Assembly: GCA_964640085.1 (NCBI GenBank) | Contig: CAZXFA010000010.1 | Location: 9,805 to 73,804 of the forward strand | Length of the DNA: 64,000 nt | Direction: 5' to 3' | Source: an uncultured Actinomycetes bacterium | GTDB lineage: Bacteria > Actinomycetota > UBA4738 > HRBIN12 | Shown here: piece after piece, positions 1 to 64,000 of the stretch | Position numbering within the stretch: the stretch's first letter is position 1 | Layout: every line of letters starts with the position of its first letter | Program-made: the position numbers and the translations under genes | Notes under the pieces: model-generated | Databases searched by the model: none | Seen by the model: the letters and a program-made list of their open reading frames with translations, nothing else | What the model was told of the DNA's origin: nothing

Positions 1-437
1 CGTTCCATCCAGAAGCCTTCGCCGCGGGGACCAGCTACTTCGGCGTCTCGGACCTCGAGCCGTTCGCGACGTTCACCCACAAGTTCGAGCTCCGGTACAC
101 GGACCTGCTGGTCGGCCCCTGGCCGGAGGCCGCGGACCTGTGGCGTGAGCGCTCCCCCGTGCGGCGGGCGGACGTGATCCGTCGACCGGTGCTCCTGCTC
201 CAGGGCCTGGAGGACGCCGTCGTCCCGCCCTCTCAAGCCGAGATCATGATCGAAGCCCTCGAGGCCAACGGCGTCCCCTACGCGTACCTGGCGTTCGAAG
301 GAGAGCAGCACGGGTTCCGGCGGGCGGAGACCATCGCCCGCTCGTACCAGGCCGAGCTCGCCTTCTACGGAAGGGTGTTGGGGTTCGAGCCGTCCGACGA
401 CCTGCCGCCCCTCGAGCTCCGGAACCTCGCCGACTGA
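1..437 (+). CDS. S9 family peptidase (prolyl oligopeptidase/acylaminoacyl-peptidase-like), C-terminal fragment; the gene starts upstream of the window
   Basis: Open frame from position 1. The C-terminal alpha/beta-hydrolase region (VLLLQGLEDAVVPPSQAEIMIEALEANGVPYAYLAFEGEQHGF) is typical of the S9 peptidase catalytic His region. Confidence 0.55.
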   Translation, partial: FHPEAFAAGTSYFGVSDLEPFATFTHKFELRYTDLLVGPWPEAADLWRERSPVRRADVIRRPVLLLQGLEDAVVPPSQAEIMIEALEANGVPYAYLAFEGEQHGFRRAETIARSYQAELAFYGRVLGFEPSDDLPPLELRNLAD

Positions 438-512
438 CGTCCGTGTGACCCGACGGCCGGGGGCCGAACGACCTTCCCGACCCCTCGCCCCGTTCCCGAG
501 GATGGTGGAGGC

Positions 513-1034
513 ATGCGTCCGGGCACCCTCGGCCTCGTTTGGCGGCTGACGTGCCGGCTCCTACCGGCGGGGCTCCTGCTGTGGGCCGGGGTGGCCAAGG
601 CCCTGGACCGGCAGGACTCGATCCTCGCGGTCGATGCCTACGACGTGCTTCCGGAGGCGCTGGTCCGCCCGGTGGCGACCGTCCTGCCGTGGCTCGAGAT
701 CGGACTTGCGGTCCTGCTCGTCCTCGGGCTGTTCATGCGGTTCGCGGGGGGTGCGACGGCGGCGCTGGCCGCGCTGTTCATCGCGGGCATGGCCCAGGCC
801 AAGGCTCGAGGGCTGGAGATCGATTGTGGGTGCTTCGGGGGCGGTGGCCCGGGCGAGGGCGTGAGCTGGTGGGACATCGCCCGCGATACCCCGATCCTGC
901 TCGCCGGCCTCTACCTGGCCTGGCGGCCGCGGGGGCCGCTGCAGCTCGACAACGTGTTCATCGTGGAGAGGTCGGAGGGAGCAGATGGCGACGACGAGAG
1001 GGACGAAGCGCGAGCGGCAGCGGGCCGCCGCTGA
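513..1034 (+). CDS. MauE/DoxX-like membrane protein (methylamine utilisation MauE family)
   Basis: 173 aa with several TM helices and the conserved CGCFGG motif of the MauE family. It is paired with a downstream thioredoxin-like gene. Confidence 0.6.
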   Translation: MRPGTLGLVWRLTCRLLPAGLLLWAGVAKALDRQDSILAVDAYDVLPEALVRPVATVLPWLEIGLAVLLVLGLFMRFAGGATAALAALFIAGMAQAKARGLEIDCGCFGGGGPGEGVSWWDIARDTPILLAGLYLAWRPRGPLQLDNVFIVERSEGADGDDERDEARAAAGRR

Positions 1035-1644
1035 GGCTCGGGCCACCGCCCGGCGACGGCAGCAGCAGCGTCGGACCCTCGGATACGCCCTGGGCGGCGT
1101 CGCCCTGATCGCAGTGGTGGTGCTGGCCGTCGTCGCGATGATGGACAGCGGAGGCGGCGAGGACTCGGGCCCGGCCGGTTCCGGCGAGGTCTCGGTGGCC
1201 ACGCCCGCGCGTTCCCAGCCGCTCGCTCCCGGCGAGACGGTACCGGACTTCTCGGCCCCGGGGATCGGCGGGGGGACGGTCTCCTGGGGCGAGTTCCTGG
1301 GCCGTCCAGCCGTCCTTCCCGTCTGGGCCCCATGGTGCCCGCATTGCCAGGTGGAGCTCCCCCTGCTGGACGGCGTGATGGAGGAGTTCCCGGAGGTCGG
1401 TTTCGTCACGATCGTGACCTCGATCGGCGACGAGCCGGGGCCGGCGCCGGCCGAGTTCCTGTCGGAGAACGGCATCACCGCTCCGACGGCGATCGACGAT
1501 CGAGCCGGAACGCTGGCACGGGCCTTCGGGATCCAGGGGTTCCCCACGCTGTACTTCGTGGGCTCGGCCGGCGAGGTGGTCCAGGTCGTCGAGGGCGAGG
1601 CGGACGAGGAGACGATCCGGAGCATCGTCGGGTCGTTGACCTGA
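985..1644 (+). CDS. TlpA/ResA-like thiol-disulfide oxidoreductase (thioredoxin fold, membrane anchored)
   Basis: A WCPHC active-site motif follows an N-terminal TM helix. A strong SD (GGAGGGAG) precedes the ATG, and the gene overlaps the end of the MauE-like gene. Confidence 0.75.
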   Translation: MATTRGTKRERQRAAAEARATARRRQQQRRTLGYALGGVALIAVVVLAVVAMMDSGGGEDSGPAGSGEVSVATPARSQPLAPGETVPDFSAPGIGGGTVSWGEFLGRPAVLPVWAPWCPHCQVELPLLDGVMEEFPEVGFVTIVTSIGDEPGPAPAEFLSENGITAPTAIDDRAGTLARAFGIQGFPTLYFVGSAGEVVQVVEGEADEETIRSIVGSLT

Positions 1645-1654
1645 CCTTGGCGGG

Positions 1655-1740
1655 ACACCGTCCCGAGAGGGGGGTTGCGGGGAGCCGGATCGCATCCGGC
1701 TCCCCGCACCAGAGGGGCGCATGTCTCGTGGCGCCCCGGA
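1655..1740 (+). terminator. Cluster of three GC-rich hairpins downstream of the thioredoxin gene (putative intrinsic terminator region)
   Basis: Three hairpins: GGGACaccGTCCC at 1655-1667; GCGGGGAGCCGGAT-cgc-ATCCGGCTCCCCGC at 1677-1707 (a perfect 14-bp stem); and GGGGCGC...GCGCCCC at about 1715-1740. Confidence 0.4.
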
Positions 1741-1794
1741 CGCTACCTCCGCCCGTGACGGCCGCGTGATCTCGACGTGGCCGCCAGGTGAACC

Positions 1795-1992
1795 TCAGTG
1801 CTTCGCCGGCCACAGCACGGCCGCGAGCGCGGCCCGAGCGAACCGGCGGGCGGCCCCCCGATCGTCCGCGATCCGCGAACGGCGTGTGGCCCTGGCGACC
1901 CGCTCGAGCTCCGCCTCGCGGACGCGGTCGGCGATCCGGTGCCGCGCCATCTCTCCGCTCAGCATCTCGGCCCTCCTCGTCTCGTCAGGCAC
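1795..1992 (-). CDS. hypothetical small basic protein (65 aa), GTG start, weak support
   Basis: ORF from the six-frame track. No convincing SD and no recognisable domain; it may be spurious. Confidence 0.2.
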   Translation of the reverse strand: MPDETRRAEMLSGEMARHRIADRVREAELERVARATRRSRIADDRGAARRFARAALAAVLWPAKH

Positions 1993-2095
1993 CCACGTTA
2001 TGGGGAGCGGTCCTGGGGCGCGGTGATCGGAGGCACGACCCGCGGGTGACGTCCGTCACGTTGCAACCGGTCGCTCAGCCGCGGAAGATGCGCGC

Positions 2096-2776
2096 GTGGG
2101 AGAGATGCTCCGACGAGCGTTCGCGGTGGCTGTCGGCTGTGCCGCGGCGTGGGCCATCGCACCGACCGCGGGAGCTCAGACCCCGGCCGCCACGCCACAG
2201 GTCGACGGGGAGGTCTCGGGGGTTCTGGCGCCCGGCGGTGCCCTCACGATGCGGGTCGAGGCGCTGATGCCCGGGGGGTGGGAGGGCCTCCACCTGGTCG
2301 AGGTGGTCGTGATCGTCGAGGGGCGTGAGGTCGATCACCTCCGGTACGACATCGAGGACACCCGGCTCGCGCTGGGCGATCAGGAGATGGTGGTCGGGAC
2401 CGGTGATGCCGTCGTCGGGAAACTGGTGCGGCTCGCCGGATCCCGGGTGGTCGTGACGACCGGGGCCGGTCACCTGTCCTTCACCGCCACCGCCCAGGTG
2501 CTGCGGGAGATCCCGGACGATGCCCGGTTCCGACTCTCGGTGACCGGGGACCGGGGGGAGCACGCATCCGTGACGCGTCGCCTCACCAGGCAGGAGCCCG
2601 AGGGCCTCACGTGGACGACGGTGGTAGCCGCGGTGATCGCGGCGCTGCTCGCGGGGGGGTTCGTCGGGAACCTCTACGCCTCGCGCCGGCGTCCGTCGCC
2701 GCGGCTGTCCGTGTACGGCGCGATCCGCCGCCGCTTGGACGAGGAGCGTTCCTCTTCCGCAGAGGCGAGGCGGTGA
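2096..2776 (+). CDS. secreted single-pass membrane protein (signal peptide, about 150-aa ectodomain, C-terminal TM helix and basic tail); hypothetical
   Basis: Signal peptide MLRRAFAVAVGCAAAWAIAPTAGA and C-terminal TM helix TWTTVVAAVIAALLAGGFVG followed by an RRRPSPR tail. Its stop overlaps the GTG of the next gene (GTGA at 2773-2776). Confidence 0.5.
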   Translation: MGEMLRRAFAVAVGCAAAWAIAPTAGAQTPAATPQVDGEVSGVLAPGGALTMRVEALMPGGWEGLHLVEVVVIVEGREVDHLRYDIEDTRLALGDQEMVVGTGDAVVGKLVRLAGSRVVVTTGAGHLSFTATAQVLREIPDDARFRLSVTGDRGEHASVTRRLTRQEPEGLTWTTVVAAVIAALLAGGFVGNLYASRRRPSPRLSVYGAIRRRLDEERSSSAEARR

Positions 2777-4938
2777 CCGAGGTCGCCGCTCGCGGCGTGT
2801 ACGCGGCCGCGACCCGGGCGGCGGGGAGCTTCCCGGCGGACGATGGTCTGGAACTGTGGCGCCGGATCGCAGAGCGGATCGATCCTGTGGCCTTCCGACC
2901 GCGGCTGCACCCCGACGTGGAGGTGAAGACGTTCCGGCTCCGATGGGGCAACGACTACGCGATGATCGCCAGCCCCGACCGCTCGATGCACTACCGGCTC
3001 GAGCCCTGGGAGGCGGAGATCCTCGACCTGATGGTCGGAACGCGCACCGTGAAGGAGATCGTCGTCGAGCGGTTCCAGGACTCGGGCGACATGGAGCTCT
3101 CGGGCGTTGCCGACCTGGTGGAGCAGCTCCGCGCTGGTGGGTTCCTCGCGACCCCCTACGTCGACGTCCCGGCGATGGTCCGGGGAGCGCTCCGGCCCGT
3201 ATCCGGCATGCGGGCGGTGTCCAGGCGGTTCGTGCGAACGCTCACGCTCGAGTGGGAGGGTGCCCACCGGCTGGTTGTGTGGTTCTACCGGAACGGGCTG
3301 CAGCTGTTCTTCAACCCGGTGGTGGTGGTCGTGGGGCTGGTCGCGTCGTTCGGAGGGTTCGCGGCCTTCGTGTCGCTGTTCCGGACCGGTCGGTTCGAGC
3401 TCGCAGCTGGGGACGCGGCCGTCGCCTCCCTGATCCTCCTCGCGATGAACTACGTCCTCACGTTCGTGCACGAGCTCGCCCACGCGGTCGTCCTCGTCCA
3501 CCACGGTCGACGCGTGAAGAGCGCCGGGTTCATGATCTACTTCGGGTCGCCCGCGTTCTTCGTGGACGCTTCGGACGGCCTGATGATGGAGCGGGGCCCG
3601 CGCATCATGCAGGCCTTCGGCGGTCCGTTCGCCGAGCTCGTGATCGCCGGCGCCGCCTCGTTCGCGGCCTGGATCGCGCCCGACACGTGGGCGGCTCCCA
3701 TCCTGTACCGCTTCGCGCTGCTCAACTACTTCATCATCTTCCTGAACCTGGTCCCCATGCTGGAGCTCGACGGCTACTTCATCCTCTCCGACCTGATCCA
3801 GGTCCCCGATCTCCGGCCCCGTTCGCTGCGGTTCGTCCGCTACGACCTCTGGACCAAGCTGCGACGTCGCGAGCGGTGGACGAAGCAAGAGGGCGGCCTC
3901 GCCCTGTACGGGATCCTCGGCGTCGCGTTCACGATCTTCGCGCTCGTCACGTCCGTCTACTTCTGGGAGGAGGTGTTCGGGGGCCTCATCCGGCGCCTGT
4001 GGGAGGGCGGGTCCGTGGGTCGGCTGCTCCTGATCGCCCTCGTCCTGTTCGTGACCGGTCCGGTCCTCCGAGGGGCCATCGCCCTGGTGCGTAGCCTGGT
4101 GCGACGCGGGATGGGTGTCGTCCGGGCGGTGCGGTTCCGACTCCAGACGCGGTGGCGGATCGAGGCAGCCAGGGCGATCGACGCGCTCCCCATCCTCGAG
4201 GACCTACCCGAGGACGTCCTGTCTGACCTCGCCGGACGGGTGCAGCTGCGCACCTTCGCCGCGGGACGACCGGTGTTCCGTCAGGGCGATCGGCCGGATG
4301 CCTTCTACGTGATCCGCCGTGGGAGGCTCCACGTGATCGAGGAGAACCCGGGGACCGGAACGGAGCGGGTGATCCGGGTCTTGGGCCCGGGCGAGTCGTT
4401 CGGCGAGCTCGGGCTGATCGACGGCCAAGCGCGCTCGGCCACGGTTCGGCCGGTGGAGGACTGCCAGCTGTTCGTGGTGGACGAGGGGACCTTCGACCGT
4501 CTGCTCGCCGACCCGATCCGGGTGCCCGATCTGGCACCCACGCTCCAGGCCGTGGCGGAGCTCCGACGGCTTCCGCCGTTCGCCGGGCTGGAGGCGGCCG
4601 ACCTCTCGGAGGTGCTCGCTCGTGGCGGCTGGGTGAACGTCTCGCCGGGACGGGTCGTGATCGAGCAGGGCCAGGAGGGGGACGCCTTCTACGTGGTCGG
4701 ATCCGGCCGGCTGGAGGTGGCGGTCGACGGCGCCCGGGTGCGCACCCTCGGCCCGGGGGGCCATTTCGGCGAGATCGCCCTCCTGCTGGGGGTGCCGCGG
4801 ACGGCGAGCGTCGTGGCCAGGACCCCCGCCCGGGTCTTCCGCCTGGACCGCGAGGGCTTCGACCGGGTGCTCGCCGAGGCGTTCCGGCGGGGGACCCTCG
4901 ATCCGGCAGCACCGATCGATCGAACCTGGCAGCATTAG
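2773..4938 (+). CDS. M50 family (site-2 protease-like) intramembrane zinc metalloprotease fused to two C-terminal cyclic-nucleotide-binding (CAP effector) domains
   Basis: An HELAHAVVLVHHG (HExxH) motif sits inside a TM helix, with multiple further TM helices. There are two cNMP-binding signatures (FGELGLIDGQARSATVRP and FGEIALLLGVPRTASVVA), each preceded by an (A)FYVI/VRRG(R)L motif. The start is placed at GTG 2773 (SD GAGGCGAGGCG, GTGA overlap with the upstream gene). The track ORF 2611..4938 extends further 5' in frame. Confidence 0.75.
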   Translation: MTEVAARGVYAAATRAAGSFPADDGLELWRRIAERIDPVAFRPRLHPDVEVKTFRLRWGNDYAMIASPDRSMHYRLEPWEAEILDLMVGTRTVKEIVVERFQDSGDMELSGVADLVEQLRAGGFLATPYVDVPAMVRGALRPVSGMRAVSRRFVRTLTLEWEGAHRLVVWFYRNGLQLFFNPVVVVVGLVASFGGFAAFVSLFRTGRFELAAGDAAVASLILLAMNYVLTFVHELAHAVVLVHHGRRVKSAGFMIYFGSPAFFVDASDGLMMERGPRIMQAFGGPFAELVIAGAASFAAWIAPDTWAAPILYRFALLNYFIIFLNLVPMLELDGYFILSDLIQVPDLRPRSLRFVRYDLWTKLRRRERWTKQEGGLALYGILGVAFTIFALVTSVYFWEEVFGGLIRRLWEGGSVGRLLLIALVLFVTGPVLRGAIALVRSLVRRGMGVVRAVRFRLQTRWRIEAARAIDALPILEDLPEDVLSDLAGRVQLRTFAAGRPVFRQGDRPDAFYVIRRGRLHVIEENPGTGTERVIRVLGPGESFGELGLIDGQARSATVRPVEDCQLFVVDEGTFDRLLADPIRVPDLAPTLQAVAELRRLPPFAGLEAADLSEVLARGGWVNVSPGRVVIEQGQEGDAFYVVGSGRLEVAVDGARVRTLGPGGHFGEIALLLGVPRTASVVARTPARVFRLDREGFDRVLAEAFRRGTLDPAAPIDRTWQH

Positions 4939-4968
4939 CCGGGCTCGAGCTCCGAGGAGAGGGTCGGG

Positions 4969-5187
4969 ATGGATTGCTGGCACTGCCGCAGGACCGCCGT
5001 GGGCGTCTGCCGCTTCTGTGGGCGAGGGATCTGCGAGGACCACGTGGAGACCCTCCCCTTCGTGCTCGAGCTGTTCCGCGGCAAGGAAGGGACGCGCGCC
5101 CTGGTCGTCGAGGATGCCCTCTTCTGCGGCGCGTGTACGCCGCGTCCGGACCCGCTCGACCTCCCGGAGCTCGACTCCGAGGCGTGA
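4969..5187 (+). CDS. small Cys-rich zinc-ribbon protein (DUF2180-like: CxxC...CxxCGxGxC.DH)
   Basis: 72 aa, MDCWHCRRTAVGVCRFCGRGICEDH plus a later CGAC. It sits 30 bp downstream of the protease gene. Confidence 0.5.
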   Translation: MDCWHCRRTAVGVCRFCGRGICEDHVETLPFVLELFRGKEGTRALVVEDALFCGACTPRPDPLDLPELDSEA

Positions 5188-5192
5188 GCGGG

Positions 5193-5232
5193 TGTGACGT
5201 TCGTCACAGCCTCCCGCGTGATGCAGGTCACG
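5193..5232 (+). promoter_or_regulatory. Two CRP/FNR-type palindromic operator candidates: TGTGA-cgttcg-TCACA (5193-5208) and CGTGA-tgcagg-TCACG (5217-5232)
   Basis: Both are perfect inverted repeats with the canonical 6-bp spacer. Their centres are 24 bp apart, about 110-150 bp upstream of the small basic ORF at 5342 and in the same region as the Crp-family regulator gene. Confidence 0.5.
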
Positions 5233-5341
5233 TCCCGGTCGGTGACGCCCGGCACATCGATCGTGTGACGGCGACGCGAGGATGATGAGGTGTGGTGGCG
5301 TCCCCACCGGGGACCGGGATCCCGGAGGGAGGTGAAAGCGA

Positions 5342-5488
5342 GTGGCGGAGAAGAAGATCACCCCGAAGGCCGCGACGGGCAAGGCGGCGAGTGGCACCGG
5401 GAAGGCTGCGGCGACCCGCGTGACCAAGCGTCAGACCAAGCGTCAGACGAAGCGGCAGACGAAGCGGCAGACCAAGCGGACGATCTGA
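5342..5488 (+). CDS. unannotated small basic protein, 48 aa (MAEKKITPKAATGKAASGTGKAAATRVTKRQTKRQTKRQTKRQTKRTI); histone-H1-like / nucleoid- or ribosome-associated candidate
   Basis: GTG start is preceded by a strong SD (GGAGGGAGGTG, 7 nt spacing). The coding part contains five tandem 12-bp repeats (ACCAAGCGTCAG-like) encoding (TKRQ)x5, with TGA at 5486-5488. It is not in the ORF track because it is under 60 aa, and it is followed directly by a perfect hairpin. Confidence 0.55.
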   Translation: MAEKKITPKAATGKAASGTGKAAATRVTKRQTKRQTKRQTKRQTKRTI

Positions 5489-5509
5489 GGTCTTCGTCGT
5501 CGGTACCCC

Positions 5510-5542
5510 GACGGCGGGCCCGACGCGGTCGGGCCCGCCGTC
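5510..5542 (+). terminator. Perfect 15-bp stem hairpin GACGGCGGGCCCGAC-gcg-GTCGGGCCCGCCGTC (intrinsic terminator candidate)
   Basis: Seen directly in the sequence, 22 bp after the stop of the small basic ORF. It argues against the Crp-family ORF starting at 5290. Confidence 0.5.
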
Positions 5543-5589
5543 AGCTTTCGGGCTATCCGCGGAGAAGGGACTTGGCTACGCTTGCGACG

Positions 5590-6330
5590 ATGGTGACGGC
5601 GAGGACCGGGGTCGGGGCGATCGCCCCCACGGAGCTGGTGGGGTCGATGGCCCGGACTCCGCTGTTCGACGGTGCCGCACCGCGAACGATCGCACGGCTG
5701 GCCGAGCGAGGGACCCTGCGTCCGTACCGCCGCGGTACCTACCTGTTCCACCAGGGCGATCTCTCGCCGGAGGTGTTCTTCCTGGTCTCGGGGCGGGTCG
5801 AGATTAGCTCGCTGTCGGCCAGCGGACACCGCCAGCTCCACACCACGCTCGATTCACCGCAGTTCTTCGGCGAGCTCGGGGTGCTCGGAGACATGCCGCG
5901 GAGCGCCGCCGCCCTCGCCCTGGAGGCGTCCACGGTCTGGGTCATGCCCGCGGAGGGCTTCCTCGGATTCCTCGCCGAGGAGCCCGCCGCCTCCCGTGCC
6001 CTCCTCCGCGCGCTGGCACGGCAGGTGACCGCGCACGAGGCGTTCGTCGAGGACCTGCTGTACCTGGACCTGAAGGGGCGGGTGGCCAAGCGGCTGCTCC
6101 AGCTGGTGTCGCCGTCGCTGGACGAGCTCCCCGAGGACGGAGCGGTCGTGCCCTCCATCGTCACCCACGCCGACCTCGCGAGCCTGTGCGGCGGGAGTCG
6201 TGAGAACGTGACCAGGATCCTCTCCGAGTTCCAGCGCCGCGGGATCGTGGAGCGCGATGGCCGGCGGTTCGTGCTGCGGAAGATCGCGGGACTGGCCCAC
6301 CTGGCCGGCGTCCCCGGGGGTTCGAGGTGA
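5590..6330 (+). CDS. Crp/Fnr family transcriptional regulator (cNMP-binding domain plus C-terminal HTH)
   Basis: cNMP-binding domain (TPLFDGAAP...FGELGVLGDMPRSAAALA) and HTH (SRENVTRILSEFQRRGIVERDGRRFVL). The track ORF starts at 5290 but would read through the hairpin and the small ORF. Start chosen at ATG 5590; ATG 5647 (MARTPLFDG, SD GGTGGGG) is also possible. Confidence 0.8.
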   Translation: MVTARTGVGAIAPTELVGSMARTPLFDGAAPRTIARLAERGTLRPYRRGTYLFHQGDLSPEVFFLVSGRVEISSLSASGHRQLHTTLDSPQFFGELGVLGDMPRSAAALALEASTVWVMPAEGFLGFLAEEPAASRALLRALARQVTAHEAFVEDLLYLDLKGRVAKRLLQLVSPSLDELPEDGAVVPSIVTHADLASLCGGSRENVTRILSEFQRRGIVERDGRRFVLRKIAGLAHLAGVPGGSR

Positions 6331-6641
6331 CCGTCCGCGAGCTCCGCCGCTGGTGGGGGCAGACAGTGGCCGCCCACGACTGGCTGGAGGCGGCGAGCGT
6401 CGCTCTCGGCGTGCTCTTCCTCGCGGGGGCGCTGGCGAGCGTCGTTGCGGTCCTCGTCGCGGTGGTGAGCTTGGGGGAGCCCGAGCCCGGGCTCGAGGGC
6501 TCCCAGGGGCTCCTCCAGGCCACCAGGGGATTGGGGGCATTCCTGTTCGGCGCCTTCGCTCTCGTCGCCGTCGCGGTCGGCTGGTTCCTCGCGGGCGAGG
6601 CGATCAGTAGGGCGGCGCGTCGCCTGGTGGGCCGGGGCTGA
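6327..6641 (+). CDS. small 2-TM membrane protein, hypothetical; translationally coupled to the Crp-family regulator (GTGA overlap)
   Basis: 104 aa with two hydrophobic helices. The start GTG overlaps the stop of the Crp-family gene. Confidence 0.45.
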   Translation: MTVRELRRWWGQTVAAHDWLEAASVALGVLFLAGALASVVAVLVAVVSLGEPEPGLEGSQGLLQATRGLGAFLFGAFALVAVAVGWFLAGEAISRAARRLVGRG

Positions 6642-6674
6642 TCGCGGGCCGAGAGGGCGCGGGCCTCGGGCGGC

Positions 6675-7702
<1,028 letters not shown>

Positions 7703-7747
7703 GCTCCAGGGTACCGGGTTCGGCGTCCGGACCGGGTCGCGCGCTCG

Positions 7748-8002
7748 TCAACCCTCGGGAGGTGCTTGCGGGAGCAGCCCCCGGACCGTGTCCATCGCGG
7801 CCGTCATCGCGTCGGACCGTGAGGCGCCGCCGGCCATCCCCCGGCCCACGGCGCTGCCGAGCAGGAACGACGCGAGCGGGGTGATCTTCCGCTCCACGCG
7901 GTGGGCGACGTCGCGAGCGATCCCCAGGAGCTGCGCCGTCTCCAGCTCGGAGAGTGTGTCCTCTCCCAGCGCCTCCGCCAGCTGGTCGATCCAGGACTCC
8001 AT
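7748..8002 (-). CDS. small conserved actinobacterial protein (84 aa), DUF6457-like (a family reported next to MobA/Moco genes); hypothetical
   Basis: MESWIDQLAEALGEDTLSELETAQLLGIARDVAHRVERKITPLASFLLG. A good SD (GAGGAGGG) precedes it. It lies between mttB-like and moaA and is in frame with a long spurious track ORF. Confidence 0.4.
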   Translation of the reverse strand: MESWIDQLAEALGEDTLSELETAQLLGIARDVAHRVERKITPLASFLLGSAVGRGMAGGASRSDAMTAAMDTVRGLLPQAPPEG

Positions 8003-8043
8003 CGTGCCCTCCTCGGTCGATGCCGGGAACCCTACCCCGCGCC

Positions 8044-9435
8044 TCAGGCGGCGTGTCCGATCTCGTGCTTGCGCCGCTCCACGAACGCCGTCAGAGCCTC
8101 CTCCACGTCCGGGTCGAGGGGCGGCGGTTCGTAGCGATCCAGCAGCTCGCGCCAGCCCACGACGGCCTGGGGTGGTGCGGCCGCTGCGACCTCCCGGACG
8201 TGTCGCAGGGTATGCCTGGCACCGAGGAACGTGCCGCCGGGCCCGACCTCGCGGAACGCGTCCGCTGCGAAGTCCTCTTCCTCGGCCGGGAACCGCGTCG
8301 TGAGGAGGCGCTCGAACACCGCCAGCGGCCAGGCGTCCTGCGCGAGCTTCTCCAGGGAGGCCTCCAGCGAGCCCTCGACCCATCCGGCCCCATGCACGAC
8401 CAGGTTGGCTCCCGAGAGCAGGGTCGGCCAGAGCGACATCAGGGACTCCTGCGCCGCCCGCACGTCCGGCTCCGCTCGACCGGTCAGCGCCCCGCCGGCG
8501 CGGAACGGCAGGCCGTACCGCCGGGCCATCTGCCCAGCCGCCAGGATCGCCAGGGCGGAGCCGGCCGTCCCGAAGATCGGCGTTCCGAGGTGGAGGTCGA
8601 TCTCGGAGACGAAGGTCCCGAAGACGCACGGGGTGCCCGGGCGGACGGTCTGGACGAGCGCCACGCCGGCGAGCGCCTCCGCGGTGGAGCCAGCCAGGGC
8701 CCCCGCCAGCCCGAGCGGTGCGGTGGCGCCGGCGAGCACGAACGGCATGAGCACGACCGGCTGGCCGGCCGCGGCGAACGCCATCAGCGACCCCGCCATC
8801 CGCTCGTCGTACTGGAGAGGGCTGATCGGGTTCACGATGCCCAACAGGACCGGTTCGCGCTCGATCGCCTCCCGCCCGCCGAACGCGAGCGCCGCGAGCT
8901 CGAGGCAGTCCGCGCTCGTCTCGGCCGAGACGCCGTCGGCGAAGTACGGCTTGTCCGTCGCGCGGATCACCTCGAGGTCCATGTCGAGGTGCCGGGAGGC
9001 CACGGGGAGATCGTCCGGCTCGACGATCGCGCTCATCGCCAGGTGCAGCTGGGGCACGACCTGGTTTAGACGGACGAACCGACGATAGTCCTCCCACGTC
9101 GCGGGACGACGGCCCTCGTGGTCGAGGACGAACGGCGCCCCGCCCGTGGGCGCGATCGCCAGATGGTCGCCGCCGATCCGGAGCGTCCGATGCGGCGCCC
9201 GGCCGCGGACCTCGAACGAGCGCGGGGCCAGCCCCACGCGCTCGAGCACGAACCCGCGATCGAGGTGGGCGACCCCGTCGCGGACCTCCACGCCGGCATC
9301 GGCCAGCAGCGCGGCGGCCGGCGGGTAGGTGAACGCGACGCCGATCTCCTCGAGGAGGGTCATCGCGTGCTCGTGCACGGCCTCGACCCGTTCCTCCGGG
9401 AGCACGTCGACGTGCGGGAAGGTGACCGTCCACAT
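8044..9435 (-). CDS. MttB-family (trimethylamine/glycine-betaine methyltransferase-like, non-pyrrolysine) corrinoid-dependent methyltransferase homolog
   Basis: 463 aa. The N-terminal region (HAMTLLEEIGVAFTYPPAAALLADAGVEVRD) and overall length fit the MttB TIM-barrel family. Start at ATG 9435 (MWTVTF) with SD GAGGTGAG. Confidence 0.7.
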   Translation of the reverse strand: MWTVTFPHVDVLPEERVEAVHEHAMTLLEEIGVAFTYPPAAALLADAGVEVRDGVAHLDRGFVLERVGLAPRSFEVRGRAPHRTLRIGGDHLAIAPTGGAPFVLDHEGRRPATWEDYRRFVRLNQVVPQLHLAMSAIVEPDDLPVASRHLDMDLEVIRATDKPYFADGVSAETSADCLELAALAFGGREAIEREPVLLGIVNPISPLQYDERMAGSLMAFAAAGQPVVLMPFVLAGATAPLGLAGALAGSTAEALAGVALVQTVRPGTPCVFGTFVSEIDLHLGTPIFGTAGSALAILAAGQMARRYGLPFRAGGALTGRAEPDVRAAQESLMSLWPTLLSGANLVVHGAGWVEGSLEASLEKLAQDAWPLAVFERLLTTRFPAEEEDFAADAFREVGPGGTFLGARHTLRHVREVAAAAPPQAVVGWRELLDRYEPPPLDPDVEEALTAFVERRKHEIGHAA

Positions 9436-9645
9436 CGCCCTCACCTCTCGGCGGTCGGACGAAGCGCCTCCCCCCACCCGGCGGCATCCTCGCTCGACCG
9501 GGTTTCCTCACGGAGCCGCGCGCCGCCGGTCCGCCCGATCCCAGCCTAGGAGCGGGGTCGGTGAGGAGCAAGGCGTCGGGCTCGACCGGCGGTCACCTCC
9601 CGCGCGACGCATCCTCGACCGATCGGTCTGGCAGGATAAGAGGCC

Positions 9646-10917
9646 GTGGATCCGCGCCGCGTTGCCGCCGTCGTGACCGTCTCGGACGGCGTGAGCCACG
9701 GCACTCGGGTCGACGAGTCGGGCGACCTGGCGGAGGCTATGCTCCGCGAGGCCGGCTTCGACGTGGTCGAGCGCGCCGTAATCCCCGACGAGCGTCCGCG
9801 GATCGAGTCCCTGCTGGTCGAGCTCGCCGACGCCAAGGCGATCCGGCTCGTCGTCACCACCGGCGGAACCGGTTTCGGACCCCGGGACGTGACGCCCGAG
9901 GCGACCCGTGCCGTGATCGATCGGGAGGCGCCCGGTCTGGCCGAGCTGATGCGCGCGCAGGGGCTGGCGAAGACGCCGCTCGCCGCGCTGTCCCGGGCCG
10001 TGGCCGGCACCCGTGGTTCGACGCTCGTGGTGAACCTCCCCGGGAGCCCGAAGGGCGTGCGCGAGAGCCTGGACGCCGCCCTCACGGTGATCCCTCACGC
10101 GGTCGAGCTGCTCGCCGGCGCGACGGGACCGCACCCCACAGGCCACGGCGAGGCCTCCGCGGTCGGGGGGACCGTGCGGGCTGGCGACCGTTCCCTCGGG
10201 TCGTCCGAGCGTCCCTGGGTCGAGGCCACGGCCGTGAAGATCCTCGAGGGGACGCCCCCGTGCCGCGTCGGCAACCGGTTCCGCGTGTCATCCGACGGAC
10301 CGGTCCAGGGCACGCTCGGGTGCGCCGAGTTCGATGCGGCGGCGGAGGAGGACGCGGCCAAGGTGCTCGCTCTCGGTGAGCCCGTCACGCGCACGTACCG
10401 GCACGAGCTGGGGTCGGTCGAGGTGTACCTCGAGCCGCATCTGCCCTCGCCGCGACTCGTCGTGGTCTCGGCGACCGAGGTGGCGCTCCACCTGCTGCGC
10501 CTCGGCCGGACCCTGCGGTACGAGACCGTGCTGGTGGAGCCGCGGTCGACCCGGGTGACCCCAGCCCAGGCCGGCGAGGCCGGCCGGCGGGTCGAGGCCG
10601 TGGCCGACGCGGCGCCGGACGAGCGGACCGATGTCGTGTTCACCGACCACGACGCGCCGGACCTCGTCGAGATGTTGGCGGCGGTCCTGCGCTCGCCGGC
10701 GCGGTTCGTCGGCGTGATGGGGAGTCGGCGCCACGTCGGCCGATACGTCGAAGAGCTCCGGGCGAGGGGGTTCGACGAGGAGGCGCTCGAACGCGTCCGT
10801 TCGCCGCTCGGGCTCGATCTCGGTGGGCAGCGGCCGGAAGAGATCGCGGTCTCGATCGCGGCCGGGCTCGTCGCCGCGCGCCACGGTCGAGACGGCGGCT
10901 GGCTCGACGCGCGGTGA
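9646..10917 (+). CDS. fusion protein: MogA/MoaB molybdopterin adenylyltransferase domain (N-terminal, about 165 aa) plus XdhC/CoxI-family Moco-insertion chaperone (XdhC_CoxI and XdhC_C Rossmann domains)
   Basis: The N-terminal part carries GGTG(F) and a MogA fold (VVTTGGTGFGPRDVTPEAT...LPGSPKG). The C-terminal part has XdhC motifs (RLVVVSATEVALHLLRLGRTLRYETVLVEPR...FVGVMGSRRHVGRYVEELRARGF...SPLGLDLGGQRPEEIAVSIAAGLVAARHG). Confidence 0.75.
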   Translation: MDPRRVAAVVTVSDGVSHGTRVDESGDLAEAMLREAGFDVVERAVIPDERPRIESLLVELADAKAIRLVVTTGGTGFGPRDVTPEATRAVIDREAPGLAELMRAQGLAKTPLAALSRAVAGTRGSTLVVNLPGSPKGVRESLDAALTVIPHAVELLAGATGPHPTGHGEASAVGGTVRAGDRSLGSSERPWVEATAVKILEGTPPCRVGNRFRVSSDGPVQGTLGCAEFDAAAEEDAAKVLALGEPVTRTYRHELGSVEVYLEPHLPSPRLVVVSATEVALHLLRLGRTLRYETVLVEPRSTRVTPAQAGEAGRRVEAVADAAPDERTDVVFTDHDAPDLVEMLAAVLRSPARFVGVMGSRRHVGRYVEELRARGFDEEALERVRSPLGLDLGGQRPEEIAVSIAAGLVAARHGRDGGWLDAR

Positions 10918-10933
10918 GCCGGCCGCCGGCGCG

Positions 10934-11710
10934 ATGAGCGGGCCCCGACGCGCGATGAGCGGGCGTCACGTACGGAAGAACCGGCGGTACTGGGAGGGCG
11001 TGAGCGAGGAGTACCAGCGGAAGCACGCGCGGCAGCTAAACCGATTCGACCGTCCTCGGTGGGGCGTGTGGGGCATCCCGGAGTCGACGCTCCGGGTATT
11101 GGGCGAGGTCCGCGGGCTGGACGTGCTCGAGTACGGCTGCGGGGCCGGTCAGTGGAGCATCGCCCTGGCCCGGATGGGGGCCCGCCCCGTGGGGCTGGAT
11201 CTCTCGCAGGCGCAGCTTCGGCACGCTGTCGAGCTCATGGCGCGCGCGGGGGTGCGCTTCCCCCTCGTGCACGCCGATGCGGAACACACCCCGTTCGCCG
11301 ATCGCAGCTTCGACGTCGTGATGTGCGATCACGGTGCGATGACCTTCGCCGACCCCCAGCGGACCGTGCCGGAGGTCGCACGGCTGCTGCGCCCGGGCGG
11401 GCTGTTCGCGTTCAACCACGCGAGCGCGTTCCACGCGCTCTGCTGGGACGATCGCCGGGACCGGGTCGCGACCCGGTTGGCGCGCGACTACTTCGACACC
11501 GGGCGATGGGACGAGGAGACCGTTGACTTCATGATGCCCTACGGGGAGTGGATCCGCCTCTTCCGGCGACACGGCCTCGAGGTCGAGGATCTGATCGAGC
11601 CGCGACCCCGGGCCGACGCCCGCACCACCTACCCCTGGTTCGCGCCGCTTGCCTGGGCCCGGCGCTTCCCCGCCGAGAGCATCTGGAAGCTGCGACGGCG
11701 TGTGGGCTGA
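10934..11710 (+). CDS. class I SAM-dependent methyltransferase
   Basis: Motif I LEYGCGAGQWS and a methyltransferase fold. The start is ambiguous (ATG 10934 or 10955, inside a duplicated GCGATGAGCGGG). The track ORF starts at 10823 but overlaps the upstream gene. Confidence 0.7.
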   Translation: MSGPRRAMSGRHVRKNRRYWEGVSEEYQRKHARQLNRFDRPRWGVWGIPESTLRVLGEVRGLDVLEYGCGAGQWSIALARMGARPVGLDLSQAQLRHAVELMARAGVRFPLVHADAEHTPFADRSFDVVMCDHGAMTFADPQRTVPEVARLLRPGGLFAFNHASAFHALCWDDRRDRVATRLARDYFDTGRWDEETVDFMMPYGEWIRLFRRHGLEVEDLIEPRPRADARTTYPWFAPLAWARRFPAESIWKLRRRVG

Positions 11711-13151
11711 CCGCGTCGGCCTCCGCGCCGGGCTGGCGTTCGCGCTCGCGGCGGGCACCCTCGTGCTCGCCGCGACCCGGCCGGCACCCGCCTCCAATCC
11801 CGACCTTCGACCCAACGTCGTCCTCATCCTGACCGACGACCAGGCGCCGGGCTCCGTGCCCCACGACCCGCCCGCGATGCCGGCGTTCCAGGCCATGGTC
11901 GAGGACCCGTCCGAGCACTGGGTGTGGTTCCCGAACGCGTTCCTTTCCACCCCGCTCTGCTGCCCCTCCCGGGCCTCGATCCTCACCGGCCGCTCGGACC
12001 TGCGGACCGGGGTCCGCACGAACCACGATGGCCACCTCCTCGATCCCACCGACAACCTCGCGGCGTGGCTGCACGACGCCGGGTACCGGACGGCCCTGAT
12101 CGGCAAGTACCTCAACGGGTACCCCTTCGACGGGCAGCCGTTGGTGCCGCCGGGATGGGACCGGTGGCTCGTGAAGCGTCAGGGGGCCCAGTCGACCGCG
12201 TACTACGACCACGTGCTGCTGGACCAGGGGTTCCCGGTCCCCTCCGGCGACGCTCCCGACGGGTACCTGACGGACGTGCTGGCGGAGGCCGCCGTGAGCT
12301 TCATCGAGGGGACGCCGGCAGATCGTCCCTTCTTCCTTATGGTGACGCCGACCGCGCCGCACCGTCCGTGGACGCCGGCGCCTCGGCACCGGGGCGCCTT
12401 CGCGGGCGTGCGCCTGGTCGAACCGCCGTCGGTCGGGGAGGAGGACGTCTCGGACAAGCCCGCCTGGGTCCGGGCCCTCCCGCCGCTCGACGAGGGGCGT
12501 CGAAAGCAGCTCGCCGGGGTCCGGGTGCGGTCGTTCGAGACCCTGCTGGCGGTGGACGACCTGGTAGCGGGGATCGTCCGGGCGCTGGAGGAACGCGACC
12601 TGCTCGGACGAACGGCGATCTTCTTCCTCACCGACAACGGGTTCTCGCTCGGCGAGCACCGCTGGCTCGGGAAGACCTGCCCGTACGAGGAGTGCATCCG
12701 CACGCCGTTCTTCGTCCGGTACCCGGGCGCCGCCGCCCGAGCGGCACCGATGCTCGTCTCGAACCTCGACCTCGCACCAACGATCGCCGAGCTGGCGGGC
12801 GTGTCTGCGTCGGACCCCGTGGACGGTCGGAGCCTCGTGCCGGTGCTGGAAGGTGAGCCGGTCGAGCCCACGGCCGGACTGTTCCTCGACTACGTCGGCG
12901 ATGCCCACGTGCCGGGGTGGTCGGCGATCCGCACGGAGGCGCTCGTCTACGTCGAGTACGTGACTGGCGAACGCGAGCTCTACGACCTGGCCGGATACCT
13001 CGGGCCGGCCGATCCGTACGAGCTGGAGAACCGGATCGGGCACCCCACGTACGGGACGGTGGTCCGTGAGCTCGCGGCGGAGTTGGGGCGTCTGCGCGAG
13101 GCTGCCACGAGCCCGAACGCGGGTCTGAGCGCGGTAGGGTTGCCGCCGTGA
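11700..13151 (+). CDS. sulfatase (arylsulfatase family, formylglycine-dependent; C-x-P-x-R motif CCPSR)
   Basis: VVLILTDDQ...[17 protein letters not shown] with an N-terminal signal-like segment. Start chosen at GTG 11700, overlapping the methyltransferase stop; ATG 11649 is the alternative. Confidence 0.8.
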
Positions 13152-14776
13152 GCCACTCGCCCGGTCCCGGCTCGCGCGTCCCGGTGCCGCGCAACCGCCT
13201 GCGGTTCTCTCGTCGCCGAACCGCTCGACGCCGGGGGTTCATCGCCTTCGCCGTGGTGGTTGCCCTGCTGATCGGTTGGCGGGCGTGGGCGGCGCTTGAT
13301 CGCGACGAGGATCGGGTCGGGGTCATGCCCACCCCCACCGGTACCACCGGCGGGGGTGGCGACGGCGACGGCGACGGTGACCGTGGTGGGGACGGGGATG
13401 ACGTCCAGCCCCAGATCGCCCCCGGCGAGACGCCCATAGAGCACGTGGTGTTCATCGTCAAGGAGAACCGGACGTTCAACCACTACTTCGCCACGTACCC
13501 CGGGGCCGAGGGCTCGACCGAGGGCGGGACGATCGAGTGCACCGAGGACGGATGCGAGGACGGGCCCGTCGTCCAGCTCACGGAGGCGGAGGACACGCAG
13601 CCGCACGACCTCACGCACTGCTTCCGCTGCGGGCTCGTCGCGATCAACGGCGGCAAGATGAACGGGTTCAACCGGATGAACGGGGTGATCCCGCAGTCTG
13701 GTGACCGCGCGCTCTTCTTCGGGCGGGACCTGTCCGGGTACAACTACCACGATCGCGACACGCTCCCGAACTACTGGGCGTACGCCGACCGCTTCGTGCT
13801 GGCCGATCACTTCTTCACGTCGATGTACGGCCCGACGCTGCCCGAGCACCTCTACACGGTCGCCGCCCAGGCCAACCACATCGTGGACAACAAGGGACAG
13901 ACGGACACCCCGGGCAGCTACTGCGACGACTCCACCGAGACCGCGACGCGGTTCATCCCCCGTGAGGTGCGGGAGAACGAGCGCCGGATCCTCCAGCTCG
14001 AGCGCGAGATCACTGCGAACGGCTCCAACACCTACGAGCTGGGGAAGTTCTGGAACCAGACCCGGCTCTGCTTCGACATCCCGGTGCTGCCCGACCAGCT
14101 CGAGGAGGCCGGGATCAGCTGGAAGTACTACGCGAACGAGAACGCGTGGATGAACGCTCTCCAGATGATCCGTCACGTCCGGTTCGGCCCGATGTGGAGG
14201 AAGGTCGAGCCCCCGGAGAACTTCGTGCGAGACGTCCGGGGGGGCGAGATGCCGCAGGTGTCCTGGATCATCCCCTCTGAGTCGTACAACGAGCACCCCG
14301 GCGGCGGGAAGAGCGTGTGTGCCGGTGAGAACTGGACCGTGCACCAGGTCAACACGATCATGGAGAGCGAGTACTGGCGCTCCACGCTGATCGTGATCGT
14401 GTGGGACGACTTCGGGGGCTTCTACGATCCGGTCCCCCCGCCGCAGACCGACGTGATGGGGCTCGGCCCTCGCACGCCGGCCCTGATCATCTCGCCGTAC
14501 ACGCGGCGGGGCGACAACCCGAACCGCGGGTACGTGGACGAGACCGTCTACGAGTTCAGCTCGGTGCTCGCCTTCATCGAGCGGCTGTTCGGGCTCGAGC
14601 CGATGACCGAGCGCGATGCCAGCGCGAACCCGCTGCTCGGGGCGCTGGAGTTCGAGCGCCCGCGGTTCAAGAAGCTGATCCTCCCGCTGCGCGACGACTG
14701 CCCCTACGGGACCTCGTTCGCCCACTTCCTCGCGAGCTGGCCCCACCTGCGGACGATCGGTAGCCCGTTCGACTGA
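13148..14776 (+). CDS. phosphoesterase family protein (phospholipase C / acid phosphatase AcpA-like)
   Basis: [24 protein letters not shown], the signature of the PLC/AcpA phosphoesterase family. N-terminal TM anchor and a Gly/Asp-rich linker. GTGA overlap with the sulfatase stop. Confidence 0.75.
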
Positions 14777-14791
14777 CGCCTGCGGTTTCGC

Positions 14792-16138
14792 TCAGCGGTT
14801 GAAGTCGAACGCCGTCCCCACGCAGTCGGTCCGCACCGGCAGTGGGTCCGGCGGCCGGGGCTCCCGCGTGAAGTCGAACGCCGAGAGCAGGGGCGTGGCG
14901 TCGCGGTCCCGGTGAGTGAGCTGGGTCAGCCCGAAGTTGTCCTCGACGAACCGCAGGACGCTGGAGAACTCGCCGAGCTCGTGCGTCACGTAGCCGCGCT
15001 TCGCGTACGGGCTGATGATCAGCAGCGGGACGCGGACCCCGAAGCCGAACCCGTCCACCTGCGGCGGCGGCACGTGGTCGTAGAAGCCCCCGTAGTCGTC
15101 CCAGGTGAGGAAGATGGCGGTGGTCTCCCACTGGGGGCCTTCCATCAAGGCGTTCACGATCTCGGTCGTCCAGTTCTCGCCGTGGCACATGCTGTACTCG
15201 GGGTGCTCGGACAGCTCGAACCGCGGCGTGACCCAGGTGACGGGCTGGAGCAGCCCCTCCCGGGCCTGGCGGACGAAGTCGTCCACCGGGAACACGTGGT
15301 TCTGCCAGATGTCCGGGTCCTCCCGGATGTGGCGGATCGCGTCGTAGGCCGACCACAGGTACCCGTTCTGCATGTTCGTGGCCGAGTAGTAGGACCAGGG
15401 GATCCCAGCCTCCATCAGCAGGTCGGCCTCCGTGATGAAGTCGAAGCACGGCGGCAGGTTCTTCACGTTGCCCTCGCGGTCCTCGACCGGGACGTAGGCC
15501 TCCTCGATTGAGTCGCACCCCCAGGCCTTGAACAGCCCGGTCCCGCGATGCCGCTCGCGTAGCAGGTCGTTGTCCTGGATCGGGTTCTCGTGCGTGCCTC
15601 CCGACTGCGCCGCGATCGTGTACAGGTGGTTCGGGAACGAGGGCCCGTGGGCGCTCGCGAAGAAGTTGTCGCCCAGGACGTACTCCCGGGCCCAGTGCCA
15701 GTAGTTCGGCAGGTCCTCGGGCAGGTACTGCGTGTACGCGTACAGGTCCGCCGCCTCGCTGATCGTGGCGAACCCGTCCATCTCCCCCTCGTTCCAGGCC
15801 TGGAGGGCGCACCGGTAGCAGTGCTTGATGTCTTCCGGGATCGCGTCGAGCGCGAGGGTCAACGGCCGCGGCTCGCCCCGATCGATCCCGACCGTGACCC
15901 CGTTCGCGCCGGGGAACCGGCCGAACATGTTGTCGAAGGTCCGGTTCTCCTTGATAACGAACACGACGTGCTTGATCGGCGTCGCGGTCTCGAGGGTCGA
16001 CGCGTCGAACGGCCCGGGCTCGGTGCCGAGGTCGAGCGCAGGGAGCGGGTCCCACTCGGGGACGTCCCGCGCGCAGGCCGCGGCGACGGCGGCGAGGGCA
16101 AGGACGAGGGCGGAGAACCGTACGACGGTCGAGCGCAC
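14792..16138 (-). CDS. phosphoesterase family protein (phospholipase C / AcpA-like), lipoprotein paralog
   Basis: [24 protein letters not shown] and a lipobox-like signal (LAAVAAAC). It converges on the paralog with only a 15-bp gap. Confidence 0.75.
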
Positions 16139-16166
16139 GGCACCCGAACCTACCGCATCCCGGCGT

Positions 16167-17579
16167 TCAAACGGGTTGGAGCTCGCGCCCCTCCGAGGTG
16201 GTCAGGTACCCGCGCCAGTAGGCCTGCCCCTCCTCGGGGAGGGTGGAGATGGGGTCGAAGTACGGGTACTCGCGCTCGAGGGCCTCCGGGTCGTCGTGCT
16301 CGATCCCGGTCCGGTAGTTCTTCCGCCAGTAGCTGATGCCCTTCACCTGGTCGTAGCCGCTCACCATGTGGACCCACCGCTTGCCGACGAACGGCACGTC
16401 GGCGACGAACCGCGGGGTCGCGAACCCCGGCAGGTACCCCATGATCGCGAACTGGAGCTCCTGCGCCTCCCAGAGCGCGAGCCGCCAGTGCTCGCTGTTG
16501 GGGATCATGTCGCACAGGTAGAAGTAGTACGGCATGACGCTCGCGTGATCCAGCAGCATGAAGCACAGCTCCAGGATCTGGTTCGGCGTGGTGTTCACCC
16601 CTCGCAGCAGGACGCCCTGGTTCCGCACGTCCCGATAGCCCATATCGAGGAGCTCGCGGACCGCCTTGCCGACCAGGGGCGTCACCTGCTGCGCGGCGTT
16701 CACGTGCGTATGGATCGCGACCTCCACGCCGCGTTCGTGCGCGCGCTTGGCGATCGACTGGTAGCCCTCCAGCACCTCGTCCTGCAGGAAGTGCTGCGGG
16801 ATCCCCATCAGGCCCTTCGTCGCGATCCGGACGTCGCGGATGTGCTCGATGTCGAACAGCTTGAACAGCCAGTCCCGGAGGCGCTTGATCGGGACGTTGG
16901 CCATGTCGCCGCCCGAGACGACGACGTCGCGCACCGACGGGGTCTTCCGAAGGTAGTCGAGCATCGCGTCCCAACGCTCGTTCTGCTTGGTCTCGAACTT
17001 GTACTTCAGGACCTGTAGCGTGTCGTTGCCCACCAGGTCCATCCGCGTGCAGTGCCCGCAGTACTGCGGGCACGTGGGGATCAGCTCGGCCAGGACCTTC
17101 GTCGGGTACCGGTGGGTCAGGCCCTCGACCGCCCACATCTCGGCCTCGTGCAGCGAGTCGCGGCTGGCCATCGGGTGGGAGGGGAACTCGGTCTCGCGGT
17201 CGCTGAACGCCGGGGCCATGTAGCGGCGCACCGGATCGTGCCGCAGGTCGGTCTCGTCCATCGTGTTGACCATCTGCGGCGGGATCAGCATCGACATCGT
17301 GGCGCGCTCCAGCTGGTCGCGCTCGATGTCCGCGTAGAGCTCCTCATCCAGGAGATCGCCGAGCGCGCGCTTGAACTCGACGAGGTTCTTGACCGAGTGG
17401 GCGCGCTGCCACTGCGCCGACCCCCATTGCTCCCGCGTGACGTCGCGGTAGCCGGGCAGGCGCGTCCAGTCCGGTTCGGCGTACTCGCGCCGGAGCGGGT
17501 ACTCGAAGGGCTGTTCGGCCGCGTGGGCGCGACCGACCTCGCGCCTGGGCCGGGTCTTCTCGGCGTGGTCCTGGCTCAT
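16167..17579 (-). CDS. KamA-family radical SAM aminomutase (lysine 2,3-aminomutase-like) with an N-terminal extension of about 110 aa
   Basis: [10 protein letters not shown] radical-SAM Cys triad and KamA-like downstream regions. Start at ATG 17579 (SD GAGGTGG); the track ORF uses GTG 17588. Confidence 0.8.
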
Positions 17580-17901
17580 CGTTCCCACCTCATCGTCACT
17601 CTAAGCCGTCGTGCGTAGGACCTCCGCGGTCGTCGAACGAACAAGGTCTAGGATGCCATCATACGCGCGGTTCGTCCGGTGAGGCGGACCTATCGGCCGA
17701 AGTTCGTCCGGCATCCTCCTTCAGCGAACACCAGGTCGGATGGGCCGCGAGCGTCGGTCCGCCTCGGGTGGTATCGTCCGGCGCGAGGGTGCAGCACACG
17801 GTTGTTCGGCAACGCGGGCAGTTCCCTCCCGGCGCTCCGGTGCCGGTGGGCCCGAAGGGCGGCGGCACAGGCCCGGACGGCCAAGGAAGGGGGGATCGCT
17901 C

Positions 17902-18105
17902 GTGGCAACCGGAACCGTGAAGTGGTTCAGCCCCGAGAAGGGCTACGGCTTCATCTCCCAGGAGGGTGGGCCCGACGTCTTCGTGCATTTCAGCGCGATC
18001 GTGGGCGAGGGCTTCCGCAACCTCGAGGAGGGCCAGCAGGTCGAGTTCGAGGTGACCCAGGGGGACAAGGGCCCCCAGGCCGCCAACGTCCGGCCCGTCG
18101 GCTGA
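17902..18105 (+). CDS. cspA: cold-shock protein (CspA family)
   Basis: [33 protein letters not shown], 67 aa. GTG start with SD AGGAAGGGGGG, and a long 5' UTR of about 300 nt upstream, as is typical of csp genes. Confidence 0.85.
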
Positions 18106-18121
18106 ACCGAACCGCAACGTG

Positions 18122-18148
18122 AACCGAGGGACCCGCTCGCCGGGTCCC
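18122..18148. terminator. Perfect hairpin CGAGGGACCCG-ctcgc-CGGGTCCCTCG between convergent genes (bidirectional terminator candidate)
   Basis: 11-bp stem seen directly, 17 bp after the csp stop. Confidence 0.5.
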
Positions 18149-18174
18149 TCGGTGCGTTCGGGGCCGTTTCGAGG

Positions 18175-18450
18175 TCAGCGACCGCGAGGGCCGCCGCGGC
18201 CCACGCCGCGCGGCCGCCGCTCGCGCTGGTACGTGTCCTTCTCGTGGCGCGGCAGCCGGAGCTTGAGCGGCGGGGGGCCGGTGCGCTCGTACCGGACCCA
18301 GAGGTGGTCGATCTGCGGCTTGCGCTCGACCTCCCGCCAGCCGTTGGCGAGCAGGTGACGGTGGCGCCCGGCGGCGTTCTTGCGCAGCTTGTCCGTGTTC
18401 GGCTCCTTCAGGTAGAGCCGTTCCACGCGGACCTCTTTGAAGTCGGCCAT
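18175..18450 (-). CDS. hypothetical basic protein (91 aa) with an Arg/Gly-rich C-terminal tail
   Basis: Track ORF MADFKEVRVERLYLKEPNTDKLRKNAAGRHRHLLANGWREVERKPQIDHLWVRY...RRPRGVGRGGPRGR. No family recognised. It converges on csp. Confidence 0.4.
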   Translation of the reverse strand: MADFKEVRVERLYLKEPNTDKLRKNAAGRHRHLLANGWREVERKPQIDHLWVRYERTGPPPLKLRLPRHEKDTYQRERRPRGVGRGGPRGR

Positions 18451-18552
18451 GCGCCTCAGGGTAGCAGGGCGGCTCTCCGGTCAGGCCGCATGCCGAGGCG
18501 GGCCGCCGGGTAGTCTTGGAGAAACGCCGGACCGAACGGGAGGACGCCGCGT

Positions 18553-20379
18553 ATGGCCTGGGTCGAGGACCGGAACGAACTCGCCGCACAGCTGGCCGTG
18601 GACGCCATCCGATGCTCGACCGCCGCCGGCTCGGGCCATCCGACGTCGTCGCTCTCTGCCGCGCACCTGCTGGCCGTCCTGTACGCGGACCACCTCCGGA
18701 CCGACGTCGCCGACCCGAAGGCGCGCGCGAACGACCGGTTCGTGCTCTCGAAGGGCCACGCCTCGCCGGGGATGTACGCGGTGCTGAAGGCGATCGGGGC
18801 GATAACCGACGACCAGCTCATGACCTTCCGCGAGCTCGACAGCCCGCTCGAGGGGCACCCCGCGCCGGTGCATGGGATGCCGTGGATCGACGTGGCCACC
18901 GGTTCGCTCGGGCAGGGTCTGCCGATCGGGCTCGGGATGGCGCTCGGGCTACGGATGGACCGGATCCCGGCCCGGGTGTGGGTGCTGATGGGTGACTCGG
19001 AGTCGGCGGAGGGCTCGGTCTGGGAGACGATGGCGAACGCCTCGCACCACGGAGTCGACAACCTGATCGCGATCTTGGACATGAACCGGCTCGGCCAGCG
19101 CGGCCCGACGATGCTCGGCTGGGACGGAGACACGTACGCGACGCGGGCGGAGGCGTTCGGGTGGACGGCGATCCGGGTCGACGGCCACGACGTCGAGGCG
19201 ATCGACGCCGCCTACCGCGAGGCCGAGGCGGCGGGCGGTCCCGCGGTCGTGATAGCGCGGACCGAGAAGGGACACGGCGTGTCGTTCCTCGTCGACCGCG
19301 AGGGCTGGCACGGGAAGGCGCTCTCGGCCGAGGAGGCCGAACGCGCGATCGCCGAGCTCGGCGGGCCGCGCGAGATCCGGATCGCGCCGCCGAAGCCCGA
19401 GGCGGGCGTGGCCCCGTCGCCGAACGGAAAGCCGGTGCAGCTCCCGACGTACGCCGAGCCGATCGCCACCCGGAAGGCGTTCGGGGAGGTGCTGGCCGCG
19501 CTCACCGCGCGCCCGGACCTGGTTGCGCTCGACGGCGAGGTCTCGAACTCGACCTACACCGAGGACGTCGAGGAGGTGGCGCCGGACCGGTTCGTCGAGT
19601 TGTACATCGCCGAGCAGTGCATGGCCGGGGTGGCGGTCGGGATGCAGGCCGTGGGCAAGAACCCGTTCGCGGCGACGTTCGGGGCGTTCCTCACGCGAGC
19701 CCACGACTTCATCCGGATGGCCGCGGTGAGCCGGGCGAACCTCCGGCTGTGCGGTTCGCACGCCGGGATCTCGATCGGCGAGGACGGGCCCTCGCAGATG
19801 GCGCTCGAGGACCTCGCGATGATGCGGGCGGTGAACGGCTCGACCGTGCTGTACCCGTGCGACGGGAACCAGACCGCCAAGCTCGTCGCGCAGATGGCCG
19901 AGCTGCCCGGGATCGCGTACATCCGCACCACGCGGGAGAAGACCGAGGCGCTGTACCCGGCCGACGCGGAGTTCCCGGTCGGCGGGAGCTCGGTGCTGCG
20001 GGAGAGCGGAGATGATCGCGTGACGCTGGTCGGGGCGGGGGTGACGGTGTTCGAGGCGCTGGCCGCCGCCGACGCGCTCGCCGCCGAGGGGATCGCCGCG
20101 CGGGTGATCGACTGCTACTCGATCAAGCCGATCGACGCGGCGACCCTCCGGACCGCGCTCACCGAGACCGGCCTGGTGGTCACGGTCGAGGACCACTGGA
20201 TCGACGGCGGACTGGGTGACGCGGTGCTCGCGGCTCTGGCTTCGCGGGGCGAGCTCTCAGGCCGCATGATCAAGATCGGCGTGAACGAGATGCCGGGCTC
20301 CGGGACCCCCGACGAGCTCCGGGATCGAGCGGGGATCTCAGCCCGCGCGATCGCCGAACGGGTCCGCTCTGCCGTCTAG
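18553..20379 (+). CDS. tkt: transketolase (fused N- and C-terminal halves, 608 aa)
   Basis: TPP-binding N-terminal region (GSGHPTSSLSAAHLLAVLY...SKGHASPGMYA), a pyrimidine-binding middle region and a C-terminal domain. Confidence 0.85.
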   Translation: MAWVEDRNELAAQLAVDAIRCSTAAGSGHPTSSLSAAHLLAVLYADHLRTDVADPKARANDRFVLSKGHASPGMYAVLKAIGAITDDQLMTFRELDSPLEGHPAPVHGMPWIDVATGSLGQGLPIGLGMALGLRMDRIPARVWVLMGDSESAEGSVWETMANASHHGVDNLIAILDMNRLGQRGPTMLGWDGDTYATRAEAFGWTAIRVDGHDVEAIDAAYREAEAAGGPAVVIARTEKGHGVSFLVDREGWHGKALSAEEAERAIAELGGPREIRIAPPKPEAGVAPSPNGKPVQLPTYAEPIATRKAFGEVLAALTARPDLVALDGEVSNSTYTEDVEEVAPDRFVELYIAEQCMAGVAVGMQAVGKNPFAATFGAFLTRAHDFIRMAAVSRANLRLCGSHAGISIGEDGPSQMALEDLAMMRAVNGSTVLYPCDGNQTAKLVAQMAELPGIAYIRTTREKTEALYPADAEFPVGGSSVLRESGDDRVTLVGAGVTVFEALAAADALAAEGIAARVIDCYSIKPIDAATLRTALTETGLVVTVEDHWIDGGLGDAVLAALASRGELSGRMIKIGVNEMPGSGTPDELRDRAGISARAIAERVRSAV

Positions 20380-22097
20380 CCCGGGATCTCGAGGGGTACG
20401 AGTTCGAACCGATCGACGTCGATCAGGCCCCGGTCGGTGAGCTTCAGCTCCGGCACGACCGAGAGCGCCATGAACGACATCGCCATGAACGGCGAGGGGA
20501 GCGTGGCGCCGAGCTGCTTCGCCGCCTCGCCGATCCGGTGGACCTGCGCGGCGACCTCCTCGACCGGCAGGTCCGACAACAGCCCACCGATGGGGCACGG
20601 GACCTCGGCCACCACCTCGCCGCCCGCGACCGCCACCTGTCCCCCGCCGAGCTCGCGTAGCCGGTTCACCGCCGCCGCCATGTCGGCGTCGTCCACTCCC
20701 ACCGCGACCACGTTGTGCGCGTCGTGCGCGTGGGTCGAGGCGAGCGCCCCCCGCCGCAACCCGAACCCGCGGACGAACCCGATCCCGATCCGCCCCGTGT
20801 CTCTGTGCCGCTCGACCACCGCCATCTTCGCGAGGTCCCGCTCGGGGTCCGCCACCGCCTGGCCGTCACGCCTCGCCGGGTCGTCGATGAGCGCCTTCGT
20901 CACGATCTGCCCCGCCTCGACGCCGATCACGCGCACCCGCCCTCTCGCCGTCACGGCGAAGTCCGGCGCCGACAGCTCGCGCACGTGCACGCTCCCGCGC
21001 ATCCGCGCGGGAGCGGTGACCTTCGGGATGTCGACCGGGCGGCCGTCCTCGGCCACCAGCCGCCCGCGGCGCCACACCTTCACGGGGTGGAACGACTCGA
21101 GATCCGGCACCGCGACCACGTCGGCCAGGTACCCGGGCGCCACGGCCCCGTGGTCGTACAAGCGGTGGTAGCGTGCCGCGTTCAGGGTCCCAATCACCAC
21201 CGCGTCGGCCGGCGGGCACCCGAGCTCCACTGCCCGGCGGACGACGTGGTTGATGTGCCCCTCCTCGAGCAGCTGGTCCGGCTCGCGGTCGTCGGTGCAC
21301 AGCAGGCAGTTCGCCGGCCCATGCTTGAGCACGAGCGGCAGCAGCGCCTCGAGGTTCCGGGCCGCCGAGCCCTCGCGGATCATGATCCACATCCCGAGCC
21401 GCCGCTTCTCGAGCGCCTCCTCGTACGTCGTGCACTCGTGGTCGCTGCGCACCCCGGCGGCCAGATACGCGTTCAGCGCCCGGCCGGAGAGCCCGGGCGC
21501 GTGGCCGTCGATCTGCCGGCCGTCGGCGGCAGCCACCTTCGCGAGCGCGTCCTGGTTCCCGGCGACGACACCGGGGAAGTCCATCATCTCAGCCACGCCG
21601 ATCGCGTTCGGCTCCTCGGCCAGGAACGCGGCGATCTCCTCTGCGGTGACGGTGGCCCCGCTCGACTCGAACGGGCTCGCCGGAACGCACGAGGAGACCA
21701 TCACGTAGAAGTCGAGCGGGACCTGGCTCGCGCGCTCCAGGATCGCCCGGACGCCGTCCAGGCCGAACACGTTCGCGATCTCGTGCGGGTCTAGGACGAC
21801 GGTGGTCGTGCCCCACGGGAGGGCCGCACGGGCGAACTCGTCCACCATCAGCTTGGTGGACTCCAGGTGCATGTGGCCGTCGACGAACCCCGGCAGCAGG
21901 ATCAGGCCCGAGACGTCGGCGACCTCGCGCCCCTCGTAGCCCGGTCCGACGCCGGCCACGCGCTCGCCGCAGATCGCGACATCGGCCTCGAGGAGCTCGC
22001 CGGTGAAGACCGAGAGGATCCGGCCGCCCGAGAGGACGAGGTCCGCCGGCTCGTCGCCGCGGGCGACGGCGAGGCGGCGGGCCAGGTCGCTCCCCAT
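20376..22097 (-). CDS. ade: adenine deaminase
   Basis: LLPGFVDGHMHLESTKL amidohydrolase motif and adenine deaminase-like length (573 aa from ATG 22097). The track ORF adds a spurious Arg-rich 116-aa N-terminal extension. Confidence 0.8.
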   Translation of the reverse strand: MGSDLARRLAVARGDEPADLVLSGGRILSVFTGELLEADVAICGERVAGVGPGYEGREVADVSGLILLPGFVDGHMHLESTKLMVDEFARAALPWGTTTVVLDPHEIANVFGLDGVRAILERASQVPLDFYVMVSSCVPASPFESSGATVTAEEIAAFLAEEPNAIGVAEMMDFPGVVAGNQDALAKVAAADGRQIDGHAPGLSGRALNAYLAAGVRSDHECTTYEEALEKRRLGMWIMIREGSAARNLEALLPLVLKHGPANCLLCTDDREPDQLLEEGHINHVVRRAVELGCPPADAVVIGTLNAARYHRLYDHGAVAPGYLADVVAVPDLESFHPVKVWRRGRLVAEDGRPVDIPKVTAPARMRGSVHVRELSAPDFAVTARGRVRVIGVEAGQIVTKALIDDPARRDGQAVADPERDLAKMAVVERHRDTGRIGIGFVRGFGLRRGALASTHAHDAHNVVAVGVDDADMAAAVNRLRELGGGQVAVAGGEVVAEVPCPIGGLLSDLPVEEVAAQVHRIGEAAKQLGATLPSPFMAMSFMALSVVPELKLTDRGLIDVDRFELVPLEIPG

Positions 22098-22147
22098 GCC
22101 GGAAGGGTACCCGAAGGGCGAAAGGTACCCGAAGCGCGGCGAGAGCC

Positions 22148-22822
22148 ATGCGTCCGGGTAGCATGGGCGCCGTGCCTCCCGCCTCCGAGCTCCCCACTCC
22201 GCGCCTCCGCGGCCGGATCCATCAGATCGCGTTCTTCGCCTCGATCCCGACCGGGGTGATGCTCGTCCTGTTCGCCGGGGGCGGGATGCGGACGGCGGTG
22301 GCCGCGGTCTACGCGGCGAGCCTGACGGCCGTCTTCGGGGCGAGCGCCGCTTACCACCGCGGCCCCTGGACGCTCCGAGCCCGACGGTGGATGAAGCGGC
22401 TCGACCACTCGATGATCTTCGTGCTGATCGCCGGCAGCTACACACCGGTGAGCGTGCTCGCGCTCGAGGGGCCGTGGGAGGTCGTCCTGCTCTCGGTGGC
22501 CTGGGCCGGCGCGGCCGTGGGCGTGACGCTGAAGATGGTCCGGCCGGATGGCCTGTCGGTCCTCACCGCGATCCTGTACATGGCGCTCGGTTGGCTCGCC
22601 CTCGTGGCGCTCCCGCAGCTGGTACGCGGCATGACGGCCGCGGAGCTCGCGCTGATGGTCTCGGGTGGGGTCCTGTACACGGCCGGGGCGATCGTCTTCG
22701 CCTGGCGCCGGCCCGATCCGCGGCCAGCGGCGTTCGGCTACCACGAGGTCTGGCACGCGTTCCAGGTGGCGGCGGCCGTGTGCCACTACGCGATGATCCT
22801 GCTGATCCTCCGAGCCGCCTGA
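22148..22822 (+). CDS. hemolysin III family (PAQR/YqfA-like) membrane protein
   Basis: Seven TM helices, with YHEVWHAFQV and CHY motifs near the C-terminus. Confidence 0.75.
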   Translation: MRPGSMGAVPPASELPTPRLRGRIHQIAFFASIPTGVMLVLFAGGGMRTAVAAVYAASLTAVFGASAAYHRGPWTLRARRWMKRLDHSMIFVLIAGSYTPVSVLALEGPWEVVLLSVAWAGAAVGVTLKMVRPDGLSVLTAILYMALGWLALVALPQLVRGMTAAELALMVSGGVLYTAGAIVFAWRRPDPRPAAFGYHEVWHAFQVAAAVCHYAMILLILRAA

Positions 22823-22848
22823 CCCATCCCTGGTACCCTGGCTCCCGA

Positions 22849-22869
22849 GGACGGCGATCGCCGCCGTCC
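22849..22869 (+). terminator. Hairpin GGACGGCG-atcgc-CGCCGTCC downstream of the hemolysin III gene
   Basis: 8-bp perfect stem, followed by a pyrimidine-rich tract. Confidence 0.35.
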
Positions 22870-22974
22870 GTGAGGTTCCGTTCCTCGTTCCTCCTTCCGG
22901 GTTATCGGCCGGCGGTCTCGGGGCAAGGCTGGGCCTCCCCGATCCCGCGGCACGGCCGCGAGAAGGAGTCGAAC

Positions 22975-24168
22975 ATGACCGGTTCCACCTTCGCTGATCT
23001 CGGCGTGTCACGCGCCGTGATCGACGTGCTCACGCGCCGAGGCGTGATGCATCCGTTCCCCGTGCAGGCGCTCGTGGTCGGCGACGCGATCGCCGGGCGC
23101 GACGTCCTCGCCCGATCGGCGACGGGCTCGGGCAAGACGCTCGCCTTCGCCCTGTCGATCGTCGAGCGTCTGCGCCCGCAGGATCCCTCGCCCTCCGCGC
23201 TCGTGCTCGTGCCCACGCGCGAGCTCGCGCAGCAGGTCGCCGACGAGCTCGCCGACCTTGCGAAGGCCAAGGCCCTGCGGGTCGGCGTCGCCTACGGCGG
23301 CGTGAGCATGCGGGAGCAGGCGCGTGGGAACGCGAAGGCCCACGTCCTGATCGCGACCCCCGGACGGCTCCAGGACCTCGCCGCACGCGGCGCCGTGAAG
23401 CTCGACCGGGTCCGGATCCTGGTCCTGGACGAGGCCGACCGGATGCTCGACATGGGGTTCCAGCCGCAGGTGGATCGCATCGTCCGGCGGCTCCCGAAGG
23501 ACCGGCAGACGATGTTCTTCTCGGCGACCCTCGACGGGGCGGTCGGGAACCTGGCCCGCGGCTACACCCGGCAGCCGGTGCTCCACGAGGTGGAGTCGCA
23601 GACCGAGACGGCCGAGGGTGTCGACCACCGCTTCGTCCAGGTCCAGGCGCACGGCAAGGTGGAGGCGCTGATCGAGCTTCTGGGGCACGACGGCGAGCTC
23701 ACCCTGGTGTTCGTGCGCACCAAGAGGGGGGCCGACCGGCTGGTCCACAAGCTGAAGGCCCGCGGCATGATCGCCGAGGCCCTGCACGGCGACATGACCC
23801 AAGGTGCTCGCCAGCGTGCACTCTCACGGTTCGGAACCGGGCGGACGCGCGTGCTGGTGGCGACCGACGTCGCCGCCCGCGGGCTCGACCTCGAGCGCAT
23901 CAGCCACGTCGTGAACTACGATCCGCCCACCGACGACAAGGGGTACGTGCACCGCGTGGGTCGGACGGCCCGAGCGGGTCGCAGCGGTACCGGGATCACC
24001 CTGGTCACGGCGGAACAGCAGGGCGACGTGGGGCGTATGGCCGCGCGGCTGGACCTCGACGAGCACTTCGAGGATGGTGGGATGAAGGTCGCGCCGCCGC
24101 GCGTGGTCTACTCGGCCTCGGCGAGTGGGCGCCGGTCGGGCCTCCGTCGCCCGCGAGGTCGGCGCTAG
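22975..24168 (+). CDS. DEAD-box ATP-dependent RNA helicase
   Basis: Q-motif (FPVQA), motif I (SATGSGKT), DEAD (VLDEADRMLDMGF), SAT, and a HRVGRTARAG C-terminal core. ATG 22975 with SD GAAGGAG; the track ORF begins at 22387. Confidence 0.85.
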   Translation: MTGSTFADLGVSRAVIDVLTRRGVMHPFPVQALVVGDAIAGRDVLARSATGSGKTLAFALSIVERLRPQDPSPSALVLVPTRELAQQVADELADLAKAKALRVGVAYGGVSMREQARGNAKAHVLIATPGRLQDLAARGAVKLDRVRILVLDEADRMLDMGFQPQVDRIVRRLPKDRQTMFFSATLDGAVGNLARGYTRQPVLHEVESQTETAEGVDHRFVQVQAHGKVEALIELLGHDGELTLVFVRTKRGADRLVHKLKARGMIAEALHGDMTQGARQRALSRFGTGRTRVLVATDVAARGLDLERISHVVNYDPPTDDKGYVHRVGRTARAGRSGTGITLVTAEQQGDVGRMAARLDLDEHFEDGGMKVAPPRVVYSASASGRRSGLRRPRGRR

Positions 24169-24445
24169 CTACTGGCCGACCGTCCGGAGACCCGCCTGGC
24201 GGTGCCGGCCAGGGTCTCGGGAGCGGAACCGAGCTGACGTAGGCGGTGCTCACAGAGCCGCCCACGAGGTCGATGTAGACGACAGCCGCGACCTGCTCGA
24301 CCAGGGTGCGGTACTTCGGACGTCGTGCAGCTCCGCGTCCAGCGGCCCGGCGTGGTCCGCGGGTCCCGGCTCCAGGCGGTCGTCCTTCCTAGCCGGCACT
24401 CCCTACCGTGTCCCGGGTATCGACCCCGCCGCTCCGACCGAACCT

Positions 24446-24892
24446 CTACGTGACGGTGAAGGAGACGCGCATCCCCTCCTGGTAGTGGGACTCGAGCTCC
24501 CCGTCCTCCTCCTCGACGAGGTTGCAGATGAAGACGTAGTTCCCGGCCTCGAGGTCGAGCGTGATCGTCTCGGTTCCCCCGACCGCGAACTCCTCGATCT
24601 CGTCGATCAGCTCCACCCCCTCGCCGGTCTCCTCGACCGAGCCGTCCTCCGCGGTCGGGAGCGCGTCCGGAGCGAGGTCGGTCCGGAACACGACGAACTC
24701 GTGAGGGTCGTTGGGGCCCTCGTTCGTGACGACGAACTCGATCTGCCCGGCGCCGATCTCACTCTCCGAGGGGACGACGGCCCACTCCTGGAGCGTGACG
24801 TCCACACCTCCGCCGTCCCCGTCGCACGCCGTGGCGGTGACCGCGAGGACCGCCGCCAGCGGGAGCGTCAGCCCACGTACCCGAGCCGACAT
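24446..24892 (-). CDS. cupredoxin-like (type-1 copper site) lipoprotein
   Basis: Lipobox LAAVLAVTATAC, then His...Cys-x-n-His-x-n-Met ligand spacing (PHEFVV ... FICNLVEEEDGELESHYQEGM). ATG 24892 with strong SD GGGGAGGAGGAG. Confidence 0.6.
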   Translation of the reverse strand: MSARVRGLTLPLAAVLAVTATACDGDGGGVDVTLQEWAVVPSESEIGAGQIEFVVTNEGPNDPHEFVVFRTDLAPDALPTAEDGSVEETGEGVELIDEIEEFAVGGTETITLDLEAGNYVFICNLVEEEDGELESHYQEGMRVSFTVT

Positions 24893-25083
24893 GGCCTCTC
24901 CTCCTCCCCGGGACCCCACCGTGTCCCGGATCGCCGGAGTGTAGGGATCCGGGCCGCCGACCCCACCCCTGGATGACCGCCCACTCATCGATCGGTCATG
25001 GGACCGTCATCCATCGTGCTCACGGGTATGACGGTCCCGTCATCCCCCTCCCACCTCGGGCCCTTTCGTCCTACGATTCGGCG

Positions 25084-25749
25084 ATGGCCCGGGTCCTGGT
25101 GGTGGACGACGAGCCGCGGATCGTGAGCTTCGTCTCGCGCGCGCTCTCCGAGGAGGGGTTCCGGGTCGACAGCGCCACCGACGGCCCGCGGGCGCTGGAG
25201 CTCGCGCGTTCGGGTCGGTACGAGCTGGTGGTGCTCGACCTCCTGCTCCCCGGGCGCGACGGGGTCTCGGTCCTGAGCGAGCTGGTCGAGGAGCGACCAG
25301 AGCAGCGCGTACTCGTGCTCTCGGCTCTCTCCGACGTGGAGAGCAAGGTGCGCTGCCTGGAGCTCGGTGCCTCCGACTACCTGCCGAAGCCCTTCGCGCT
25401 CGCCGAGCTGCTGGCGCGGGTGCGTGCCCGGCTGCGGCAGCCGGCGTCCGGTCCGGCCGGACGTTTCCTCACCTGCGGTCGGGTGACCCTGGACCTGGTC
25501 CGGCGGACGGTGGACTCGGGGGAGGGCGCCGTCTCGCTCTCCGAGCGCGAGTTCCACCTCCTGCGCCACCTGATGCAGGCGCAGGGCGACGTGTGCGCCC
25601 GCCAGCGGCTGCTCGCCGATGTGTGGGGGTACTCGTTCGACCCGGGGAGCAACGTGGTGGACGTGTGCGTCGGCCGGCTCCGGGCGAAGCTCGGATCCGA
25701 CGTGATCGAGACGGTGCGAAGTGTCGGGTATCGCTTCGACGCTCCGTAG
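25084..25749 (+). CDS. OmpR-family two-component response regulator
   Basis: Receiver domain (VLVVDDEPRIV...DLLLPGRDG) and winged-helix C-terminal (VRRTVDSGEGAVSLSEREFHLLRHLM...VGYRF). Start at ATG 25084. Confidence 0.85.
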   Translation: MARVLVVDDEPRIVSFVSRALSEEGFRVDSATDGPRALELARSGRYELVVLDLLLPGRDGVSVLSELVEERPEQRVLVLSALSDVESKVRCLELGASDYLPKPFALAELLARVRARLRQPASGPAGRFLTCGRVTLDLVRRTVDSGEGAVSLSEREFHLLRHLMQAQGDVCARQRLLADVWGYSFDPGSNVVDVCVGRLRAKLGSDVIETVRSVGYRFDAP

Positions 25750-26803
25750 GCACTGGATCGAGGCGGCGTGGGGCGCGTTCGCCCTGGCCAACGTGGTGGT
25801 GATCGTGCTCCTCTCGGAGTGGGAGACGATCCCGTTCCACCTGATCTGGGTGAGCCTCACCGTCCTGTACGGGTTCCGCGTGTGGCGCCCCCGATCCACG
25901 GCGATCCTGCTCTCTGTGGCGGTGGTCGTCACCGGCTCGGCCCTCGCCTGGACCGTCGTGCGGCTCGGGGAGGGGTTCGACGAGGTTGCCGAGGTACCAC
26001 TGATGGCGGCGATGTTCCTCGCGATGGTGTGGCACGCTCGCCGGCGCCAGGTGGCCGTGGAGGAGGCTGGGCGACGCGCCGAGCGCGAGCATCACCTGCT
26101 CGAACGCCAGCGCGAGTTCGTGCGCGATGCCTCCCACGAGCTGCGGACGCCGATCACCGTGGCCCGCGGCCACGCCGAGCTCCTCCGGGCGGGGGCCACC
26201 GATCCGCAGGCGATCGCCGACGCGGAGGTGGTGCTCGACGAGCTCGGACGGCTGTCGCGGTTGTCCGAGCGGCTCCTGTTCCTGGCGGCGGTCGAGCATC
26301 CGGACGCCCTCTCGCGTCAGCGGCTGTCGGTCGGCGACTTCGTGCGGGACATGACGAGACGATGGGCCCCCACCGCGGACCGGCGATGGCGTACGGAGGC
26401 CGGGCCGGACGGCATGATCCACGCCGATCCCGAACGCCTCGGCGTGGCGTTCGACGCCCTGATCGAGAACGCCGTGCGCGCGACCCACCCGGGGGACGGG
26501 ATCGCGCTCTCGGCCCGGGCTCGTGACCGGGAGGTGGTCCTGGAGGTCACCGACACCGGGCCCGGGATCCCGCCCGAACGGCTCCCGCTCCTGTTCGAGC
26601 GATTCTCGCGCTCGGACGGCCACCGGGGTCGTGGTCAGGGGGGCACGGGACTCGGCCTCCCGATCGTCCGCGCCGTCGCCGAGGCCCACGGCGGCCAGGT
26701 CGAGGCCGAGAGCGAGCCCGGCCGCGGCTCGACCTTCCGGATCGTCCTGCCGGGCTTCGAGCCGCGGCACGCCATGGACCGCGAGCCCCTCGCGAGCGCC
26801 TGA
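25721..26803 (+). CDS. sensor histidine kinase
   Basis: Two N-terminal TM helices, HisKA (ASHELRTPITVARGH) and HATPase_c (G-boxes DTGPGIP, GTGLGLPIV). Overlaps the regulator gene. Confidence 0.8.
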   Translation: MSGIASTLRRHWIEAAWGAFALANVVVIVLLSEWETIPFHLIWVSLTVLYGFRVWRPRSTAILLSVAVVVTGSALAWTVVRLGEGFDEVAEVPLMAAMFLAMVWHARRRQVAVEEAGRRAEREHHLLERQREFVRDASHELRTPITVARGHAELLRAGATDPQAIADAEVVLDELGRLSRLSERLLFLAAVEHPDALSRQRLSVGDFVRDMTRRWAPTADRRWRTEAGPDGMIHADPERLGVAFDALIENAVRATHPGDGIALSARARDREVVLEVTDTGPGIPPERLPLLFERFSRSDGHRGRGQGGTGLGLPIVRAVAEAHGGQVEAESEPGRGSTFRIVLPGFEPRHAMDREPLASA

Positions 26804-26820
26804 GTCGCCCCCCGACCCGC

Positions 26821-27687
26821 TCAGCAGCCGTGCTCGTCGGGCAGCAGCGGGCGGAACGTCAGCGCGTGGTCGTCACCCCCGCTGGTCCAGGGGGTGAGCT
26901 GGTTCGCCCGCTCGGCGTCCAGGAGGAGCCGGGCGAGGTCCTGGCCGGAGACGACCCCGCAGCGGGCCTCGGGCAGGACGTCCACCGGCTCGCCGAACGC
27001 GCCGAGCCCGGGCTCGTGGGGCCAGGCGATCGGCTCCTGCTCCAGCTCCGGCTCGCCCCGGTAGGGCTGCACGTACAGGCGCATCTCGGTGGGCTCGTAG
27101 GGCTCCTCACGACCCACCGAGCCCTCGGGCAGCCAGCTCCGCAGGTCTCCGAGCTGCCGCTCGAAGGTGGCCAGCGGGGCCCGCGCCTCGACGTCCACGT
27201 TCGGGCACCCGGCCCCCTCGTCGAGCCCGAGCGCGTACGCCTCGACGACGTTGGTGCGGCCGTCCGCGACCACGGTGAACCGGGTGGTCGCGGCGTCGGC
27301 GATGCAGGGGAAGTCGTAGGACGCGTCCCCGTCCATGAGCCCGGCGTCCCGGGCCGCCTCGAGGATGGCCTGCACCGCTTCCTCGGCGAGCCGCGTGACC
27401 TGGAGGTTGGGGAGTGCCGGCCCCGGATAGATCTCGATCACGGGACCCTCCACCATCAGCCGGCCGTCCCCGTAGAGGGAGAAGGCGGGGAGCGACCGCA
27501 GGTTCCAGTCGACCGGGACGAACCCCCCCACGTGCTCAACCCGCAGCACGAGCTCGTCCGGGCCCGTCGGATGGTCGATCGGTCCGGCGCCCGCCCCCCC
27601 GTTCGCATCCTCCGTTCCGCAGGCCGCTGCGAGCAGCGCGAGCGTCGCGAGCGCCACGATCAGCTTCCCGATCCGTGCCATGTCCAT
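26821..27687 (-). CDS. hypothetical secreted lipoprotein (288 aa)
   Basis: MDMARIGKLIVALATLALLAAAC lipobox with SD GGATGGAGG. No recognisable domain. The track ORF extends to 27930. Confidence 0.5.
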   Translation of the reverse strand: MDMARIGKLIVALATLALLAAACGTEDANGGAGAGPIDHPTGPDELVLRVEHVGGFVPVDWNLRSLPAFSLYGDGRLMVEGPVIEIYPGPALPNLQVTRLAEEAVQAILEAARDAGLMDGDASYDFPCIADAATTRFTVVADGRTNVVEAYALGLDEGAGCPNVDVEARAPLATFERQLGDLRSWLPEGSVGREEPYEPTEMRLYVQPYRGEPELEQEPIAWPHEPGLGAFGEPVDVLPEARCGVVSGQDLARLLLDAERANQLTPWTSGGDDHALTFRPLLPDEHGC

Positions 27688-27799
27688 CCTCCATCCTGGT
27701 CGGCCCCCGGCTTGGACGCGACCGGAGCCCCCTGCGGTTCCGGGGCCTCGGACCGGCCGCTCGCCACCGCCGGTCCCCGAGGCGGTAGGCTCACGGAGG

Positions 27800-28876
27800 A
27801 TGCGCGCCCTGCGGAAGACCGTCGCCGGGCCGGGGGCCGAGCTCCAGGAGATCCCCGTGCCGGAGCCCGGGGAGGGCGAGGTCCTCGTCCGGGTGCACGC
27901 GGCCTCGATCTGCGGCACCGACCTCCACATCTACGAGTGGAACGAATGGGCGCAGGGACGGGTCCGTGTTCCGATGACCTTCGGCCACGAGCTGGCGGGC
28001 ACGGTGGAGGCCGTCGGCCCCGAGGTCCATCACATCCAGACCGGGGCGTTCGTGGCTGCCGAGACCCACATCGCATGCGGCCACTGCTCGCCCTGCCGGA
28101 CCGGCCGAGCGCACATCTGCAGGAACCTACGGATCCTCGGGGTAGATACCGACGGCGCGTTCGCCGAGTACGTGGTGGTGCCGGCCGACAACGCCTGGAT
28201 CGTCGGGGAGGGGATCCATCCCGACCACGCCTCGATCATGGAGCCCTTCGGCAACGCGGTTCACGCCGCGTTCGGCACGGAGGGTGGGGAGGACCTACTC
28301 ACGAACCCGGTGGCGGTGATCGGGTGCGGGCCCATCGGGCTGTTCTCGGTCGCGATCGCCCGCGCGCTCGGCGCCTGGAAGGTGTTCGCGATCGAGCCGA
28401 ACGAGGAGCGCCGGACGCTCGCCGGCAAGATGGGTGCCGACCTGCTCGTCGATCCGCTCGGCGAGGACCCCGTCGAGACCGTGCTGCGCGAGACCGAGGG
28501 CAACGGCGCCGAGGTCGTGCTCGAGATGTCGGGGAACGCGAGCGCGATCGATCAGGGGACGCGGATGCTCGCGCACGGTGGCCGGATGTCGCTCCTCGGC
28601 CTGCCCGAGGGACCCGTCACGCTCGACCTGAACGACCAGGTGATCTTCAAGGAGGCCAAGATCCTTGGGATCACCGGCCGGGAGATGTACCGGACCTGGC
28701 AGCAGACGACCACGCTCCTGTCGACCGGCCGGGTGGACGTCTCGCCGGTGATCACCCACCGGTTCCCGATGGCGCGCTTCGAGGAGGCGTTCGAGACGGT
28801 GGCCTCCGGTCGGGCCGCCAAGGTGATGGTGTTCCCCCGAGGGGATGGTGAAGGAAAAGGGCCGAGGGGAGGCTGA
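27800..28876 (+). CDS. tdh: L-threonine 3-dehydrogenase (zinc-dependent alcohol dehydrogenase family)
   Basis: MRALRKT...ASICGTDLHIYEWNEW...FGHELAGTVEAVG and GCGPIGL Rossmann motif. SD ACGGAGG. Confidence 0.85.
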   Translation: MRALRKTVAGPGAELQEIPVPEPGEGEVLVRVHAASICGTDLHIYEWNEWAQGRVRVPMTFGHELAGTVEAVGPEVHHIQTGAFVAAETHIACGHCSPCRTGRAHICRNLRILGVDTDGAFAEYVVVPADNAWIVGEGIHPDHASIMEPFGNAVHAAFGTEGGEDLLTNPVAVIGCGPIGLFSVAIARALGAWKVFAIEPNEERRTLAGKMGADLLVDPLGEDPVETVLRETEGNGAEVVLEMSGNASAIDQGTRMLAHGGRMSLLGLPEGPVTLDLNDQVIFKEAKILGITGREMYRTWQQTTTLLSTGRVDVSPVITHRFPMARFEEAFETVASGRAAKVMVFPRGDGEGKGPRGG

Positions 28877-28883
28877 GGAGACC

Positions 28884-30062
28884 GTGGGCGCGCTCGACTA
28901 CCTGAAGGAACGGCTCCACGAGCTCGACGAGCAGGGCCTGGCGATCCATCCCCGCACGCTCGAGGGACCGACCGGGGCCCGGGCACGCTTCGACGGGCAC
29001 GAGGTGATCAACCTGGCCTCGAACAACTACCTGGGGCTCGCGGACCATCCGCGGATGAACGCCGCGGCATCCCGAGCCGCGGCCGAGCTCGGCGCCGGGA
29101 CCGGAGCGGTTCGGACGATCGCCGGCACGATGTCGATGCACCGCGAGCTCGAGCGCCGGCTCGCGGACTTCAAGCGCGCCGAGGATGCCCTGATGTTCCA
29201 GTCGGGCTTCACGGCCAACGCGGGGACGGTCGCCGCGATCCTCGATCGGGAGGACGTGATCGTCAGCGACCGACTGAACCACGCGTCGATCATCGACGGC
29301 GCCCGCCTTTCGCGGGCCGAGATCAAGGTGTTCGAGCATCGCGATGCGGAGCACGCGGACGCGCTCCTCGCCGAGACCGCTCGCCCCGGGCGACGGCAGC
29401 TGCTGACCACCGACGGGGTCTTCTCGATGGACGGTGACATCGCGCCGCTGCCGGACCTGGTCGAGGTCGCCGAGAAGCACGGCGCGATCATGATGGTCGA
29501 CGACGCCCACGCGAGCGGCGTGCTGGGGAAGGGCGGAGCGGGGACCGTGGATCACTTCGACCTGCACGGGCGGGTGGACATCCAGGTTGGAACGCTGTCG
29601 AAGGCGATCGGAGTGCTCGGTGGCTTCATCGCCGGGCCGACTCACCTGATCGAGTGGCTCGTGAATCGAGGGCGACCGTTCTTGTTCTCGACCAGCGCGC
29701 CACCCGCGGTGATCGCCGCCTGCATCGAGGCGCTGGACATCATCCGCGACGAACCCGAACGCCTGGCTCGCGTGTGGGAGAACGCCCGGGCGTTCAAGGC
29801 GGGCCTGCACGACCTGGGGTTCGACACCGGGGCCAGCGAAACGCCGATCACGCCGGTGATCACGGGGGACGAGGAGCGGACCCAGGCGTTCGCCCGCCGG
29901 CTGTTCGAGGACGGCGTGTTCACGCCCGCGATCGTCTACCCGACCGTCGGGAAGGGTCGGGCCCGCGTGCGGACGATCGTGATCGCCGACCACACGCCGG
30001 AGGATCTGGGCCAGGCACTCGAGGTCTTCGGACGCATGGGGCGCGAGCTCGGCCTGATTTGA
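28884..30062 (+). CDS. kbl: 2-amino-3-ketobutyrate CoA ligase (glycine C-acetyltransferase)
   Basis: PLP-dependent AAT-I fold (FSMDGDIAPL, GTLSKA Lys site). Immediately downstream of tdh. GTG 28884 with SD GAGGAG. Confidence 0.85.
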   Translation: MGALDYLKERLHELDEQGLAIHPRTLEGPTGARARFDGHEVINLASNNYLGLADHPRMNAAASRAAAELGAGTGAVRTIAGTMSMHRELERRLADFKRAEDALMFQSGFTANAGTVAAILDREDVIVSDRLNHASIIDGARLSRAEIKVFEHRDAEHADALLAETARPGRRQLLTTDGVFSMDGDIAPLPDLVEVAEKHGAIMMVDDAHASGVLGKGGAGTVDHFDLHGRVDIQVGTLSKAIGVLGGFIAGPTHLIEWLVNRGRPFLFSTSAPPAVIAACIEALDIIRDEPERLARVWENARAFKAGLHDLGFDTGASETPITPVITGDEERTQAFARRLFEDGVFTPAIVYPTVGKGRARVRTIVIADHTPEDLGQALEVFGRMGRELGLI

Positions 30063-30067
30063 GCTCT

Positions 30068-30775
30068 TCAGTCCGTGGAGCCGGCCCGGGCGCGGAGGCC
30101 TCCGATCAGCAGGTCGAGGCCGAACTCGAACTGATCGTCGCTCGGGCAGTCGGCGAGGTAGGGCAGCGCCTCTAGGAGCCGGTGGAGCCCCGCCCCCCGG
30201 AGGACCTCGGCCATCCGCTCGTGCGCCTGATCCGTCTCCTCCCCGTGACGCTCCCCGCCCAGCAGCAGGCCCTGCTCCATCAGCACGAAGCCCATGATGT
30301 AGCTGCCGAAGGCGTTGAAGGCCTGGACAGCGTCGCGCGGCGGCAGGTCGAGGCCGCCGATCACCTCCAGCGCCGCCGCCATCGGCCGGAACGAATCCAT
30401 GCTCTCGAGCGGCTTGTGGCGCTCGGCCAGCAGGCGCATCACGTTGGGGTGCATCCGGAGCAGCCGGCGCCATTCCCTGGCCATGGCCCTCGCGTCGACG
30501 ACCCAGTCGCCGGTCGGCTCGGGGATATGGAACTTCCCCATCACCATCTCGGTGACGCCGTCGAGCAGGTCCTCCTTGTCGCGCACGTGGTTGTAGAGAG
30601 ACATCGCCTCCACGTCGAGCTCCCGCCCGATGCGGCGCATCGTGACGGCCTCCAGGCCCTCGGCGTCCATGACCCGGAGGGCGGCCTCCACCACACGCTC
30701 CCGCGTGAGCGGCTCGCGGCGGTGGGATGCGCCGGCGCGCTCGTCGGCCTCGTCGGCTGCCTGGGTCACGTTCAT
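30068..30775 (-). CDS. TetR-family transcriptional regulator
   Basis: N-terminal HTH (EAVTMRRIGRELDVEAMSLYNHVRDKEDLL) and a TetR C-terminal domain. Divergent from the MMPL gene. Confidence 0.8.
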   Translation of the reverse strand: MNVTQAADEADERAGASHRREPLTRERVVEAALRVMDAEGLEAVTMRRIGRELDVEAMSLYNHVRDKEDLLDGVTEMVMGKFHIPEPTGDWVVDARAMAREWRRLLRMHPNVMRLLAERHKPLESMDSFRPMAAALEVIGGLDLPPRDAVQAFNAFGSYIMGFVLMEQGLLLGGERHGEETDQAHERMAEVLRGAGLHRLLEALPYLADCPSDDQFEFGLDLLIGGLRARAGSTD

Positions 30776-30817
30776 CCCTCGTTCATCTCGATGGGAAGCT
30801 CTTCGGCCGGATCCCTG

Positions 30818-30859
30818 TTGACACCTTACATCGTACGCCTATACTACGTACGCCGTAAG
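30818..30859 (+). promoter_or_regulatory. sigma70-like promoter (TTGACA 30818-30823, 16-bp spacer, TATACT 30840-30845) overlapped by an imperfect palindrome CTTACATCGTACG-N9-CGTACGCCGTAAG (TetR operator candidate)
   Basis: AT-rich island in otherwise 70% GC DNA, in the divergent intergenic region between the TetR gene and the MMPL gene. The half sites are 30825-30837 and 30847-30859, and the half-site CCGTAAG recurs 7 bp later at 30866-30872. Confidence 0.5.
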
Positions 30860-30910
30860 CATATACCGTAAGTCGATCCGGCACAATGCCCGGGGAGTAG
30901 GGGAGAGCTG

Positions 30911-33535
30911 ATGCGCTTGAATCCGGAGTCCGTCGCCAGGTCCAGCAGCCGGCGCCCGTGGGTGACGATCGGTGTCTGGTTCGTGCTCATCGTGACCGGG
31001 GGCTTCGCCTCTGCTCGGTTCCTGGGCGATGCCCTGACCCAGGACATCGAGTTCACCAACCGGCCCGAGTCCGTGCACGCCCAGGAGATCCTCGACGAGG
31101 CGTTCCCCGGCTCCGACCAGGGGAACGACACCGTGTTCTTCCTCGTCGGCTCGGAACAGGTCCCGGCGAGCGATCCCTCCTTCCAGGAGCGGGTGACCGA
31201 GCTCGAGGCCGACCTCGTCGCTCTGGGGGACGAGGTGGTCGCCGGCCCTCCGACCTCCTACCTGGACGTGCAGGCGCAGGCCGAGTCCCTGTTCACCCCG
31301 GACGGGCGCGGGGCACTCCTGGCCCTGCAGATGAACGGTGACGCCGCGGCCACGCTCGCGGCCGCCGGTGAGGCCGCCGCGGCCGCCGCCCCCGAGGGCT
31401 TCTCCGCGTCGGCGCTCACGCTCCCGGAGTACGCGCAGATCGTGGGCGGCGGCTCGGGGGAGGCTCCGGCCGACCCGCCCGAGGGCTTCGTACTGGTCAG
31501 CAGCCCGAGCCTCGGCGTCACGGCCCGGTCCTTCCAGGAGGCGGTGGCCACCGTGCAGGATGCGGTCGTGCAGGCCGTGGGCCCGTCGCTGAACGGTCCG
31601 CCCGCGAGCGGCTACGACCTCCAGGGCCGGGCGAGCGGCCTCGTGTCGCAGGACGGCATGTACGCGCTGATCCCCGTCCCGCTCGCCGACAGCACCGACA
31701 CGATCGTCGAGCAGATCCGCGAGGTGGCGAACGAGCGGACGGGCGAGGGATTCACGGTGCAGGTGGCCGGGAACCCCACGCTGTTCGCCGACTTCACCAA
31801 GCTCGCGGAGGAGGACCTACGCCGCGGCGAGGGTATCGGGCTGGGGATCGCGCTGATCGTCCTGATCGTCGTCTTCGCCTCGGTGGTCGCGGCCGTCGTG
31901 CCCATCGTGCTGGCGATCTTCGCGATCGCGGTGGCGCTCGGACTCGTGACACTGATCGGTCAGCTCGTCGACTTCAACCTGTTCGTCACGAACATGGTCT
32001 CGATGATCGGGCTCGCGGTGGGGATCGACTACTCGTTGTTCATCGTGTCCCGGTACCGGGAGGAGCGGAAGAAGGGCCGGGTGAAGCTCGAGGCGATCGG
32101 TGCGGCCGGCGCCACCGCCAACCGGGCCGTCTTCTTCAGCGGGATGACAGTGGTCCTCGCCCTGCTCGGCATGTTCATCATCCCGACCACGATCTTCCGC
32201 AGCCTGGCCAGCGGCGCGATCCTGGTCACCCTCGTTTCGATCGCGGCTTCGATGACGTTGCTGCCGGCGCTGCTGAGCGTCCTCGGCGACCGCATCAACT
32301 GGCCCCGACTCTCCCGCCGGGCGCGCCTGGACAGCGGGCACGACCCGAAGGGCGGTATCTGGGACCGGCTGGCGCGCGGCGTCATGGCGCGCCCGGTCGC
32401 GTTCCTCACGGTGGGCGTGCTGGTGCTCGGCGGACTGGCCTCCTTCTACTTCCAGATGGAGCGCGGGACGTCGCAGAACGTCAGCCAGCTCCCGGACGAG
32501 TTCGAGTCCAAGGAAGCGTTCCTCACGCTCCAGCGCGAGTTCGCCGGCGGCACCTCCGACCCGGTCAAGGTCGTCGTCCAGGGCGAGGTGAACGACCCGG
32601 AGGTCCAGACGGCCGTCTCGGATCTCCAGGGCGCGATCGCCGGTTACCCCGAGTTCGCTGAGACCACCCAGGTCTCGCAGTCGATCGACGGGCAGACCCT
32701 GCTCCTCGAGGCCTACTTCCAGGGTGACCCGTCCGCCGACGCCGCGTTCCAGGCGATCCGAGACCTCCGGGCCGAGCTGGTCCCGACCGCCTTCGCCGGG
32801 ATCGGCGGAGCCGAGGTGCTGGTCGGCGGGAACACGGCGTTCTTCACCGACTTCCTGTCCGTCGCGGACCAGTACCAGTGGGTCGTGCTGGCGTTCGTGC
32901 TCGGGCTGTCCTTCATGCTGCTGACGGTGGTGTTCCGGTCGATCGTGGTGCCGATCAAGGCGATCCTCCTGAACCTGCTCTCGGTCGGCGCGGCCTACGG
33001 GGCGGTCACGCTCGTGTTCCAGCGGGGCGTGGGCATCTCGATCTTCAACGACATCCTCCAGTTCCGGTTCGAGCGGGTGGACTCGATCGAGGCCTGGCTG
33101 CCGTTGTTCCTGTTCTCGGTCCTGTTCGGGCTCTCGATGGACTACCACCTCTTCCTGCTCACGCGGATCCGCGAGGAGTACGACAAGACGGGGGACAACA
33201 CGGAGGCGGTTGCCTACGGTCTGCGGACGACGGCCGGGATCATCACCGGGGCGGCGCTGATCATGGTCGCGGTGTTCACCGCCTTCGCCTCCGGCCGGAT
33301 CGGCGCCTTCCAGCAGATGGGCTTCGGTCTGGCCGTGGCGGTGTTCATGGACGCCACCATCGTGCGTTCGATCCTGGTGCCGGCGTCGATGCGGCTGCTG
33401 GGCGACCTGAACTGGTACCTCCCGCGGTGGCTGCGGTGGCTGCCCGAGCTCAACGTCGAGGGCGCCGCGCCGGGACGCGAGCCGGCGGTGCCCGCGCCGG
33501 AGCCCGAGCCCGTCCTGGTGCGTGACGACGGCTGA
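30911..33535 (+). CDS. MMPL-family (RND superfamily) membrane transporter
   Basis: 874 aa with two 6-TM bundles and large periplasmic loops. SD GGGGAGTAGGGGAG. Confidence 0.85.
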   Translation: MRLNPESVARSSSRRPWVTIGVWFVLIVTGGFASARFLGDALTQDIEFTNRPESVHAQEILDEAFPGSDQGNDTVFFLVGSEQVPASDPSFQERVTELEADLVALGDEVVAGPPTSYLDVQAQAESLFTPDGRGALLALQMNGDAAATLAAAGEAAAAAAPEGFSASALTLPEYAQIVGGGSGEAPADPPEGFVLVSSPSLGVTARSFQEAVATVQDAVVQAVGPSLNGPPASGYDLQGRASGLVSQDGMYALIPVPLADSTDTIVEQIREVANERTGEGFTVQVAGNPTLFADFTKLAEEDLRRGEGIGLGIALIVLIVVFASVVAAVVPIVLAIFAIAVALGLVTLIGQLVDFNLFVTNMVSMIGLAVGIDYSLFIVSRYREERKKGRVKLEAIGAAGATANRAVFFSGMTVVLALLGMFIIPTTIFRSLASGAILVTLVSIAASMTLLPALLSVLGDRINWPRLSRRARLDSGHDPKGGIWDRLARGVMARPVAFLTVGVLVLGGLASFYFQMERGTSQNVSQLPDEFESKEAFLTLQREFAGGTSDPVKVVVQGEVNDPEVQTAVSDLQGAIAGYPEFAETTQVSQSIDGQTLLLEAYFQGDPSADAAFQAIRDLRAELVPTAFAGIGGAEVLVGGNTAFFTDFLSVADQYQWVVLAFVLGLSFMLLTVVFRSIVVPIKAILLNLLSVGAAYGAVTLVFQRGVGISIFNDILQFRFERVDSIEAWLPLFLFSVLFGLSMDYHLFLLTRIREEYDKTGDNTEAVAYGLRTTAGIITGAALIMVAVFTAFASGRIGAFQQMGFGLAVAVFMDATIVRSILVPASMRLLGDLNWYLPRWLRWLPELNVEGAAPGREPAVPAPEPEPVLVRDDG

Positions 33536-33562
33536 GGCGGCGATCGCCTGCGGCCCAAACAG

Positions 33563-33590
33563 AACGGGGGCTCCGTGTGGAGCCCCCGTT
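33563..33590 (+). terminator. Intrinsic terminator hairpin AACGGGGGCTCC-gtgt-GGAGCCCCCGTT followed by CGGTTCCTT
   Basis: Perfect 12-bp stem 28 bp after the MMPL stop. Confidence 0.55.
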
Positions 33591-33616
33591 CGGTTCCTTG
33601 ATAGGGTCCGACCGCG

Positions 33617-34552
33617 ATGGAGGAGGGACTCGACCTCGAGCTCCAGCAGGAGCGCGATGCCCTGCGACAGGCGCTCGGCAGGGTCGGGGTGTGGAGCTTC
33701 GCGCTGGAGTCGATGACCGCCGCCGAGGAGCGCGAGGTGGCGGCCGAGATCGAGTCGCTCGGCTACGGGGCGATCTGGTTCCCGGAAGCCGTCGAGAGCC
33801 GTGAGGTCTTCAGCCACGCGGGATGGCTCCTGTCCTCGACTGGGCGGGTGGTGATCGCGAGTGGGATCGCGAACATCTGGGCCCGCGACCCGGTCGCGAT
33901 GGCCAGCGGGTGGCGCATGCTGACCGATGCCTTCCCGCGGAGGTTCCTGCTCGGGATCGGCGTGAGCCATGCCGGCTCCGTCGCCAGGCGAGGGGGTACC
34001 TACGAGCGCCCGGTGGCCACGATGCGCGCGTACCTGGACGCCATGGACCGCGCGGCTTCCTCGGCTCCCGAGCCGGAGACCGCGCCCTGGTCGGTCCTGG
34101 CCGCGCTGGGCCCGCGGATGCTCGGGCTGGCGGCGGACCGAACGCTGGGCGCGCATCCCTACTTCGTGCCGGTGGAGCACACGGCGTTCGCGCGCAAGCG
34201 GCTGGGCCCCGGCCCGGTGCTCGCCGTGGAGCAAACCGTGGTGCTCGAGAGCGATCAGGTCCGGGCCCGGCGATCGGCCCGAGCGTTCGCGCGGGACTAC
34301 CTCGACACCCCGAACTACGCGAACAACCTCAGGCGGATGGGGTGGACCGGCCCCGACATCGCCGGCGAGGGGAGCGATGCGCTGATCGACGCCGTGGTCG
34401 CGTGGGGGGACGTAGATCGGATCGCGGTCCGCATACGGCAGCATCTCGAGGCGGGGGCCGACCACGTCTGCGTGCAGGTCGTTTCGGAGGACGAGACCGA
34501 CCCGTGCCTCGAGCAGCTCCGCGCCCTCGCGTCGGCGGTCCTGGAGCTCTAA
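33617..34552 (+). CDS. LLM-class F420-dependent oxidoreductase (luciferase-like monooxygenase family)
   Basis: 311 aa with a luciferase-like TIM barrel (RVGVWSFALESM..., LGYGAIWFPEA, ...LLGIGVSHAG). Confidence 0.7.
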   Translation: MEEGLDLELQQERDALRQALGRVGVWSFALESMTAAEEREVAAEIESLGYGAIWFPEAVESREVFSHAGWLLSSTGRVVIASGIANIWARDPVAMASGWRMLTDAFPRRFLLGIGVSHAGSVARRGGTYERPVATMRAYLDAMDRAASSAPEPETAPWSVLAALGPRMLGLAADRTLGAHPYFVPVEHTAFARKRLGPGPVLAVEQTVVLESDQVRARRSARAFARDYLDTPNYANNLRRMGWTGPDIAGEGSDALIDAVVAWGDVDRIAVRIRQHLEAGADHVCVQVVSEDETDPCLEQLRALASAVLEL

Positions 34553-35247
34553 TCCCGCGAGAGGCGCTCCACGACCCGTTGGCTCCGGAGCTCGCGCAGG
34601 ACGTCCCGCGCGACCCACCTCGCCGAGCGATCCTCGACCGCGCCGATCTGCTCGGCCGTCGCGATCGCTCGCTGATGAAGGTGTGGACCCCGCTTGCCGA
34701 TCTGGCGGAGCGCCCAGCTGGTTGCCTTCCTCACCGGGTTCCGTTCGTCGGTCGCAGCCGCGGCGATCGACGGGAGCAGGCGCTCGAACCGCTCGTCGGG
34801 TTCGTTCTTCGCGTGCACGGCAAGGCAGGCCATCAACGCCAGACCGGCCCGGCGCACGAACGGCTCCGACCGTGCGCTCCACTCGATCGCCTTGTCGAAC
34901 GCGGACGGCGTGCGGTCGAACAGGTTCGCGCAGACCTGGTCGCATAGGTCCCAGGAATCGAAGTCCGCGACCCAGGCCTCCATCTGCGCCTCCGTGACCT
35001 GCTCGGGGTCCTCGACGATGCTCGCGAGGATCCGCGCCTCGTGGATCCCGGTGACCCAGAGGCTCTCGGCGAGCCCGTGGTCGCGGCGGTACGGGCGCGC
35101 GAGCTGCCGGAGCTCGGTCACGGTGACGCCGAGGGCGTCGTCCGTCCGGATCCCGTACCGGGCCATCCCCTCCAGACGCGTCGGGTCGGCGGCGGCCCGC
35201 AGCCGTTCCAGCACCTCGCTGAGGTGCGGCTCGACGTCGCTCGCCAT
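34549..35247 (-). CDS. DNA alkylation repair protein (AlkD/AlkC-like HEAT-repeat DNA glycosylase family)
   Basis: 232 aa, helical repeats (WVTGIHEARILASIV...WDLCDQVCANLF...RKATSWALRQIGKRG). Confidence 0.7.
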   Translation of the reverse strand: MASDVEPHLSEVLERLRAAADPTRLEGMARYGIRTDDALGVTVTELRQLARPYRRDHGLAESLWVTGIHEARILASIVEDPEQVTEAQMEAWVADFDSWDLCDQVCANLFDRTPSAFDKAIEWSARSEPFVRRAGLALMACLAVHAKNEPDERFERLLPSIAAAATDERNPVRKATSWALRQIGKRGPHLHQRAIATAEQIGAVEDRSARWVARDVLRELRSQRVVERLSRD

Positions 35248-35369
35248 GCTCGCATCGTCGCACGCGTCGACGTCTGCGAATATCGCGGCGTGGTCCGCAC
35301 CGCCGGTCCGCTGCTCGTAGCCTGGTTCGCCATCGCGACCTCCATGGGTGGTGTCGCAGGCGTCGCGCG

Positions 35370-36720
35370 ATGGGCGTCCCCGAGCCCGGCAGGAGCTACT
35401 GGCTCCCGGAGGCGCTGGATCGCGAGAGAGGCGATCCCTTCCCGCCGCTCATCGGTCGATGGATCCCCGACGCGTGCATCGTGGGCGGTGGGTTCCGCCG
35501 GGCTGTGGACCGCGGTCGAGCTAACCGAACGGGAGCCGTCGCCCCGGATCGCCCTGCTCGAGGCCGATACCTGCGGCGGGGACGCGAGTGGGCGCAACGG
35601 CGGGTTCTTCTCGGCCTCGTCGTGGGACTGCCCGGGCTCTGCGGCCTGTACGGCGAGGAGGCCGGTGTGCGGTACGCGTTGGCCCTCGCCGGCGAGGTGT
35701 GGGCGGCGGGCGAGTGGTGCCGGCGACACGGGGTCGATGCCTGGTTCCACGGGGGCGGCGTCCCGGCCCTCGGCGTTCGGATGATGGCCCTGACGGCCGA
35801 TGAGGTCCGGGGGTACGCGGATCCGCCGGGGGCGATCCGCGGCGCGTTCTCCACGGACAGCGCCACGGTCCAGCCGGCCCGGCTCGCCCGTGGCCTCCGC
35901 CGCGTTGCCCTCGAGCGCGGGGTACGGATCTTCGAGGACACGAGGGTGCGTCGGGTCGAGAGCGGGCGACGACCTGTCGTCCGGACCGAGGGCGGTGCGA
36001 TTCGAGCCGAGGGCGTGGTCCTCACGCTCGGGATGGGCGAACGGTTGGCCGGGCTTCCGCCGGAGCTTCGGCACGATCGCCGACTTCATGGTGGTGACCG
36101 AGCCCATCCCCGACCGGCTCGGGGACATCGGGTGGAGGACCCACGTCGGGATCGTGGACGGGCGGAAGCTTCTCTACTACCTGCGCCGGACCGAGGACGA
36201 CCGTGTCGCCATCGGAGAGGGGACGACGGGGGTCGTCTTCGGCGCGCGGGCCTCGGGGAACGGGGCGACCCGGGATCACCGCGCGGCCGAGGTGGCCGCC
36301 TCCGGGCTGGCCTGGTCGTCCGCCCGGCTCCGGGGTGTGCGGTTCACCCCCGCCTGGGGCGGGCCGATCGACCACAACGGTGTCGTTCACGCCCTTTTCG
36401 TGGGCGCCCCGACCAGGCGTGTTCGTGGGTCTGGGTTCTCGGGCCACGGTCTCACACGGACCAAGCTGGGAGACGGATCCTCGCCTCCCTCGCGCTCGGC
36501 ACCATGGATCGGTGGAGCTCGATGCCGGCGGTTGGGCCGGAGGTGGCGAAGGGCCCGCCGGAGCCACTGCGCTGGCCGCTCGTGCGTACCGCCGTCTGGG
36601 CCCTGGAGTCGGGGGCGGGAGTCGCAGCGGCGCCGACGGGCCGTGGTGCGATCGGTGGTCGGGGGCGCGCCCATCGCCTACCGGGACCGCCTGGTGCGGA
36701 CCGGTGCGGGCGTCCGCTAG
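35370..36720 (+). pseudogene. FAD-dependent oxidoreductase (DadA/glycine-oxidase-like) disrupted by at least three frameshifts
   Basis: The GxGxxG dinucleotide motif is split (CIVGGGF then +1 shift to AGLWTAVELTEREP), so the protein continues across frames 35370, 35041 and 35800. The first shift is consistent with one extra C in TTCCGCC. The total span (about 1350 nt) matches a roughly 450-aa enzyme. Confidence 0.5.
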
Positions 36721-36998
36721 TCCGAGCCCTCCCCGAGCTCCCGACGGCCCTGGCCCTGTTCATCGGGGGCCACGTCGACGTCGTAGGCGTCGCGTCGTCG
36801 GCGTCCGGCCTCGGCCCGTCTGCGCAGGTCGCGCTGCCAGGCGTCCACGCCCGATCGGACGTACCAGACCGCTATCGCGGTCAGCACCACGACCGCGAGG
36901 ATCACGGAGAGCACCAGGACCAGGGCGACCTTCAGGACCGCGCCGAGGACCCCGAAGAGCGCCGCGAGCAGCAGCAGGATCAGGATGAACGTGCCCAC
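36717..36998 (-). CDS. hypothetical small membrane protein (93 aa, N-terminal TM helix)
   Basis: MGTFILILLLLAALFGVLGAVLKVALVLVLSVILAVVVLTAIAVWYV. GTG start with an AGGATGA SD-like sequence. It lies in the degraded region. Confidence 0.35.
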   Translation of the reverse strand: MGTFILILLLLAALFGVLGAVLKVALVLVLSVILAVVVLTAIAVWYVRSGVDAWQRDLRRRAEAGRRRRDAYDVDVAPDEQGQGRRELGEGSD

Positions 36999-37259
36999 CC
37001 GGTCATCCTACGAGCGTCCGCGCGAACCGTGCGATCCGGTTCGCGACCGCTACCGGCCGCTGGGGCGGGACGTCGTGGATCCCCTCGATGCACTCGAAGC
37101 GCACCGCCCCGCCGATCGCCCGCACGCGGGAGGCGGCGCGCTCCTTCTCTTCCCGGAACCCGGCCGAGTCGGGAACCGTGTCCCGCGAACGCGGGGCCGG
37201 CACGAGCGTCGGCACCCGACCCGCTCGAGGAGCTGGGGCGTGTCCTGCTCCCACAGGGC

Positions 37260-37520
37260 GGGCAGGATGCGAAGGTGGTTCGCGCGGGACAGGCGGGGAT
37301 CGATGGTTCCATGCCGATCCACGCGCCCCAACGAGTTGACATACTCCCACCCGTTGGCGGGTCAGTGGACTCCATCGCGCATCGCGACGTCATGCTGTTG
37401 GTACCACTGGAGCTTGGAGTTCCAGCCATTCGTCGAATACTCAACGAGCGCATGAACGTGGATCGGCGAATCTCAGCCCTCGGCTTCCTCACGCCTGCAG
37501 CGGTGCCAGCCGGCGGAGGT
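37260..37520 (+). mobile_element. remnant of an IS3-family transposase (OrfB/rve C-terminal end), frameshifted and lacking the rest of the element
   Basis: Two adjacent frames together read ...SCCWYHWSLEFQPFVEY / LGVPAIRRILNERMNVDRRISALGFLTPAAV. This resembles the IS3 OrfB C-terminus (...AWCYRRGVKLHFIRPGKP...ARRVIEEWRIDYNTHRPHSALGYLTPAEF). No intact transposase or terminal inverted repeats were identified. Confidence 0.45.
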
Positions 37521-37580
37521 CACGGCCGCGGCGCTGGGTGGGGTCCGTGCAGGCGTGACGGCTAGTATCGACCCTAAGAC

Positions 37581-38309
37581 ATGAGCGGAGCGATGGACAC
37601 CGTCATCGCGCCCGCCGGTCGGTCCGGCGGGCGCACGGACCGCTGGCTCGTGGCCGCGGTGCTCGCAGCGTTCGTCACGCTGGCCTTGCTTGCGGCGTTC
37701 GCCCAGAGCTTCCTCCTGCGGGTGGACGAACCAGTGCAGCGATGGGTCATCTCCGTTCGCCGCGGGTGGCTCAACGACCTCATGATCGGGGTGTCCTGGC
37801 TCGGAACTCGGTACGTGATCGGCGGACTGCTGGCCATCGTGACGATATGGTCCCTCGTCACCGGGCGGTGCCGCAGAGCCGTACTGGTGCTCCTCGTCGC
37901 CTTCGCTCTGAACCCTCTCCTCGAATGGTCGTTGAAGGCGCTCGTCGACCGCCCGCGACCCGGCCTCCTGCTTCTCGGGCGGGGTCGAGGCCCCTCCTTC
38001 CCGAGTGGTCACGTGCTCGCCGCCTCCGGCTTCTACGCGATGCTGCCCGCCCTGATCCCTTGGGACGTGGATCGCTGGCGCAGCTTGGGCGTTGCGATCG
38101 TGGGCGCCGGTGTCGTGTTGGCCGTGGCCTTCTCACGCGTCTACATGGGGGTGCATTGGGCCAGCGACGTGGTCGGGGGGCTCCTGGTGGGCACCATCGC
38201 GGTCGTCGCCACGTACCGCGCTCTCGACGGTCACCGCATCGCGGCCTGCCGATGCCGCGCCGGCTGGCCCGCCCATCATCTCCCGGTGCCCTCCAGCCGC
38301 TGGCGATAG
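37581..38309 (+). CDS. PAP2-family phosphatase (phosphatidic acid phosphatase type 2 / undecaprenyl-diphosphatase-like)
   Basis: PAP2 motifs (KALVDRPRP, PSGH, SRVYMGVHWASDV) and multiple TM helices. Confidence 0.8.
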   Translation: MSGAMDTVIAPAGRSGGRTDRWLVAAVLAAFVTLALLAAFAQSFLLRVDEPVQRWVISVRRGWLNDLMIGVSWLGTRYVIGGLLAIVTIWSLVTGRCRRAVLVLLVAFALNPLLEWSLKALVDRPRPGLLLLGRGRGPSFPSGHVLAASGFYAMLPALIPWDVDRWRSLGVAIVGAGVVLAVAFSRVYMGVHWASDVVGGLLVGTIAVVATYRALDGHRIAACRCRAGWPAHHLPVPSSRWR

Positions 38310-38644
38310 GCGGCCACCGCCCGCTCGGCCAACCGAGAGGGCGACTCGTTCGCCTGCTCCGACTCCCGCTGCAGCCACTCGAAGAGATCCTGCCGCAGTC
38401 GGACGTGCCCGCTCCTGTCCGCTTGCCGGCGCGACAGCAGGACGTACAGGAGGACCACCAGCCCGATGATGAACAGCACGGCGACCAGGATCGCCCGGGC
38501 GAACGGATCGCCGTGCCAGATCATGACCGACTGCGTGGGGCTGCCCGATGGGACCCGGAAGGCGCGCCACAGGTAGATGAAGATGTACGCGCCCGTGTAG
38601 AGGAGGAACGCCGCAAGGACGACCAAGGACAGCGTGCGCTTCAT
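38276..38644 (-). CDS. small membrane protein B (122 aa, 2 TM helices plus a charged C-terminal helix), hypothetical; last gene of the PEP-enzyme operon
   Basis: MKRTLSLVVLAAFLLYTGAYIFIYLW ... ILVAVLFIIGLVVLLYVLL. Its ATG overlaps the stop of the upstream membrane protein (ATGA at 38641-38644). The 3' end overlaps the convergent PAP2 gene by 34 nt. Confidence 0.5.
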   Translation of the reverse strand: MKRTLSLVVLAAFLLYTGAYIFIYLWRAFRVPSGSPTQSVMIWHGDPFARAILVAVLFIIGLVVLLYVLLSRRQADRSGHVRLRQDLFEWLQRESEQANESPSRLAERAVAAYRQRLEGTGR

Positions 38645-39204
38645 CGGACGCTCCTATCTTCGAGCCACGGGACGAGAGCCATGGCGCGCTCTCGCGCATC
38701 CTCGGGAGGCGGCATGAGACGACCCAGCCATGTCGAACGCGCCAGCCGGAGCACGGGGTCAGGGGCGCGTTCGTGGAGGACCGCGAAGACGAGCGACAGC
38801 CCGCCCACCGCGGCAAGGGGCACATCGGCCGCAACCGCAAGGGCGATCACCCACGGGTTCTCGTGCAGCGTGGCCCCCGCGTCGGCGAAGACACGGAACC
38901 CGGCGCTCGTTACGAGCACGCCGAGGATGGCAGCCAGGGCCCCGAGGCACGCGTAGGTCCACCGCGATCGCAGGCGGCGTGGCGGCGCCTCACGTTCGGG
39001 AACGACATACCCGGCGGCGCGTGCCGCTCCCGCGACGACGTAGTGGATGGCTTCGGCCACCGCGATCCGGCGACGCACACCTCGGTTGGGAGCGGCCCGT
39101 TTGATCCCGTCACTCACCAGGATGGCCGCGGAAAGGAGGATCCCAGCTCCCATCAGTCCGGGCACGAAGACCGCCTGGGTCACCGAACCCTCGCCCCCGT
39201 TCAC
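38641..39204 (-). CDS. small membrane protein A (about 187 aa, 3-4 TM helices), hypothetical; translationally coupled to the PEP-utilising enzyme gene
   Basis: GTG 39204 overlaps the TGA of the upstream gene (GTGA at 39201-39204). GTG 39183 (SD GAGGG) is the alternative start. The track ORF extends to 39516 inside the upstream gene. Confidence 0.5.
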   Translation of the reverse strand: MNGGEGSVTQAVFVPGLMGAGILLSAAILVSDGIKRAAPNRGVRRRIAVAEAIHYVVAGAARAAGYVVPEREAPPRRLRSRWTYACLGALAAILGVLVTSAGFRVFADAGATLHENPWVIALAVAADVPLAAVGGLSLVFAVLHERAPDPVLRLARSTWLGRLMPPPEDARERAMALVPWLEDRSVR

Positions 39205-41909
39205 GCCGCCTCCTCCGTTCGGATCACGACGCCCGCCACGCCATCCACCTCGACGTCCTCGCCGGTCGCCAGGCTGTGGGTCGCACCCCTCACGTTCACC
39301 ACCGCAGGCACACCGAACTCGCGGGCCACGATCGCGGCGTGGGAGAGTGGCCCTCCCTCCTCCAGCACGATGCCTCCGGCAACGAGGAACAACGGCGTCC
39401 ACGAGGGGTCGGTGCTCCGCGCCACGAGGATCTCTCCCGGCATCAACGTCGACGCATCCGAGAGACCTCGGAGGATCCGCGCCCTGCCGCGCGCTCGACC
39501 GGGGCTCGCCGCCCAACCCCTGAGCTCCTCACCGTCGAGGGGGGGCACCTCCTTGGCCCCCGGGAAGCCCTCGAACGATTCCGGGAGCGGCGATCCCTCC
39601 CGAGCCCTGGCGAGCGCGCTGCGGCGACGATCCAGGTCCTCGGCCGACACCGGCTCGGCCCCCAGCAGCATCCCCTCCAGCTCCGCGTCGGAGAGGAGGA
39701 GGACGTCCTCAGCGTCGATCAACTGGCCGGATGCCTGGAGACGGCGCGCACCCTCCAGGATCAACCCTCGTTCCTCCCCTCCGAGCACGAGCAGCGCGGC
39801 CTTGGCCTTCTCACGGAGCATGAGGAACCGGGAGGCATCGGCCGCGAGCCTGCGCACCATCCGCCCTCTGACGTCGACGATCTGACCCGTCAGCAGGCGG
39901 GTGGCGCGCCACCTCCAGGATCGCCGGAGCTCAGCCCGGAGCTCAGCCAGCGCCGATCCCCGCGCCGCCTTGCTCGTCGCCACTCGGGCATCGGGCGATA
40001 CCTCGTGGCCACCCTCCTCGCACCGGGCGATGTGCGCCAGCCGCTCCAACACCATCGAACGATCCTCGTCCCAGGCGGTCCCGCCGTACAGGGACATGGA
40101 GCCGAAGTGGCGAGCGACCCGGTCGATCGCCGACAGGAGCAGCTCTCCCTCCTCCCCCATCGCCCGGATCCGCTCCTCGACTCCCTCGAAGGGGTGGAGC
40201 CGGATGCAGGTGCACGCGTCCCGGCCCTGGATGCCTCGTACGTACAGGTCCCACAGGGTGGTCGTGGTGTCGATCACGCCGCTGGCAGAGAGTTGCGGGG
40301 ACGTGGTGATCCGTTGCGCCCAGGTGGCGGCGCGATCCCTGCCCACCCAGCGCTCCAGGGCCATCTCCAGCGCTCGATAGGCGGCCGCAGCTCCGGCGGC
40401 CGCCGCGACCTCAGCCGCGTAGCCTCGGCAGGCGAGGTCGCGGATCCTGGCCCGGTAGGCGAGCAGCCGGTGCGCGGGCAGGGCTAGATCGACCTGGAGC
40501 GCGATCACCCCGTGGACCGCCTCCGCGAACAGATCCACTTCGTCCTCGACTCGGCGTCTCAAGCGCAGCGCTCGCAGTCCGGCCAGGCCCCGAGCCACCT
40601 TGCCTCGGCGCGGGGCCGGGACCGCGTCTCCGGAAAGGGACCGGCCTAGATACTGCCTCTCGACCTCGGCGTGGGACCCGCCCGGCATCAAGGCCGCGGC
40701 CTCCCGCAGCGCCGAGAGGTTCAGGGCCGCCCGACCGCGGAACCGACCGATCGCCAGGAGGCCTCGAGGAGCGGCGGACGGCGAGATGCCCAGCTCCCAG
40801 AACAAACGACGGAACGCCTCATCGAGCATCGGTGCGTTGATCGTCCACAGGAGCGGGGGTAGGACCTCGGGAAGCATCTCCTGCACGCCGATGGGTGTGT
40901 AGGTGGCCCCCGGCACCGGTTCGGTGTCGAACTCGTCGGCGCTCGGCCGAGATGCCCCCCGGACGGTGATGGGCCGGGCCTGAAGCACCCAGAGTACGCC
41001 ATCGGCGAAGGCCCATTCGATGTCCTGAGGCGTCCCCATGCGTCGCTCGATCTGGAGTCCCACCCGCATCAGGGTCTCGAGGAACGGGGGCGACCCGGCG
41101 GGCTCGGGATGGTTGACGGCGAGCGTCGCCCGGTCCACCCGGTAGTCGTCGGGCGTCACACGACCGGCGACCAGCGATTCCCCCAACCCCCGCACCACCT
41201 CCACCCGCGCGGTCCGGGCATCAGCGCCCGGATCCCTGGTGAAGAGCACGCCGGACATCTCCGCCGGCACCATGGCCTGGACAATCACCCCCATGCTCAG
41301 ACCCACCTCGGGCACGCGTTCCCGCCTGCGATAGGCCCGGACCGAGGGAGCCCACAGGGATGCCCAGCACTTCCGGACCGACTCGAGCACGTCGTCGTCC
41401 GTATCGAGGTCGAGGAAGCTCCGGTACTGGCCCGCGAACGAGGCCGTGCTCGTATCCTCGGCGGTGGCCGAAGAGCGGACCGCGACAGGGCCCGACGCGA
41501 GCAGCCTGCGAGCCGCGTTCCTCACGGCGACCTCGACGCCGCTGGGTACTGTCGCATCCAGGAAGGCGCGGTCAACGCGTGCGGTCTCCTCTTCAGAGTC
41601 CTCAGCCCTTGGGAGCGCGGCTTCGGCCAGCTCACGCAGGAGGGGCGCCAGGCCCCCGGCCTCGACGGACTCCTCATACGCATCCGTCGTGACGGCGAAG
41701 GCGGCGGGGACGGCGAACCCCTCAGCGACCAACCGGTCGAGCGCTGCCGCCTTCCCTCCGACCGCGCCCACCTCCGCTCCGGAGCCGTCGAGAGCGCGGA
41801 TCGGGGAGCCCGTCCACGCCGCGGGAGGCGCCGGCGTCGTCCCGTCGGTCCCTCGTTCGGGCTCACGAGCCAGCTGGATCGGCGCGGAGCTCGTCGTCGG
41901 CGGTGTCAC
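39201..41909 (-). CDS. PEP-utilising enzyme of the phosphoenolpyruvate synthase-like / rifampicin phosphotransferase (Rph) family (N-terminal PPDK_N ATP-grasp, C-terminal phosphohistidine swivel domain)
   Basis: GGKAAALDRLVAEGFAVPAAFAVTTDAY (PPDK_N) and GGPLSHAAIVAREFGVPAVVNV (PEP-utilisers His motif), 902 aa. GTG start at 41909 with SD GGGGGG. Confidence 0.8.
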   Translation of the reverse strand: MTPPTTSSAPIQLAREPERGTDGTTPAPPAAWTGSPIRALDGSGAEVGAVGGKAAALDRLVAEGFAVPAAFAVTTDAYEESVEAGGLAPLLRELAEAALPRAEDSEEETARVDRAFLDATVPSGVEVAVRNAARRLLASGPVAVRSSATAEDTSTASFAGQYRSFLDLDTDDDVLESVRKCWASLWAPSVRAYRRRERVPEVGLSMGVIVQAMVPAEMSGVLFTRDPGADARTARVEVVRGLGESLVAGRVTPDDYRVDRATLAVNHPEPAGSPPFLETLMRVGLQIERRMGTPQDIEWAFADGVLWVLQARPITVRGASRPSADEFDTEPVPGATYTPIGVQEMLPEVLPPLLWTINAPMLDEAFRRLFWELGISPSAAPRGLLAIGRFRGRAALNLSALREAAALMPGGSHAEVERQYLGRSLSGDAVPAPRRGKVARGLAGLRALRLRRRVEDEVDLFAEAVHGVIALQVDLALPAHRLLAYRARIRDLACRGYAAEVAAAAGAAAAYRALEMALERWVGRDRAATWAQRITTSPQLSASGVIDTTTTLWDLYVRGIQGRDACTCIRLHPFEGVEERIRAMGEEGELLLSAIDRVARHFGSMSLYGGTAWDEDRSMVLERLAHIARCEEGGHEVSPDARVATSKAARGSALAELRAELRRSWRWRATRLLTGQIVDVRGRMVRRLAADASRFLMLREKAKAALLVLGGEERGLILEGARRLQASGQLIDAEDVLLLSDAELEGMLLGAEPVSAEDLDRRRSALARAREGSPLPESFEGFPGAKEVPPLDGEELRGWAASPGRARGRARILRGLSDASTLMPGEILVARSTDPSWTPLFLVAGGIVLEEGGPLSHAAIVAREFGVPAVVNVRGATHSLATGEDVEVDGVAGVVIRTEEAA

Positions 41910-42157
41910 ACGATCCCCCCTTCGCTTCTGCCCGCGCCGCCGAGCGCGCCGCGCGATCGCACGCGCTCGATGGAACGAGGGAACGTGCCTTCACTCGGTC
42001 CAGCGTGGGCCCAGCAGAACGGACCTTCGTTGTAGACGGAGAGCCGTATCGCGCAACCCTGCCAGGCACATGTCCGACCCCTCGGGTAGGTGCGGTTGGG
42101 CTCGGGCAGCTCCTGCGTGATGACCCCTCGGAGCGCTATCACCGACTCACGCCCCAT
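41906..42157 (-). CDS. small Cys-rich protein (83 aa, C-x4-C ... C-x2-H zinc-ribbon-like), translationally coupled to the PEP-utilising enzyme gene
   Basis: MGRESVIALRGVITQELPEPNRTYPRGRTCAWQGCAIRLSVYNEGPFCWAH... Good SD (GGGGGAGAAGG). Its TGA overlaps the GTG of the downstream gene (GTGTGA). Confidence 0.5.
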   Translation of the reverse strand: MGRESVIALRGVITQELPEPNRTYPRGRTCAWQGCAIRLSVYNEGPFCWAHAGPSEGTFPRSIERVRSRGALGGAGRSEGGIV

Positions 42158-42398
42158 CGCCTTCTCCCCCTTGCCTGGACCGGCTCTCTTCCCGCCGGCG
42201 GGCGCGGGGCGCCCTGCGGCGTGGCGGCAGGCGGATGGGCCGACCCGGATGACCGGGCGCCATTGCCGCTCCCACAGCCCGCAGGACCCCGTGGCCGAGC
42301 TCGCCGCCGGCGGCTGCGATGCCTGCTCGGACCTCCCGGTGTTGCCGCGGTTGTTGCCGCTCCGTCGCCTGCATGTTCCCGTCTTCGCCGGATCCGCC

Positions 42399-44699
42399 CT
42401 AGGCGGCCGGTTGGGGGCTCACCTCCTTCTCCAGCTCGACCCTGGGGAGCAACCTTGCCAGCCAACCGGGAAGCCACCAGTTCCACTCCCCGAGGAGTCG
42501 CATCGTTGCTGGCACGAGGATGATCCGGACGATGGTCGCGTCGATCAGGACGGCCGCCGCCAGTGCGAACCCCAGCTCCTTCATCAGGAGGATGGAGGAG
42601 AGGAGGAAGGCGCCGAAGACCACGACCATGATCGCGGCAGCTCCGGTGATGACCCTCGCGGTGCGCTCGAGGCCGATGGCCACGGCCTGCTCGTTCGAGT
42701 GGCCCCGATCATGGAGCTCGCGGACGCGGCTCAGAAGGAAGACCTCGTAGTCCATGGAGAGCCCGAAGAGGACGGCGAACAGGAGCACGGGAGTGACCCA
42801 GTTCACCGTCCCCGTCGACGTGAAGTCGAACGCCGCTTCCCCGAGGCCCTTCTGGAACACGATGACGAGCAGCCCGTACGCTGCGAGGACCGACAGCATG
42901 TTCATGATCACGGCCTTCAAGGGGATCAGGATCGATCGGAACAGGATCATGAGCATGAGGAACGTGGCCGCGAGGATGATGGCGATGACGATCGGGAATC
43001 GGCGGTAGAGGGCGTCGCTGGCGTCCGCTTCGATGGCCGGCGTGCCACCCACGAGCACCTCCGCCTTCCGAAGCTCGGGCACCGTGGGGATGATCTCGCT
43101 CCGCACCGCGCGCACGGCTTCCCAAGCTTCGGGGGACGATGGGTCGATCGCAAGGTGACCCATGATCACTGCGGTGTCCGCGCCTCGATCCAGGTTCACG
43201 AAGTTGCCCAACGAGGCGGCCAACTCGGGGGGCAGGGCAGCGAAGCCGTCAGCGTAGAGAGCCTGGTAGTCAGCGGGGCCCAGATCGGGCGAGAGGGCCG
43301 TCATGCTCATCGCCCCTTCGAAGCGCCGGTCGGCGGCGATCGCCCGGGTGAGGCGATCCACGCCGGCGACGATCTCCGGGGCGCCGACGTCGCTCTCGGC
43401 CCGCACCACGATCTCCACCGGCGAGAGCATCCCCGCCCCGAACTCCTCGCTGAGGAGCTCGAACCCCTGCCGACTCTGGAAGCCCTCTCCGAGCTGCCCC
43501 ACGCCGATCGTTCCCGTCTGGAGCCCGACGGCCGGCCAGGCGAGGGCACCCAGGATCAGCAAGCCTCCCACCGCGTACCGGACCGGACGGCCCATGACGT
43601 GCATGGCCCAGCGGTGCCACAATCCGCCTTCCCCAGATCGATCCAGGAGCCGCGTGAGGGTACGCGGCGCTTCGATCCGGTCGCCAAGGATGACGATGGC
43701 CGCGGGGAGCATCGTGAGGCCGGCGACCACGGCCAACAGCACCACGAGGATGCCACCGATGCCCATGGACATGACGGTCGGCTCGGCCGTAGCGAGGAGG
43801 GCCGAGAGGCCGATCACGACCGCGAAACCCGAGAACGCGACGGCCTTCCCGGCATGGGCGACCATCTCCACCGCGGCGGTTTCGACGTCACGCCCGACCT
43901 TGCGCTCCGCACGGAACCTGGTCAGCATGAACAGGGCGTAGTCGATCCCGACGCCCATCCCGAGCATGACAGCGAAGGTTTCGAGGAAGACGGACAGACC
44001 CCGCCATTCGCCGACGAGGACGGCCAACGCCAGCGCGATGACGATGGCGAGGATCGCCAGCGCGAGCGGCAGGGTCGCCGCCACGAGGGCTCCGAACACC
44101 GCGATCAGCACGACGAGCGCCACCGGGAGCCCCAACGTCTCCGCCCGCGCGATGCTCTCCTGGCTGGCCGATGAGATGTCCGCGTGCACCGCCTCGATCC
44201 CGGTGACCCTGGCCGTGAGCCATGCGGGGGTCGGAGCGGCCTCGACGGCCTCGAGGATGTCCTCGGAGGCCAGCATGCCGTCGGCATGGTTGGTCGCCCG
44301 CAGCTCCAGCAACGCGTAGGTGCCTCCCCCGTCGGCACTCACCAACGCAGGGTTGCCGGACGAGAAGAAGCTGACGACACCCGAAACGTGGCCCGTGTCC
44401 TCGATCGCTCGGATGAGGCCTTCCGCCGCTCGGCGATACCCGGGATCCTGGACCGGTACCCCCTCGCTCGAGAGCACGAGGAGTTGCTGGAAGGCGCTCC
44501 GCGAAGAGAACTCCGCTGCGATGATGTCGGCCGCCCGCTGAGACTCACCGGTGTTCCCCGATTCGATCCCGCGGTCGAAGACCCTCTGGATCCCGGGGGC
44601 GAAGGTGGCCCCCACCACCAGGAAGGCCACCCAGATCAGGACCACCTTCCACCTGTGGCGAACCACGATCTTGCCGATGCCCCTGAACGCCCCGTACAT
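42399..44699 (-). CDS. MMPL-family (RND superfamily) membrane transporter, second copy
   Basis: 766 aa, MMPL topology. Downstream of, and co-oriented with, a TetR gene. Confidence 0.85.
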   Translation of the reverse strand: MYGAFRGIGKIVVRHRWKVVLIWVAFLVVGATFAPGIQRVFDRGIESGNTGESQRAADIIAAEFSSRSAFQQLLVLSSEGVPVQDPGYRRAAEGLIRAIEDTGHVSGVVSFFSSGNPALVSADGGGTYALLELRATNHADGMLASEDILEAVEAAPTPAWLTARVTGIEAVHADISSASQESIARAETLGLPVALVVLIAVFGALVAATLPLALAILAIVIALALAVLVGEWRGLSVFLETFAVMLGMGVGIDYALFMLTRFRAERKVGRDVETAAVEMVAHAGKAVAFSGFAVVIGLSALLATAEPTVMSMGIGGILVVLLAVVAGLTMLPAAIVILGDRIEAPRTLTRLLDRSGEGGLWHRWAMHVMGRPVRYAVGGLLILGALAWPAVGLQTGTIGVGQLGEGFQSRQGFELLSEEFGAGMLSPVEIVVRAESDVGAPEIVAGVDRLTRAIAADRRFEGAMSMTALSPDLGPADYQALYADGFAALPPELAASLGNFVNLDRGADTAVIMGHLAIDPSSPEAWEAVRAVRSEIIPTVPELRKAEVLVGGTPAIEADASDALYRRFPIVIAIILAATFLMLMILFRSILIPLKAVIMNMLSVLAAYGLLVIVFQKGLGEAAFDFTSTGTVNWVTPVLLFAVLFGLSMDYEVFLLSRVRELHDRGHSNEQAVAIGLERTARVITGAAAIMVVVFGAFLLSSILLMKELGFALAAAVLIDATIVRIILVPATMRLLGEWNWWLPGWLARLLPRVELEKEVSPQPAA

Positions 44700-44792
44700 G
44701 TGTGCACCTCCTGCTTCCGCAGCTGGTGACTGAGCCCCCAGTCAATCCCGGACCCAAACACAAGAAGCTGGCGGGCCGCCCGGCCCCGCCCG

Positions 44793-45404
44793 CTACCCGG
44801 CCTCACCCCCCTGGCGGGGCAGAAGGCCCCGGAGCTCGAGGTCCAGGAGGTCCTCGGCCAGCGTGCGGTGGCCGGTGCTCCGGCCCTCCGCGACGATCGT
44901 GCGGTTGGCCGTGTGCAAGATGAGTCCTACGAGGGCCCGGGCCACGGTCTCCGTCTTCACTGGGCGGAAGTGCTCCCGCGCAGCCCCTTCCACGAGGTAC
45001 CCGGCCGCGACGTCCTCGATGTCGCGGATCAACAGATCCAGGATCGCCTCCGACCGCTCGTCCACCGATCCAGCCTTGTTGAAGAGGAGGTTCGCGACCT
45101 CCCGGTTGTCCGCGCAGATCCGGAAGATCTCCGCGCACACGTCCGCGACCTCGGTTCCGGGGCCCCCGCCCACAGGGCCGGACGCCCAACGCAGCCCCGC
45201 GGCCGCATCGCGGATCCTCTCGGCGAAGTGCTCCAGCAAGCGGTGGAAGACCTCCTGCTTGCTGGAGAAGTACAGGTAGAAGGTGCCTTGAGCCACGCCC
45301 GCCTCGGCGGTGATGTCGCTCACGCGAGCGGCGTGGAACCCGCGATCATGGAACACCTTGGCCGAGGCCCGGAGCATGTGGCCGGTACTCGTCTTGGTCG
45401 GCAT
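44793..45404 (-). CDS. TetR-family transcriptional regulator
   Basis: HTH (AARVSDITAEAGVAQGTFYLYFSSKQEVF). ATG 45404 with SD GGGAG. The track ORF extends to 45593. Confidence 0.8.
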   Translation of the reverse strand: MPTKTSTGHMLRASAKVFHDRGFHAARVSDITAEAGVAQGTFYLYFSSKQEVFHRLLEHFAERIRDAAAGLRWASGPVGGGPGTEVADVCAEIFRICADNREVANLLFNKAGSVDERSEAILDLLIRDIEDVAAGYLVEGAAREHFRPVKTETVARALVGLILHTANRTIVAEGRSTGHRTLAEDLLDLELRGLLPRQGGEAG

Positions 45405-45421
45405 CGGTGCTCCCGGGGTGA

Positions 45422-45439
45422 TGACTGATGAATCAGTCA
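45422..45439. promoter_or_regulatory. Perfect palindrome TGACTGAT-GA-ATCAGTCA (TetR operator candidate) in an AT-rich patch
   Basis: Seen directly, 18 bp upstream of the TetR start codon and in the divergent region toward the ABM-domain gene. Confidence 0.45.
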
Positions 45440-45733
45440 GTACTTTACTCTCTCCCCTCCTCGCCGTCAACCGCCACTTTCCCGAGGTGTTCGCTCCGCC
45501 CCGCCACTCGCCAGTGGAACTTGGCGTGCTGCTCACGCCGATCGGGGGTCCCGCCCTCGGTGAAGGACCGTTCGGCCTGCTCCCCGTCCCCACCGACGCG
45601 TCGTCCTGGCGGCGAGCCCCTGGGGCGACCTCCGATTAGGTATCGAGACACACCGCCGAGCAGAACCGAACCGATCGACCACCTCCGTGACCCGGCGTAT
45701 CCTCCGACGGACATCGGAACGGAGGGAGGCGGC

Positions 45734-46024
45734 GTGTTCGGGACCCTGGGGCGTATGAAGGCCAAGCCGGGCAAACTCGAGGAGCTCACGACCCACCTCA
45801 ACGACCCGCAGGCGGCCGCGCACCGCGGCTATGGGGGCTCGTACCTGCTGGTGGCCGAGGAGGGTGACGAGGTCGTGGTGGCCGTCATGTTCGAGGACAA
45901 GGAGTCGTACTTCGAGATGGTCCACGACCCGAAGACCGACGAGAACTACCAGCGGCTGCTCACGCTGGTCGAGGGCGAGCCGACCTGGACCGACGGGGAG
46001 TGGATCGCCGGACCCACCGCCTGA
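45734..46024 (+). CDS. antibiotic-biosynthesis-monooxygenase (ABM/Dabb) domain protein
   Basis: 96 aa from GTG 45734 (SD GGAGGGAGG), with a ferredoxin-like ABM pattern. Divergent from the TetR-MMPL operon. Confidence 0.55.
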   Translation: MFGTLGRMKAKPGKLEELTTHLNDPQAAAHRGYGGSYLLVAEEGDEVVVAVMFEDKESYFEMVHDPKTDENYQRLLTLVEGEPTWTDGEWIAGPTA

Positions 46025-46118
46025 CGTTGCGCCCGGCCCTCGGGCCCGCCTTCCCGGTCCCGCCGGGACCGCGCTAGTCTGAACGTCGGTTCAGGGAACG
46101 AGCGAGGAGGCGGTACCC

Positions 46119-47567
46119 GTGGCAGACGCGCTCCAGAACTACATCGACGGCAAGTGGGTCGACGCCGCCGACGGCGAGCGGTTCGACGTGTTCGACCCGG
46201 CGACCGGCGAGGTGATCGCCACGGCGCCGCACTCCAAGCCGGCCGACGTGGACCGGGCCGTGGCGGCCGCGCGCCGGGCCTTCGACGAGGGGACGTGGTG
46301 GCCCGGGTCTTCGGCCCGCGAGCGCGGCCGCATCCTGCTGCGTGCCTCCGAGATCATCCGCCGCGAGCACGAGCGGTTGGCCCAGCTGGAGTCGATGGAT
46401 TCGGGCAAGCCGATCGGCGACGCGCGCGAGGACATCAACGAGGTCGCCTTCATGTTCGAGTACTACGGAGGGTGGGCGACGAAGATCGACGGGGACGTCC
46501 ATCACCTCTCCCGTGATGCGATGTTCATGGTGTGGAAGGAGCCGATGGGCGTGGCCGTCGGCATCACGCCATGGAACTACCCGATGATGATGGCGTCGCA
46601 GAAGGCCGCTGCGGCCCTGTCCGTCGGGTGCACGTTCATCCTCAAACCTCCCGAGCAGACCCCGCTCACCTGCTTGGAGCTGCCGAAGATCCTCGAGGAG
46701 GCCGGCCTGCCGGCAGGGGTGTTCCACGTGCTGACCGGGTTCGGCGAGACGGCGGGCGCGCCGCTCGTCGCCCACCCGGGTGTGGACAAGGTCACGTTCA
46801 CCGGTTCGAAGGAGGTCGGCAGGCTCATCATGAAGAGCGGCGCCGACACGCTGAAGCGCGTCACACTCGAGCTCGGCGGCAAGTCGCCGAACATCGTCTT
46901 CTCCGATGCAGACTTCGACGCGGCGGTCGAGGGCTCGTGTAACGGCGTGTTCTGGAACCAGGGCGAGATCTGTTCGGCGGGCACACGGGTGTTCGTCGAC
47001 CGCGGGATCTACGACGACACGATGAACGCGTTCATCGACCGGTGCTCGCGGATCAGGCTGGGGGACGGGCGCGACGAGTCGACGTCGATGGGTCCCCTCG
47101 TGTCCAAGGAACAGCTCGAGCGGGTCCAGCGCTACATCGAGATCGGGCAACAGGAGGCCAGGCTCGCGGCCCAGGGGGAGCGACCGTCGGACGCGCGGCT
47201 CGCGGGCGGGTACTTCGTGCCGCCGACGGTCTTCGCCGACGTCGACAACCGCGCCACGATCGCCCGGGAGGAGATCTTCGGCCCGGTGATGTCGGTGATC
47301 CCCTTCGGCGACGTGGGCGAGGTCGTGCGGATGTCCAACGATAACGAGTACGGGCTGGCGGCGGCGATCTGGACCACGGACATCAAGAAGGCGCTGACCA
47401 CCGCGCGTGCGATCCGGGCCGGCATCGTGTGGATCAACGACACGCAGCCGGCGCCGACCGAGATGCCGTGGGGCGGCTACAAGCAGTCGGGCGTGGGCCG
47501 TGAGCTCGGCAAGGAGGGCGTGGAGGACTTCCTCGAGAAGAAGTCCGTCTACCTCAACCTGGGTTGA
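46119..47567 (+). CDS. NAD(P)+-dependent aldehyde dehydrogenase
   Basis: ALDH motifs (FTGSKEVGRLIM, ELGGKSP, catalytic Cys in GEICSAGTR). Confidence 0.9.
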   Translation: MADALQNYIDGKWVDAADGERFDVFDPATGEVIATAPHSKPADVDRAVAAARRAFDEGTWWPGSSARERGRILLRASEIIRREHERLAQLESMDSGKPIGDAREDINEVAFMFEYYGGWATKIDGDVHHLSRDAMFMVWKEPMGVAVGITPWNYPMMMASQKAAAALSVGCTFILKPPEQTPLTCLELPKILEEAGLPAGVFHVLTGFGETAGAPLVAHPGVDKVTFTGSKEVGRLIMKSGADTLKRVTLELGGKSPNIVFSDADFDAAVEGSCNGVFWNQGEICSAGTRVFVDRGIYDDTMNAFIDRCSRIRLGDGRDESTSMGPLVSKEQLERVQRYIEIGQQEARLAAQGERPSDARLAGGYFVPPTVFADVDNRATIAREEIFGPVMSVIPFGDVGEVVRMSNDNEYGLAAAIWTTDIKKALTTARAIRAGIVWINDTQPAPTEMPWGGYKQSGVGRELGKEGVEDFLEKKSVYLNLG

Positions 47568-47634
47568 GCAGTCCCGTGCCGGAACTTGAACGGCCATGCA
47601 AGCCCGAAGCCTGGTCGTGTATCCTCCGCCCTGC

Positions 47635-48759
47635 ATGGCTGGTGGAGAGGTCGTCCTCGTCGATCTGGTCAAACGCTTCGCTGACGTGACCGCCGTCGAC
47701 GGGATCGACCTGGACATGCCGCCCGGTGAGTTCTTCTCGCTGCTGGGTCCCTCGGGCTGCGGGAAGACGACCACCCTCCGGCTGATCGCTGGGTTCGAAC
47801 GACCGGACGAAGGGCAGATCCTGCTCGACGGGGTCGACATGGCCCAGACGCCGCCCCACAAGCGCAACGTGAACACCGTCTTCCAGAACTACGCGCTGTT
47901 CCCTCATCTCTCGGTGGCCGATAACGTCGGGTTCGGCCTGCGGTACAAGGACGTCACCAAGCAGGAGGCGCGGAAGAAGATCGCCGAGGCGCTCGAGCTG
48001 GTGCGCATGTCCGGGCTCGAGCGACGTCGGCCATCGCAGCTGTCGGGTGGCCAGCAGCAGCGCGTGGCGTTGGCGCGGGCGCTGGTCCTGAACCCGGCGG
48101 TCCTCCTGTTGGACGAGCCGCTCGGGGCGCTGGACGCCAAGCTGCGCAAGGCCCTGCAGATCGAGCTCAAGGCCCTCCAGGAAGAGGTGGGCGTCACGTT
48201 CGTCTACGTGACCCACGACCAGGAGGAGGCGCTCACGATGTCCGACCGCCTCGCCGTGATGAGCAACGGCCGGGTCGAGCAGGTCGGCACCCCATCGGAG
48301 GTCTACGAGGAGCCCACCACCACCTACGTGGCCGACTTCCTCGGCGTCTCGAACCTGATGGACGCGCATGCCGACGGGGCCGACACGCGGGGTCACGCGA
48401 AGCTCCGGCTGGGCGAGTTCGATCTCTCGGCCGCCCGCGGCGACACCGACGCGCTCGGCGCCGTGAAGGTGGTGATCCGCCCGGAGCGGGTCCACCTGGA
48501 GGAGGCGGGATCCGGCGGCGAGAACCGCGTGCCCGGCATGGTCGAGCGGGTCGTGTACGTCGGCTCGACGATGCAGGTCATCGTGCACCTGGCCCCCGGG
48601 CAGACCCTCCAAGCATGGATCCAGAACCGTGGCGAGGGGTTGCCGTACGCCCAGGGGCATCCGGTGGCGGTGCATCTCCCCGCCGAGGCGCTCCGCATCT
48701 TGACCGATACGATCCCCGCGGCGCCGATCGAGCAGGACGACGGCGCCGCGGTCTCGTAG
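47635..48759 (+). CDS. ABC transporter ATP-binding protein (PotA-like, spermidine/putrescine type)
   Basis: Walker A GPSGCGKTT, signature LSGGQQQRVALARAL, Walker B LLLDEPL, and a C-terminal TOBE-like domain. The alternative start is ATG 47596. Confidence 0.85.
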   Translation: MAGGEVVLVDLVKRFADVTAVDGIDLDMPPGEFFSLLGPSGCGKTTTLRLIAGFERPDEGQILLDGVDMAQTPPHKRNVNTVFQNYALFPHLSVADNVGFGLRYKDVTKQEARKKIAEALELVRMSGLERRRPSQLSGGQQQRVALARALVLNPAVLLLDEPLGALDAKLRKALQIELKALQEEVGVTFVYVTHDQEEALTMSDRLAVMSNGRVEQVGTPSEVYEEPTTTYVADFLGVSNLMDAHADGADTRGHAKLRLGEFDLSAARGDTDALGAVKVVIRPERVHLEEAGSGGENRVPGMVERVVYVGSTMQVIVHLAPGQTLQAWIQNRGEGLPYAQGHPVAVHLPAEALRILTDTIPAAPIEQDDGAAVS

Positions 48760-48765
48760 CGCCTC

Positions 48766-49701
48766 TCAGAACTCCCAGCGGGACAGCGACTCCACGCCGC
48801 CGGCCACCGTCGGATCGCGCCGACGGAACAGCCGGAGCGACAGCCCGGCGACCGTGACCGCGACGAGGGTGGCGAACAGCATGAGGCTCGCCAGTGCGTT
48901 CAGGGCGGGCGACGGCGCGAGCCGGGCCGTCGAGTACAGACGCACGGGGATCGTCACGCTGCTCTGGCCGGACACCAGGAACTGGCTGATCACGAAGTCG
49001 TCGATCGACAAGGCGAACACGATTGCGAACGCGGCGAAGATGGCGGGTGCCAGCATCGGGAGCAGGACCCGTTTGAGCGCCTCGAGTTGCGAGGCGCCCA
49101 GGTCCATCGCGGCCTCCTCGTACTGCCGACCGATCGCGAACAGGCGTCCTCGGATGATGATGACCACGAACGAGATCGAGAACGTCACGTGCCCCAGGAA
49201 CTGGGCCCAGGTGCCGAACGGCACGAAGTCGTACATGTGGGCGAACACGAGGAACAGTGCCACGCCCATCACGATCTCTGGCGTGACGAGCGGGAACAGC
49301 ATCAGGAAGTTCGCCGGCTTGGCCCCTCGTCCGCGCCAGCGGGCCAGGCCGATCGCGAGCGCGACGCCGATCGGCGTGGCCACGAGCATCGTGAGCGCGG
49401 CCAGGCGCAGGCTCTGGAGCAGGGCCAGCCACAGGGACGGGTCGTGCAGGACGGAGAGGTCGGGGTCCCCCGTGTACCAGCGCAGCGAGAACCCCTGCCA
49501 GACGCTCCGCGACCGCCCCGCGTTGAACGAGAACTGGACCGCGATCACGACCGGGGTGAGCGACCAGACGATGTACCCGACGGTGATCAGCACCAAGAAC
49601 CGGGGCCGGTTCCACGGATTCGCGAACCACCCGCGGATGCGTCCGGCGATCGTCGTCCGCGGGGCGGTGACGACCGTGGCCGCGCGCGCGTCGACGGTCA
49701 C
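48766..49701 (-). CDS. ABC transporter permease (PotC-like)
   Basis: Six TM helices and an EAA-like loop. The GTG start overlaps the stop of the upstream permease gene (GTGA). Confidence 0.8.
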   Translation of the reverse strand: MTVDARAATVVTAPRTTIAGRIRGWFANPWNRPRFLVLITVGYIVWSLTPVVIAVQFSFNAGRSRSVWQGFSLRWYTGDPDLSVLHDPSLWLALLQSLRLAALTMLVATPIGVALAIGLARWRGRGAKPANFLMLFPLVTPEIVMGVALFLVFAHMYDFVPFGTWAQFLGHVTFSISFVVIIIRGRLFAIGRQYEEAAMDLGASQLEALKRVLLPMLAPAIFAAFAIVFALSIDDFVISQFLVSGQSSVTIPVRLYSTARLAPSPALNALASLMLFATLVAVTVAGLSLRLFRRRDPTVAGGVESLSRWEF

Positions 49702-50627
49702 GTCACGGCCTCCCGGGTGGCGCGGGCCACGCTGATCAGGTAGTAGGTCATCAGCACCGCGACGAACAACATCAGGACGATGGTGAGCGCGGCGCCCTTC
49801 CCGCCTGCACTCGTGCTGCTCAGGATGAACAGGCTGATGTCGTTGCCGATCATCCGGGTGCGAGGCGACCCGGAGAGCAGATCCGGCGTGTAGTAGTCGC
49901 CGAACATGGGCAGCGTGATGATCACGGCGCCGGCGAGGATCCCCTGCTTCGAGAGGGGGAGCGTGACCCGCATGAACGCGCGGAACGGCCCGGCGCCCAG
50001 GTCCCGGGCCGCCTCGAGCACGTCCTTGTCGATCCGGTCCAGGGCCGCGTACAGGGGGAGGATGAACCAGGGGATGTACCCGTACACGAGCCCCAGGACC
50101 ACGGTCTCGTGGTGGCCGGCCAGCCAGTTCCGCGGCTCTTGGAGGAGGCCGAACGCCATGAGTAGGCTGTTCATCTGCCCGTCGACGTCGAGCACGTTTA
50201 CCCACGCGAGCATCCGCATCAGGTAGTTGATCCAGAACGGTGCCAGCAGGAGCAGGAGGAACAGACCCTTCCACCGCCCCGCCCGACGGGCGACGAAGTA
50301 GGAGACGGGGTAGCCGATCAGGATGCACAGGCCGCTGGCGGCGACCACGTACGCGATCGTCCGCAGGAAGGTCGGCCCGAGCGGCCCGCCGAAGATGTCT
50401 CGGAACACGTCCCCGAACACCGAGGGATCCCAGTAGTAGGGATTGAACTCGGGGACCGCCGACAGGAAGATCGGATCCAGCCGGCCCATCGCGACCGCGA
50501 AGATCGCGTAGAAGGGCATGACGAACAGGAGCAGCAACCACAGGACCCCCGGGACCGACAGGCCCTTCCACAGCGTCGGATGCTCGCCGACGATCCCGGT
50601 CCGCGCGACGATCCTGCTCCCGGCCAC
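49698..50627 (-). CDS. ABC transporter permease (PotB-like)
   Basis: Permease fold with an EAA motif region (LDRIDKDVLEAARDLGAGPFRAF). Confidence 0.8.
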   Translation of the reverse strand: MAGSRIVARTGIVGEHPTLWKGLSVPGVLWLLLLFVMPFYAIFAVAMGRLDPIFLSAVPEFNPYYWDPSVFGDVFRDIFGGPLGPTFLRTIAYVVAASGLCILIGYPVSYFVARRAGRWKGLFLLLLLAPFWINYLMRMLAWVNVLDVDGQMNSLLMAFGLLQEPRNWLAGHHETVVLGLVYGYIPWFILPLYAALDRIDKDVLEAARDLGAGPFRAFMRVTLPLSKQGILAGAVIITLPMFGDYYTPDLLSGSPRTRMIGNDISLFILSSTSAGGKGAALTIVLMLFVAVLMTYYLISVARATREAVT

Positions 50628-50680
50628 GGGCTCCTACCGGCCCCCGGTACCTTGCACGCGCCCTTGAGCCCCGTCCGTCG

Positions 50681-52012
50681 TCAGCCGGCCTGGACGCGCG
50701 ACCAGGCGTCGAGCCACATGAGCTCGGCCTCGGGGGTTAGCTCGCGGGGGATGATCGCCATCGGCTGCTCGAAGTCCTCCTGCCGCACGATCGCGGAGGA
50801 CAGCCACTCGGCTACCCACCCGTCGGCGACCAGCCCGTCGGGATCCAGACCGGTCTGCGGCGGCTGGTAGCCCACCCAGCCGAAGTTGTCCACGGCGTTC
50901 TTCTCCTCGAGCATGAAGTTCAGGAACGCGTGTGCGAGCACCGGGTTCTGTGCTCCCTTCACGATCGCCAGGCAGTCGTTGCCGATCAGGCCGCCGACGG
51001 TCGAGCCCGACATGTTCGGCGGCCATGCGTACCGAGCCACGGCGGGATCGTCCCCCTCGGGGAAGTAGTAGGGGGTGGCGACCATGTCACCGGACCACGC
51101 GTGGTGCAAGCCGAACTTGCCCTCCGGGAGCTTCGCATAGGCACCGTCGATCGTGAACCGCAGGTTCATCGTCCGCACCGCTTCCACGACCGCGTCCGCC
51201 GCCGCGGAGATCTCGGCCTCGCCCGCGCCGAACGGATCGGCAACGCCGTTCCGGGCCATCGCGGCGGCCAGCGTCTCCTCGAAGTCGTCGTACATCCCCG
51301 TGATGCCCTGGTACTTCGTGTTCCAGAACACGTCCCACGGGTTCGACGTCTCCACATCGGCCGAGTCGACCAAGTCGGTGCGCCAGCCGATCCCGGTTTG
51401 GTACACGGTGTACGGAACCGAATAGCGCGATCCCTGGTCGTAGAAGGGGTTGGCGAGCGTGGGCCACACGTTGGCCTGGAGGTTCGTCAGGTAATCGTGG
51501 TTCAGCGGCTGGAGCAGACGGCCGGCCACGATCTTGCCGATGTTCTCCGAGGTCGGGAAGAAGACGTCGACCTGGAGCTCGCCCGTCTGGAGCTTCCGGA
51601 ACGCCTCTTCCATGTTGTAGAAGGTCGTGAGTTCGACCTCCACGCCGAACTCCTCACCGAACCGCCTGTAGACCCGTGGCCACAGGTAGTCGGCCCAGTT
51701 GTAGATCCGCAGGGGCCCGGCCTCGGGCTCGAGCCCCGAGGCGATCGGCGGGTTGTCGTCGAAGATCGGCTGCTCGACCGGGTTGTCCGGGGTCCCCACC
51801 AGGACGCCCGGGGTCTCCGGTCCCGTCTCGCCGCCGCCTCCGGTCGCGCCCGTCTGACCCGGTTCGACCGTCGTGTCCGGCTCCCGCTCGCCGCACGCCG
51901 CCAGGATCGCGCTCAACGAGGGGAGCGCCACCGCCGCGCCCATGGACCTCCGCAGGAACTGCCGACGGTCGAGTCGGCTCCCCAGGAAGGGGTCTCGAGG
52001 GTGGTACGCCAT
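50681..52012 (-). CDS. ABC transporter substrate-binding lipoprotein (PotD/PotF-like polyamine-binding family)
   Basis: Tat/Sec-like signal (RRQFLRRSMGAAVALPSLSAILAAC) and an SBP fold. Confidence 0.8.
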   Translation of the reverse strand: MAYHPRDPFLGSRLDRRQFLRRSMGAAVALPSLSAILAACGEREPDTTVEPGQTGATGGGGETGPETPGVLVGTPDNPVEQPIFDDNPPIASGLEPEAGPLRIYNWADYLWPRVYRRFGEEFGVEVELTTFYNMEEAFRKLQTGELQVDVFFPTSENIGKIVAGRLLQPLNHDYLTNLQANVWPTLANPFYDQGSRYSVPYTVYQTGIGWRTDLVDSADVETSNPWDVFWNTKYQGITGMYDDFEETLAAAMARNGVADPFGAGEAEISAAADAVVEAVRTMNLRFTIDGAYAKLPEGKFGLHHAWSGDMVATPYYFPEGDDPAVARYAWPPNMSGSTVGGLIGNDCLAIVKGAQNPVLAHAFLNFMLEEKNAVDNFGWVGYQPPQTGLDPDGLVADGWVAEWLSSAIVRQEDFEQPMAIIPRELTPEAELMWLDAWSRVQAG

Positions 52013-52150
52013 GTCATCTGCCTCCTCGGTCCGAGCGGGCGGGCGCGAGCCTTTGACTCAGGGTTCAAACCTTGCCACAGGCGACCGGGTCACCGCAAGG
52101 CAGCCCGCTCCTGAACCGCGCTTCAGCGTGGCCGGTATGATGCAGCCCGC

Positions 52151-52984
52151 ATGGCCCCCTCGATCCCGGAATCGCCGCTGCTCGTCGAGGATCTCGGCCC
52201 GATCCGCCGGCTCACGCTCAACCGCCCCGCCTCCCTGAACGCGCTCAACGGCGAGCTGATGGACGCGCTGCTGGCCGCCATCGAGGGGTCCGCCGACGAT
52301 GGGTCGGTCCGCGTCGTGATCCTCCGCGGGGCGGGGCGGGCCTTCTGCGCCGGCTACGACCTCAACGAGGACGCCGCCGGTGGGCGGATGGACTCGGCCG
52401 AGTGGCACCGCGTGCTCAAGCACGACAACGATCGGATGCTGCGGATCTGGGAGCATCCGAAGCCCGTGATGGCCAGCGTCCACGGCTACTGCCTGGCCGG
52501 CGGGACCGACCTCATGCTCGCCTGCGATCTGGCCGTCGCCGCCGATGACGCGATGTTCGGGTACGTGGACGTCCGGTTCGGGTCCGGGGTGGTCTCGATG
52601 TTCCTGCCTTGGGTGGTCGGTGCCCGAGCCGCCAAGGAGCTGCTGCTCACGGGCGAGGACCGGGTTCCCGCCTCCGAGGCGCTCCGGTTCGGGCTGGTGA
52701 ACCGGGTGGTTCCCCGGGACGAGCTCGACGCGGCCACCCTGGCGCTGGCCCAGGAGATCGCCAAGAACGAGCCTTGGGTCGTGCAGGCGACCAAGCGCTC
52801 GGTGAACCGGGCGTGGGAGGTGGCCGGGTTCCGCGAAGCGATGGAGGCCAACGTCGAGATCGACGTGATGATCGAGGCTGCGAACCTCCCGGCCCGGGAC
52901 GACTTCCGCCGAATCACGCAGGAGCAGGGTCTCAAGGCGGCGATCGCCTGGCGAGACGCGCGGTACCGCGAGGGGAACCCGTGA
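52151..52984 (+). CDS. enoyl-CoA hydratase/isomerase (crotonase) family protein
   Basis: ILRGAGRAFCAGYDLNE oxyanion-hole motif and a crotonase fold. Confidence 0.85.
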   Translation: MAPSIPESPLLVEDLGPIRRLTLNRPASLNALNGELMDALLAAIEGSADDGSVRVVILRGAGRAFCAGYDLNEDAAGGRMDSAEWHRVLKHDNDRMLRIWEHPKPVMASVHGYCLAGGTDLMLACDLAVAADDAMFGYVDVRFGSGVVSMFLPWVVGARAAKELLLTGEDRVPASEALRFGLVNRVVPRDELDAATLALAQEIAKNEPWVVQATKRSVNRAWEVAGFREAMEANVEIDVMIEAANLPARDDFRRITQEQGLKAAIAWRDARYREGNP

Positions 52985-55086
52985 CCGCTTGGGATCTCGG
53001 CGCGCTCCTCGCGCCGAGGTCGATCGCCATCGTCGGCGCCTCCGAGTCGCCCGATTCGTGGGCGCCCGAGATCCATCGCTCCCTCCGGCATCTCGGGTTC
53101 GACGGGGAGCTGTACCCGATCAACCCGAAGTACGACGAGGTCTGGGGACGACCGTGTCTCGGCGGGATCGCCGAGCTGCCGCCGGGCGGCGTCGACCTGC
53201 TCGTGTTCGTGATCCCGGCCCGGGCGGTGGTCCGGATGATCGACGACTGTTCCCGAGCTGGGGTGCGCTCGATCATGGTCGTGTCCTCGGGGTTCGCCGA
53301 GGCGGGCGAAGGCGGGAAGGCGCTCCAGGAGGAGCTCCGAGGGGCCGCCCTCCGGAACCGGATCCCCATCCTCGGACCCAACGTGGAAGGGTTCGTGAAC
53401 CACGTCGACGGCGTGGCACCGTACGGGACGACGCCGCCGCCCGAGCCGATCCCGGGCTCGATCTCGGTGATCAGCCAGAGCGGGACGGTCGCCTGGACGA
53501 TGGGACAGCTCGCCTCCGACCGCGGCGTGGGCCTGCGGATCCTGCTCGGCGTGGGGAACGAGGCGGTCCTCGGGCTCGGCGAGATGTTCGAGTGGGCCGC
53601 GGAGGATCGGCACACGCGGGTGGTCGCCTCCTACCTGGAGACGATGCGAGACGTGGAGGCCATCGGTCGCGGGCTCGATGCGCTCCGCGCGGCAACGGTC
53701 CCCGTCCTCGTGTGCGCGCCCGCGGGTCGGAGCGAGGCCGCCCGGCGCTCGATCGTCGCCCACACCGGGGCGCTGGCGGGCAACACGGCCCTGCGCGACG
53801 CGTGGCTGGGCGGTCGGGGCGCGATCCTGGTCGAGGATCCGGTGACGATGTTCGAGGCCGCTGTCCTGCTCACGTACCATCGCAGGCTGCGGACGCACGG
53901 TGTGGCGGCGGCGCTCCAGTCCGGCGGGGCCTGCACGTTGTTCGCGGAGGCCAGCGGAGCCCAGGCGCTCTCCCTCCCCGAGCTGGCGCCGGCGACCAGG
54001 GCGAAGCTCCGACAGGCTCTGCCGCACTTCGCCTCGCAGAACAACCCGCTCGACGTCACGGGCCAGGCGGCGGTGGAGACCGAGATGTTCGCCGGCGCGC
54101 TCGAGGCGCTTGCCGAGGATCCACAGGTGGGCTTCGTGGCCTTCGACGCGTTCCCCCCTCGACTGGAGGACGAGGGGGTGTGGGCGGAGCCCGTGCTCCG
54201 AGCGGCCCGGGAGCTCCAGCGGAGGACGGGGGTCGTGTTCGCCTCGGTCGCGATGAGCGCCCTGTCCTACGGCACCGCTGCCCGGCGCTTCGTGGAGCGC
54301 GCCCGGCTCCCCTTCCTCCAGGGTCATCGGGCGACCGCCGGTGCGATCCGCGCGCTCGTCGATCTCCAAGGGGTGCGCCGGCGGGCGGTCGTGGACCTCC
54401 CTCCCCATCCGAACCGGACGAAGGCGCTGCGGGTGCTTCGGGGACGCTCGGGCCCGCTCGACGAGGCGCTCGGGGCCCGGCTGCTCGAGCTCTACGGCGT
54501 GCGGCGCCCGAGGGAGGTCGTGGTGCGGACCCCGGAAGCCGCGGCTCGAGCCGCCCGCTCGCTGGGGTTCCCGGTGGCGGTGAAGGCCCTCGCCGCCGAG
54601 CTGCCGCACAAGGCAAAGCTCGGCGGGGTCCGGCTCGGCCTGTCGAACGCGACGGACGTCGAGGTCGCCGCCGCCGAGGTCCTCCAGGCGGCCCGTCGGG
54701 CTGGCGCCAGGACGCCGCGGACGCTCGTCCAGCGGATGGCGAGCGGGGCCGAGGTCCTGGTCGGTGCCGTGGTCGACGATCGGTTCGGCGCCCTGGTGAC
54801 GGCTCGTCCGGGCGGGGCGGTGGCCGAGGCGGGGAGCGCGGTGTTCGTCCCGGCACCCCTCACACCCGCGCAGGCTCGCCGCTACGCCGAGGAGCAGGGC
54901 GCCCGGTGCGGGCTCGACCTGCAGCGCCACGACGTGCGGGCCTTCGCTCGCGCGCTGACCGGGATCGCGCGGGCGGCGCACGACCTGCGCGACCGGTTGG
55001 CCTCGCTGGAGGCCAATCCTCTGCTGGTCGGGGAGCGGGGGGCGGTCGCCGTGGACGCGCTGGCCGAGGCCCGGTCGCCCCGGTGA
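52981..55086 (+). CDS. ADP-forming acyl-CoA (acetate--CoA) ligase, fused alpha/beta subunits (CoA-binding, CoA-ligase and ATP-grasp domains)
   Basis: SIAIVGASESPDSWAPEI (CoA-binding), PILGPNVEGFVN, and a C-terminal ATP-grasp. GTG 52981 overlaps the crotonase stop (GTGA) with SD GAGGGG. Confidence 0.85.
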   Translation: MTAWDLGALLAPRSIAIVGASESPDSWAPEIHRSLRHLGFDGELYPINPKYDEVWGRPCLGGIAELPPGGVDLLVFVIPARAVVRMIDDCSRAGVRSIMVVSSGFAEAGEGGKALQEELRGAALRNRIPILGPNVEGFVNHVDGVAPYGTTPPPEPIPGSISVISQSGTVAWTMGQLASDRGVGLRILLGVGNEAVLGLGEMFEWAAEDRHTRVVASYLETMRDVEAIGRGLDALRAATVPVLVCAPAGRSEAARRSIVAHTGALAGNTALRDAWLGGRGAILVEDPVTMFEAAVLLTYHRRLRTHGVAAALQSGGACTLFAEASGAQALSLPELAPATRAKLRQALPHFASQNNPLDVTGQAAVETEMFAGALEALAEDPQVGFVAFDAFPPRLEDEGVWAEPVLRAARELQRRTGVVFASVAMSALSYGTAARRFVERARLPFLQGHRATAGAIRALVDLQGVRRRAVVDLPPHPNRTKALRVLRGRSGPLDEALGARLLELYGVRRPREVVVRTPEAAARAARSLGFPVAVKALAAELPHKAKLGGVRLGLSNATDVEVAAAEVLQAARRAGARTPRTLVQRMASGAEVLVGAVVDDRFGALVTARPGGAVAEAGSAVFVPAPLTPAQARRYAEEQGARCGLDLQRHDVRAFARALTGIARAAHDLRDRLASLEANPLLVGERGAVAVDALAEARSPR

Positions 55087-55937
55087 TCTTCGGGCTCGGC
55101 GCCGCGATCGGCTGGGGGCTGGCCGACCTGTTCGCGGCCCTGTCCGGGCGCCGGATCGGCTCCTGGGCCACGGTGGCCATCGCGCAGGTCGCCTCGGCCC
55201 TCCTCGTCGGCGGCGTCCTCCTGCTCGTCGGTCCCGACCTCGGCGACCTGCGACGCGTGGCGGGCTGGCTGGTCCCGAGCGCCCTGCTGGCCGGCATCGC
55301 GTACGTGTCGCTCTACCGCGCCCTCGAGCTCGGCCCGATCGCCGTGGTCTCCCCGGTCTTGGCGGCCTACGCCGTGATCCCCGTGCTGCTCGCCGTGATG
55401 CTCTTGAGCGAGACCCTTTCCGGGGTCCAGCTCGTCGGGGTGGTCGTGACGATCGCGGGCGCGATCCTGACCTCGACGGACCTGCGCGCGCTGCGCGCGG
55501 GCACCCATCGCATGCCGCCCGGGCTGCGATGGGCAGTCGTTTCGACGTTGCTCTTCGGCGTGGCGGCCTACGTGTTCGCCTGGGCCTCGCAGCGCGCTGG
55601 CTGGCTCCCGGCGATGTGGCTCTCCCGGACCTCGTCCGCGGTCCTGCTCCTCGTGATCGCCGCGGTGATCCGAGGACGCGGAGGAACCACGCTGGCGACG
55701 GCGTCGTCGGGACCGGCGCTGGGTCTGGCCGCGTTGGTGGGCGTGATCGACCTCTCCGGCACGATGGCGTACGCACGCGGCGCGGAGGTCGGCCTCGTCT
55801 CGATCGTGACGGCGATCTCGGCCACCTACCCGATCGTGCCGGTGTTCGGCGGGGTCGCGCTGTTCCGGGAACGCCCCGCCCCGAACCAGTACCTGGGGGT
55901 CGCGATGGTGGTGGCGGGTCTCGTCCTGTTGGGGTGA
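55083..55937 (+). CDS. EamA/DMT-family transporter
   Basis: Ten TM helices in two EamA repeats. The GTG start overlaps the ACD gene stop. Confidence 0.7.
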   Translation: MIFGLGAAIGWGLADLFAALSGRRIGSWATVAIAQVASALLVGGVLLLVGPDLGDLRRVAGWLVPSALLAGIAYVSLYRALELGPIAVVSPVLAAYAVIPVLLAVMLLSETLSGVQLVGVVVTIAGAILTSTDLRALRAGTHRMPPGLRWAVVSTLLFGVAAYVFAWASQRAGWLPAMWLSRTSSAVLLLVIAAVIRGRGGTTLATASSGPALGLAALVGVIDLSGTMAYARGAEVGLVSIVTAISATYPIVPVFGGVALFRERPAPNQYLGVAMVVAGLVLLG

Positions 55938-55960
55938 GAGCTCGGCCGAGTCCCGTGGTA

Positions 55961-56437
55961 TCAGCCGCCCGGCTTGGTGATCTCCGCGGTCTCCGCGGCA
56001 AGAACCGCGACCAGGTCGGCGCCGGCCACGTGCAGGTTGATCCCGTGCCCACCTCCGCCGATCGCGACCCGGTCGAGCCGCGGGATGCCGGAGTCCGCGA
56101 TCACCGGCCACGGCCGCGCCGCGCCGAACGGCGTGATCGTCCCACGCTCGTAGCCGGTGGCGGCCTTCGCCTCCTCGGCGTCGGGGAGCGAGAGGCGGTT
56201 CACCCCCAGGTGCGCGCGCAGCTTCGGCCAGTCGATCTGTCGGCCGCCCGGGACCAGGACGAACACGTAGTCGTCCTCGCCGCGGCGGACCACGATCGTG
56301 CGCAAGAGCTGTTCGAGGCCGATGCCCTGGAACTTCGCGCTCTCCTCGGCCGATCGCGCCCGCCGCGTTCGGACCACCTCGAACGCGAGATCCGTTCCTT
56401 CCAGCGCCAGCAGGGCCGGGGTGTCGGGCTGGTTCAT
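55961..56437 (-). CDS. YbaK/ProX-type aminoacyl-tRNA deacylase (Cys/Pro-tRNA editing domain)
   Basis: 158 aa with a YbaK fold (FVLVPGGRQIDWPKLRAHLG...GTITPFG). The ATG overlaps the upstream hydrolase stop. Confidence 0.7.
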   Translation of the reverse strand: MNQPDTPALLALEGTDLAFEVVRTRRARSAEESAKFQGIGLEQLLRTIVVRRGEDDYVFVLVPGGRQIDWPKLRAHLGVNRLSLPDAEEAKAATGYERGTITPFGAARPWPVIADSGIPRLDRVAIGGGGHGINLHVAGADLVAVLAAETAEITKPGG

Positions 56438-57243
56438 GCCGATACGGTAGCGTCGAGCCAGCGGGCGAGCGGGTCGAACCCTTCACGGATCAGGAACTGA
56501 TGACCGCCCGACGGAACCTCGATCCGCTCGGCGTGGGGGAGGAGGGACGCCCACCGGCCGACGGCGTCGGCGAGCACCGTCCGGTCGTCCCGCGCCTGGG
56601 CGAGCAGGACGGCGCATAGGGCGAGTCCGTCGCGAACGCGCTCGAGCTCGTCGTCCATGTCGGGATCGTGGAGGAGCCACCACATCGTGGGGGCCCGGGC
56701 ACGGAGCCGCTGTCGCCCGTAGTCGAGCGCGATCGGCCCCGGGTACCCGCGGACGACCCCGACGGGCAGGGACAGGAGCGGTACCAGCAGACGTATCCCC
56801 CGGGCGGCCAGGCGCATCCCTCGCGGCGGTCGTCCTTCCCGCATCCACGCGTGCCTCCCATCGGCCGACGGGAACGGCGCGGCGGCGAGCGCGAGCGCCC
56901 GGACGCGTCCGGCGTGCCTGGCCGCCCACAGGGCCGCCAGGGTCCCCCCGATCGAGTGGCCCACCACCGCCACCGCCTCCTCGACCCCGGGCGCGGCGTC
57001 CAGGTTCGCGAGGTGGAACGTCCGGTCGTAGCTCGCGTGGCGGGGCTTGGCCGAGCCACCGAACCCGGCCAGATCCGGCGCCACGACCTGGTAGCGATCG
57101 CGGACGAGATCGACCAGCCCCTGCCAGTAGCGGCCCGATCCGCCCAGGCCGTGGACGGCCAGCACCGTCGGACCGGAGCCCGTCGCCCAGACGCGCATCC
57201 GGCCCCAGGGACGTTCGACCCAGCTCGCTCGCAGATCCCCCAC
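56434..57243 (-). CDS. alpha/beta hydrolase
   Basis: VLAVHGLGGSGRYW and the nucleophile elbow GHSIGG. Confidence 0.75.
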   Translation of the reverse strand: MGDLRASWVERPWGRMRVWATGSGPTVLAVHGLGGSGRYWQGLVDLVRDRYQVVAPDLAGFGGSAKPRHASYDRTFHLANLDAAPGVEEAVAVVGHSIGGTLAALWAARHAGRVRALALAAAPFPSADGRHAWMREGRPPRGMRLAARGIRLLVPLLSLPVGVVRGYPGPIALDYGRQRLRARAPTMWWLLHDPDMDDELERVRDGLALCAVLLAQARDDRTVLADAVGRWASLLPHAERIEVPSGGHQFLIREGFDPLARWLDATVSA

Positions 57244-57334
57244 GGCGGGCGGAGTCTACGCGTCGGCGCGCTCCCGCTCGCCGGGGGACCGCGCACCGGG
57301 GTAGCGTTCGAGCCTCGTTTGGGAGGGAGGGAGG

Positions 57335-58375
57335 ATGCCCATCGCGTGGGACAGGTTCCGGGACCCGATGCCGTCGATCCTGCACGCGGCCGGGGCGACG
57401 CCGCTCGTTCACCTCAACCGCATCGCGCCCGAGGGCGTGGAGCTACTGGTGAAGGTCGAATGGTATGGCCCGACCGGATCGGTGAAGGACCGGATCTACG
57501 GACGGATGCTCGAGGCGGCGCAGGAGCGCGGCGAGCTCCGTCCGGGCATGACGGTGATCGAATGCAGCACCGGCAACGCCGGGATCGCGTGCGCCGCCGT
57601 CGCCGCGATCCTCGGGTACCCGTGCGTGATCGTGATGCCCGAAGGGATGAGCGAGGAGCGTAAGCGGATGATCCACGCCTACGGCGCGCAGCTCGTGCAG
57701 ACGCCCGGCGCCGGCACCGACATCGATCTCGCCTTCGCCAGGATGCGCGAGATCGTGGGTGCCGACCCGGACCGCTACTACTTCCCGGGCGAGTTCGAGA
57801 ACCCCGACAACCCGGAGGCCCAGGTGGTCTCCGGCGAGGAGATCTGGGAGCAGACCGGCGGCGAGCTCGATGCGGTCGTCGGCGCCCAGGGGACCGGCGG
57901 GTGGATCAGCGGCGTCGCCACGGCGCTCAAGGCCCACGAGCCGTCGGTTCGCGCGTACGCCGTCGAGCCGGCCGAGTGCCCGCTCCTCACCGAGGGGCGG
58001 TGGGGCGTCCACGGGGTGCCGGGGATCGCCGACGGGATCGTCCCCGCGAACCTCGACCTCGCCTCTCTGGACGGCGTGGTCGTGGCCTCGACCGACGAGG
58101 CGCTGAACACGGCGCGGCGGCTCGCCCGCCACGAGGGCATCCTCTGTGGGCCCTCGTCGGGGCTGAACGTGGCCGCCAGCCTGAAGGTGGCCGAGGCTCA
58201 CCCGGAGCTCCGACGCATCGTGACGCTCGTGGCCGACACGGGGCAGCGGTACCTGTCGGGCGAGCTGTTCGGGGAGCGCCCCTACGTCGACATCCCGGAG
58301 CGGGACCACGCGATCGACCCGGAGACCGAGGAGCGGTTGCGAGGCCATCGCGATCGCCTCGAGTTCATCGGTTGA
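57335..58375 (+). CDS. cysteine synthase / PLP-dependent beta-replacement enzyme family (CysK/CysM/CBS-like)
   Basis: PLP lysine region (GSVKDR), the STGNAG motif, and a Gly-rich loop (GTGGW). Confidence 0.8.
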   Translation: MPIAWDRFRDPMPSILHAAGATPLVHLNRIAPEGVELLVKVEWYGPTGSVKDRIYGRMLEAAQERGELRPGMTVIECSTGNAGIACAAVAAILGYPCVIVMPEGMSEERKRMIHAYGAQLVQTPGAGTDIDLAFARMREIVGADPDRYYFPGEFENPDNPEAQVVSGEEIWEQTGGELDAVVGAQGTGGWISGVATALKAHEPSVRAYAVEPAECPLLTEGRWGVHGVPGIADGIVPANLDLASLDGVVVASTDEALNTARRLARHEGILCGPSSGLNVAASLKVAEAHPELRRIVTLVADTGQRYLSGELFGERPYVDIPERDHAIDPETEERLRGHRDRLEFIG

Positions 58376-58494
58376 GCCCGAAGGGGTTGAGCCCGAAGGG
58401 TCCTCATCTGGACACGATCGGCCTCATCGCACGCGAGCGCCGCGTTTTGAACGTCCGTTCAGGACGCGGCGTATGCTGCCGGCGGAGGTGAGCC

Positions 58495-59673
58495 ATGAGC
58501 ACCCACCCGATGTCCGCGGAGGATCGCGAGATCCAGGAGCGCGCCCGCCGGTTCGTTGACGATGAGCTGATCCCGCACGAGGTCGAAGCCGAGATGCACG
58601 GCGGGCGGCTCCCCGACGAGCTCCGCGATCGGCACCATCGCCTCGCGATCGAGCTCGGGCTGTTCGCGATGAACATGCCGAGGGAGCTCGGCGGGGCAGG
58701 TATGACCACGTTCCAGCAGGTCCTGGTCTCCGAGCAGATCGGGCGGGTGACGAACGGGCTCGGATGGTGCGTCCACACCCCGGCCGCCTGGGCGCCGGAG
58801 GTCGTCTCGCCGGAGCAGCTCGAGCGTTGGATCGTTCCCACGATCCGGGGCGAGCGCCACGAGTGCTACGCGATCACCGAGGCCGGGGCGGGATCGGACG
58901 TCGACGCGATCGAGGCGACGGCCCGGCGCGAAGCCGACGGGTACGTGCTGAACGGGGTGAAGATGCACGTGACCTCCTACAACACCGCGGACTACCTCTT
59001 CTTCCAGGCCAAGATCGCCGACGGCCCGCATGAGGGCGAGCACGCGATGTTCTTCGTGGACAAGGACACACCGGGCGTCCGGTTGGTCCGCGAGCCCGCC
59101 TACTCGCATACGTACGCCGATTCGCACGCGGTGGTCGCGTTCGAGGACGTCCGCGTCCCGCTATCGAACCTGATCGGCGCCGAGGGAGACGGCCTGGCGT
59201 TCACCTACGAGTGGTTCCGGTACGAGCGGCTGATGATCGCCGCCCGGTGCTGCGGCGCGGCCGAGCGTCTGATCGATGAGGCCACCGCATTCGCGAAGGA
59301 GCGTGTGCAGTTCGGACGGCCGATCGTAGAGAACCAGGCGATCTCGCACATGCTGGCCGACTCGTTGACCGAGCTGTGGGCCGCTCGGCTGATGACCTAC
59401 GAGCTGGCGAGGAACATCGACCGTGGCGTCGACGTGAAGGTCCAGCACGCCCAGTGCTCGATGGCCAAGCTGTTCGGGAGCGAGATGGCCGGTCGGGTCG
59501 CCGACCGAGCGGTCCAGATCTTCGGCGGCCGCGGCTACATGCGCGAGAACGTCGCCGAGCGGTTCTGGCGCGAGGTGCGCGTTGACCGGATCTGGGAAGG
59601 CACCTCGGAGATCCAGCGGAACATCGTGGCCGATCAGCTCGCCAAACGCGGACCCCGTATCCTTGTCGGCTGA
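58495..59673 (+). CDS. acyl-CoA dehydrogenase
   Basis: ACAD N-terminal, middle and C-terminal domains (YAITEAGAGSDV, QIFGGRGY). Confidence 0.85.
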   Translation: MSTHPMSAEDREIQERARRFVDDELIPHEVEAEMHGGRLPDELRDRHHRLAIELGLFAMNMPRELGGAGMTTFQQVLVSEQIGRVTNGLGWCVHTPAAWAPEVVSPEQLERWIVPTIRGERHECYAITEAGAGSDVDAIEATARREADGYVLNGVKMHVTSYNTADYLFFQAKIADGPHEGEHAMFFVDKDTPGVRLVREPAYSHTYADSHAVVAFEDVRVPLSNLIGAEGDGLAFTYEWFRYERLMIAARCCGAAERLIDEATAFAKERVQFGRPIVENQAISHMLADSLTELWAARLMTYELARNIDRGVDVKVQHAQCSMAKLFGSEMAGRVADRAVQIFGGRGYMRENVAERFWREVRVDRIWEGTSEIQRNIVADQLAKRGPRILVG

Positions 59674-60125
59674 TGGAGCGGGACGATCTGACCCGGCGTG
59701 AGGCGGCGGCCTGGCGCGCCTTCGTGGCGGTCGTCGACGGCGTCCCTGCGGCCGACCACGAACGGCGGGGCGTGAACATCGAGGGCTGGACGGTCAAGGA
59801 CGTGCTGTGGCACGTCGCTTACTGGTGGGACGACCTGGCCGGCACGCTCGAACGGATCCGGGCGGGGACGTTCGCGGAGCCGCCGGACGACGACGGGACC
59901 GACGAGGAGAACGCCCGGGTGCTCGAGGCGTCGCGACGCATGCCCCTGGACGAGGTCCGGAGCGGGCTGGGCGCGGCGAGGGCGCGCATGCTCGCTGCCT
60001 GGGCAGCGCTCCCGGCCGTCGACCAGGTGGCCGTCAAGCACTTCGTGTGGGAGACGATCGAGCACTACGAGGAGCACGAGCCGGACCTCCGACGGTTCGC
60101 CGAGGAGCACGGCCGGATCGGCTGA
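59673..60125 (+). CDS. DinB/MDMPI-N-like four-helix-bundle protein (actinobacterial TIGR03083-like), hypothetical
   Basis: 150 aa with the pattern W..K.VLWH...W. The ATG overlaps the ACAD stop (TGATG). Confidence 0.45.
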   Translation: MERDDLTRREAAAWRAFVAVVDGVPAADHERRGVNIEGWTVKDVLWHVAYWWDDLAGTLERIRAGTFAEPPDDDGTDEENARVLEASRRMPLDEVRSGLGAARARMLAAWAALPAVDQVAVKHFVWETIEHYEEHEPDLRRFAEEHGRIG

Positions 60126-60127
60126 TC

Positions 60128-60787
60128 TCAGACCGCACGCGGTCCCTCGAGCTCGAAGCCGAGCTCCCGGGCGGCCACCGCCATGCACGTCCGGTGCATC
60201 AACTGCGGCGTGACCTTCGAGTCATTCAACGCCACTTGGATCGCGAGGCCGTCGATCACACAGGCGAGCCGGAGCGCGAGCTCCTCGGGATCCTCGGTGG
60301 CGGTGAACTCGCCCGAGGCCTGCCCGGCCCGTACGACGTCGGCGATCTGCGAGCGCCAACGCTCGTCCAGCACCTCGCGCTCCCTGGCGGTGGCCGGATC
60401 GCGCAGGGCGCGCACCCAGATCTCGATCCACAGGGCCCATTCGTCCAGCCGTCCGAACTCCGGGAGGTACCCCGGAACGGAGAGGTCGACAAGTCGACGC
60501 AGCTGCTCCCGGGCGCTCGGGATGCGGCGGATCTCCCGCGAGGTCCGCAGGTAGAACTGGTCGTTCGCGTAGGTCAGGGCCTCGGCCAGGAGGCGATCCT
60601 TGGACTCGAAGTAGTAGAGGATGAGGCCCGGAGAGACCCCGGCCTCCTCGGCGATGTCGGAGATCCGCGTCTCGGCGAGCCCGCGCTCCGTGATCACCCT
60701 GGCGGCCGCGTCCAGGATCTCCTGGTGCCGGTCCTTGCCCTGCTTGACCGCCGGCTTGGGACCCTGCCGCTGGCTCTGCGCGCTCAT
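60128..60787 (-). CDS. TetR-family transcriptional regulator
   Basis: HTH (ETRISDIAEEAGVSPGLILYYFESKDRLL). ATG 60787 with SD GGAGGGAG. The track ORF extends to 60859. Confidence 0.8.
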   Translation of the reverse strand: MSAQSQRQGPKPAVKQGKDRHQEILDAAARVITERGLAETRISDIAEEAGVSPGLILYYFESKDRLLAEALTYANDQFYLRTSREIRRIPSAREQLRRLVDLSVPGYLPEFGRLDEWALWIEIWVRALRDPATAREREVLDERWRSQIADVVRAGQASGEFTATEDPEELALRLACVIDGLAIQVALNDSKVTPQLMHRTCMAVAARELGFELEGPRAV

Positions 60788-60964
60788 GCTGCTCCCTCCG
60801 AACGTGCCGGCACGCGACGGCGCCATTGAACCACAGTTCAGGGGATGCGGGCGGGGCAACCGCTCGCGACGTGCCCGGGGGTAGCGGCGTCGAACTTGAC
60901 CGGCTGTTCAAACCGCGGGAGGATGAGCCGGTCCCGCGATCGGAAACGTGACGAGGAGGCCCCC

Positions 60965-62587
60965 ATGGCCAACGTCTACGACGCCATCGTGATCGGCGGG
61001 GGCCACAACGGGCTCGTCGCCGGGGCGTACCTCGCCCGGGCGGGGGCCCGGACGGTGGTCCTCGAGGCCCGCGACAAGGCGGGAGGGGCCGCCGACACGA
61101 GCCGCCCCTTCTCCGATCACCCGGAGATCGGCGTGACCACCTACTCGTACGTGATGTCGCTGATGCCCCCGACGATCATCAACGAGCTCAACCTGAAGCG
61201 CCACGGCTACGACGTCACGCCGTTCGGGCCCTACTACCAGGCGTTCCCGGACGGGCGCTCGATCAAGGTCTACGCCGACGATGCCGCCAAGAGCCACGAG
61301 TCGATCTCGAGGTTCTCCAAGAAGGACGCGGAGACGCTCCCCAGGTGGGAGGAGTGGCTCGCGGGGGTCGCAGACATCCTGGGACCGCTGTTGCTGCACG
61401 TCCCCCCGAAGGTGGGCTCGATGGCGCTCGGGGACGTGCTCGACACCGTGCGGACCGCCTGGAAGGCGCGGAAGCTCGGCGTGCGGGGCGTCGGCGACGT
61501 GACCAAGCTGTTCTCGATGAGCGTGACCGACCTGCTGGACGAGTGGTTCGAGTCCGACGCGATCAAGGGCATGCTCGCCGTGAACGGCGTGATCGGGACC
61601 TGGGCGGGTCCGGACGAGCCCGGCACCGCCTACGTGATGCTCCACCACTCGATCGGCGACGTCGGCGACGGGCACCTGGGCTCGTGGGGGTTCCAGCAGG
61701 GCGGGATGGGCGCCGTGGCGGACTCGATCCGCCGAGCATCGGAGTCCTTCGGGTGTGAGGTCCGCACCGGGGCCAAGGTGGCGAAGGTCCTCACCCGCGG
61801 CGGCCGGTTCGTCGGCGTCGCGCTCCAGGGCGGCGAGGAGCTCCGGGCACCCCTCGGCGTCACCACGATCCACCCCAAGATCGCCTTCCTGGATCTGATC
61901 GATCGGACCGAGCTGCCCCCCGACTTCGTGTGGGACATCGAGCGATGGAAGACGCGCTCGGGCGTGGTGAAGATCAACGTGGCCCTGTCCGAGCTGCCCG
62001 ACTTCATCGCCGATCCCGGGAAGGAGATGCAGGATCACCACACCGGCTCGGTGGAGCTGTGCTTCAGCCCCCGCTACGCGGAGGAGGCCTTCCAGGACGC
62101 CCACATCGGTCGCAAGGCCGCCGAGCGCCCCTTCGTGGACGGCGTGATCCCCACGACGTTGGACAAGCAGCTCGCCCCGGAGGGCGTCCACATCTTCTCG
62201 ATGTTCAGTCAGTGGGTGCCGGACGACTGGGTGCAGGAACCGCACCGCCGGGAGCTCGAGGCGTACGCGGACCGGATCATCGACATCTACACGGAGCTCG
62301 CGCCCAACTTCAAGAGCGCCGTGATCGATCGGCAGGTGATCGGGCCCTACGACATGGAGCAGGAGCTCGGGCTGATCGGCGGCAACATCTTCCACGGCGA
62401 GCTGTCGGTAGACCAGCTGTTCCACATGCGGCCGGCGCCGGGGTTCGCGGACTACCGAACACCGATCCGGGGCCTCTACCACGGGAGCTCGGCCACCCAC
62501 GCCGGCGGCGGCGTGAACGGGATCCCGGGTTGGCAGGCGTTCCGGCAGGCGAAGAAGGACCGCGCCGTCAGCGCGAAGAAGCAGTAG
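60965..62587 (+). CDS. FAD/NAD(P)-binding oxidoreductase of the phytoene-desaturase (CrtI)-related family
   Basis: DAIVIGGGHNGLVAGAYLARAG dinucleotide motif and amine-oxidase-like length (540 aa). SD GAGGAGG. Divergent from the TetR gene. Confidence 0.75.
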   Translation: MANVYDAIVIGGGHNGLVAGAYLARAGARTVVLEARDKAGGAADTSRPFSDHPEIGVTTYSYVMSLMPPTIINELNLKRHGYDVTPFGPYYQAFPDGRSIKVYADDAAKSHESISRFSKKDAETLPRWEEWLAGVADILGPLLLHVPPKVGSMALGDVLDTVRTAWKARKLGVRGVGDVTKLFSMSVTDLLDEWFESDAIKGMLAVNGVIGTWAGPDEPGTAYVMLHHSIGDVGDGHLGSWGFQQGGMGAVADSIRRASESFGCEVRTGAKVAKVLTRGGRFVGVALQGGEELRAPLGVTTIHPKIAFLDLIDRTELPPDFVWDIERWKTRSGVVKINVALSELPDFIADPGKEMQDHHTGSVELCFSPRYAEEAFQDAHIGRKAAERPFVDGVIPTTLDKQLAPEGVHIFSMFSQWVPDDWVQEPHRRELEAYADRIIDIYTELAPNFKSAVIDRQVIGPYDMEQELGLIGGNIFHGELSVDQLFHMRPAPGFADYRTPIRGLYHGSSATHAGGGVNGIPGWQAFRQAKKDRAVSAKKQ

Positions 62588-62597
62588 CGTCGGTCGC

Positions 62598-64000
62598 GTG
62601 AGCGCTGGGATCGTGTCCGCGGAGGAGCGGACCGCGCTCGAGCGCATGCTCGAGGCGCGCTCGGTCGCAGTGATCGGGGCGAGCGGGCGCGAGGGCACGG
62701 TCGGGCGCCAGACGATGGTCGAGCTGCTCGACAAGGGCCGGTTCGACGGACCCGTCTTCCCGGTGAACCCGCGGTACGACGAGCTGTTCGGGCATCGCTG
62801 CTACGGGTCGATCGCCGAGGTCCCCGAGCCGGTGGACCTCGCCGTGATCTCCCTCGCCAACACGCTGCTGGAGGACACGCTCGCGGCGTGCGCGGCAGCC
62901 GGCGTCGGCTCCGCCGTGATCTACGCCAGCGGGTACGAGGAGCCCCCGGAGGGGACGCCGCCCCTGACCGAACGCCTCGCGACTATCGCTCGGGACGCGG
63001 GGATGGCGATCTGCGGCGGCAACTGCATGGGGTTCGTCAACGTGGAGTGCGGGCTGCGGGCGACCGGTTGGGAGGAGCCGGCCGTGATCGAGCCCGGCGG
63101 CATCGCGTTCGTGAGCCACTCGGGTTCGGCGTTCGCGGCGTTCCTCCACAACGACCGGAACCTACGCTTCAACCTCGCTGTGTCCTCGGGGCAGGAGTTC
63201 GTCACGACGACCGCGGACTACATGACCTACGCGCTCGGCCTGGAGAGCACCCGCACGATCGGGCTGTTCGTCGAGACGATCCGGGATCCACGGACGTTCG
63301 TCGCGGCGATGGGGATGGCCAACGAGCGCGATGTCCCGGTCGTGATCCTGAAGGTGGGGAGGGAGGCGTTCACCCGGGAGATGGTCACGGCGCACTCGGG
63401 GGCCCTGGCTGGCGAGGATGGTGCGTACGAGGCGCTGTTCGAGGCGTACGGGGTCCACCGGGTGGAGTCGCTCGACGAGATGGCCGACACGCTGGCGCTA
63501 TTCGAGGCGGGCCGGCGTGCGGGGCCGGGCGCGCTCGCGACCGCGCACGATTCGGGCGGCGAGCGCGCGATGACGATCGACGCCGCGGCGTCGGCAGGGG
63601 TGCCGCTCGCGGCGCTCGAGCCGGAGACCGTGCAGCGGCTCGAGAGCCTGCTCGACCCGGGGTTGCCGGCCGTGAACCCGCTGGACTTCTGGGGGACGGG
63701 TCGAGAGGCGGGCGAGGTCATCACGGGCTCGCTCCGCGCACTGGTCGAGGATCCGAACGTGGCCGCGCTGGCGTTCGGCGTCGACATGGTCACGGACGAT
63801 GCGGACGAGGAGGGCTACTTCGCCTGCTTCCTGCGTGTCTGGCCCGAGACCGACAAGCCGATGGCGATGCTGAGCAACTTCGCCGGCGGGATCGACCGGA
63901 ACGACGTGCTGCGGATCCACGCGGCGGGGGCGCCGACGCTCGAGGGGACGCTCACCGGCCTGGCCGCGTTCCGGCACCTGTTCGAGCACCGCGACCACCG
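62598..64000 (+). CDS. ADP-forming acyl-CoA synthetase paralog (CoA-binding, CoA-ligase domains), 3' end beyond the window
   Basis: Not in the ORF track because it has no stop in the window. Translation from GTG 62598 reads VSAGIVSAEERTALERMLEARSVAVIGASGREGTVGRQ...PVNPRYDEL...CGGNCMGFVN..., which parallels the 52981 gene. Confidence 0.7.
   Translation, partial: MSAGIVSAEERTALERMLEARSVAVIGASGREGTVGRQTMVELLDKGRFDGPVFPVNPRYDELFGHRCYGSIAEVPEPVDLAVISLANTLLEDTLAACAAAGVGSAVIYASGYEEPPEGTPPLTERLATIARDAGMAICGGNCMGFVNVECGLRATGWEEPAVIEPGGIAFVSHSGSAFAAFLHNDRNLRFNLAVSSGQEFVTTTADYMTYALGLESTRTIGLFVETIRDPRTFVAAMGMANERDVPVVILKVGREAFTREMVTAHSGALAGEDGAYEALFEAYGVHRVESLDEMADTLALFEAGRRAGPGALATAHDSGGERAMTIDAAASAGVPLAALEPETVQRLESLLDPGLPAVNPLDFWGTGREAGEVITGSLRALVEDPNVAALAFGVDMVTDDADEEGYFACFLRVWPETDKPMAMLSNFAGGIDRNDVLRIHAAGAPTLEGTLTGLAAFRHLFEHRDH

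Follow-up and report, generated by a model that had tools for sequence, protein, structure and literature searches.

A tightly packed array of candidate CRP-type operator sites next to a Crp-family regulator gene in a conserved cassette of uncultured Actinomycetota

E. coli CRP, a global and cyclic nucleotide (cNMP)-binding regulator, recognises the 16-bp palindrome TGTGA-N6-TCACA by means of a helix with the pattern R-E-x-x-x-R, in which R180, E181 and R185 make the base contacts. At its class II/III (tandem-site) promoters a proximal site lies near -41.5 in a promoter without a -35 element, and extra sites are found upstream, E. coli CRP sites taking up helical-phase positions (-61.5, -71.5 and -92.5). 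FNR recognises TTGAT-N4-ATCAA half-sites and carries its Fe-S centre on a cluster of N-terminal Cys residues, and Rex operators, 16-bp palindromes that also begin with TGTGA and that occur in Actinobacteria, follow the consensus TGTGAA-N4-TTCACA (A at position 6, T at position 11). M. tuberculosis Rv3676 (CRPMt) and C. glutamicum GlxR, which come from the same phylum as the DNA analysed here, are global regulators. CRPMt contacts the motif (C/T)GTG..-N6-..CAC(G/A) with the helix SRETVNKAL, through R188, E189 and K193 (PMC5758884). A specialised second CRP-family regulator of M. tuberculosis, Cmr (Rv1675c), serves a few promoters near its own gene; a cAMP pocket cannot be recognised in it, and an Arg-loop is used instead (PMC5758884). 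Its DNA binding is reported to be cooperative (PMC5758884; PMC5499769), and a single site at its own promoter is described (PMC5499769).

The locus described here lies in a window of 64 kb (the whole stretch of DNA that was analysed, with a G+C content of ~70%), and its features are collected in Table 1. A sequence-only reading had singled out two perfect palindromes, 24 bp apart from start to start, and the sequence confirms both (sites 1 and 2 of P2 in Table 1). The further GTGAC half-sites that it placed downstream, up to position 5275, are present as well, in stretches that read GGTGACGCC from 5241 and GTGTGACGG at 5263-5271, but only one of them is actually a half-site, and the rest make up a full third site that deviates at one position; indeed, the core of site 3 (5242-5255) is recovered when the window is searched for GTGAC-N4-GTCAC with one mismatch allowed. 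Start-to-start spacings along the array, with the half-site included, are 24, 24 and 23 bp. Site 1 is a perfect match to TGTGA-N6-TCACA, and against the GTGA/TCAC core sites 2 and 3 show zero and one mismatches, respectively. The gene context is also as the earlier reading gave it: the sites lie upstream of a small basic ORF and of a Crp-family regulator gene (crp) on the same strand, and just downstream of an operon encoding a cNMP-binding protease. Site 1 starts 5 nt past the stop codon of the last gene of that operon, a 72-aa ORF.

The 64-kb window contains a single TGTGA-N6-TCACA, where 0.03 matches are expected, and six copies of GTGA-N6-TCAC, where 0.89 are expected, a count that none of 100 shuffles reached. 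Matches to GTGA-N6-TCAC at 2325, 42793 and 45310, like two near-matches (2773 and 15228), were set aside as chance occurrences, being coding or without GTGAC/GTCAC arms. Elsewhere in the window, a perfect 18-bp palindrome (TGACTGAT-GA-ATCAGTCA, 45422-45439) is positioned directly 5' of a minus-strand ORF that looks TetR-like by eye, and it is likely to be the own operator of this putative TetR-like regulator.

Table 1. Coordinates of the features of the cassette in the window (strand., no strand assigned).
Feature	Position	Strand	Remarks
P1 distal weak site, GGTGATCGGAGGCACG	2022-2037	.	8/10 core positions
P1 proximal strong site, GGTGACGTCCGTCACG	2045-2060	.	23 bp from distal site, followed by conserved TTGC
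Predicted -10 of P1, GAAGAT	2084-2089	+	same -10 type as P2
p226, first gene of the P1 operon, 226 aa	2096-2776	+	signal-peptide-like N-terminus, no family match
M50-type intramembrane metalloprotease	2773-4938	+	two C-terminal cNMP-binding domains; GTG start overlaps upstream stop codon
Cys-rich protein, 72 aa	4969-5187	+	CxxC motifs, weak DUF2180 similarity
P2 site 1 (distal), TGTGACGTTCGTCACA	5193-5208	.	perfect 16-bp palindrome; predicted centre ~-89.5; ortholog in nearly all loci
P2 site 2, CGTGATGCAGGTCACG	5217-5232	.	perfect inverted repeat, 24 bp from site 1; predicted centre ~-65.5
P2 site 3 (promoter-proximal), GGTGACGCCCGGCACA	5241-5256	.	right arm with one mismatch; predicted centre ~-41.5
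GTGAC half-site	5265-5269	.	23 bp past site 3, in spacer directly 5' of -10
Predicted -10 of P2, GAGGAT	5278-5283	+	hexamer conserved across loci; predicted TSS ~5290
Small basic protein gene, 48 aa	5342-5488	+	conserved ORF; proposed direct target of P2
GC-rich hairpin, 15-bp stem, terminator-like	5510-5542	+	fold z = -3.65; between small ORF and crp
Predicted -10 of crp promoter P3 (leaderless), TACGCT	5577-5582	+	TANNNT conserved across loci
Crp-family regulator gene (crp)	5590-6330	+	cNMP-binding domain and Crp HTH; recognition helix SRENVTRIL; probable start ATG 5590

A search based on the regulator retrieved 80 orthologous loci (803 kb), all of them in MAGs of uncultured Actinomycetota and with regulators that are 55-84% identical. 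Gene order is conserved among these 80 loci: a divergent 65-aa ORF on the minus strand is followed by the genes for p226, the M50/cNMP protease and the Cys-rich protein, then by the array, the small ORF and crp. Co-occurrence of the sites with the regulator gene, in fixed order, extends to ~150 independent loci, and the crp gene is linked to the sites in every complete locus. When the arrays were anchored on the small ORF, two to four sites were found in 72 of the 73 that could be scored (two sites in 15, three in 39 and four in 18), and adjacent sites in the orthologous arrays are spaced by 24 bp (n = 104) or 23 bp (n = 36). Exact GTGA-N6-TCAC palindromes number one to three per locus in nearly all loci, and they lie 260-550 bp, mostly 280-450 bp, 5' of crp.

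The left arm of the sites reads GTGAC in 199 of 219 cases, and the central 4-mers comprise 55 different sequences. The right arm is GTCAC or, chiefly in the promoter-proximal site, GACAC or GGCAC, and a proximal-site variant GGTGACG-NN-CG[A/G]CACA is kept across loci. In the array sites the base that follows GTGA is C in 91% and T in 7%, and it is never A; the extended consensus, TGTGACG-NN-CGTCACA, is G/C-rich. Only the GTGAC/GTCAC arms are kept and the surrounding intergenic DNA drifts freely, the pattern of a phylogenetic footprint left by selection on the arms. Exact GTGAC-N4-GTCAC occurs 146 times in the 803 kb against ~1.65 matches expected from first-order Markov simulations, a count that overstates the number of independent events because the orthologous loci are mutually related. 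The array zone (P2) holds 118 of these matches and a zone ~3.1 kb upstream (P1) another 26, with 2 elsewhere. With 144 of the 146 matches at two promoters, the palindromes of these loci are far above chance frequency and associated with promoters.

In public metagenome contigs with two perfect sites 24 bp apart, the same cassette was present in 77 of the first 120 stretches listed. The remaining 43 of those first 120 are heterogeneous, mainly iteron-like tandem repeats plus one unrelated recurring element. This element (L118, L131, L142, L154, L165, L171 and L189; metagenome contigs of 57-65% GC) has a context that differs from that of the cassette, and carries two GTGAC-N4-GTCAC palindromes 24 bp apart beside a conserved 'aagtatggtttagaacttgtt' motif. 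In L084, L087, L097, L127, L134, L148 and L179 (contigs of low to mid GC) identical 24-bp GTGAC-N4-GTCAC units are arranged head to tail; these look like plasmid or phage iterons that are unrelated to the cassette.

The regulator combines a cNMP_binding domain with an HTH_Crp_2 domain. Within the HTH (VTHADLASLCGGSRENVTRIL) the orthologues share the helix GGSRENVTRIL with an invariance of at least 90%, and the recognition helix shows the R-E-x-x-x-R pattern of the E. coli CRP type. Among proteins of solved structure, M. tuberculosis CRP and C. glutamicum GlxR come closest (E ~1e-27), and their motif, (C/T)GTG..-N6-..CAC(G/A), is like the one found here (PMC5758884); SRENVTRIL aligns with, but is not identical to, SRETVNKAL of CRPMt. 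E. coli CRP is a distant relative (E = 8.5e-14 to chain 1i5z_A), and the similarity to Cmr is weak (E = 6e-8). Unlike Cmr, moreover, the regulator keeps a ligand-pocket motif in its orthologues (FFGELGVLGDMPR[ST]A, in the pattern FGE...PR[ST]A). An FNR-type identity was rejected, since the half-sites are GTGAC, not TTGAT, and in place of a Cys cluster the translated regulator has just one Cys, which falls within the HTH. The sequence-only reading had called the palindromes CRP/FNR-type, and of that label only the CRP part holds.

In terms of sequence, the array has everything that marks a CRP-type operator, namely the arms, the footprint and a probable cognate regulator with the contact residues. 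The adjacent regulator is the only one of the Crp family in the 64-kb window. The motif is nearly restricted to two promoters of one cassette, in the window and in the 803 kb of related loci, and motif, helix and gene linkage are conserved together; this makes the adjacent regulator the most likely binder of the array. Direct control by the neighbouring Crp protein, which the sequence-only reading had put forward as a strong candidate, is therefore well supported by comparison between loci, through co-occurrence, conserved arms, the recognition helix and the confinement of the motif.

A consensus scan for sigma-70 promoters and terminators across 4700-5800 gave no matches. The consensus used is of the E. 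coli type and fits Actinomycetota of 70% GC poorly, and for this reason the -10 elements were taken from the cross-locus alignment. In this alignment a [C/G]A.GAT hexamer is located 3' of the proximal site of P2, at a distance of 21 nt in 42 loci and of 22 nt in 15, and the other flanks are not conserved. Positions 2 (A) and 6 (T) of the -10-like hexamer are invariant, position 1 is never T, and no -35-like element is present at P2. Because the distance between the array and the hexamer is fixed, the centre of the proximal site is placed near -41.5 of the predicted small-ORF promoter, and sites 2 and 1 are predicted to centre near -65.5 and -89.5 relative to the transcription start inferred from the hexamer. 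P2 is accordingly a predicted promoter of the small basic ORF with a weak -10-like element. In its predicted proximal site near -41.5, the lack of a -35 and the extra upstream sites, as in the 16-bp palindrome and the cNMP-binding regulator with its R-E-x-x-x-R helix, this arrangement resembles the class II/III promoters of E. coli CRP. It differs from them in the G/C-rich extended consensus and in the edge-to-edge packing of the sites at 23-24 bp, which replaces the helical-phase spacings.

The small basic ORF is preceded by a good SD sequence (GGAGGGAGG) 9 nt 5' of its start. Its N-terminus, AEKKI[ST]PKA (AEKKITPKA in the window), and an AATRVTK motif are conserved in ~73 loci, and third codon positions are the most variable among the orthologous loci, which together indicate that the 48-aa ORF is a real gene. 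The C-terminus, by contrast with this conserved part, is a basic tandem repeat that is hypervariable in unit and copy number, the proteins of loci L001-L079 being 39-90 aa long; the unit is TKRQ, repeated four times, in the window, and QKV, KAVRAT, SKATRV or KS elsewhere. A homology search with the small ORF returned only four unnamed hypothetical proteins and no named homologue, and searches of Pfam and NCBIfam gave no match for the small basic ORF, p226 or the divergent 65-aa ORF.

Nearly all loci have the hairpin that separates the small ORF from crp (mean ~-33 kcal/mol, -32.6). Its stem covaries, with a sequence that changes from one locus to another, which identifies a genuine RNA or terminator structure. 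A clear T-run is often missing from it in the orthologous loci, and a terminator or attenuator of the actinobacterial kind is its probable identity. Beyond the hairpin, in 64 of 77 loci, an in-frame ATG or GTG of crp is preceded at 5-8 nt (mostly 7) by a canonical TANNNT hexamer, and a TANNNT shortly before the start codon is the usual geometry of actinobacterial leaderless promoters. A crp start at TTG 5572 was rejected: the codons that would read 'LATLAT' are the conserved TANNNT promoter, and the start was therefore moved to ATG 5590. In the window the apparent 'LATLATM' of 5572-5592 is the promoter TTGGCTACGCTTGCGACGATG (-10 TACGCT, 7 nt, ATG), so that the TTG call over-extends the protein.

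Judging from this alignment, crp is probably transcribed separately from its own leaderless promoter, and transcriptional read-through from the small ORF into crp may also occur. Since this promoter stands behind a terminator hairpin, the location of the array 'upstream of crp' does not mean autoregulation. Direct autoregulation through an operator in crp's own promoter is indeed not supported, given the intervening hairpin, the separate TANNNT promoter and the lack of nearby sites, no exact-core GTGA-N6-TCAC being found within ~260 bp 5' of crp in the orthologous loci. This sets the system apart from Cmr, in that the array would act on the neighbouring gene.

The zone ~3.1 kb upstream (P1, 2022-2060), which was absent from the sequence-only reading, is on sequence grounds probably a second target promoter of the Crp regulator. 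Across loci its -10 follows 23-24 nt past the proximal site and the start codon comes 6-7 nt further on; in the window GTG 2096 is 6 nt 3' of the -10, and the mRNA is thus probably leaderless. The exact P1 layout is found in only 27 of the 61 loci that cover the region, with variants in some others. The P1 sites occupy an intergenic region that is common to the p226 operon and the divergent 65-aa ORF (1795-1992, minus strand), which is Arg/Ala-rich and shows 44-72% identity in many loci.

Among the products of the P1 operon, the M50 protease carries its two cNMP-binding domains as a fusion, and this architecture suggests gating by a nucleotide. Its membrane part is closest to RiPP-maturation intramembrane metalloproteases, namely the daptide HExxH protease NF041824 (E = 8e-46, below cutoff) and YydH/LiaK. 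No protein of the cassette is better conserved than the 72-aa Cys-rich one (mostly 73-91% identity, compared with 55-84% for the regulator). A literature search for the cassette (Crp + M50 + cNMP) gave no relevant match. The regulon is apparently a local one of two promoters, unlike that of E. coli CRP, and there is no hint of the global role that distinguishes Rv3676 and GlxR, from which the system also differs in its conserved cassette with a putatively cNMP-gated M50 protease. In this respect it is like Cmr, as a specialised CRP-family regulator of a few promoters near its own gene.

The reading that we consider probable is that the adjacent Crp protein, in a cNMP-bound form, acts as an activator at the P2 array and at P1, and that the array of three to four sites drives the small basic protein. 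The regulator would be produced from its own housekeeping-type leaderless promoter, and binding of a cyclic nucleotide would allow its dimers to fill the array. The proximal dimer, ~41.5 bp 5' of the predicted start, would then aid RNA polymerase at a weak promoter (GAGGAT, no -35), and the upstream dimers would either load the proximal dimer cooperatively or provide extra contacts. The direct output would be the conserved small basic protein, with the terminator hairpin restricting read-through into crp. Through the P1 sites the same regulator would drive the operon of p226, the M50-cNMP protease and the Cys-rich protein, and a single regulator acting on both P2 and P1 would make the cassette a self-contained cNMP-responsive module.

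Repression by the same Crp on the same sites is an unlikely but possible reading, in which cooperative filling from the distal to the proximal site, together with the half-site in the spacer, would occlude RNA polymerase at P2 and possibly block read-through from the upstream operon. The array would suit such a role in being contiguous from ~-100 to ~-20, in having its most consensus-like site at the distal end and its weakest at the proximal end, and in starting only 5 nt past the stop codon of the upstream operon; moreover, the spacer that leads from the proximal site to the -10 contains a GTGAC half-site in the window, and a similar one follows the proximal site in roughly a third of the loci, as read by eye from the alignment. 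However, no full site covers the -10 or the predicted start at either P1 or P2, the strongest or proximal site being predicted near -42, and the strong site of P1 adjoins a -35-like TTGC, leaving the core promoter uncovered. The -10 elements of P1 and P2 are also atypical and probably weak, never having T at position 1, whereas the crp promoter is canonical and without sites, and promoters that depend on an activator typically have a weak -10. On balance, activation is clearly favoured over repression.

Both of these readings have the adjacent Crp as the binder. It is improbable that the sites belong instead to a global Crp/GlxR orthologue encoded elsewhere, or to another regulator of GTGA palindromes such as Rex, even though TGTGA-N6-TCACA-like motifs are common to several CRP-family paralogues (the recognition motifs of M. 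tuberculosis Cmr and CRPMt overlap; PMC5758884). From a global regulon, sites at other genes would be expected, yet the motif is nearly confined to the cassette in both the 64 kb and the 803 kb, and the cassette dominates the metagenome matches; furthermore, the window offers no other Crp-family regulator, and recognition helix and motif are conserved jointly. A Rex operator identity was rejected on the base after GTGA, which at position 6 is C or T (91% and 7%) and never A, and no Rex gene is linked. It is scarcely credible that the palindromes are products of chance, or that they work as RNA hairpins, for instance to terminate or stabilise the transcript of the upstream operon at its 3' end. 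Site 1 does start immediately behind the 72-aa ORF, and each palindrome can be folded into a small hairpin, but taken in isolation these hairpins have little stability (on average -4.5 kcal/mol, compared with -32.6 for the downstream hairpin), the fold z-score of the region is only -1.95, and the consensus scan of 4700-5800 found no T-run or terminator-like site. The arms are fixed and do not covary, right-arm GACAC and GGCAC occurring without compensation in the left arm, and Rfam gave no match either in 4500-6500 at E <= 1 or in the whole window at the gathering threshold. An identity of the array as an intrinsic terminator or structured RNA was rejected on these grounds, and chance is ruled out by the window statistics and the enrichment in the 803 kb.

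A Crp site beside a Crp gene is, by itself, ordinary regulatory biology, and the principle of a CRP-dependent tandem-site promoter is well known; novel here are the lineage and the cassette, along with the tight packing of the sites at 23-24 bp. A broader reading can be sketched that we regard as quite doubtful. The edge-to-edge array would form a cooperative, filament-like platform for a dedicated Crp paralogue, turning cNMP into a sharp on/off switch of an unrecognised module in widespread soil Actinomycetota; the same nucleotide would gate both transcription and the RiPP-maturation-like M50 protease, and the induced small protein would be a substrate of the protease or a precursor peptide.

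Overall, the locus provides a clean and testable regulator-operator pair in a lineage that is known from metagenomes alone. It defines a compact, putatively cNMP-responsive cassette in which a regulator is joined by an intramembrane protease that is apparently gated by cNMP, by a Cys-rich protein and by a small basic protein with repeats, and which recurs in many soil metagenomes. The unusually tight packing of three to four Crp sites could help to explain how dimers of the CRP family cooperate on DNA.

Follow-up and report, generated by a model that had tools for sequence, protein, structure and literature searches.

A conserved fusion of a MogA-type domain with an XdhC-type module in soil Actinomycetota and its possible role as a tether in the Moco pathway

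The window (the whole 64-kb stretch of DNA that was analysed, 64,000 nucleotides long) carries a gene in which a MogA-type domain and an XdhC-type module are joined in one open reading frame. The features at this locus are as follows.

6675..7751, minus strand: moaA, encoding a GTP 3',8-cyclase (TIGR02666, Radical_SAM and Mob_synth_C), the conserved divergent neighbour
7748..7999, minus strand: gene for a small DUF6457 protein, directly upstream of moaA and abutting it (PF20058, E 5e-17)
8044..9477, minus strand: gene for an MttB-superfamily methyltransferase, a window-specific insertion (PF06253, E 1.8e-145)
9633..9643, plus strand: Shine-Dalgarno-like purine-rich stretch AGGATAAGAGG, just 5' of the GTG, read from the sequence
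9646..10917, plus strand: mogA–xdhC fusion gene, an uninterrupted ORF with a GTG start (423 aa plus stop)
9646..10119, plus strand: predicted MogA/Cnx1G-type molybdopterin adenylyltransferase domain, aa 1-158 (Pfam, TIGR00177, and structure matches)
10120..10206, plus strand: flexible interdomain linker, aa 159-187, with a conserved HPTGH motif at its start (low pLDDT, variable length)
10204..10398, plus strand: XdhC_CoxI domain, aa 187-251, with the signature cysteine C226 (PF02625)
10456..10866, plus strand: XdhC_C Rossmann-like domain, aa 271-407 (PF13478)
10934..11710, plus strand: gene for a class I SAM-dependent methyltransferase, directly downstream (Methyltransf_11/25; probable ATG at 10934)

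The ORF of the fusion gene contains no internal stop, and its GC3, calculated separately for the MogA, linker, XdhC_CoxI, and XdhC_C segments, stays within 0.86-0.92 in a single frame. The start codon is supported by the homologues, whose N-termini begin in the same alignment column. A preliminary description of this DNA had claimed a MogA-type domain fused in a single ORF to a complete XdhC_CoxI/XdhC_C protein, and a Pfam scan bears this out: MoCF_biosynth, XdhC_CoxI, and XdhC_C were all detected, each above its gathering score and over approximately the whole profile, and the C-terminal half is XdhC-like. The frameshift or stop between the two halves, against which that description had cautioned, is absent, and the identical protein is encoded on a Logan contig of an independent assembly. 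A frameshift, sequencing, or assembly error that merged two neighbouring genes would, in addition, have to account for an architecture common to at least 120 clusters from NCBI, JGI, ENA, and Logan, and for the stand-alone mogA loci of relatives, where no adjoining xdhC is available for merging. No point in favour of such an artefact was found, and it is so improbable that we regard it as ruled out. These results indicate that the mogA–xdhC fusion is genuine and conserved.

The N-terminal half matched PF00994 (MoCF_biosynth) over residues 8-148 with an E value of 1.7e-31 (109 bits, gathering score 26.6) and exceeded the cut-off of TIGR00177 (117.6 bits, cut-off 85.35). In sequence comparisons with the PDB, 2is8 scored 160 bits, and both Cnx1G and gephyrin-G scored about 130 bits. 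The scores against Cnx1G, gephyrin-G, A. aeolicus Mog, and T. thermophilus MoaB were within 130-160 bits, whereas E. coli MoaB was much more distant (60 bits). The identity to gephyrin-G and Cnx1G was 44-46%, and the AF2 model of the MogA half superimposed on Cnx1G (1uuy and 1o8q) and 2is8 with target-normalised TM values of 0.85-0.86 and an rmsd of about 2.1 Å; 1uuy is Cnx1G with bound MPT-AMP. D48 and D81 of the fusion align with D49 and D82 of E. coli MogA, the catalytic aspartates that are essential in that enzyme. Both residues, together with the SD, TTGGTG, RDVTPEAT, and NLPGSP motifs, were invariant in the 19 fused sequences aligned. The scores against the MogA equivalog PRK09417 (140.6) and the MoaB equivalog TIGR02667 (95.5) fell under the respective cut-offs of 158 and 222.4 of these models, whose source proteins are stand-alone and mostly proteobacterial. 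The top NCBIfam match of this half was NF002947, with 158.5 bits over its MoaB part and an equivalog cut-off of 285. These observations suggest that a catalytically competent enzyme of the MogA/Cnx1G type makes up the N-terminal module and would adenylate molybdopterin to MPT-AMP.

Alternatively, the MoCF_biosynth domain might serve for pterin binding or oligomerisation only, like E. coli MoaB, with a separate MogA performing the catalysis. The PRK09417 score under its cut-off is in line with such a role, as is the second, N-terminal XdhC_CoxI-like segment of 2we7, which is absent from the fusion; a Foldseek alignment was stretched over 324 columns of 2we7_A, but with an rmsd of 13 Å. We nevertheless consider a non-catalytic module distinctly improbable, since every catalytic and substrate-binding motif of MogA is invariant family-wide, the domain lies far nearer to Cnx1G, gephyrin-G, and Mog, which are active, than to MoaB of E. 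coli, and the MogA half is the better conserved half of the protein (66-77% identity, versus 60-73% for the XdhC half). In this alternative, MoCF_biosynth would replace the additional N-terminal module that 2we7, 3on5, and other long XdhC proteins possess.

For the linker, which comprises about 30 residues in the fusion of the window, pLDDT was below 50 at residues 159-187, and the pTM of the whole model was 0.50. The linker length ranged from about 17 to about 80 residues among the fused homologues, and the linkers of two of them (P0125 and P0129) are His-rich; H167 was invariant in the aligned fused homologues. The model thus predicts that the two modules fold independently and are joined by a disordered linker.

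For the C-terminal half, PF13478 (XdhC_C) was matched with an E value of 3.7e-28 (99 bits, gathering score 29.7), and PF02625 (XdhC_CoxI) was passed marginally, with an E value of 5.9e-6 (26.6 bits, gathering score 24.3); XdhC_CoxI scores higher in relatives of the fusion, for example 50.6 bits in P0125. The best solved-structure match was the XdhC/CoxI-family protein 2we7/2we8, at 97 bits by sequence and, in Foldseek against 2we8_A, with an E value of 9e-18, a probability of 1.0, and 34% identity over 241 columns; 3on5 was also a fold match. The scores against TIGR02964 (xanthine_xdhC, 58.8) and NF045664 (XdhC_rel_AOR, 89.7) were under the cut-offs of 161.6 and 350, and both models matched the C-terminal Rossmann part alone, with a weak match to the N-terminal portion of the XdhC profile. 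Therefore, neither xanthine-dehydrogenase XdhC nor aldehyde-oxidoreductase maturation factor is appropriate as a name, and the fusion protein as a whole lies under all NCBIfam equivalog cut-offs. In the first Rossmann loop of XdhC_C, the fusion has SAT, whereas GAG is typical of the family. The invariant residues of XdhC_C in the aligned fused homologues are TDHD333-336, GS359-360, H363, P387, G389, and G393.

The GTLGC226 motif was likewise invariant in the 19 fused sequences, and in the alignment with 3on5 the stretch GCAEFD of the fusion pairs with GCLETD from the SGGC motif. The family has a near-universal cysteine, which is Cys82 in R. capsulatus XdhC (PMC2997495), and this statement suggests that C226 is its equivalent. 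The C-terminal module is a probable XdhC-type carrier of finished Mo-MPT; the roles expected of R. capsulatus XdhC-type proteins are to bind and protect Mo-MPT and to serve as a platform for its sulfuration (PMC2997495). That an early activity of Moco assembly and a Moco-carrier activity reside in one polypeptide, as the preliminary description proposed, may fairly be expected from two complete modules with intact key residues.

PF00994 and PF13478 were both present in 120/120 of the best homologous clusters. The fused gene was found in seven species-level Actinomycetota MAGs (GTDB species representatives), and in both halves the catalytic residues and the signature residues were invariant down to 49% identity. 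Neighbour-joining trees placed the core clade of fusions as monophyletic for each half; these trees are crude, and the single origin that they support is that of the core clade; P0124, P0125, and P0129 may be independent fusions. The carriers of the fusion are a narrow clade of soil Actinomycetota. The suggestion that the fusion is undescribed holds for the literature, in which we found no paper describing it, the reviews of 2011, 2023, and 2026 included, but not for the databases, which hold hundreds of copies labelled generically as 'molybdenum cofactor synthesis domain-containing protein' or 'molybdopterin adenylyltransferase'.

MogA-type domains closely related to that of the fusion are also fused to MoeA, MoaC, MoaDE, MobB, and MOSC, with both the MOSC–MogA and the MogA–MOSC order represented. 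The stand-alone mogA loci L008-L017 and L019-L021 were examined for an ancestral arrangement in which mogA and xdhC are separate but adjacent genes; none of these loci has xdhC-like flanking sequence. A MogA remnant upstream of the stand-alone XdhC relative P0131 was likewise rejected, the ORF there being a rhodanese-like gene. The locus L018 (Micromonosporaceae) holds only a bare XdhC_C-type domain beside an unrelated gene, and P0267, a 557-aa protein with an apparent N-terminal extension, gave zero Pfam matches and was set aside as unreliable.

The genes that face the fusion had been described as an mttB-like, DUF6457-like, moaA operon. All three genes are real, with moaA scoring 362 bits against TIGR02666 (cut-off 284), but tblastn gave no counterpart of the mttB-like gene at any other fusion locus. 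In contrast, moaA is syntenic with the fusion in L002, L004, L005, L007, L023, and L025, and the DUF6457 gene occupies the same position in L002, L004, L007, and L025. These results indicate that the mttB-like gene lies outside the conserved unit, in which the partner of the fusion is the divergent moaA–DUF6457 pair. The relatives of the DUF6457 protein are all stand-alone proteins of 84-100 aa, and no literature on DUF6457 was found. On the other side, the downstream methyltransferase gene is syntenic in L001-L005, L007, L023, and L025, and its gene call overlaps the fusion gene in L023 and L025. Methyltransferase, sulfatase, and phosphoesterase genes are co-oriented with the fusion and conserved.

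Among 26 window proteins scanned with Pfam, whose genes were called roughly by GC3, there was no xanthine-oxidase-family enzyme, other molybdoenzyme, or further Moco gene, in agreement with the earlier remark that the window holds no xanthine-dehydrogenase-family enzyme. A search for moeA, a cysteine desulfurase gene, mocA, or a xanthine-oxidase-family gene gave none in the 64-kb window or in the fused loci with their flanks of ±10 kb, and no Moco riboswitch or other Rfam family was detected in the window. An ABC ATPase gene with a TOBE_2 domain (47596..48759) lies near genes for a putative permease and a solute-binding protein, with no specific link to molybdate.

These contexts bear on whether the fusion serves a single client. 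The preliminary description had raised a dedicated delivery route for one molybdoenzyme; this is not upheld, since no molybdoenzyme adjoins the fusion in about ten contexts, drawn from the core clade and from two distant fusion proteins, and the conserved neighbour, moaA, is a general gene. The client of such a dedicated maturation factor could still be encoded elsewhere, for example a CoxL-type CO/aldehyde dehydrogenase of the xanthine-oxidase family. The top structural match of the C-terminal half, 2we8, is a homologue of M. tuberculosis Rv0376c, which we take to adjoin a cox-like cluster. XdhC-family proteins are, moreover, classically system-specific and encoded in the operon of their client (PMC2997495). 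However, the window and the syntenic loci L001-L007, L023, and L025 show no such enzyme next to the fusion, and neither do the non-syntenic loci that encode the distant fusions; a pathway-wide MogA fused to a single-client chaperone would bind all Moco synthesis to that one client. Together with the general nature of moaA, this makes a system-specific chaperone unlikely.

Because the conserved divergent neighbour is moaA–DUF6457 and no molybdoenzyme adjoins, we favour the reading that the two-module protein is a general tether of the Moco pathway around MoeA and not the private chaperone of one enzyme, and we assign to it a probability of about one half. MoeA consumes MPT-AMP and releases Mo-MPT, so that the fusion would link the donor of MoeA's substrate with the acceptor of its product. 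The MPT-AMP donor and the Moco acceptor would thus flank MoeA, and both modules could dock on a single MoeA dimer. Newly formed Moco would be captured at once and protected by the XdhC module, sulfurated there by a cysteine desulfurase or sulfurtransferase, and handed to xanthine-oxidase-family apoenzymes, the flux being biased away from MobA and bis-MGD toward the sulfurated-Moco branch. The scheme presumes that the genes for MoeA, the sulfur donor, and the client enzymes lie elsewhere in the genome. What the analysis establishes is the architecture and its conservation, the intact motifs, the separate folding of the two modules in the model, and the gene contexts; the activities of the fusion, its docking on MoeA, the direction of cofactor flow, and its clients are deduced. 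Precedents for the tether include closely related MogA-type domains whose fusion partner is MoeA or MOSC, of which the latter is the carrier domain of the eukaryotic Moco sulfurase.

The closest stand-alone relatives of the XdhC module add a link to sulfuration. Their genes either overlap an Aminotran_5 (NifS-like) gene at its 3' end, moaC–mogA being 4.5 kb away, or follow a rhodanese-like gene, which indirectly connects this XdhC lineage with Moco sulfuration. This coupling, which points to the sulfuration of finished Moco, also speaks against a reversed flow, in which the XdhC-like module would hold and protect metal-free MPT and pass it to the attached MogA site for adenylation. A hand-over between the two fused modules would be the simplest effect of tethering them directly, and no moeA lies nearby. 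R. capsulatus XdhC has the same affinity for MPT as for Mo-MPT (Kd about 3.5 µM; PMC2997495), so that the architecture does not fix the direction of flow. The signature cysteine is nevertheless invariant, and the published transfer of Moco runs from MoeA to XdhC; a reversed flow therefore appears doubtful to us.

A further scheme, which we offer as speculation, is that the trimer-forming G-type module and the dimer-forming XdhC module build a gephyrin-like scaffold for a Moco 'metabolon' of MogA, MoeA, XdhC, and the sulfur donor, acting as a client-independent hub. If so, every xanthine-oxidase-family enzyme of these soil Actinomycetota would be served by a single hub, in place of the operon-encoded private chaperones that are regarded as the rule. 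As a variant of the scaffold, the XdhC module could be an unrecognised upstream donor of MPT to MogA.

It has long been proposed in the Moco field, for the most part on the basis of pairwise binding assays, that MogA, MoeA, MobA, and XdhC act in one complex, which would keep the oxygen-sensitive cofactor from ever being free. A conserved natural fusion of MogA with XdhC lends such coupling independent genomic support, of the 'Rosetta-stone' type, and modestly backs this assembly-line complex, which is not a new kind of system. Both domains, their likely chemistry, and the tendency of Moco proteins to fuse were already known, and the advance is incremental. The fusion also suggests that an XdhC-type module can serve as a general component of the pathway rather than as a private chaperone, which bears on the prediction of molybdoenzyme maturation in uncultured soil bacteria, and the fusion together with MoeA would be a compact construct for testing the coupling.

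Among known systems, R. capsulatus XdhC, E. coli PaoD, and B. subtilis PucA have the same XdhC_CoxI and XdhC_C domains as the C-terminal half of the fusion, with the signature cysteine kept, whereas the fusion is joined to MogA and lies outside any molybdoenzyme operon. The M. smegmatis homologue of Rv0376c (2we7/2we8) has an extra N-terminal XdhC_CoxI-like module (residues ~28-81); in the fusion, the MogA domain stands in that place. The bifunctional MoaC/MoaB protein (NF002947) has a MoaC domain that the fusion lacks, and its rank as the top N-terminal match indicates that this MogA/MoaB lineage is often a fusion partner (P0224 and P0250).

The rare and unstudied MOSC–MoaB and MOSC–XdhC fusions (UniProt A6BK61 and C4ZDB5), the sole such fusions noted in PMC10637980, are pairings within the same Moco-binding trio of MogA/MoaB, XdhC, and MOSC; the MogA–XdhC pair itself is absent from that paper. 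MOSC and XdhC have unrelated folds and analogous carrier roles. The eukaryotic Moco sulfurase (NifS domain–MOSC) and bacterial XdhC–NifS4 each pair a Moco carrier with a sulfur donor, and the Aminotran_5 genes translationally coupled to the stand-alone XdhC relatives mirror XdhC–NifS4. In contrast, no desulfurase gene adjoins in the fused clade, where the partner of the carrier is an adenylyltransferase and not a sulfur donor.

A parallel in logic is gephyrin/Cnx1, in which a MogA-type domain (G, corresponding to MogA) is likewise flexibly tethered to a protein of a late Moco step (E, corresponding to MoeA), such that a labile intermediate would be channelled in both systems; bacterial MogA–MoeA fusions (P0159 and P0192) are among the closest relatives of the MogA domain studied here. 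The partner in gephyrin/Cnx1 is the metal insertase MoeA, whereas that in the fusion is XdhC, a cofactor acceptor and chaperone, so that the two activities of the fusion, in contrast to those of gephyrin/Cnx1, are non-consecutive, with MoeA acting between them.

The proposed fusion of a MogA-type domain to an XdhC-type chaperone lies in an open reading frame that was found exactly as first described (9646..10917, plus strand), with a GTG start, 423 codons and zero internal stops. GC3 remained at 0.86-0.92 in one frame from the MogA part through the linker and into both XdhC parts; the purine-rich AGGATAAGAGG lies upstream of the GTG, and the start aligns with the N-termini of the homologues. 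An assembly artefact was rejected, as an independent Logan assembly has a contig that encodes an identical protein. A Pfam scan detected all three expected domains, including those of the XdhC-like C-terminal half, each over nearly the whole profile:

aa 8-148: MoCF_biosynth (PF00994), E 1.7e-31, above the gathering score
aa 187-251: XdhC_CoxI, 26.6 bits against a gathering score of 24.3
aa 271-407: XdhC_C (PF13478), E 3.7e-28, above the gathering score

The XdhC_CoxI score barely passes the threshold in the window protein and is higher in its relatives. The NCBIfam equivalog cut-offs for MogA, MoaB, xanthine-dehydrogenase XdhC and the aldehyde-oxidoreductase maturation factor were not reached; classed by sequence, the fusion is a member of both superfamilies and of no curated orthologous group.

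Bit scores of the N-terminal half were 160 for T. thermophilus MoaB, 141 for A. aeolicus Mog, ~130 for plant Cnx1G and gephyrin-G and 98 for E. coli MogA; E. coli MoaB reached just ~60. The E. coli MogA sequence used as reference agrees with 1di6 at 194/195 positions. Its D49 and D82, the aspartates whose substitution inactivates the enzyme, align with D48 and D81 of the fusion. In an alignment of 19 fused proteins (49-85% identity), S13-D14, D48, T71/G73-G76, P79-T87 and N130-P135 are invariant, and with its active site so conserved the MogA domain is unlikely to be purely structural. H167, part of an 'HPTGH' motif where the domain ends, is also invariant (19/19). The AlphaFold2 model of the fusion (mean pLDDT 78, pTM 0.50) contains two well-folded modules. 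For the N-terminal one, Foldseek matches were 2is8 and the MPT-AMP-bound form of Cnx1G, with target-normalised TM values of 0.85-0.86.

For the C-terminal module, the Foldseek match was 2we8, the Rv0376c homologue from M. smegmatis (probability 1.0, 34% identity, 241 columns). G222-C226, F229-D230, T333-D336, G359-S360, H363, P387, G389 and G393 are invariant in this half of the 19 proteins. C226 lies in a 'GC.E' motif, which HMMER aligns with SGGCLE of BH1974 (3on5). Nearly all XdhC-like proteins keep one cysteine, Cys82 of R. capsulatus XdhC (Neumann and Leimkühler review, PMC2997495), of which we infer C226 to be the counterpart. Linker residues 159-187 are of low confidence (pLDDT <50), and linker length ranges from ~17 to ~80 residues among the homologues. 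The much longer linkers of P0125 and P0129, two distant fused proteins, are His/Asp-rich (alignment columns ~165-260; loci L034-L037; e.g. HGHDHHGHDHHGHDHERH), a composition suggestive of metal binding.

The best 120 clusters in a 5.8-billion-protein collection (379-445 aa, 63-100% identity, 97-100% query coverage) all carry PF00994 and PF13478, under the source names 'molybdenum cofactor synthesis domain-containing protein' or 'molybdopterin adenylyltransferase' only. An exhaustive search of clustered representatives collapsed the fused family to ~10 clusters at 50% identity, indicating that it is abundant in soil data yet narrow in sequence space. All three domains are kept in the distant representatives P0124, P0125 and P0129 (49-52% identity). 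When a single genome for each GTDB species was scanned by sequence pattern, the full-length fusion turned up in seven MAGs, all with the label Actinomycetota or Actinomycetes; one is a complete chromosome of 3.45 Mb. The MogA half alone was matched in Acidimicrobiales, Ilumatobacteraceae, Euzebyaceae and Dietzia, and the Rossmann part alone in one Micromonosporaceae MAG. One fused protein (P0014, 69% identity) bears the NCBI label 'Candidatus Velamenicoccus archaeo…', a genus of Omnitrophota, whereas every other named match is Actinomycetota; its source is probably a mis-binned contig. In neighbour-joining trees, the first ~75 residues of another, P0122, diverge from the core fused clade and the remainder, including the XdhC half, nests inside it, which suggests N-terminal recombination or a chimeric metagenome assembly.

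The neighbours named in the preliminary description are present, and the surroundings of the fusion are as follows:

6675..7751, minus strand: moaA
7751..7999, minus strand: DUF6457 gene
8044..9477, minus strand: MttB-superfamily methyltransferase (PF06253, E 1.8e-145), between the DUF6457 gene and the fusion
10934..16138: conserved run directly 3' of the fusion (SAM methyltransferase, sulfatase, two PF04185 phosphoesterases)
13148..14776, plus strand, and 14792..16138, minus strand: the paralogous, convergent PF04185 phosphoesterases
16167..17588, minus strand: 473-aa ORF with no Pfam match, GC3 0.96, very strong coding signal

Other fusion-bearing loci begin with a Crp-like regulator, next to which moaA and the DUF6457 gene share one strand; the fusion is divergent from these two, and downstream of it come genes for a class I SAM methyltransferase, a sulfatase and a PF04185 phosphoesterase. 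The mttB-like gene was not found in any of nine related loci and is thus an insertion specific to the window. Its ORF is uninterrupted, has no amber codon in frame and stays under the cut-off of TIGR02369 (trimethylamine methyltransferase); the product is therefore probably a non-pyrrolysine MttB homologue. In the syntenic loci L023 and L025, the fusion gene at its end and the called SAM methyltransferase gene overlap, and a no-Pfam gene of 474-475 aa beside the PF04185 phosphoesterase is the counterpart of 16167..17588. Farther along the window, genes with CoA_binding and Succ_CoA_lig domains occur at 52609..55086 (plus strand; with ATP-grasp_5, of the ADP-forming acyl-CoA synthetase type) and at 62598..63998 (plus strand; running past the window end), with enoyl-CoA-hydratase-like and acyl-CoA dehydrogenase genes beside them.

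Rough gene calling, with Pfam on 26 window proteins, revealed no molybdoenzyme and no further Moco gene in the window, and no Rfam family, hence no Moco riboswitch. P0125 and P0129 have unrelated gene neighbourhoods, which likewise contain neither Moco genes nor molybdoenzymes. As no molybdoenzyme occurs in these contexts or in the fusion loci, the earlier suggestion that one molybdoenzyme has a route of its own is unsupported.

Stand-alone XdhC_CoxI + XdhC_C proteins of ~250 aa match fusion residues ~190-423 at 45-55% identity. In a crude neighbour-joining tree, the closest, P0131 (55%), branches as the sister of the core fused clade; its gene follows a rhodanese-like gene. One family, which carries the annotation 'XdhC/CoxI family protein' in MAGs of Candidatus Dormibacteraeota, is encoded by a gene that overlaps an Aminotran_5 gene (cysteine-desulfurase fold) at the latter's 3' end; moaC and mogA lie as a pair 4.5 kb off, and no molybdoenzyme is nearby. 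Both contexts echo the published pairing of XdhC with NifS4, where Moco receives its sulfur while bound to XdhC (PMC2997495, PMC13653126). The rhodanese-like gene just 5' of P0131 (L031/L032, 5274..5939) is split by an in-frame TGA directly after a 'VVVYCADSL' active-site-like loop; the frame goes on (…L-TGA-D-M-G-P-R-A-A-C-R…), the same TGA is present in two independent assemblies, and a pseudogene, recoding or selenocysteine are candidate explanations. No xdhC was found near the stand-alone mogA loci of relatives, and thus no evidence was found for fusion from adjacent genes.

MogA produces MPT-AMP, which MoeA uses in molybdenum insertion; Mo-MPT passes directly from the Moco-forming enzyme to XdhC, which hinders its transfer to MobA, serves as the sulfuration platform and delivers the cofactor to xanthine-oxidase-family enzymes (PMC2997495, PMC13653126). 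A MoeA/MogA/MobA/XdhC complex has been suggested (PMC2997495). In the fusion, a flexible tether covalently joins the predicted supplier of MoeA's substrate to the predicted acceptor of MoeA's product. Its simplest interpretation is a coupling device of general use, which would flank MoeA on both sides and supply the branch of sulfurated Moco; we infer its activities, MoeA docking and client enzymes alike. Reverse flow, with the XdhC module passing MPT to the MogA active site, is a live alternative, given that XdhC binds MPT without the metal just as well as Mo-MPT (PMC2997495). To a specialist, the fusion would come as no surprise, but as useful genomic backing for the complex that has been proposed and as a convenient object for experiments.

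The preliminary description knew of no account of this fusion, and our literature search likewise found none. MOSC–MoaB and MOSC–XdhC fusions are rare and unstudied (PMC10637980), and MoeA–MobB fusions are likewise cited in the literature. MogA–XdhC is therefore a previously undescribed combination within the well-known habit of Moco proteins to fuse. Among close relatives of this MogA-type domain, the partners are MoeA, MoaC, MoaD–MoaE, MobB, a LarC-like domain and MOSC, the last in either order. An unexpected partner occurs in P0207, where the C-terminal part of a LarC-like 'Ni_insertion' domain connects the pterin adenylyltransferase fold with the nickel-pincer cofactor enzyme family. The fusions to MoeA follow the logic of gephyrin and Cnx1.

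Follow-up and report, generated by a model that had tools for sequence, protein, structure and literature searches.

In the window, a 64,000-nt stretch of contig CAZXFA010000010.1 from an uncultured actinomycete, an Rph-type small-molecule dikinase, hereafter called ENZ, is encoded together with two small membrane proteins, memA and memB (Table 1). The conserved unit is these three genes, ENZ-memA-memB. With a little better than even confidence, the module is read as a membrane-docked dikinase acting on a membrane-resident hydroxyl compound, from which a partner phosphatase would remove the phosphate. No description of the module was found in the literature; its gene content and neighbours suggest a kinase/phosphatase system, not described before, at the membrane of Acidimicrobiia-like Actinobacteria.

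Table 1 Features of the module and its surroundings (positions in the window)
Feature	Position	Strand	Remarks
PAP2 phosphatase, integral membrane, 242 aa	37581..38309	+	convergent; 3' end overlaps memB 3' end by 34 nt
memB, 122 aa, two TM helices and C-terminal two-helix tail	38276..38644	-	no known family
memA, 187-aa membrane protein, three hydrophobic segments	38641..39204	-	no known family
ENZ, Rph-type small-molecule dikinase, 902 aa	39201..41909	-	Pfam PPDK_N E=5.5e-67, PEP-utilizers E=5.9e-25
ENZ phosphohistidine swivel domain, residues ~795-897	39219..39527	-	PF00391 at residues 824-893
ENZ all-helical central (acceptor-binding) domain, residues ~330-790	39540..40922	-	includes invariant R699-E700-x-x-K703
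ENZ ATP-grasp (nucleotide-binding) domain, residues ~35-320	40950..41807	-	similar to the ATP-grasp domains of Rph, PpsA and PPDK
zf83, 83-aa CCCH zinc-ribbon-like ORF	41906..42157	-	lineage-specific, outside conserved module
MMPL transporter	42399..44699	-	PF03176 E=2e-93; 5' of zf83, same strand, 241-nt gap
TetR-family regulator	44793..45593	-	PF00440 E=1.5e-15; 5' of MMPL gene; context

The original prediction of ATP-grasp and phosphohistidine swivel domains in the 902-aa enzyme was borne out by Pfam (PPDK_N at residues 49-265, and PEP-utilizers), and its Rph-like character by Foldseek, in which both fold and domain order matched the Rph of Listeria monocytogenes (PDB 5FBS/5HV1). The match is full-length, the two proteins having in common the order of ATP-grasp domain, helical acceptor domain and C-terminal histidine swivel; for the AF2 model of ENZ (pLDDT 79.5, all-helical over residues 350-770) the best PDB match was 5hv1 (E=2e-36, ~930 columns). 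The GGPLSH sequence of ENZ aligns with GGLMTH of Rph, which places the catalytic His857 (codon 39339-39341) on the Rph histidine of the shared GGxxxH motif. His857, R699, E700 and K703 were invariant in 37 ENZ homologues, as were 50 of the 286 columns of the ATP-grasp domain. The R-E-x-x-K motif, also common to both enzymes, corresponds to R666/E667/K670 of the Listeria enzyme by an offset of 33, which was extrapolated and not aligned directly; mutagenesis of the latter enzyme showed that these residues and the histidine drive the second phosphotransfer (PMC4844700). The dikinase chemistry is presumably common to both.

The identity with Rph is, however, only ~20 %, and the acceptor domain of ENZ is unrecognizable by sequence. 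At profile positions 290-680 (residues ~373-717) no PDB chain matched by sequence, and nothing aligned with the rifampin-binding blocks of Rph, either with phmmer or with the family profile, although the central domain aligns to the Rph fold in Foldseek. The invariant Glu344 aligns with Q337 of Rph. Conservation of the central domain is nearly equal to that of the ATP-grasp domain (0.60 vs 0.64), which suggests one conserved acceptor. ENZ scored below every NCBIfam equivalog cut-off, including those of Rph (298.8 bits for NF041857, cut-off 999; 206.9 bits for NF000283, cut-off 1700). It has the ATP-grasp domain, the Rph-like acceptor domain, the swivel histidine and the catalytic residues of the small-molecule dikinase superfamily, the distant clades of which are predicted to be phosphotransferases still, but to act on another substrate (Stogios et al. 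2016; PMC4844700).

The label PpsA-like, given to the enzyme earlier, is misleading. Homologous ATP-grasp and swivel domains and a His-swivel dikinase mechanism are shared with PEP synthase and PPDK, but ENZ has no PEP/pyruvate TIM-barrel domain, its swivel domain is C-terminal and not central, and the PpsA and PPDK structures align to it over the ATP-grasp or swivel parts only. The score with the PEP synthase model TIGR01418 was 286 bits (cut-off 739.75), and identity with either enzyme was rejected. The best partial NCBIfam matches were RedH and PigC; these prodiginine ligases and HapC have the three-domain layout and lipophilic substrates but catalyse condensation, not formation of a stable phosphate ester. 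Identity as a prodiginine ligase was also rejected (PigC 312 bits, cut-off 1300; RedH 327 bits, cut-off 1350), and there are no prodiginine biosynthetic genes near ENZ.

The ATP-grasp domain of HpeI (9goj) matches ENZ by both fold and sequence. HpeHI, CreHI and the phenylphosphate synthase PpsAB are multi-protein small-molecule dikinases with Rph-like acceptor-plus-swivel and ATP-grasp components, but these two parts are split and both soluble (PMC12167813), whereas ENZ is a single chain. Their genes are found in aromatic catabolic operons, whereas ENZ has no linked catabolic genes and its putative extra subunits are membrane proteins. Known members of the family phosphorylate hydrophobic hydroxyl compounds, including rifampin, phenol, 4-cresol and hydroxyphenylethanones (PMC4844700, PMC12167813).

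In loci sampled from memB, memA adjoined memB in 60 of 60 and ENZ was upstream of the pair in 47 of 49. All loci sampled via enzyme homologues of 46-66 % identity contained ENZ, memA and memB with overlapping or abutting junctions, the identity of ENZ in related module loci going down to 46 %. Full-length ENZ-memA fusions were found in two data sources (P0289, 1051 aa, JGI; P0045, 1047 aa, Logan), and memA is fused to PAP2 in one protein (P0261). The enzyme is thus, as had been proposed, not a stand-alone Rph. Rph works alone, as a soluble enzyme of resistance; ENZ is tied by gene linkage to two small membrane proteins, with one of which it occurs naturally fused, and to a phosphatase.

The four minus-strand ORFs (83, 902, 187 and 122 aa) start with ATG, GTG, GTG and ATG, respectively, each with a purine-rich Shine-Dalgarno-like run 5-9 nt 5' of the start, and each junction is a 4-nt start/stop overlap. 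The zf83/enzyme junction reads ATC GTG TGA (overlap GTGA), the enzyme/memA junction GCG GCG TGA (overlap GTGA) and the memA/memB junction CGA TGA (overlap ATGA). In high-GC operons overlaps of this length are frequent and unremarkable alone; what is above chance is the conservation of ENZ, memA and memB, with tight junctions, over dozens of loci. Stoichiometric co-expression, deduced from the overlaps, may follow from this layout. An alternative in-frame GTG is present in memA at 39183 (codon 8), but the start at 39204 is favoured, since in most homologous loci memA likewise overlaps the stop of the enzyme gene by 4 nt. Residues 1-33 of ENZ are not conserved and are poorly modelled by AF2; there is no other canonical start 5' of the conserved core.

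The small proteins were described earlier as uncharacterized, and indeed none of zf83, memA and memB has a Pfam match. For memA and memB no NCBIfam or PADLOC family was found either, only sub-threshold matches driven by TM segments. There were 69 memA representatives among 1.84 billion proteins, and the memA motifs are kept across loci. None of the 97 homologue clusters of memB is named or has a Pfam domain, and its AF2 model (pLDDT 70, helices 2-28, 47-77, 85-98 and 102-119) had no Foldseek match with E<1. Sixteen memB columns are invariant, including Y16, Y24, R27, H44, D46 and R50. The N- and C-termini of memA would both be cytoplasmic, because the enzyme-memA and memA-PAP2 fusions require so, and a K/R-rich loop at residues 36-79 agrees with this. 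To reconcile the fusions with the charge distribution, the first hydrophobic segment of memA would have to be re-entrant.

The module neighbours in the window are MMPL, TetR and PAP2 genes and oxidoreductases. The convergent PAP2 gene, which the original prediction had missed, as it had the near-universal membrane-phosphatase neighbour elsewhere, encodes a polytopic protein with several hydrophobic segments (PF01569, E=3e-19, 69 bits vs cut-off 27), in the translation of which the motifs KALVDRPRP, PSGH and SRVYMGVHWASD correspond to the signatures KxxxxxxRP, PSGH and SRxxxxxHxxxD. It shares 58 % identity with its PAP2 counterpart at the equivalent position in locus L006 and is a probable functional partner of the module. 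A PAP2 gene lies within 400 nt downstream of the module in 10 of 21 lineages. Among the 14 lineages with both flanks sampled, a membrane-anchored phosphatase adjoins the module in 13 (PAP2 in 7, PhoD in 4 and DSP-PTP in 2), all three types carrying membrane anchors. In the L011/L084 lineage group no phosphatase gene adjoins the module, and divergent ABC exporter genes are all that does; the L054/L057 group has MMPL and a gene for a thioredoxin-like protein as its sole neighbours. Exporters of the MMPL or ABC type frequently lie near the module, MMPL also adjoining it in the L007, L025 and L057 lineages, and the MMPL transporter of the window is a possible accessory.

From the architecture and catalytic residues of ENZ, the linkage and fusion of the genes and the neighbouring phosphatases, all of them observed, we infer a complex, its orientation at the membrane, its class of substrate and the direction of a cycle. 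The functional unit would be ENZ with its dedicated memA and memB, joined in most lineages by a membrane-anchored phosphatase, here the convergent PAP2. By analogy with the family, ATP would bind at the ATP-grasp domain, His857 would take the beta-phosphate with release of AMP and Pi, and the swivel domain would pass the phosphate on to a hydroxyl of the acceptor, which R699, E700 and K703 would position within the helical central domain. The fusions and topology suggest that memA and memB tether ENZ to the membrane on its cytoplasmic side; with ENZ docked there, the acceptor is likely to be a membrane-resident amphiphile. An endogenous lipid alcohol, e.g. a polyprenol or a diacylglycerol-type lipid, is the preferred guess. 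To our knowledge, no member of the Rph-type dikinase family is known to use a lipid as substrate. By comparison with other PAP2 and PhoD proteins, the active sites of these phosphatases are assumed to face the cell exterior, and the partner phosphatase would strip the phosphate again, closing a kinase/phosphatase cycle located at the membrane or spanning it, with MMPL or ABC exporters as optional accessories. A comparable pair is the DgkA-type undecaprenol/diacylglycerol kinase with PAP2 (PgpB, BcrC), in which a kinase on the cytoplasmic side uses ATP and is matched by an integral PAP2 lipid-phosphate phosphatase (PMC7413402). DgkA and DgkB have no sequence or fold relationship to ENZ, and the likeness would be one of functional analogy only.

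The TetR-MMPL context in the window equally suits xenobiotic handling. The tethered dikinase could phosphorylate a lipophilic toxin (rifamycin-like, phenolic or flavonoid) entering via the membrane, the charged product being expelled by MMPL or ABC transporters. This is rather unlikely, although the closest solved structure is Rph, hydrophobic xenobiotics are substrates of characterized relatives (PMC4844700, PMC12167813), TetR and MMPL genes are directly upstream here and several other loci have MMPL/ABC exporters at their flanks. The Rph equivalog score is far below its cut-off and the rifampin-binding blocks are undetectable by sequence, while the conserved acceptor domain in a variable genomic context suggests a housekeeping-type substrate. 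The near-universal phosphatase neighbour, which is moreover fused to memA in one case, argues against simple antibiotic inactivation, since a phosphatase beside the kinase would undo it.

In the original prediction the operon comprised four translationally coupled genes. The four ORFs and their overlaps were confirmed, but at 46-66 % enzyme identity ENZ-memA-memB is kept and zf83 is absent, and the conserved unit is three genes. The 83-aa protein had been called Cys4/His-type; its putative ligands are CCCH (C30, C35, C48 and H51). It has no PDB match, and its occurrence is confined to ~90 % identical relatives, with four Logan contigs having it at the equivalent position. An obligatory role of zf83 in a four-subunit complex is improbable. 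The 4-nt overlap and the Shine-Dalgarno-like run before the enzyme start are consistent with it, and in comparison with ~92 % identical contigs zf83 has no indels (three in the 241-nt spacer upstream) and keeps its CCCH residues, which lends weak support to its being a coding sequence. However, a dN/dS of 0.61 on 19 differences is unconvincing, a single homologue cluster was found in 5.8 billion proteins, and the related motif in L006 is in a 64-aa ORF unlinked to the module. A general partnership of zf83 with the enzyme is largely refuted, and zf83 is probably a recent, lineage-specific addition.

Phosphate might instead pass from phospho-His857 to memA or memB, the receiving residue lying in one of their cytoplasmic parts, in a signalling relay like that of PTS Enzyme I which the phosphatase resets. 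The swivel domain of ENZ is homologous to PTS Enzyme I, the cytoplasmic tail of memB has invariant residues (R84, D86, W90, R108 and Y113) and some lineages have DSP-PTP-type phosphatases. Such a relay is nevertheless quite improbable: the Rph-type acceptor domain with R-E-x-x-K serves small molecules in all members that have been characterized, neither PAP2 nor PhoD is a protein phosphatase and both should have their catalytic parts outside the cell, and output domains such as a response regulator are missing from the module.

It is very improbable that memA and memB are merely co-transcribed with the enzyme and unrelated to its function, as the retention of memA, memB and PAP2 after enzyme loss (L023, L024 and L032) or rearrangement (L048) in rare loci might indicate, given the near-perfect co-occurrence, the conserved translational coupling and the in-frame enzyme-memA fusions from two independent data sources. 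In view of the three rare loci in which the enzyme is lost or truncated and memA and memB are kept, the membrane protein pair may have some independent role.

The coding regions of zf83 (a CCCH zinc-ribbon-like ORF), ENZ (an Rph-type small-molecule dikinase) and the unnamed membrane proteins memA and memB overlap by 4 nt at all three junctions (GTGA, GTGA and ATGA, read from the sequence), as originally predicted, and a Shine-Dalgarno-like purine-rich run precedes the start of each of the four ORFs. A second in-frame GTG is possible for memA at 39183, but 39204 was preferred as the start since the 4-nt overlap with the stop codon of the enzyme was seen again in most homologous loci. No Rfam family was found in 37000-46000 at E≤1 and no promoter-like sites were found in the module region, where the single terminator-like site equalled the chance expectation and was not convincing; the 241-nt spacer between zf83 and the MMPL gene contained only trivial GC palindromes.

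Coordinates of the four ORFs and of neighbouring genes in the window
Feature	Position	Strand	Remarks
Second MMPL transporter	30911-33535	+	874 aa; few kb past PAP2
Luciferase-like monooxygenase	33617-34552	+	few kb past PAP2
AlkD-type DNA alkylation repair gene	34549-35247	-	few kb past PAP2
PAP2 phosphatase, integral membrane	37581-38309	+	downstream, convergent; 3' end overlaps memB 3' end by 34 nt
memB	38276-38644	-	122 aa
memA	38641-39204	-	187 aa
ENZ	39201-41909	-	902 aa
zf83	41906-42157	-	83 aa
MMPL transporter	42399-44699	-	upstream of the four-ORF run, same strand
TetR regulator	44793-45593	-	upstream, same strand

Pfam places PPDK_N at residues 49-265 of ENZ and the PEP-utilizers mobile domain at residues 824-893; the PEP/pyruvate TIM-barrel domain is absent. 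NCBIfam gave partial matches only, every one far under its curated cut-off: RedH (327 bits, cut-off 1350 bits), PigC (312 bits, cut-off 1300 bits), Rph (299 bits, cut-off 999 bits) and PEP synthase TIGR01418 (286 bits, cut-off 740 bits). ENZ is not a PEP synthase, nor, by the curated criteria, Rph, PigC or RedH. Sequence alignment to solved structures covered the ATP-grasp and swivel domains only, and approximately residues 373-717 had no sequence match to solved structures even with a 37-sequence family profile. This central region is all-helical in the AF2 model (pLDDT 79.5), which was aligned by Foldseek with Listeria Rph over the whole chain (~930 columns, 20 % identity, E=2e-36), whereas its matches to PpsA/PPDK were confined to the shared domains. 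Of the proposed PEP synthase- or Rph-like enzyme, the ATP-grasp domain, the swivel domain and the Rph fold thus stand, and the PEP synthase part falls with the missing TIM barrel and the low TIGR01418 score.

His857 (motif GGPLSH) is invariant across the family, as is R699-E700-x-x-K703, which is found at the same 33-residue offset from R666/E667/K670 of Rph-Lm, residues assigned to the second phosphotransfer by mutagenesis (PMC4844700). The mean top-residue frequency is 0.60 in the central domain, compared with 0.64 in the ATP-grasp domain. We conclude that ENZ belongs to the small-molecule dikinase superfamily, is catalytically competent and, on an Rph-type architecture, carries an acceptor site that is both conserved and distinct. 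Genes of the ENZ type should not be annotated as PEP synthase or rifampicin resistance. In Rph-Lm, rifampin and its phosphate are contacted by Q336/Q337, whose aligned counterparts in ENZ are Q343/E344, of which E344 is family-invariant; this replacement of Gln by an acidic residue beside the phosphate site may mark the different acceptor.

The genomic context was fetched for eight ENZ homologues with 46-66 % identity, and in all loci returned ENZ was followed by a gene of 174-206 aa and then one of 123-133 aa, with overlapping or abutting junctions. Alignment identified these small genes as memA and memB, and zf83 was found in none of the loci, so that the four-gene block of the original prediction is conserved as ENZ-memA-memB, without its first member. 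In the reverse test, 68 loci were recovered from metagenomes with the memB alignment as query and then analysed with custom HMMs: memA adjoins memB in 60/60 loci with at least 650 nt upstream, and ENZ lies upstream in 47 of the 49 with at least 1 kb. The source names of the homologues were uncultured Actinomycetota, mostly Acidimicrobiia; a genome-collection scan with ENZ gave, among the matches listed, only an irrelevant Clostridium swivel-domain match.

Loci departing from this layout look like decay products. In L023 (6079-6456; the same in L024 and L032), a 126-aa ORF, apparently left over from a deletion, has a PhoD N-terminus (profile positions 9-57) running into the final ~50 residues of the ENZ swivel domain; memA, memB and the downstream PAP2 are all intact there, showing that the membrane pair and phosphatase can survive without the kinase. 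The locus is rearranged in L048. In the related loci L040 (2012-3673) and L041 (2953-4797), the enzyme has no ATP-grasp domain at all and is interrupted by an internal gap, matching the family profile only at approximately positions 283-512 and 575/609-864, while the upstream PhoD and the downstream memA and memB are intact; either the gene is decaying, or this is a variant that depends on ATP-grasp function from a second protein, like HpeHI. In L085 (6762-9387) the enzyme is split into ORFs of 292 and 561 aa, most likely by noisy long-read assembly and not as a natural two-component form, since PDH-E1 and ribonucleotide reductase are also fragmented on that contig.

The zf83 ORF, with a CCCH motif (C30, C35, C48, H51), had one homologue cluster, restricted to contigs with ~92 % nucleotide identity that keep the order MMPL-zf83-ENZ. 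Its dN/dS was 0.61, on 19 differences. It is probably a real gene, but lineage-specific. The best candidates for its family, Zf_WRKY19 in Pfam (E=0.24-7) and APOBEC in PDB (E=1.4), were both rejected. A 64-aa ORF of L006 (2097-2291, minus strand), 4 kb from the module and in opposite orientation, has the motif GR.C...GC...LS.YN....CW.HA.PS in common with zf83, hinting that a family of small CCCH proteins has gone unannotated in these genomes.

A check of the small proteins against Pfam had been proposed: memA, memB and zf83 had no above-threshold family in Pfam, and memA and memB had none in NCBIfam or PADLOC, although both are strongly conserved. A role in anti-phage defence was rejected, PADLOC matching 0/4 proteins. 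For memB, 97 homologue clusters of 120-130 aa were found, with 16 invariant columns including Y16, Y24, R27, H44, D46, R50, R84, D86 and W90; memA had only 69 representatives among 1.84 billion proteins. Matches of memB to AmaP, LPG_synthase_TM and actinobacterial Holin-X, and of memA to BrkB, were below cut-off, lay over TM helices and were treated as compositional. In the AF2 model the TM helices of memB, two in number, precede a pair of C-terminal helices, but a ribbon-helix-helix tail was rejected, as none of 35 members scanned matched an RHH family in Pfam and Foldseek gave nothing below E=1. From hydropathy and charge, the C-terminal tail of memB is predicted to be cytoplasmic, as are the tail of memA and its loop at residues 36-79.

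Two in-frame, full-length ENZ-memA fusions with linkers of ~20 residues were found, P0289 (1051 aa, JGI) and P0045 (1047 aa, Logan); the P0289 cluster additionally includes two incomplete copies of its fusion from other contigs. In a third fusion, P0261, a weakly AhpC/TSA-like stretch separates memA from the PAP2 domain that comes after it. The fusions argue that the enzyme, memA and PAP2 associate physically. Jointly they demand that the N- and C-termini of memA both be cytoplasmic, and the first hydrophobic segment of memA (VFVPxLMGxGIL.S) would consequently be re-entrant and not spanning.

Phosphatases were counted per lineage because metagenome loci are not fully independent. Loci were clustered at ≥85 % memB identity, giving 14 lineages with both flanks sampled, of which seven had a convergent PAP2 directly downstream, as in the window, four a translationally coupled PhoD upstream, two a DSP-PTP-type phosphatase directly downstream, and one no neighbouring phosphatase. 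Membrane anchoring is common to all three types, PAP2 being an integral membrane protein, PhoD having an N-terminal polytopic DUF7670 region and a SRRFAR Tat-like motif, and PTP an N-terminal TM segment. The PAP2 of the window has 58 % identity with that at the same position in L006, a divergence similar to that of ENZ itself. This exchange of three unrelated membrane-bound phosphatases implies that the function kept is phosphomonoester removal at the membrane. MMPL or ABC exporters flank the module in several lineages, the phosphatase-free ones among them.

The best supported model, in view of the phosphatase replacement, the dedicated membrane subunits and the fusions, is that ENZ would dock at the cytoplasmic face of the membrane and phosphorylate a hydroxyl compound resident in it, with membrane orientation and substrate class as we infer them. 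The partner phosphatase would reverse the phosphorylation, probably on the outside of the membrane, provided that PAP2 and PhoD have the orientation of characterised family members; this orientation is established for PgpB-type PAP2. A xenobiotic acceptor, with plain antibiotic inactivation, was ranked below an endogenous lipid-type acceptor, since the phosphatase would give the drug back. A protein phosphorelay is less consistent with the acceptor-domain chemistry and the fusions, as is the absence of any complex between the enzyme and the membrane proteins. Within the docked-dikinase model, a tentative and rather doubtful proposal is a new membrane lipid kinase, in which the dikinase, docked by its two new membrane subunits, phosphorylates an endogenous lipid alcohol (e.g. 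polyprenol carrier lipid or diacylglycerol) at the cytoplasmic face, an outward-facing PAP2, PhoD or PTP closes a trans-membrane cycle, and DgkA/DgkB-type kinases are replaced in Acidimicrobiia-like Actinobacteria. Should the acceptor prove to be a carrier or membrane lipid, the module would represent a new way of recycling envelope lipids in an actinobacterial lineage that has been little studied.

Rph-type dikinases form a large, mostly unexplored family, and to our knowledge the characterised members are all soluble and act on free small molecules. The nearest known systems are Rph, with the fold and presumably the mechanism of ENZ, PigC and RedH, and the two-component phenolic dikinases HpeHI, CreHI and PpsAB (PMC12167813); all of them lack membrane subunits and a phosphatase partner. 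Literature searches turned up no account of a dikinase that has membrane subunits or is partnered by PAP2. The enzyme family is thus known, and what is new is the obligate membrane partners, from two orphan families, and the phosphatase coupling: one Rph-type clade is tied to two dedicated membrane proteins of tiny unnamed families and to interchangeable membrane phosphatases. The module gives memA and memB their first functional context and offers a concrete, testable way into a new class of substrate within the Rph-type family.

Genes of thiol-disulfide oxidoreductase type recur around the module: a TM-anchored AhpC/TSA protein directly upstream (L057:1076-1714), the weakly AhpC/TSA-like middle of P0261 (residues 189-280), a DsbA gene (L011:5197-5865) and a Redoxin gene (L012:4565-5047). 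These may be coincidental or a further accessory. In the window, MMPL genes lie on either side of the module, and more distant neighbours also include DAO-type oxidoreductase, aldehyde dehydrogenase and ABC transporter genes. A 1148-aa ORF (31817-35263, minus strand), antisense to the MMPL, luciferase-like and AlkD-like genes and with an R/G/D/E/P-rich low-complexity translation, was rejected as a typical high-GC artefact. The match to DAO (FAD-dependent oxidoreductase) at 35041-36720 (plus strand) covers only profile positions 102-259 within a 731-aa ORF, and ORFs in other frames (35041-35784 and 35800-36720) resemble the missing parts of the gene, suggesting a frameshift or sequence error.
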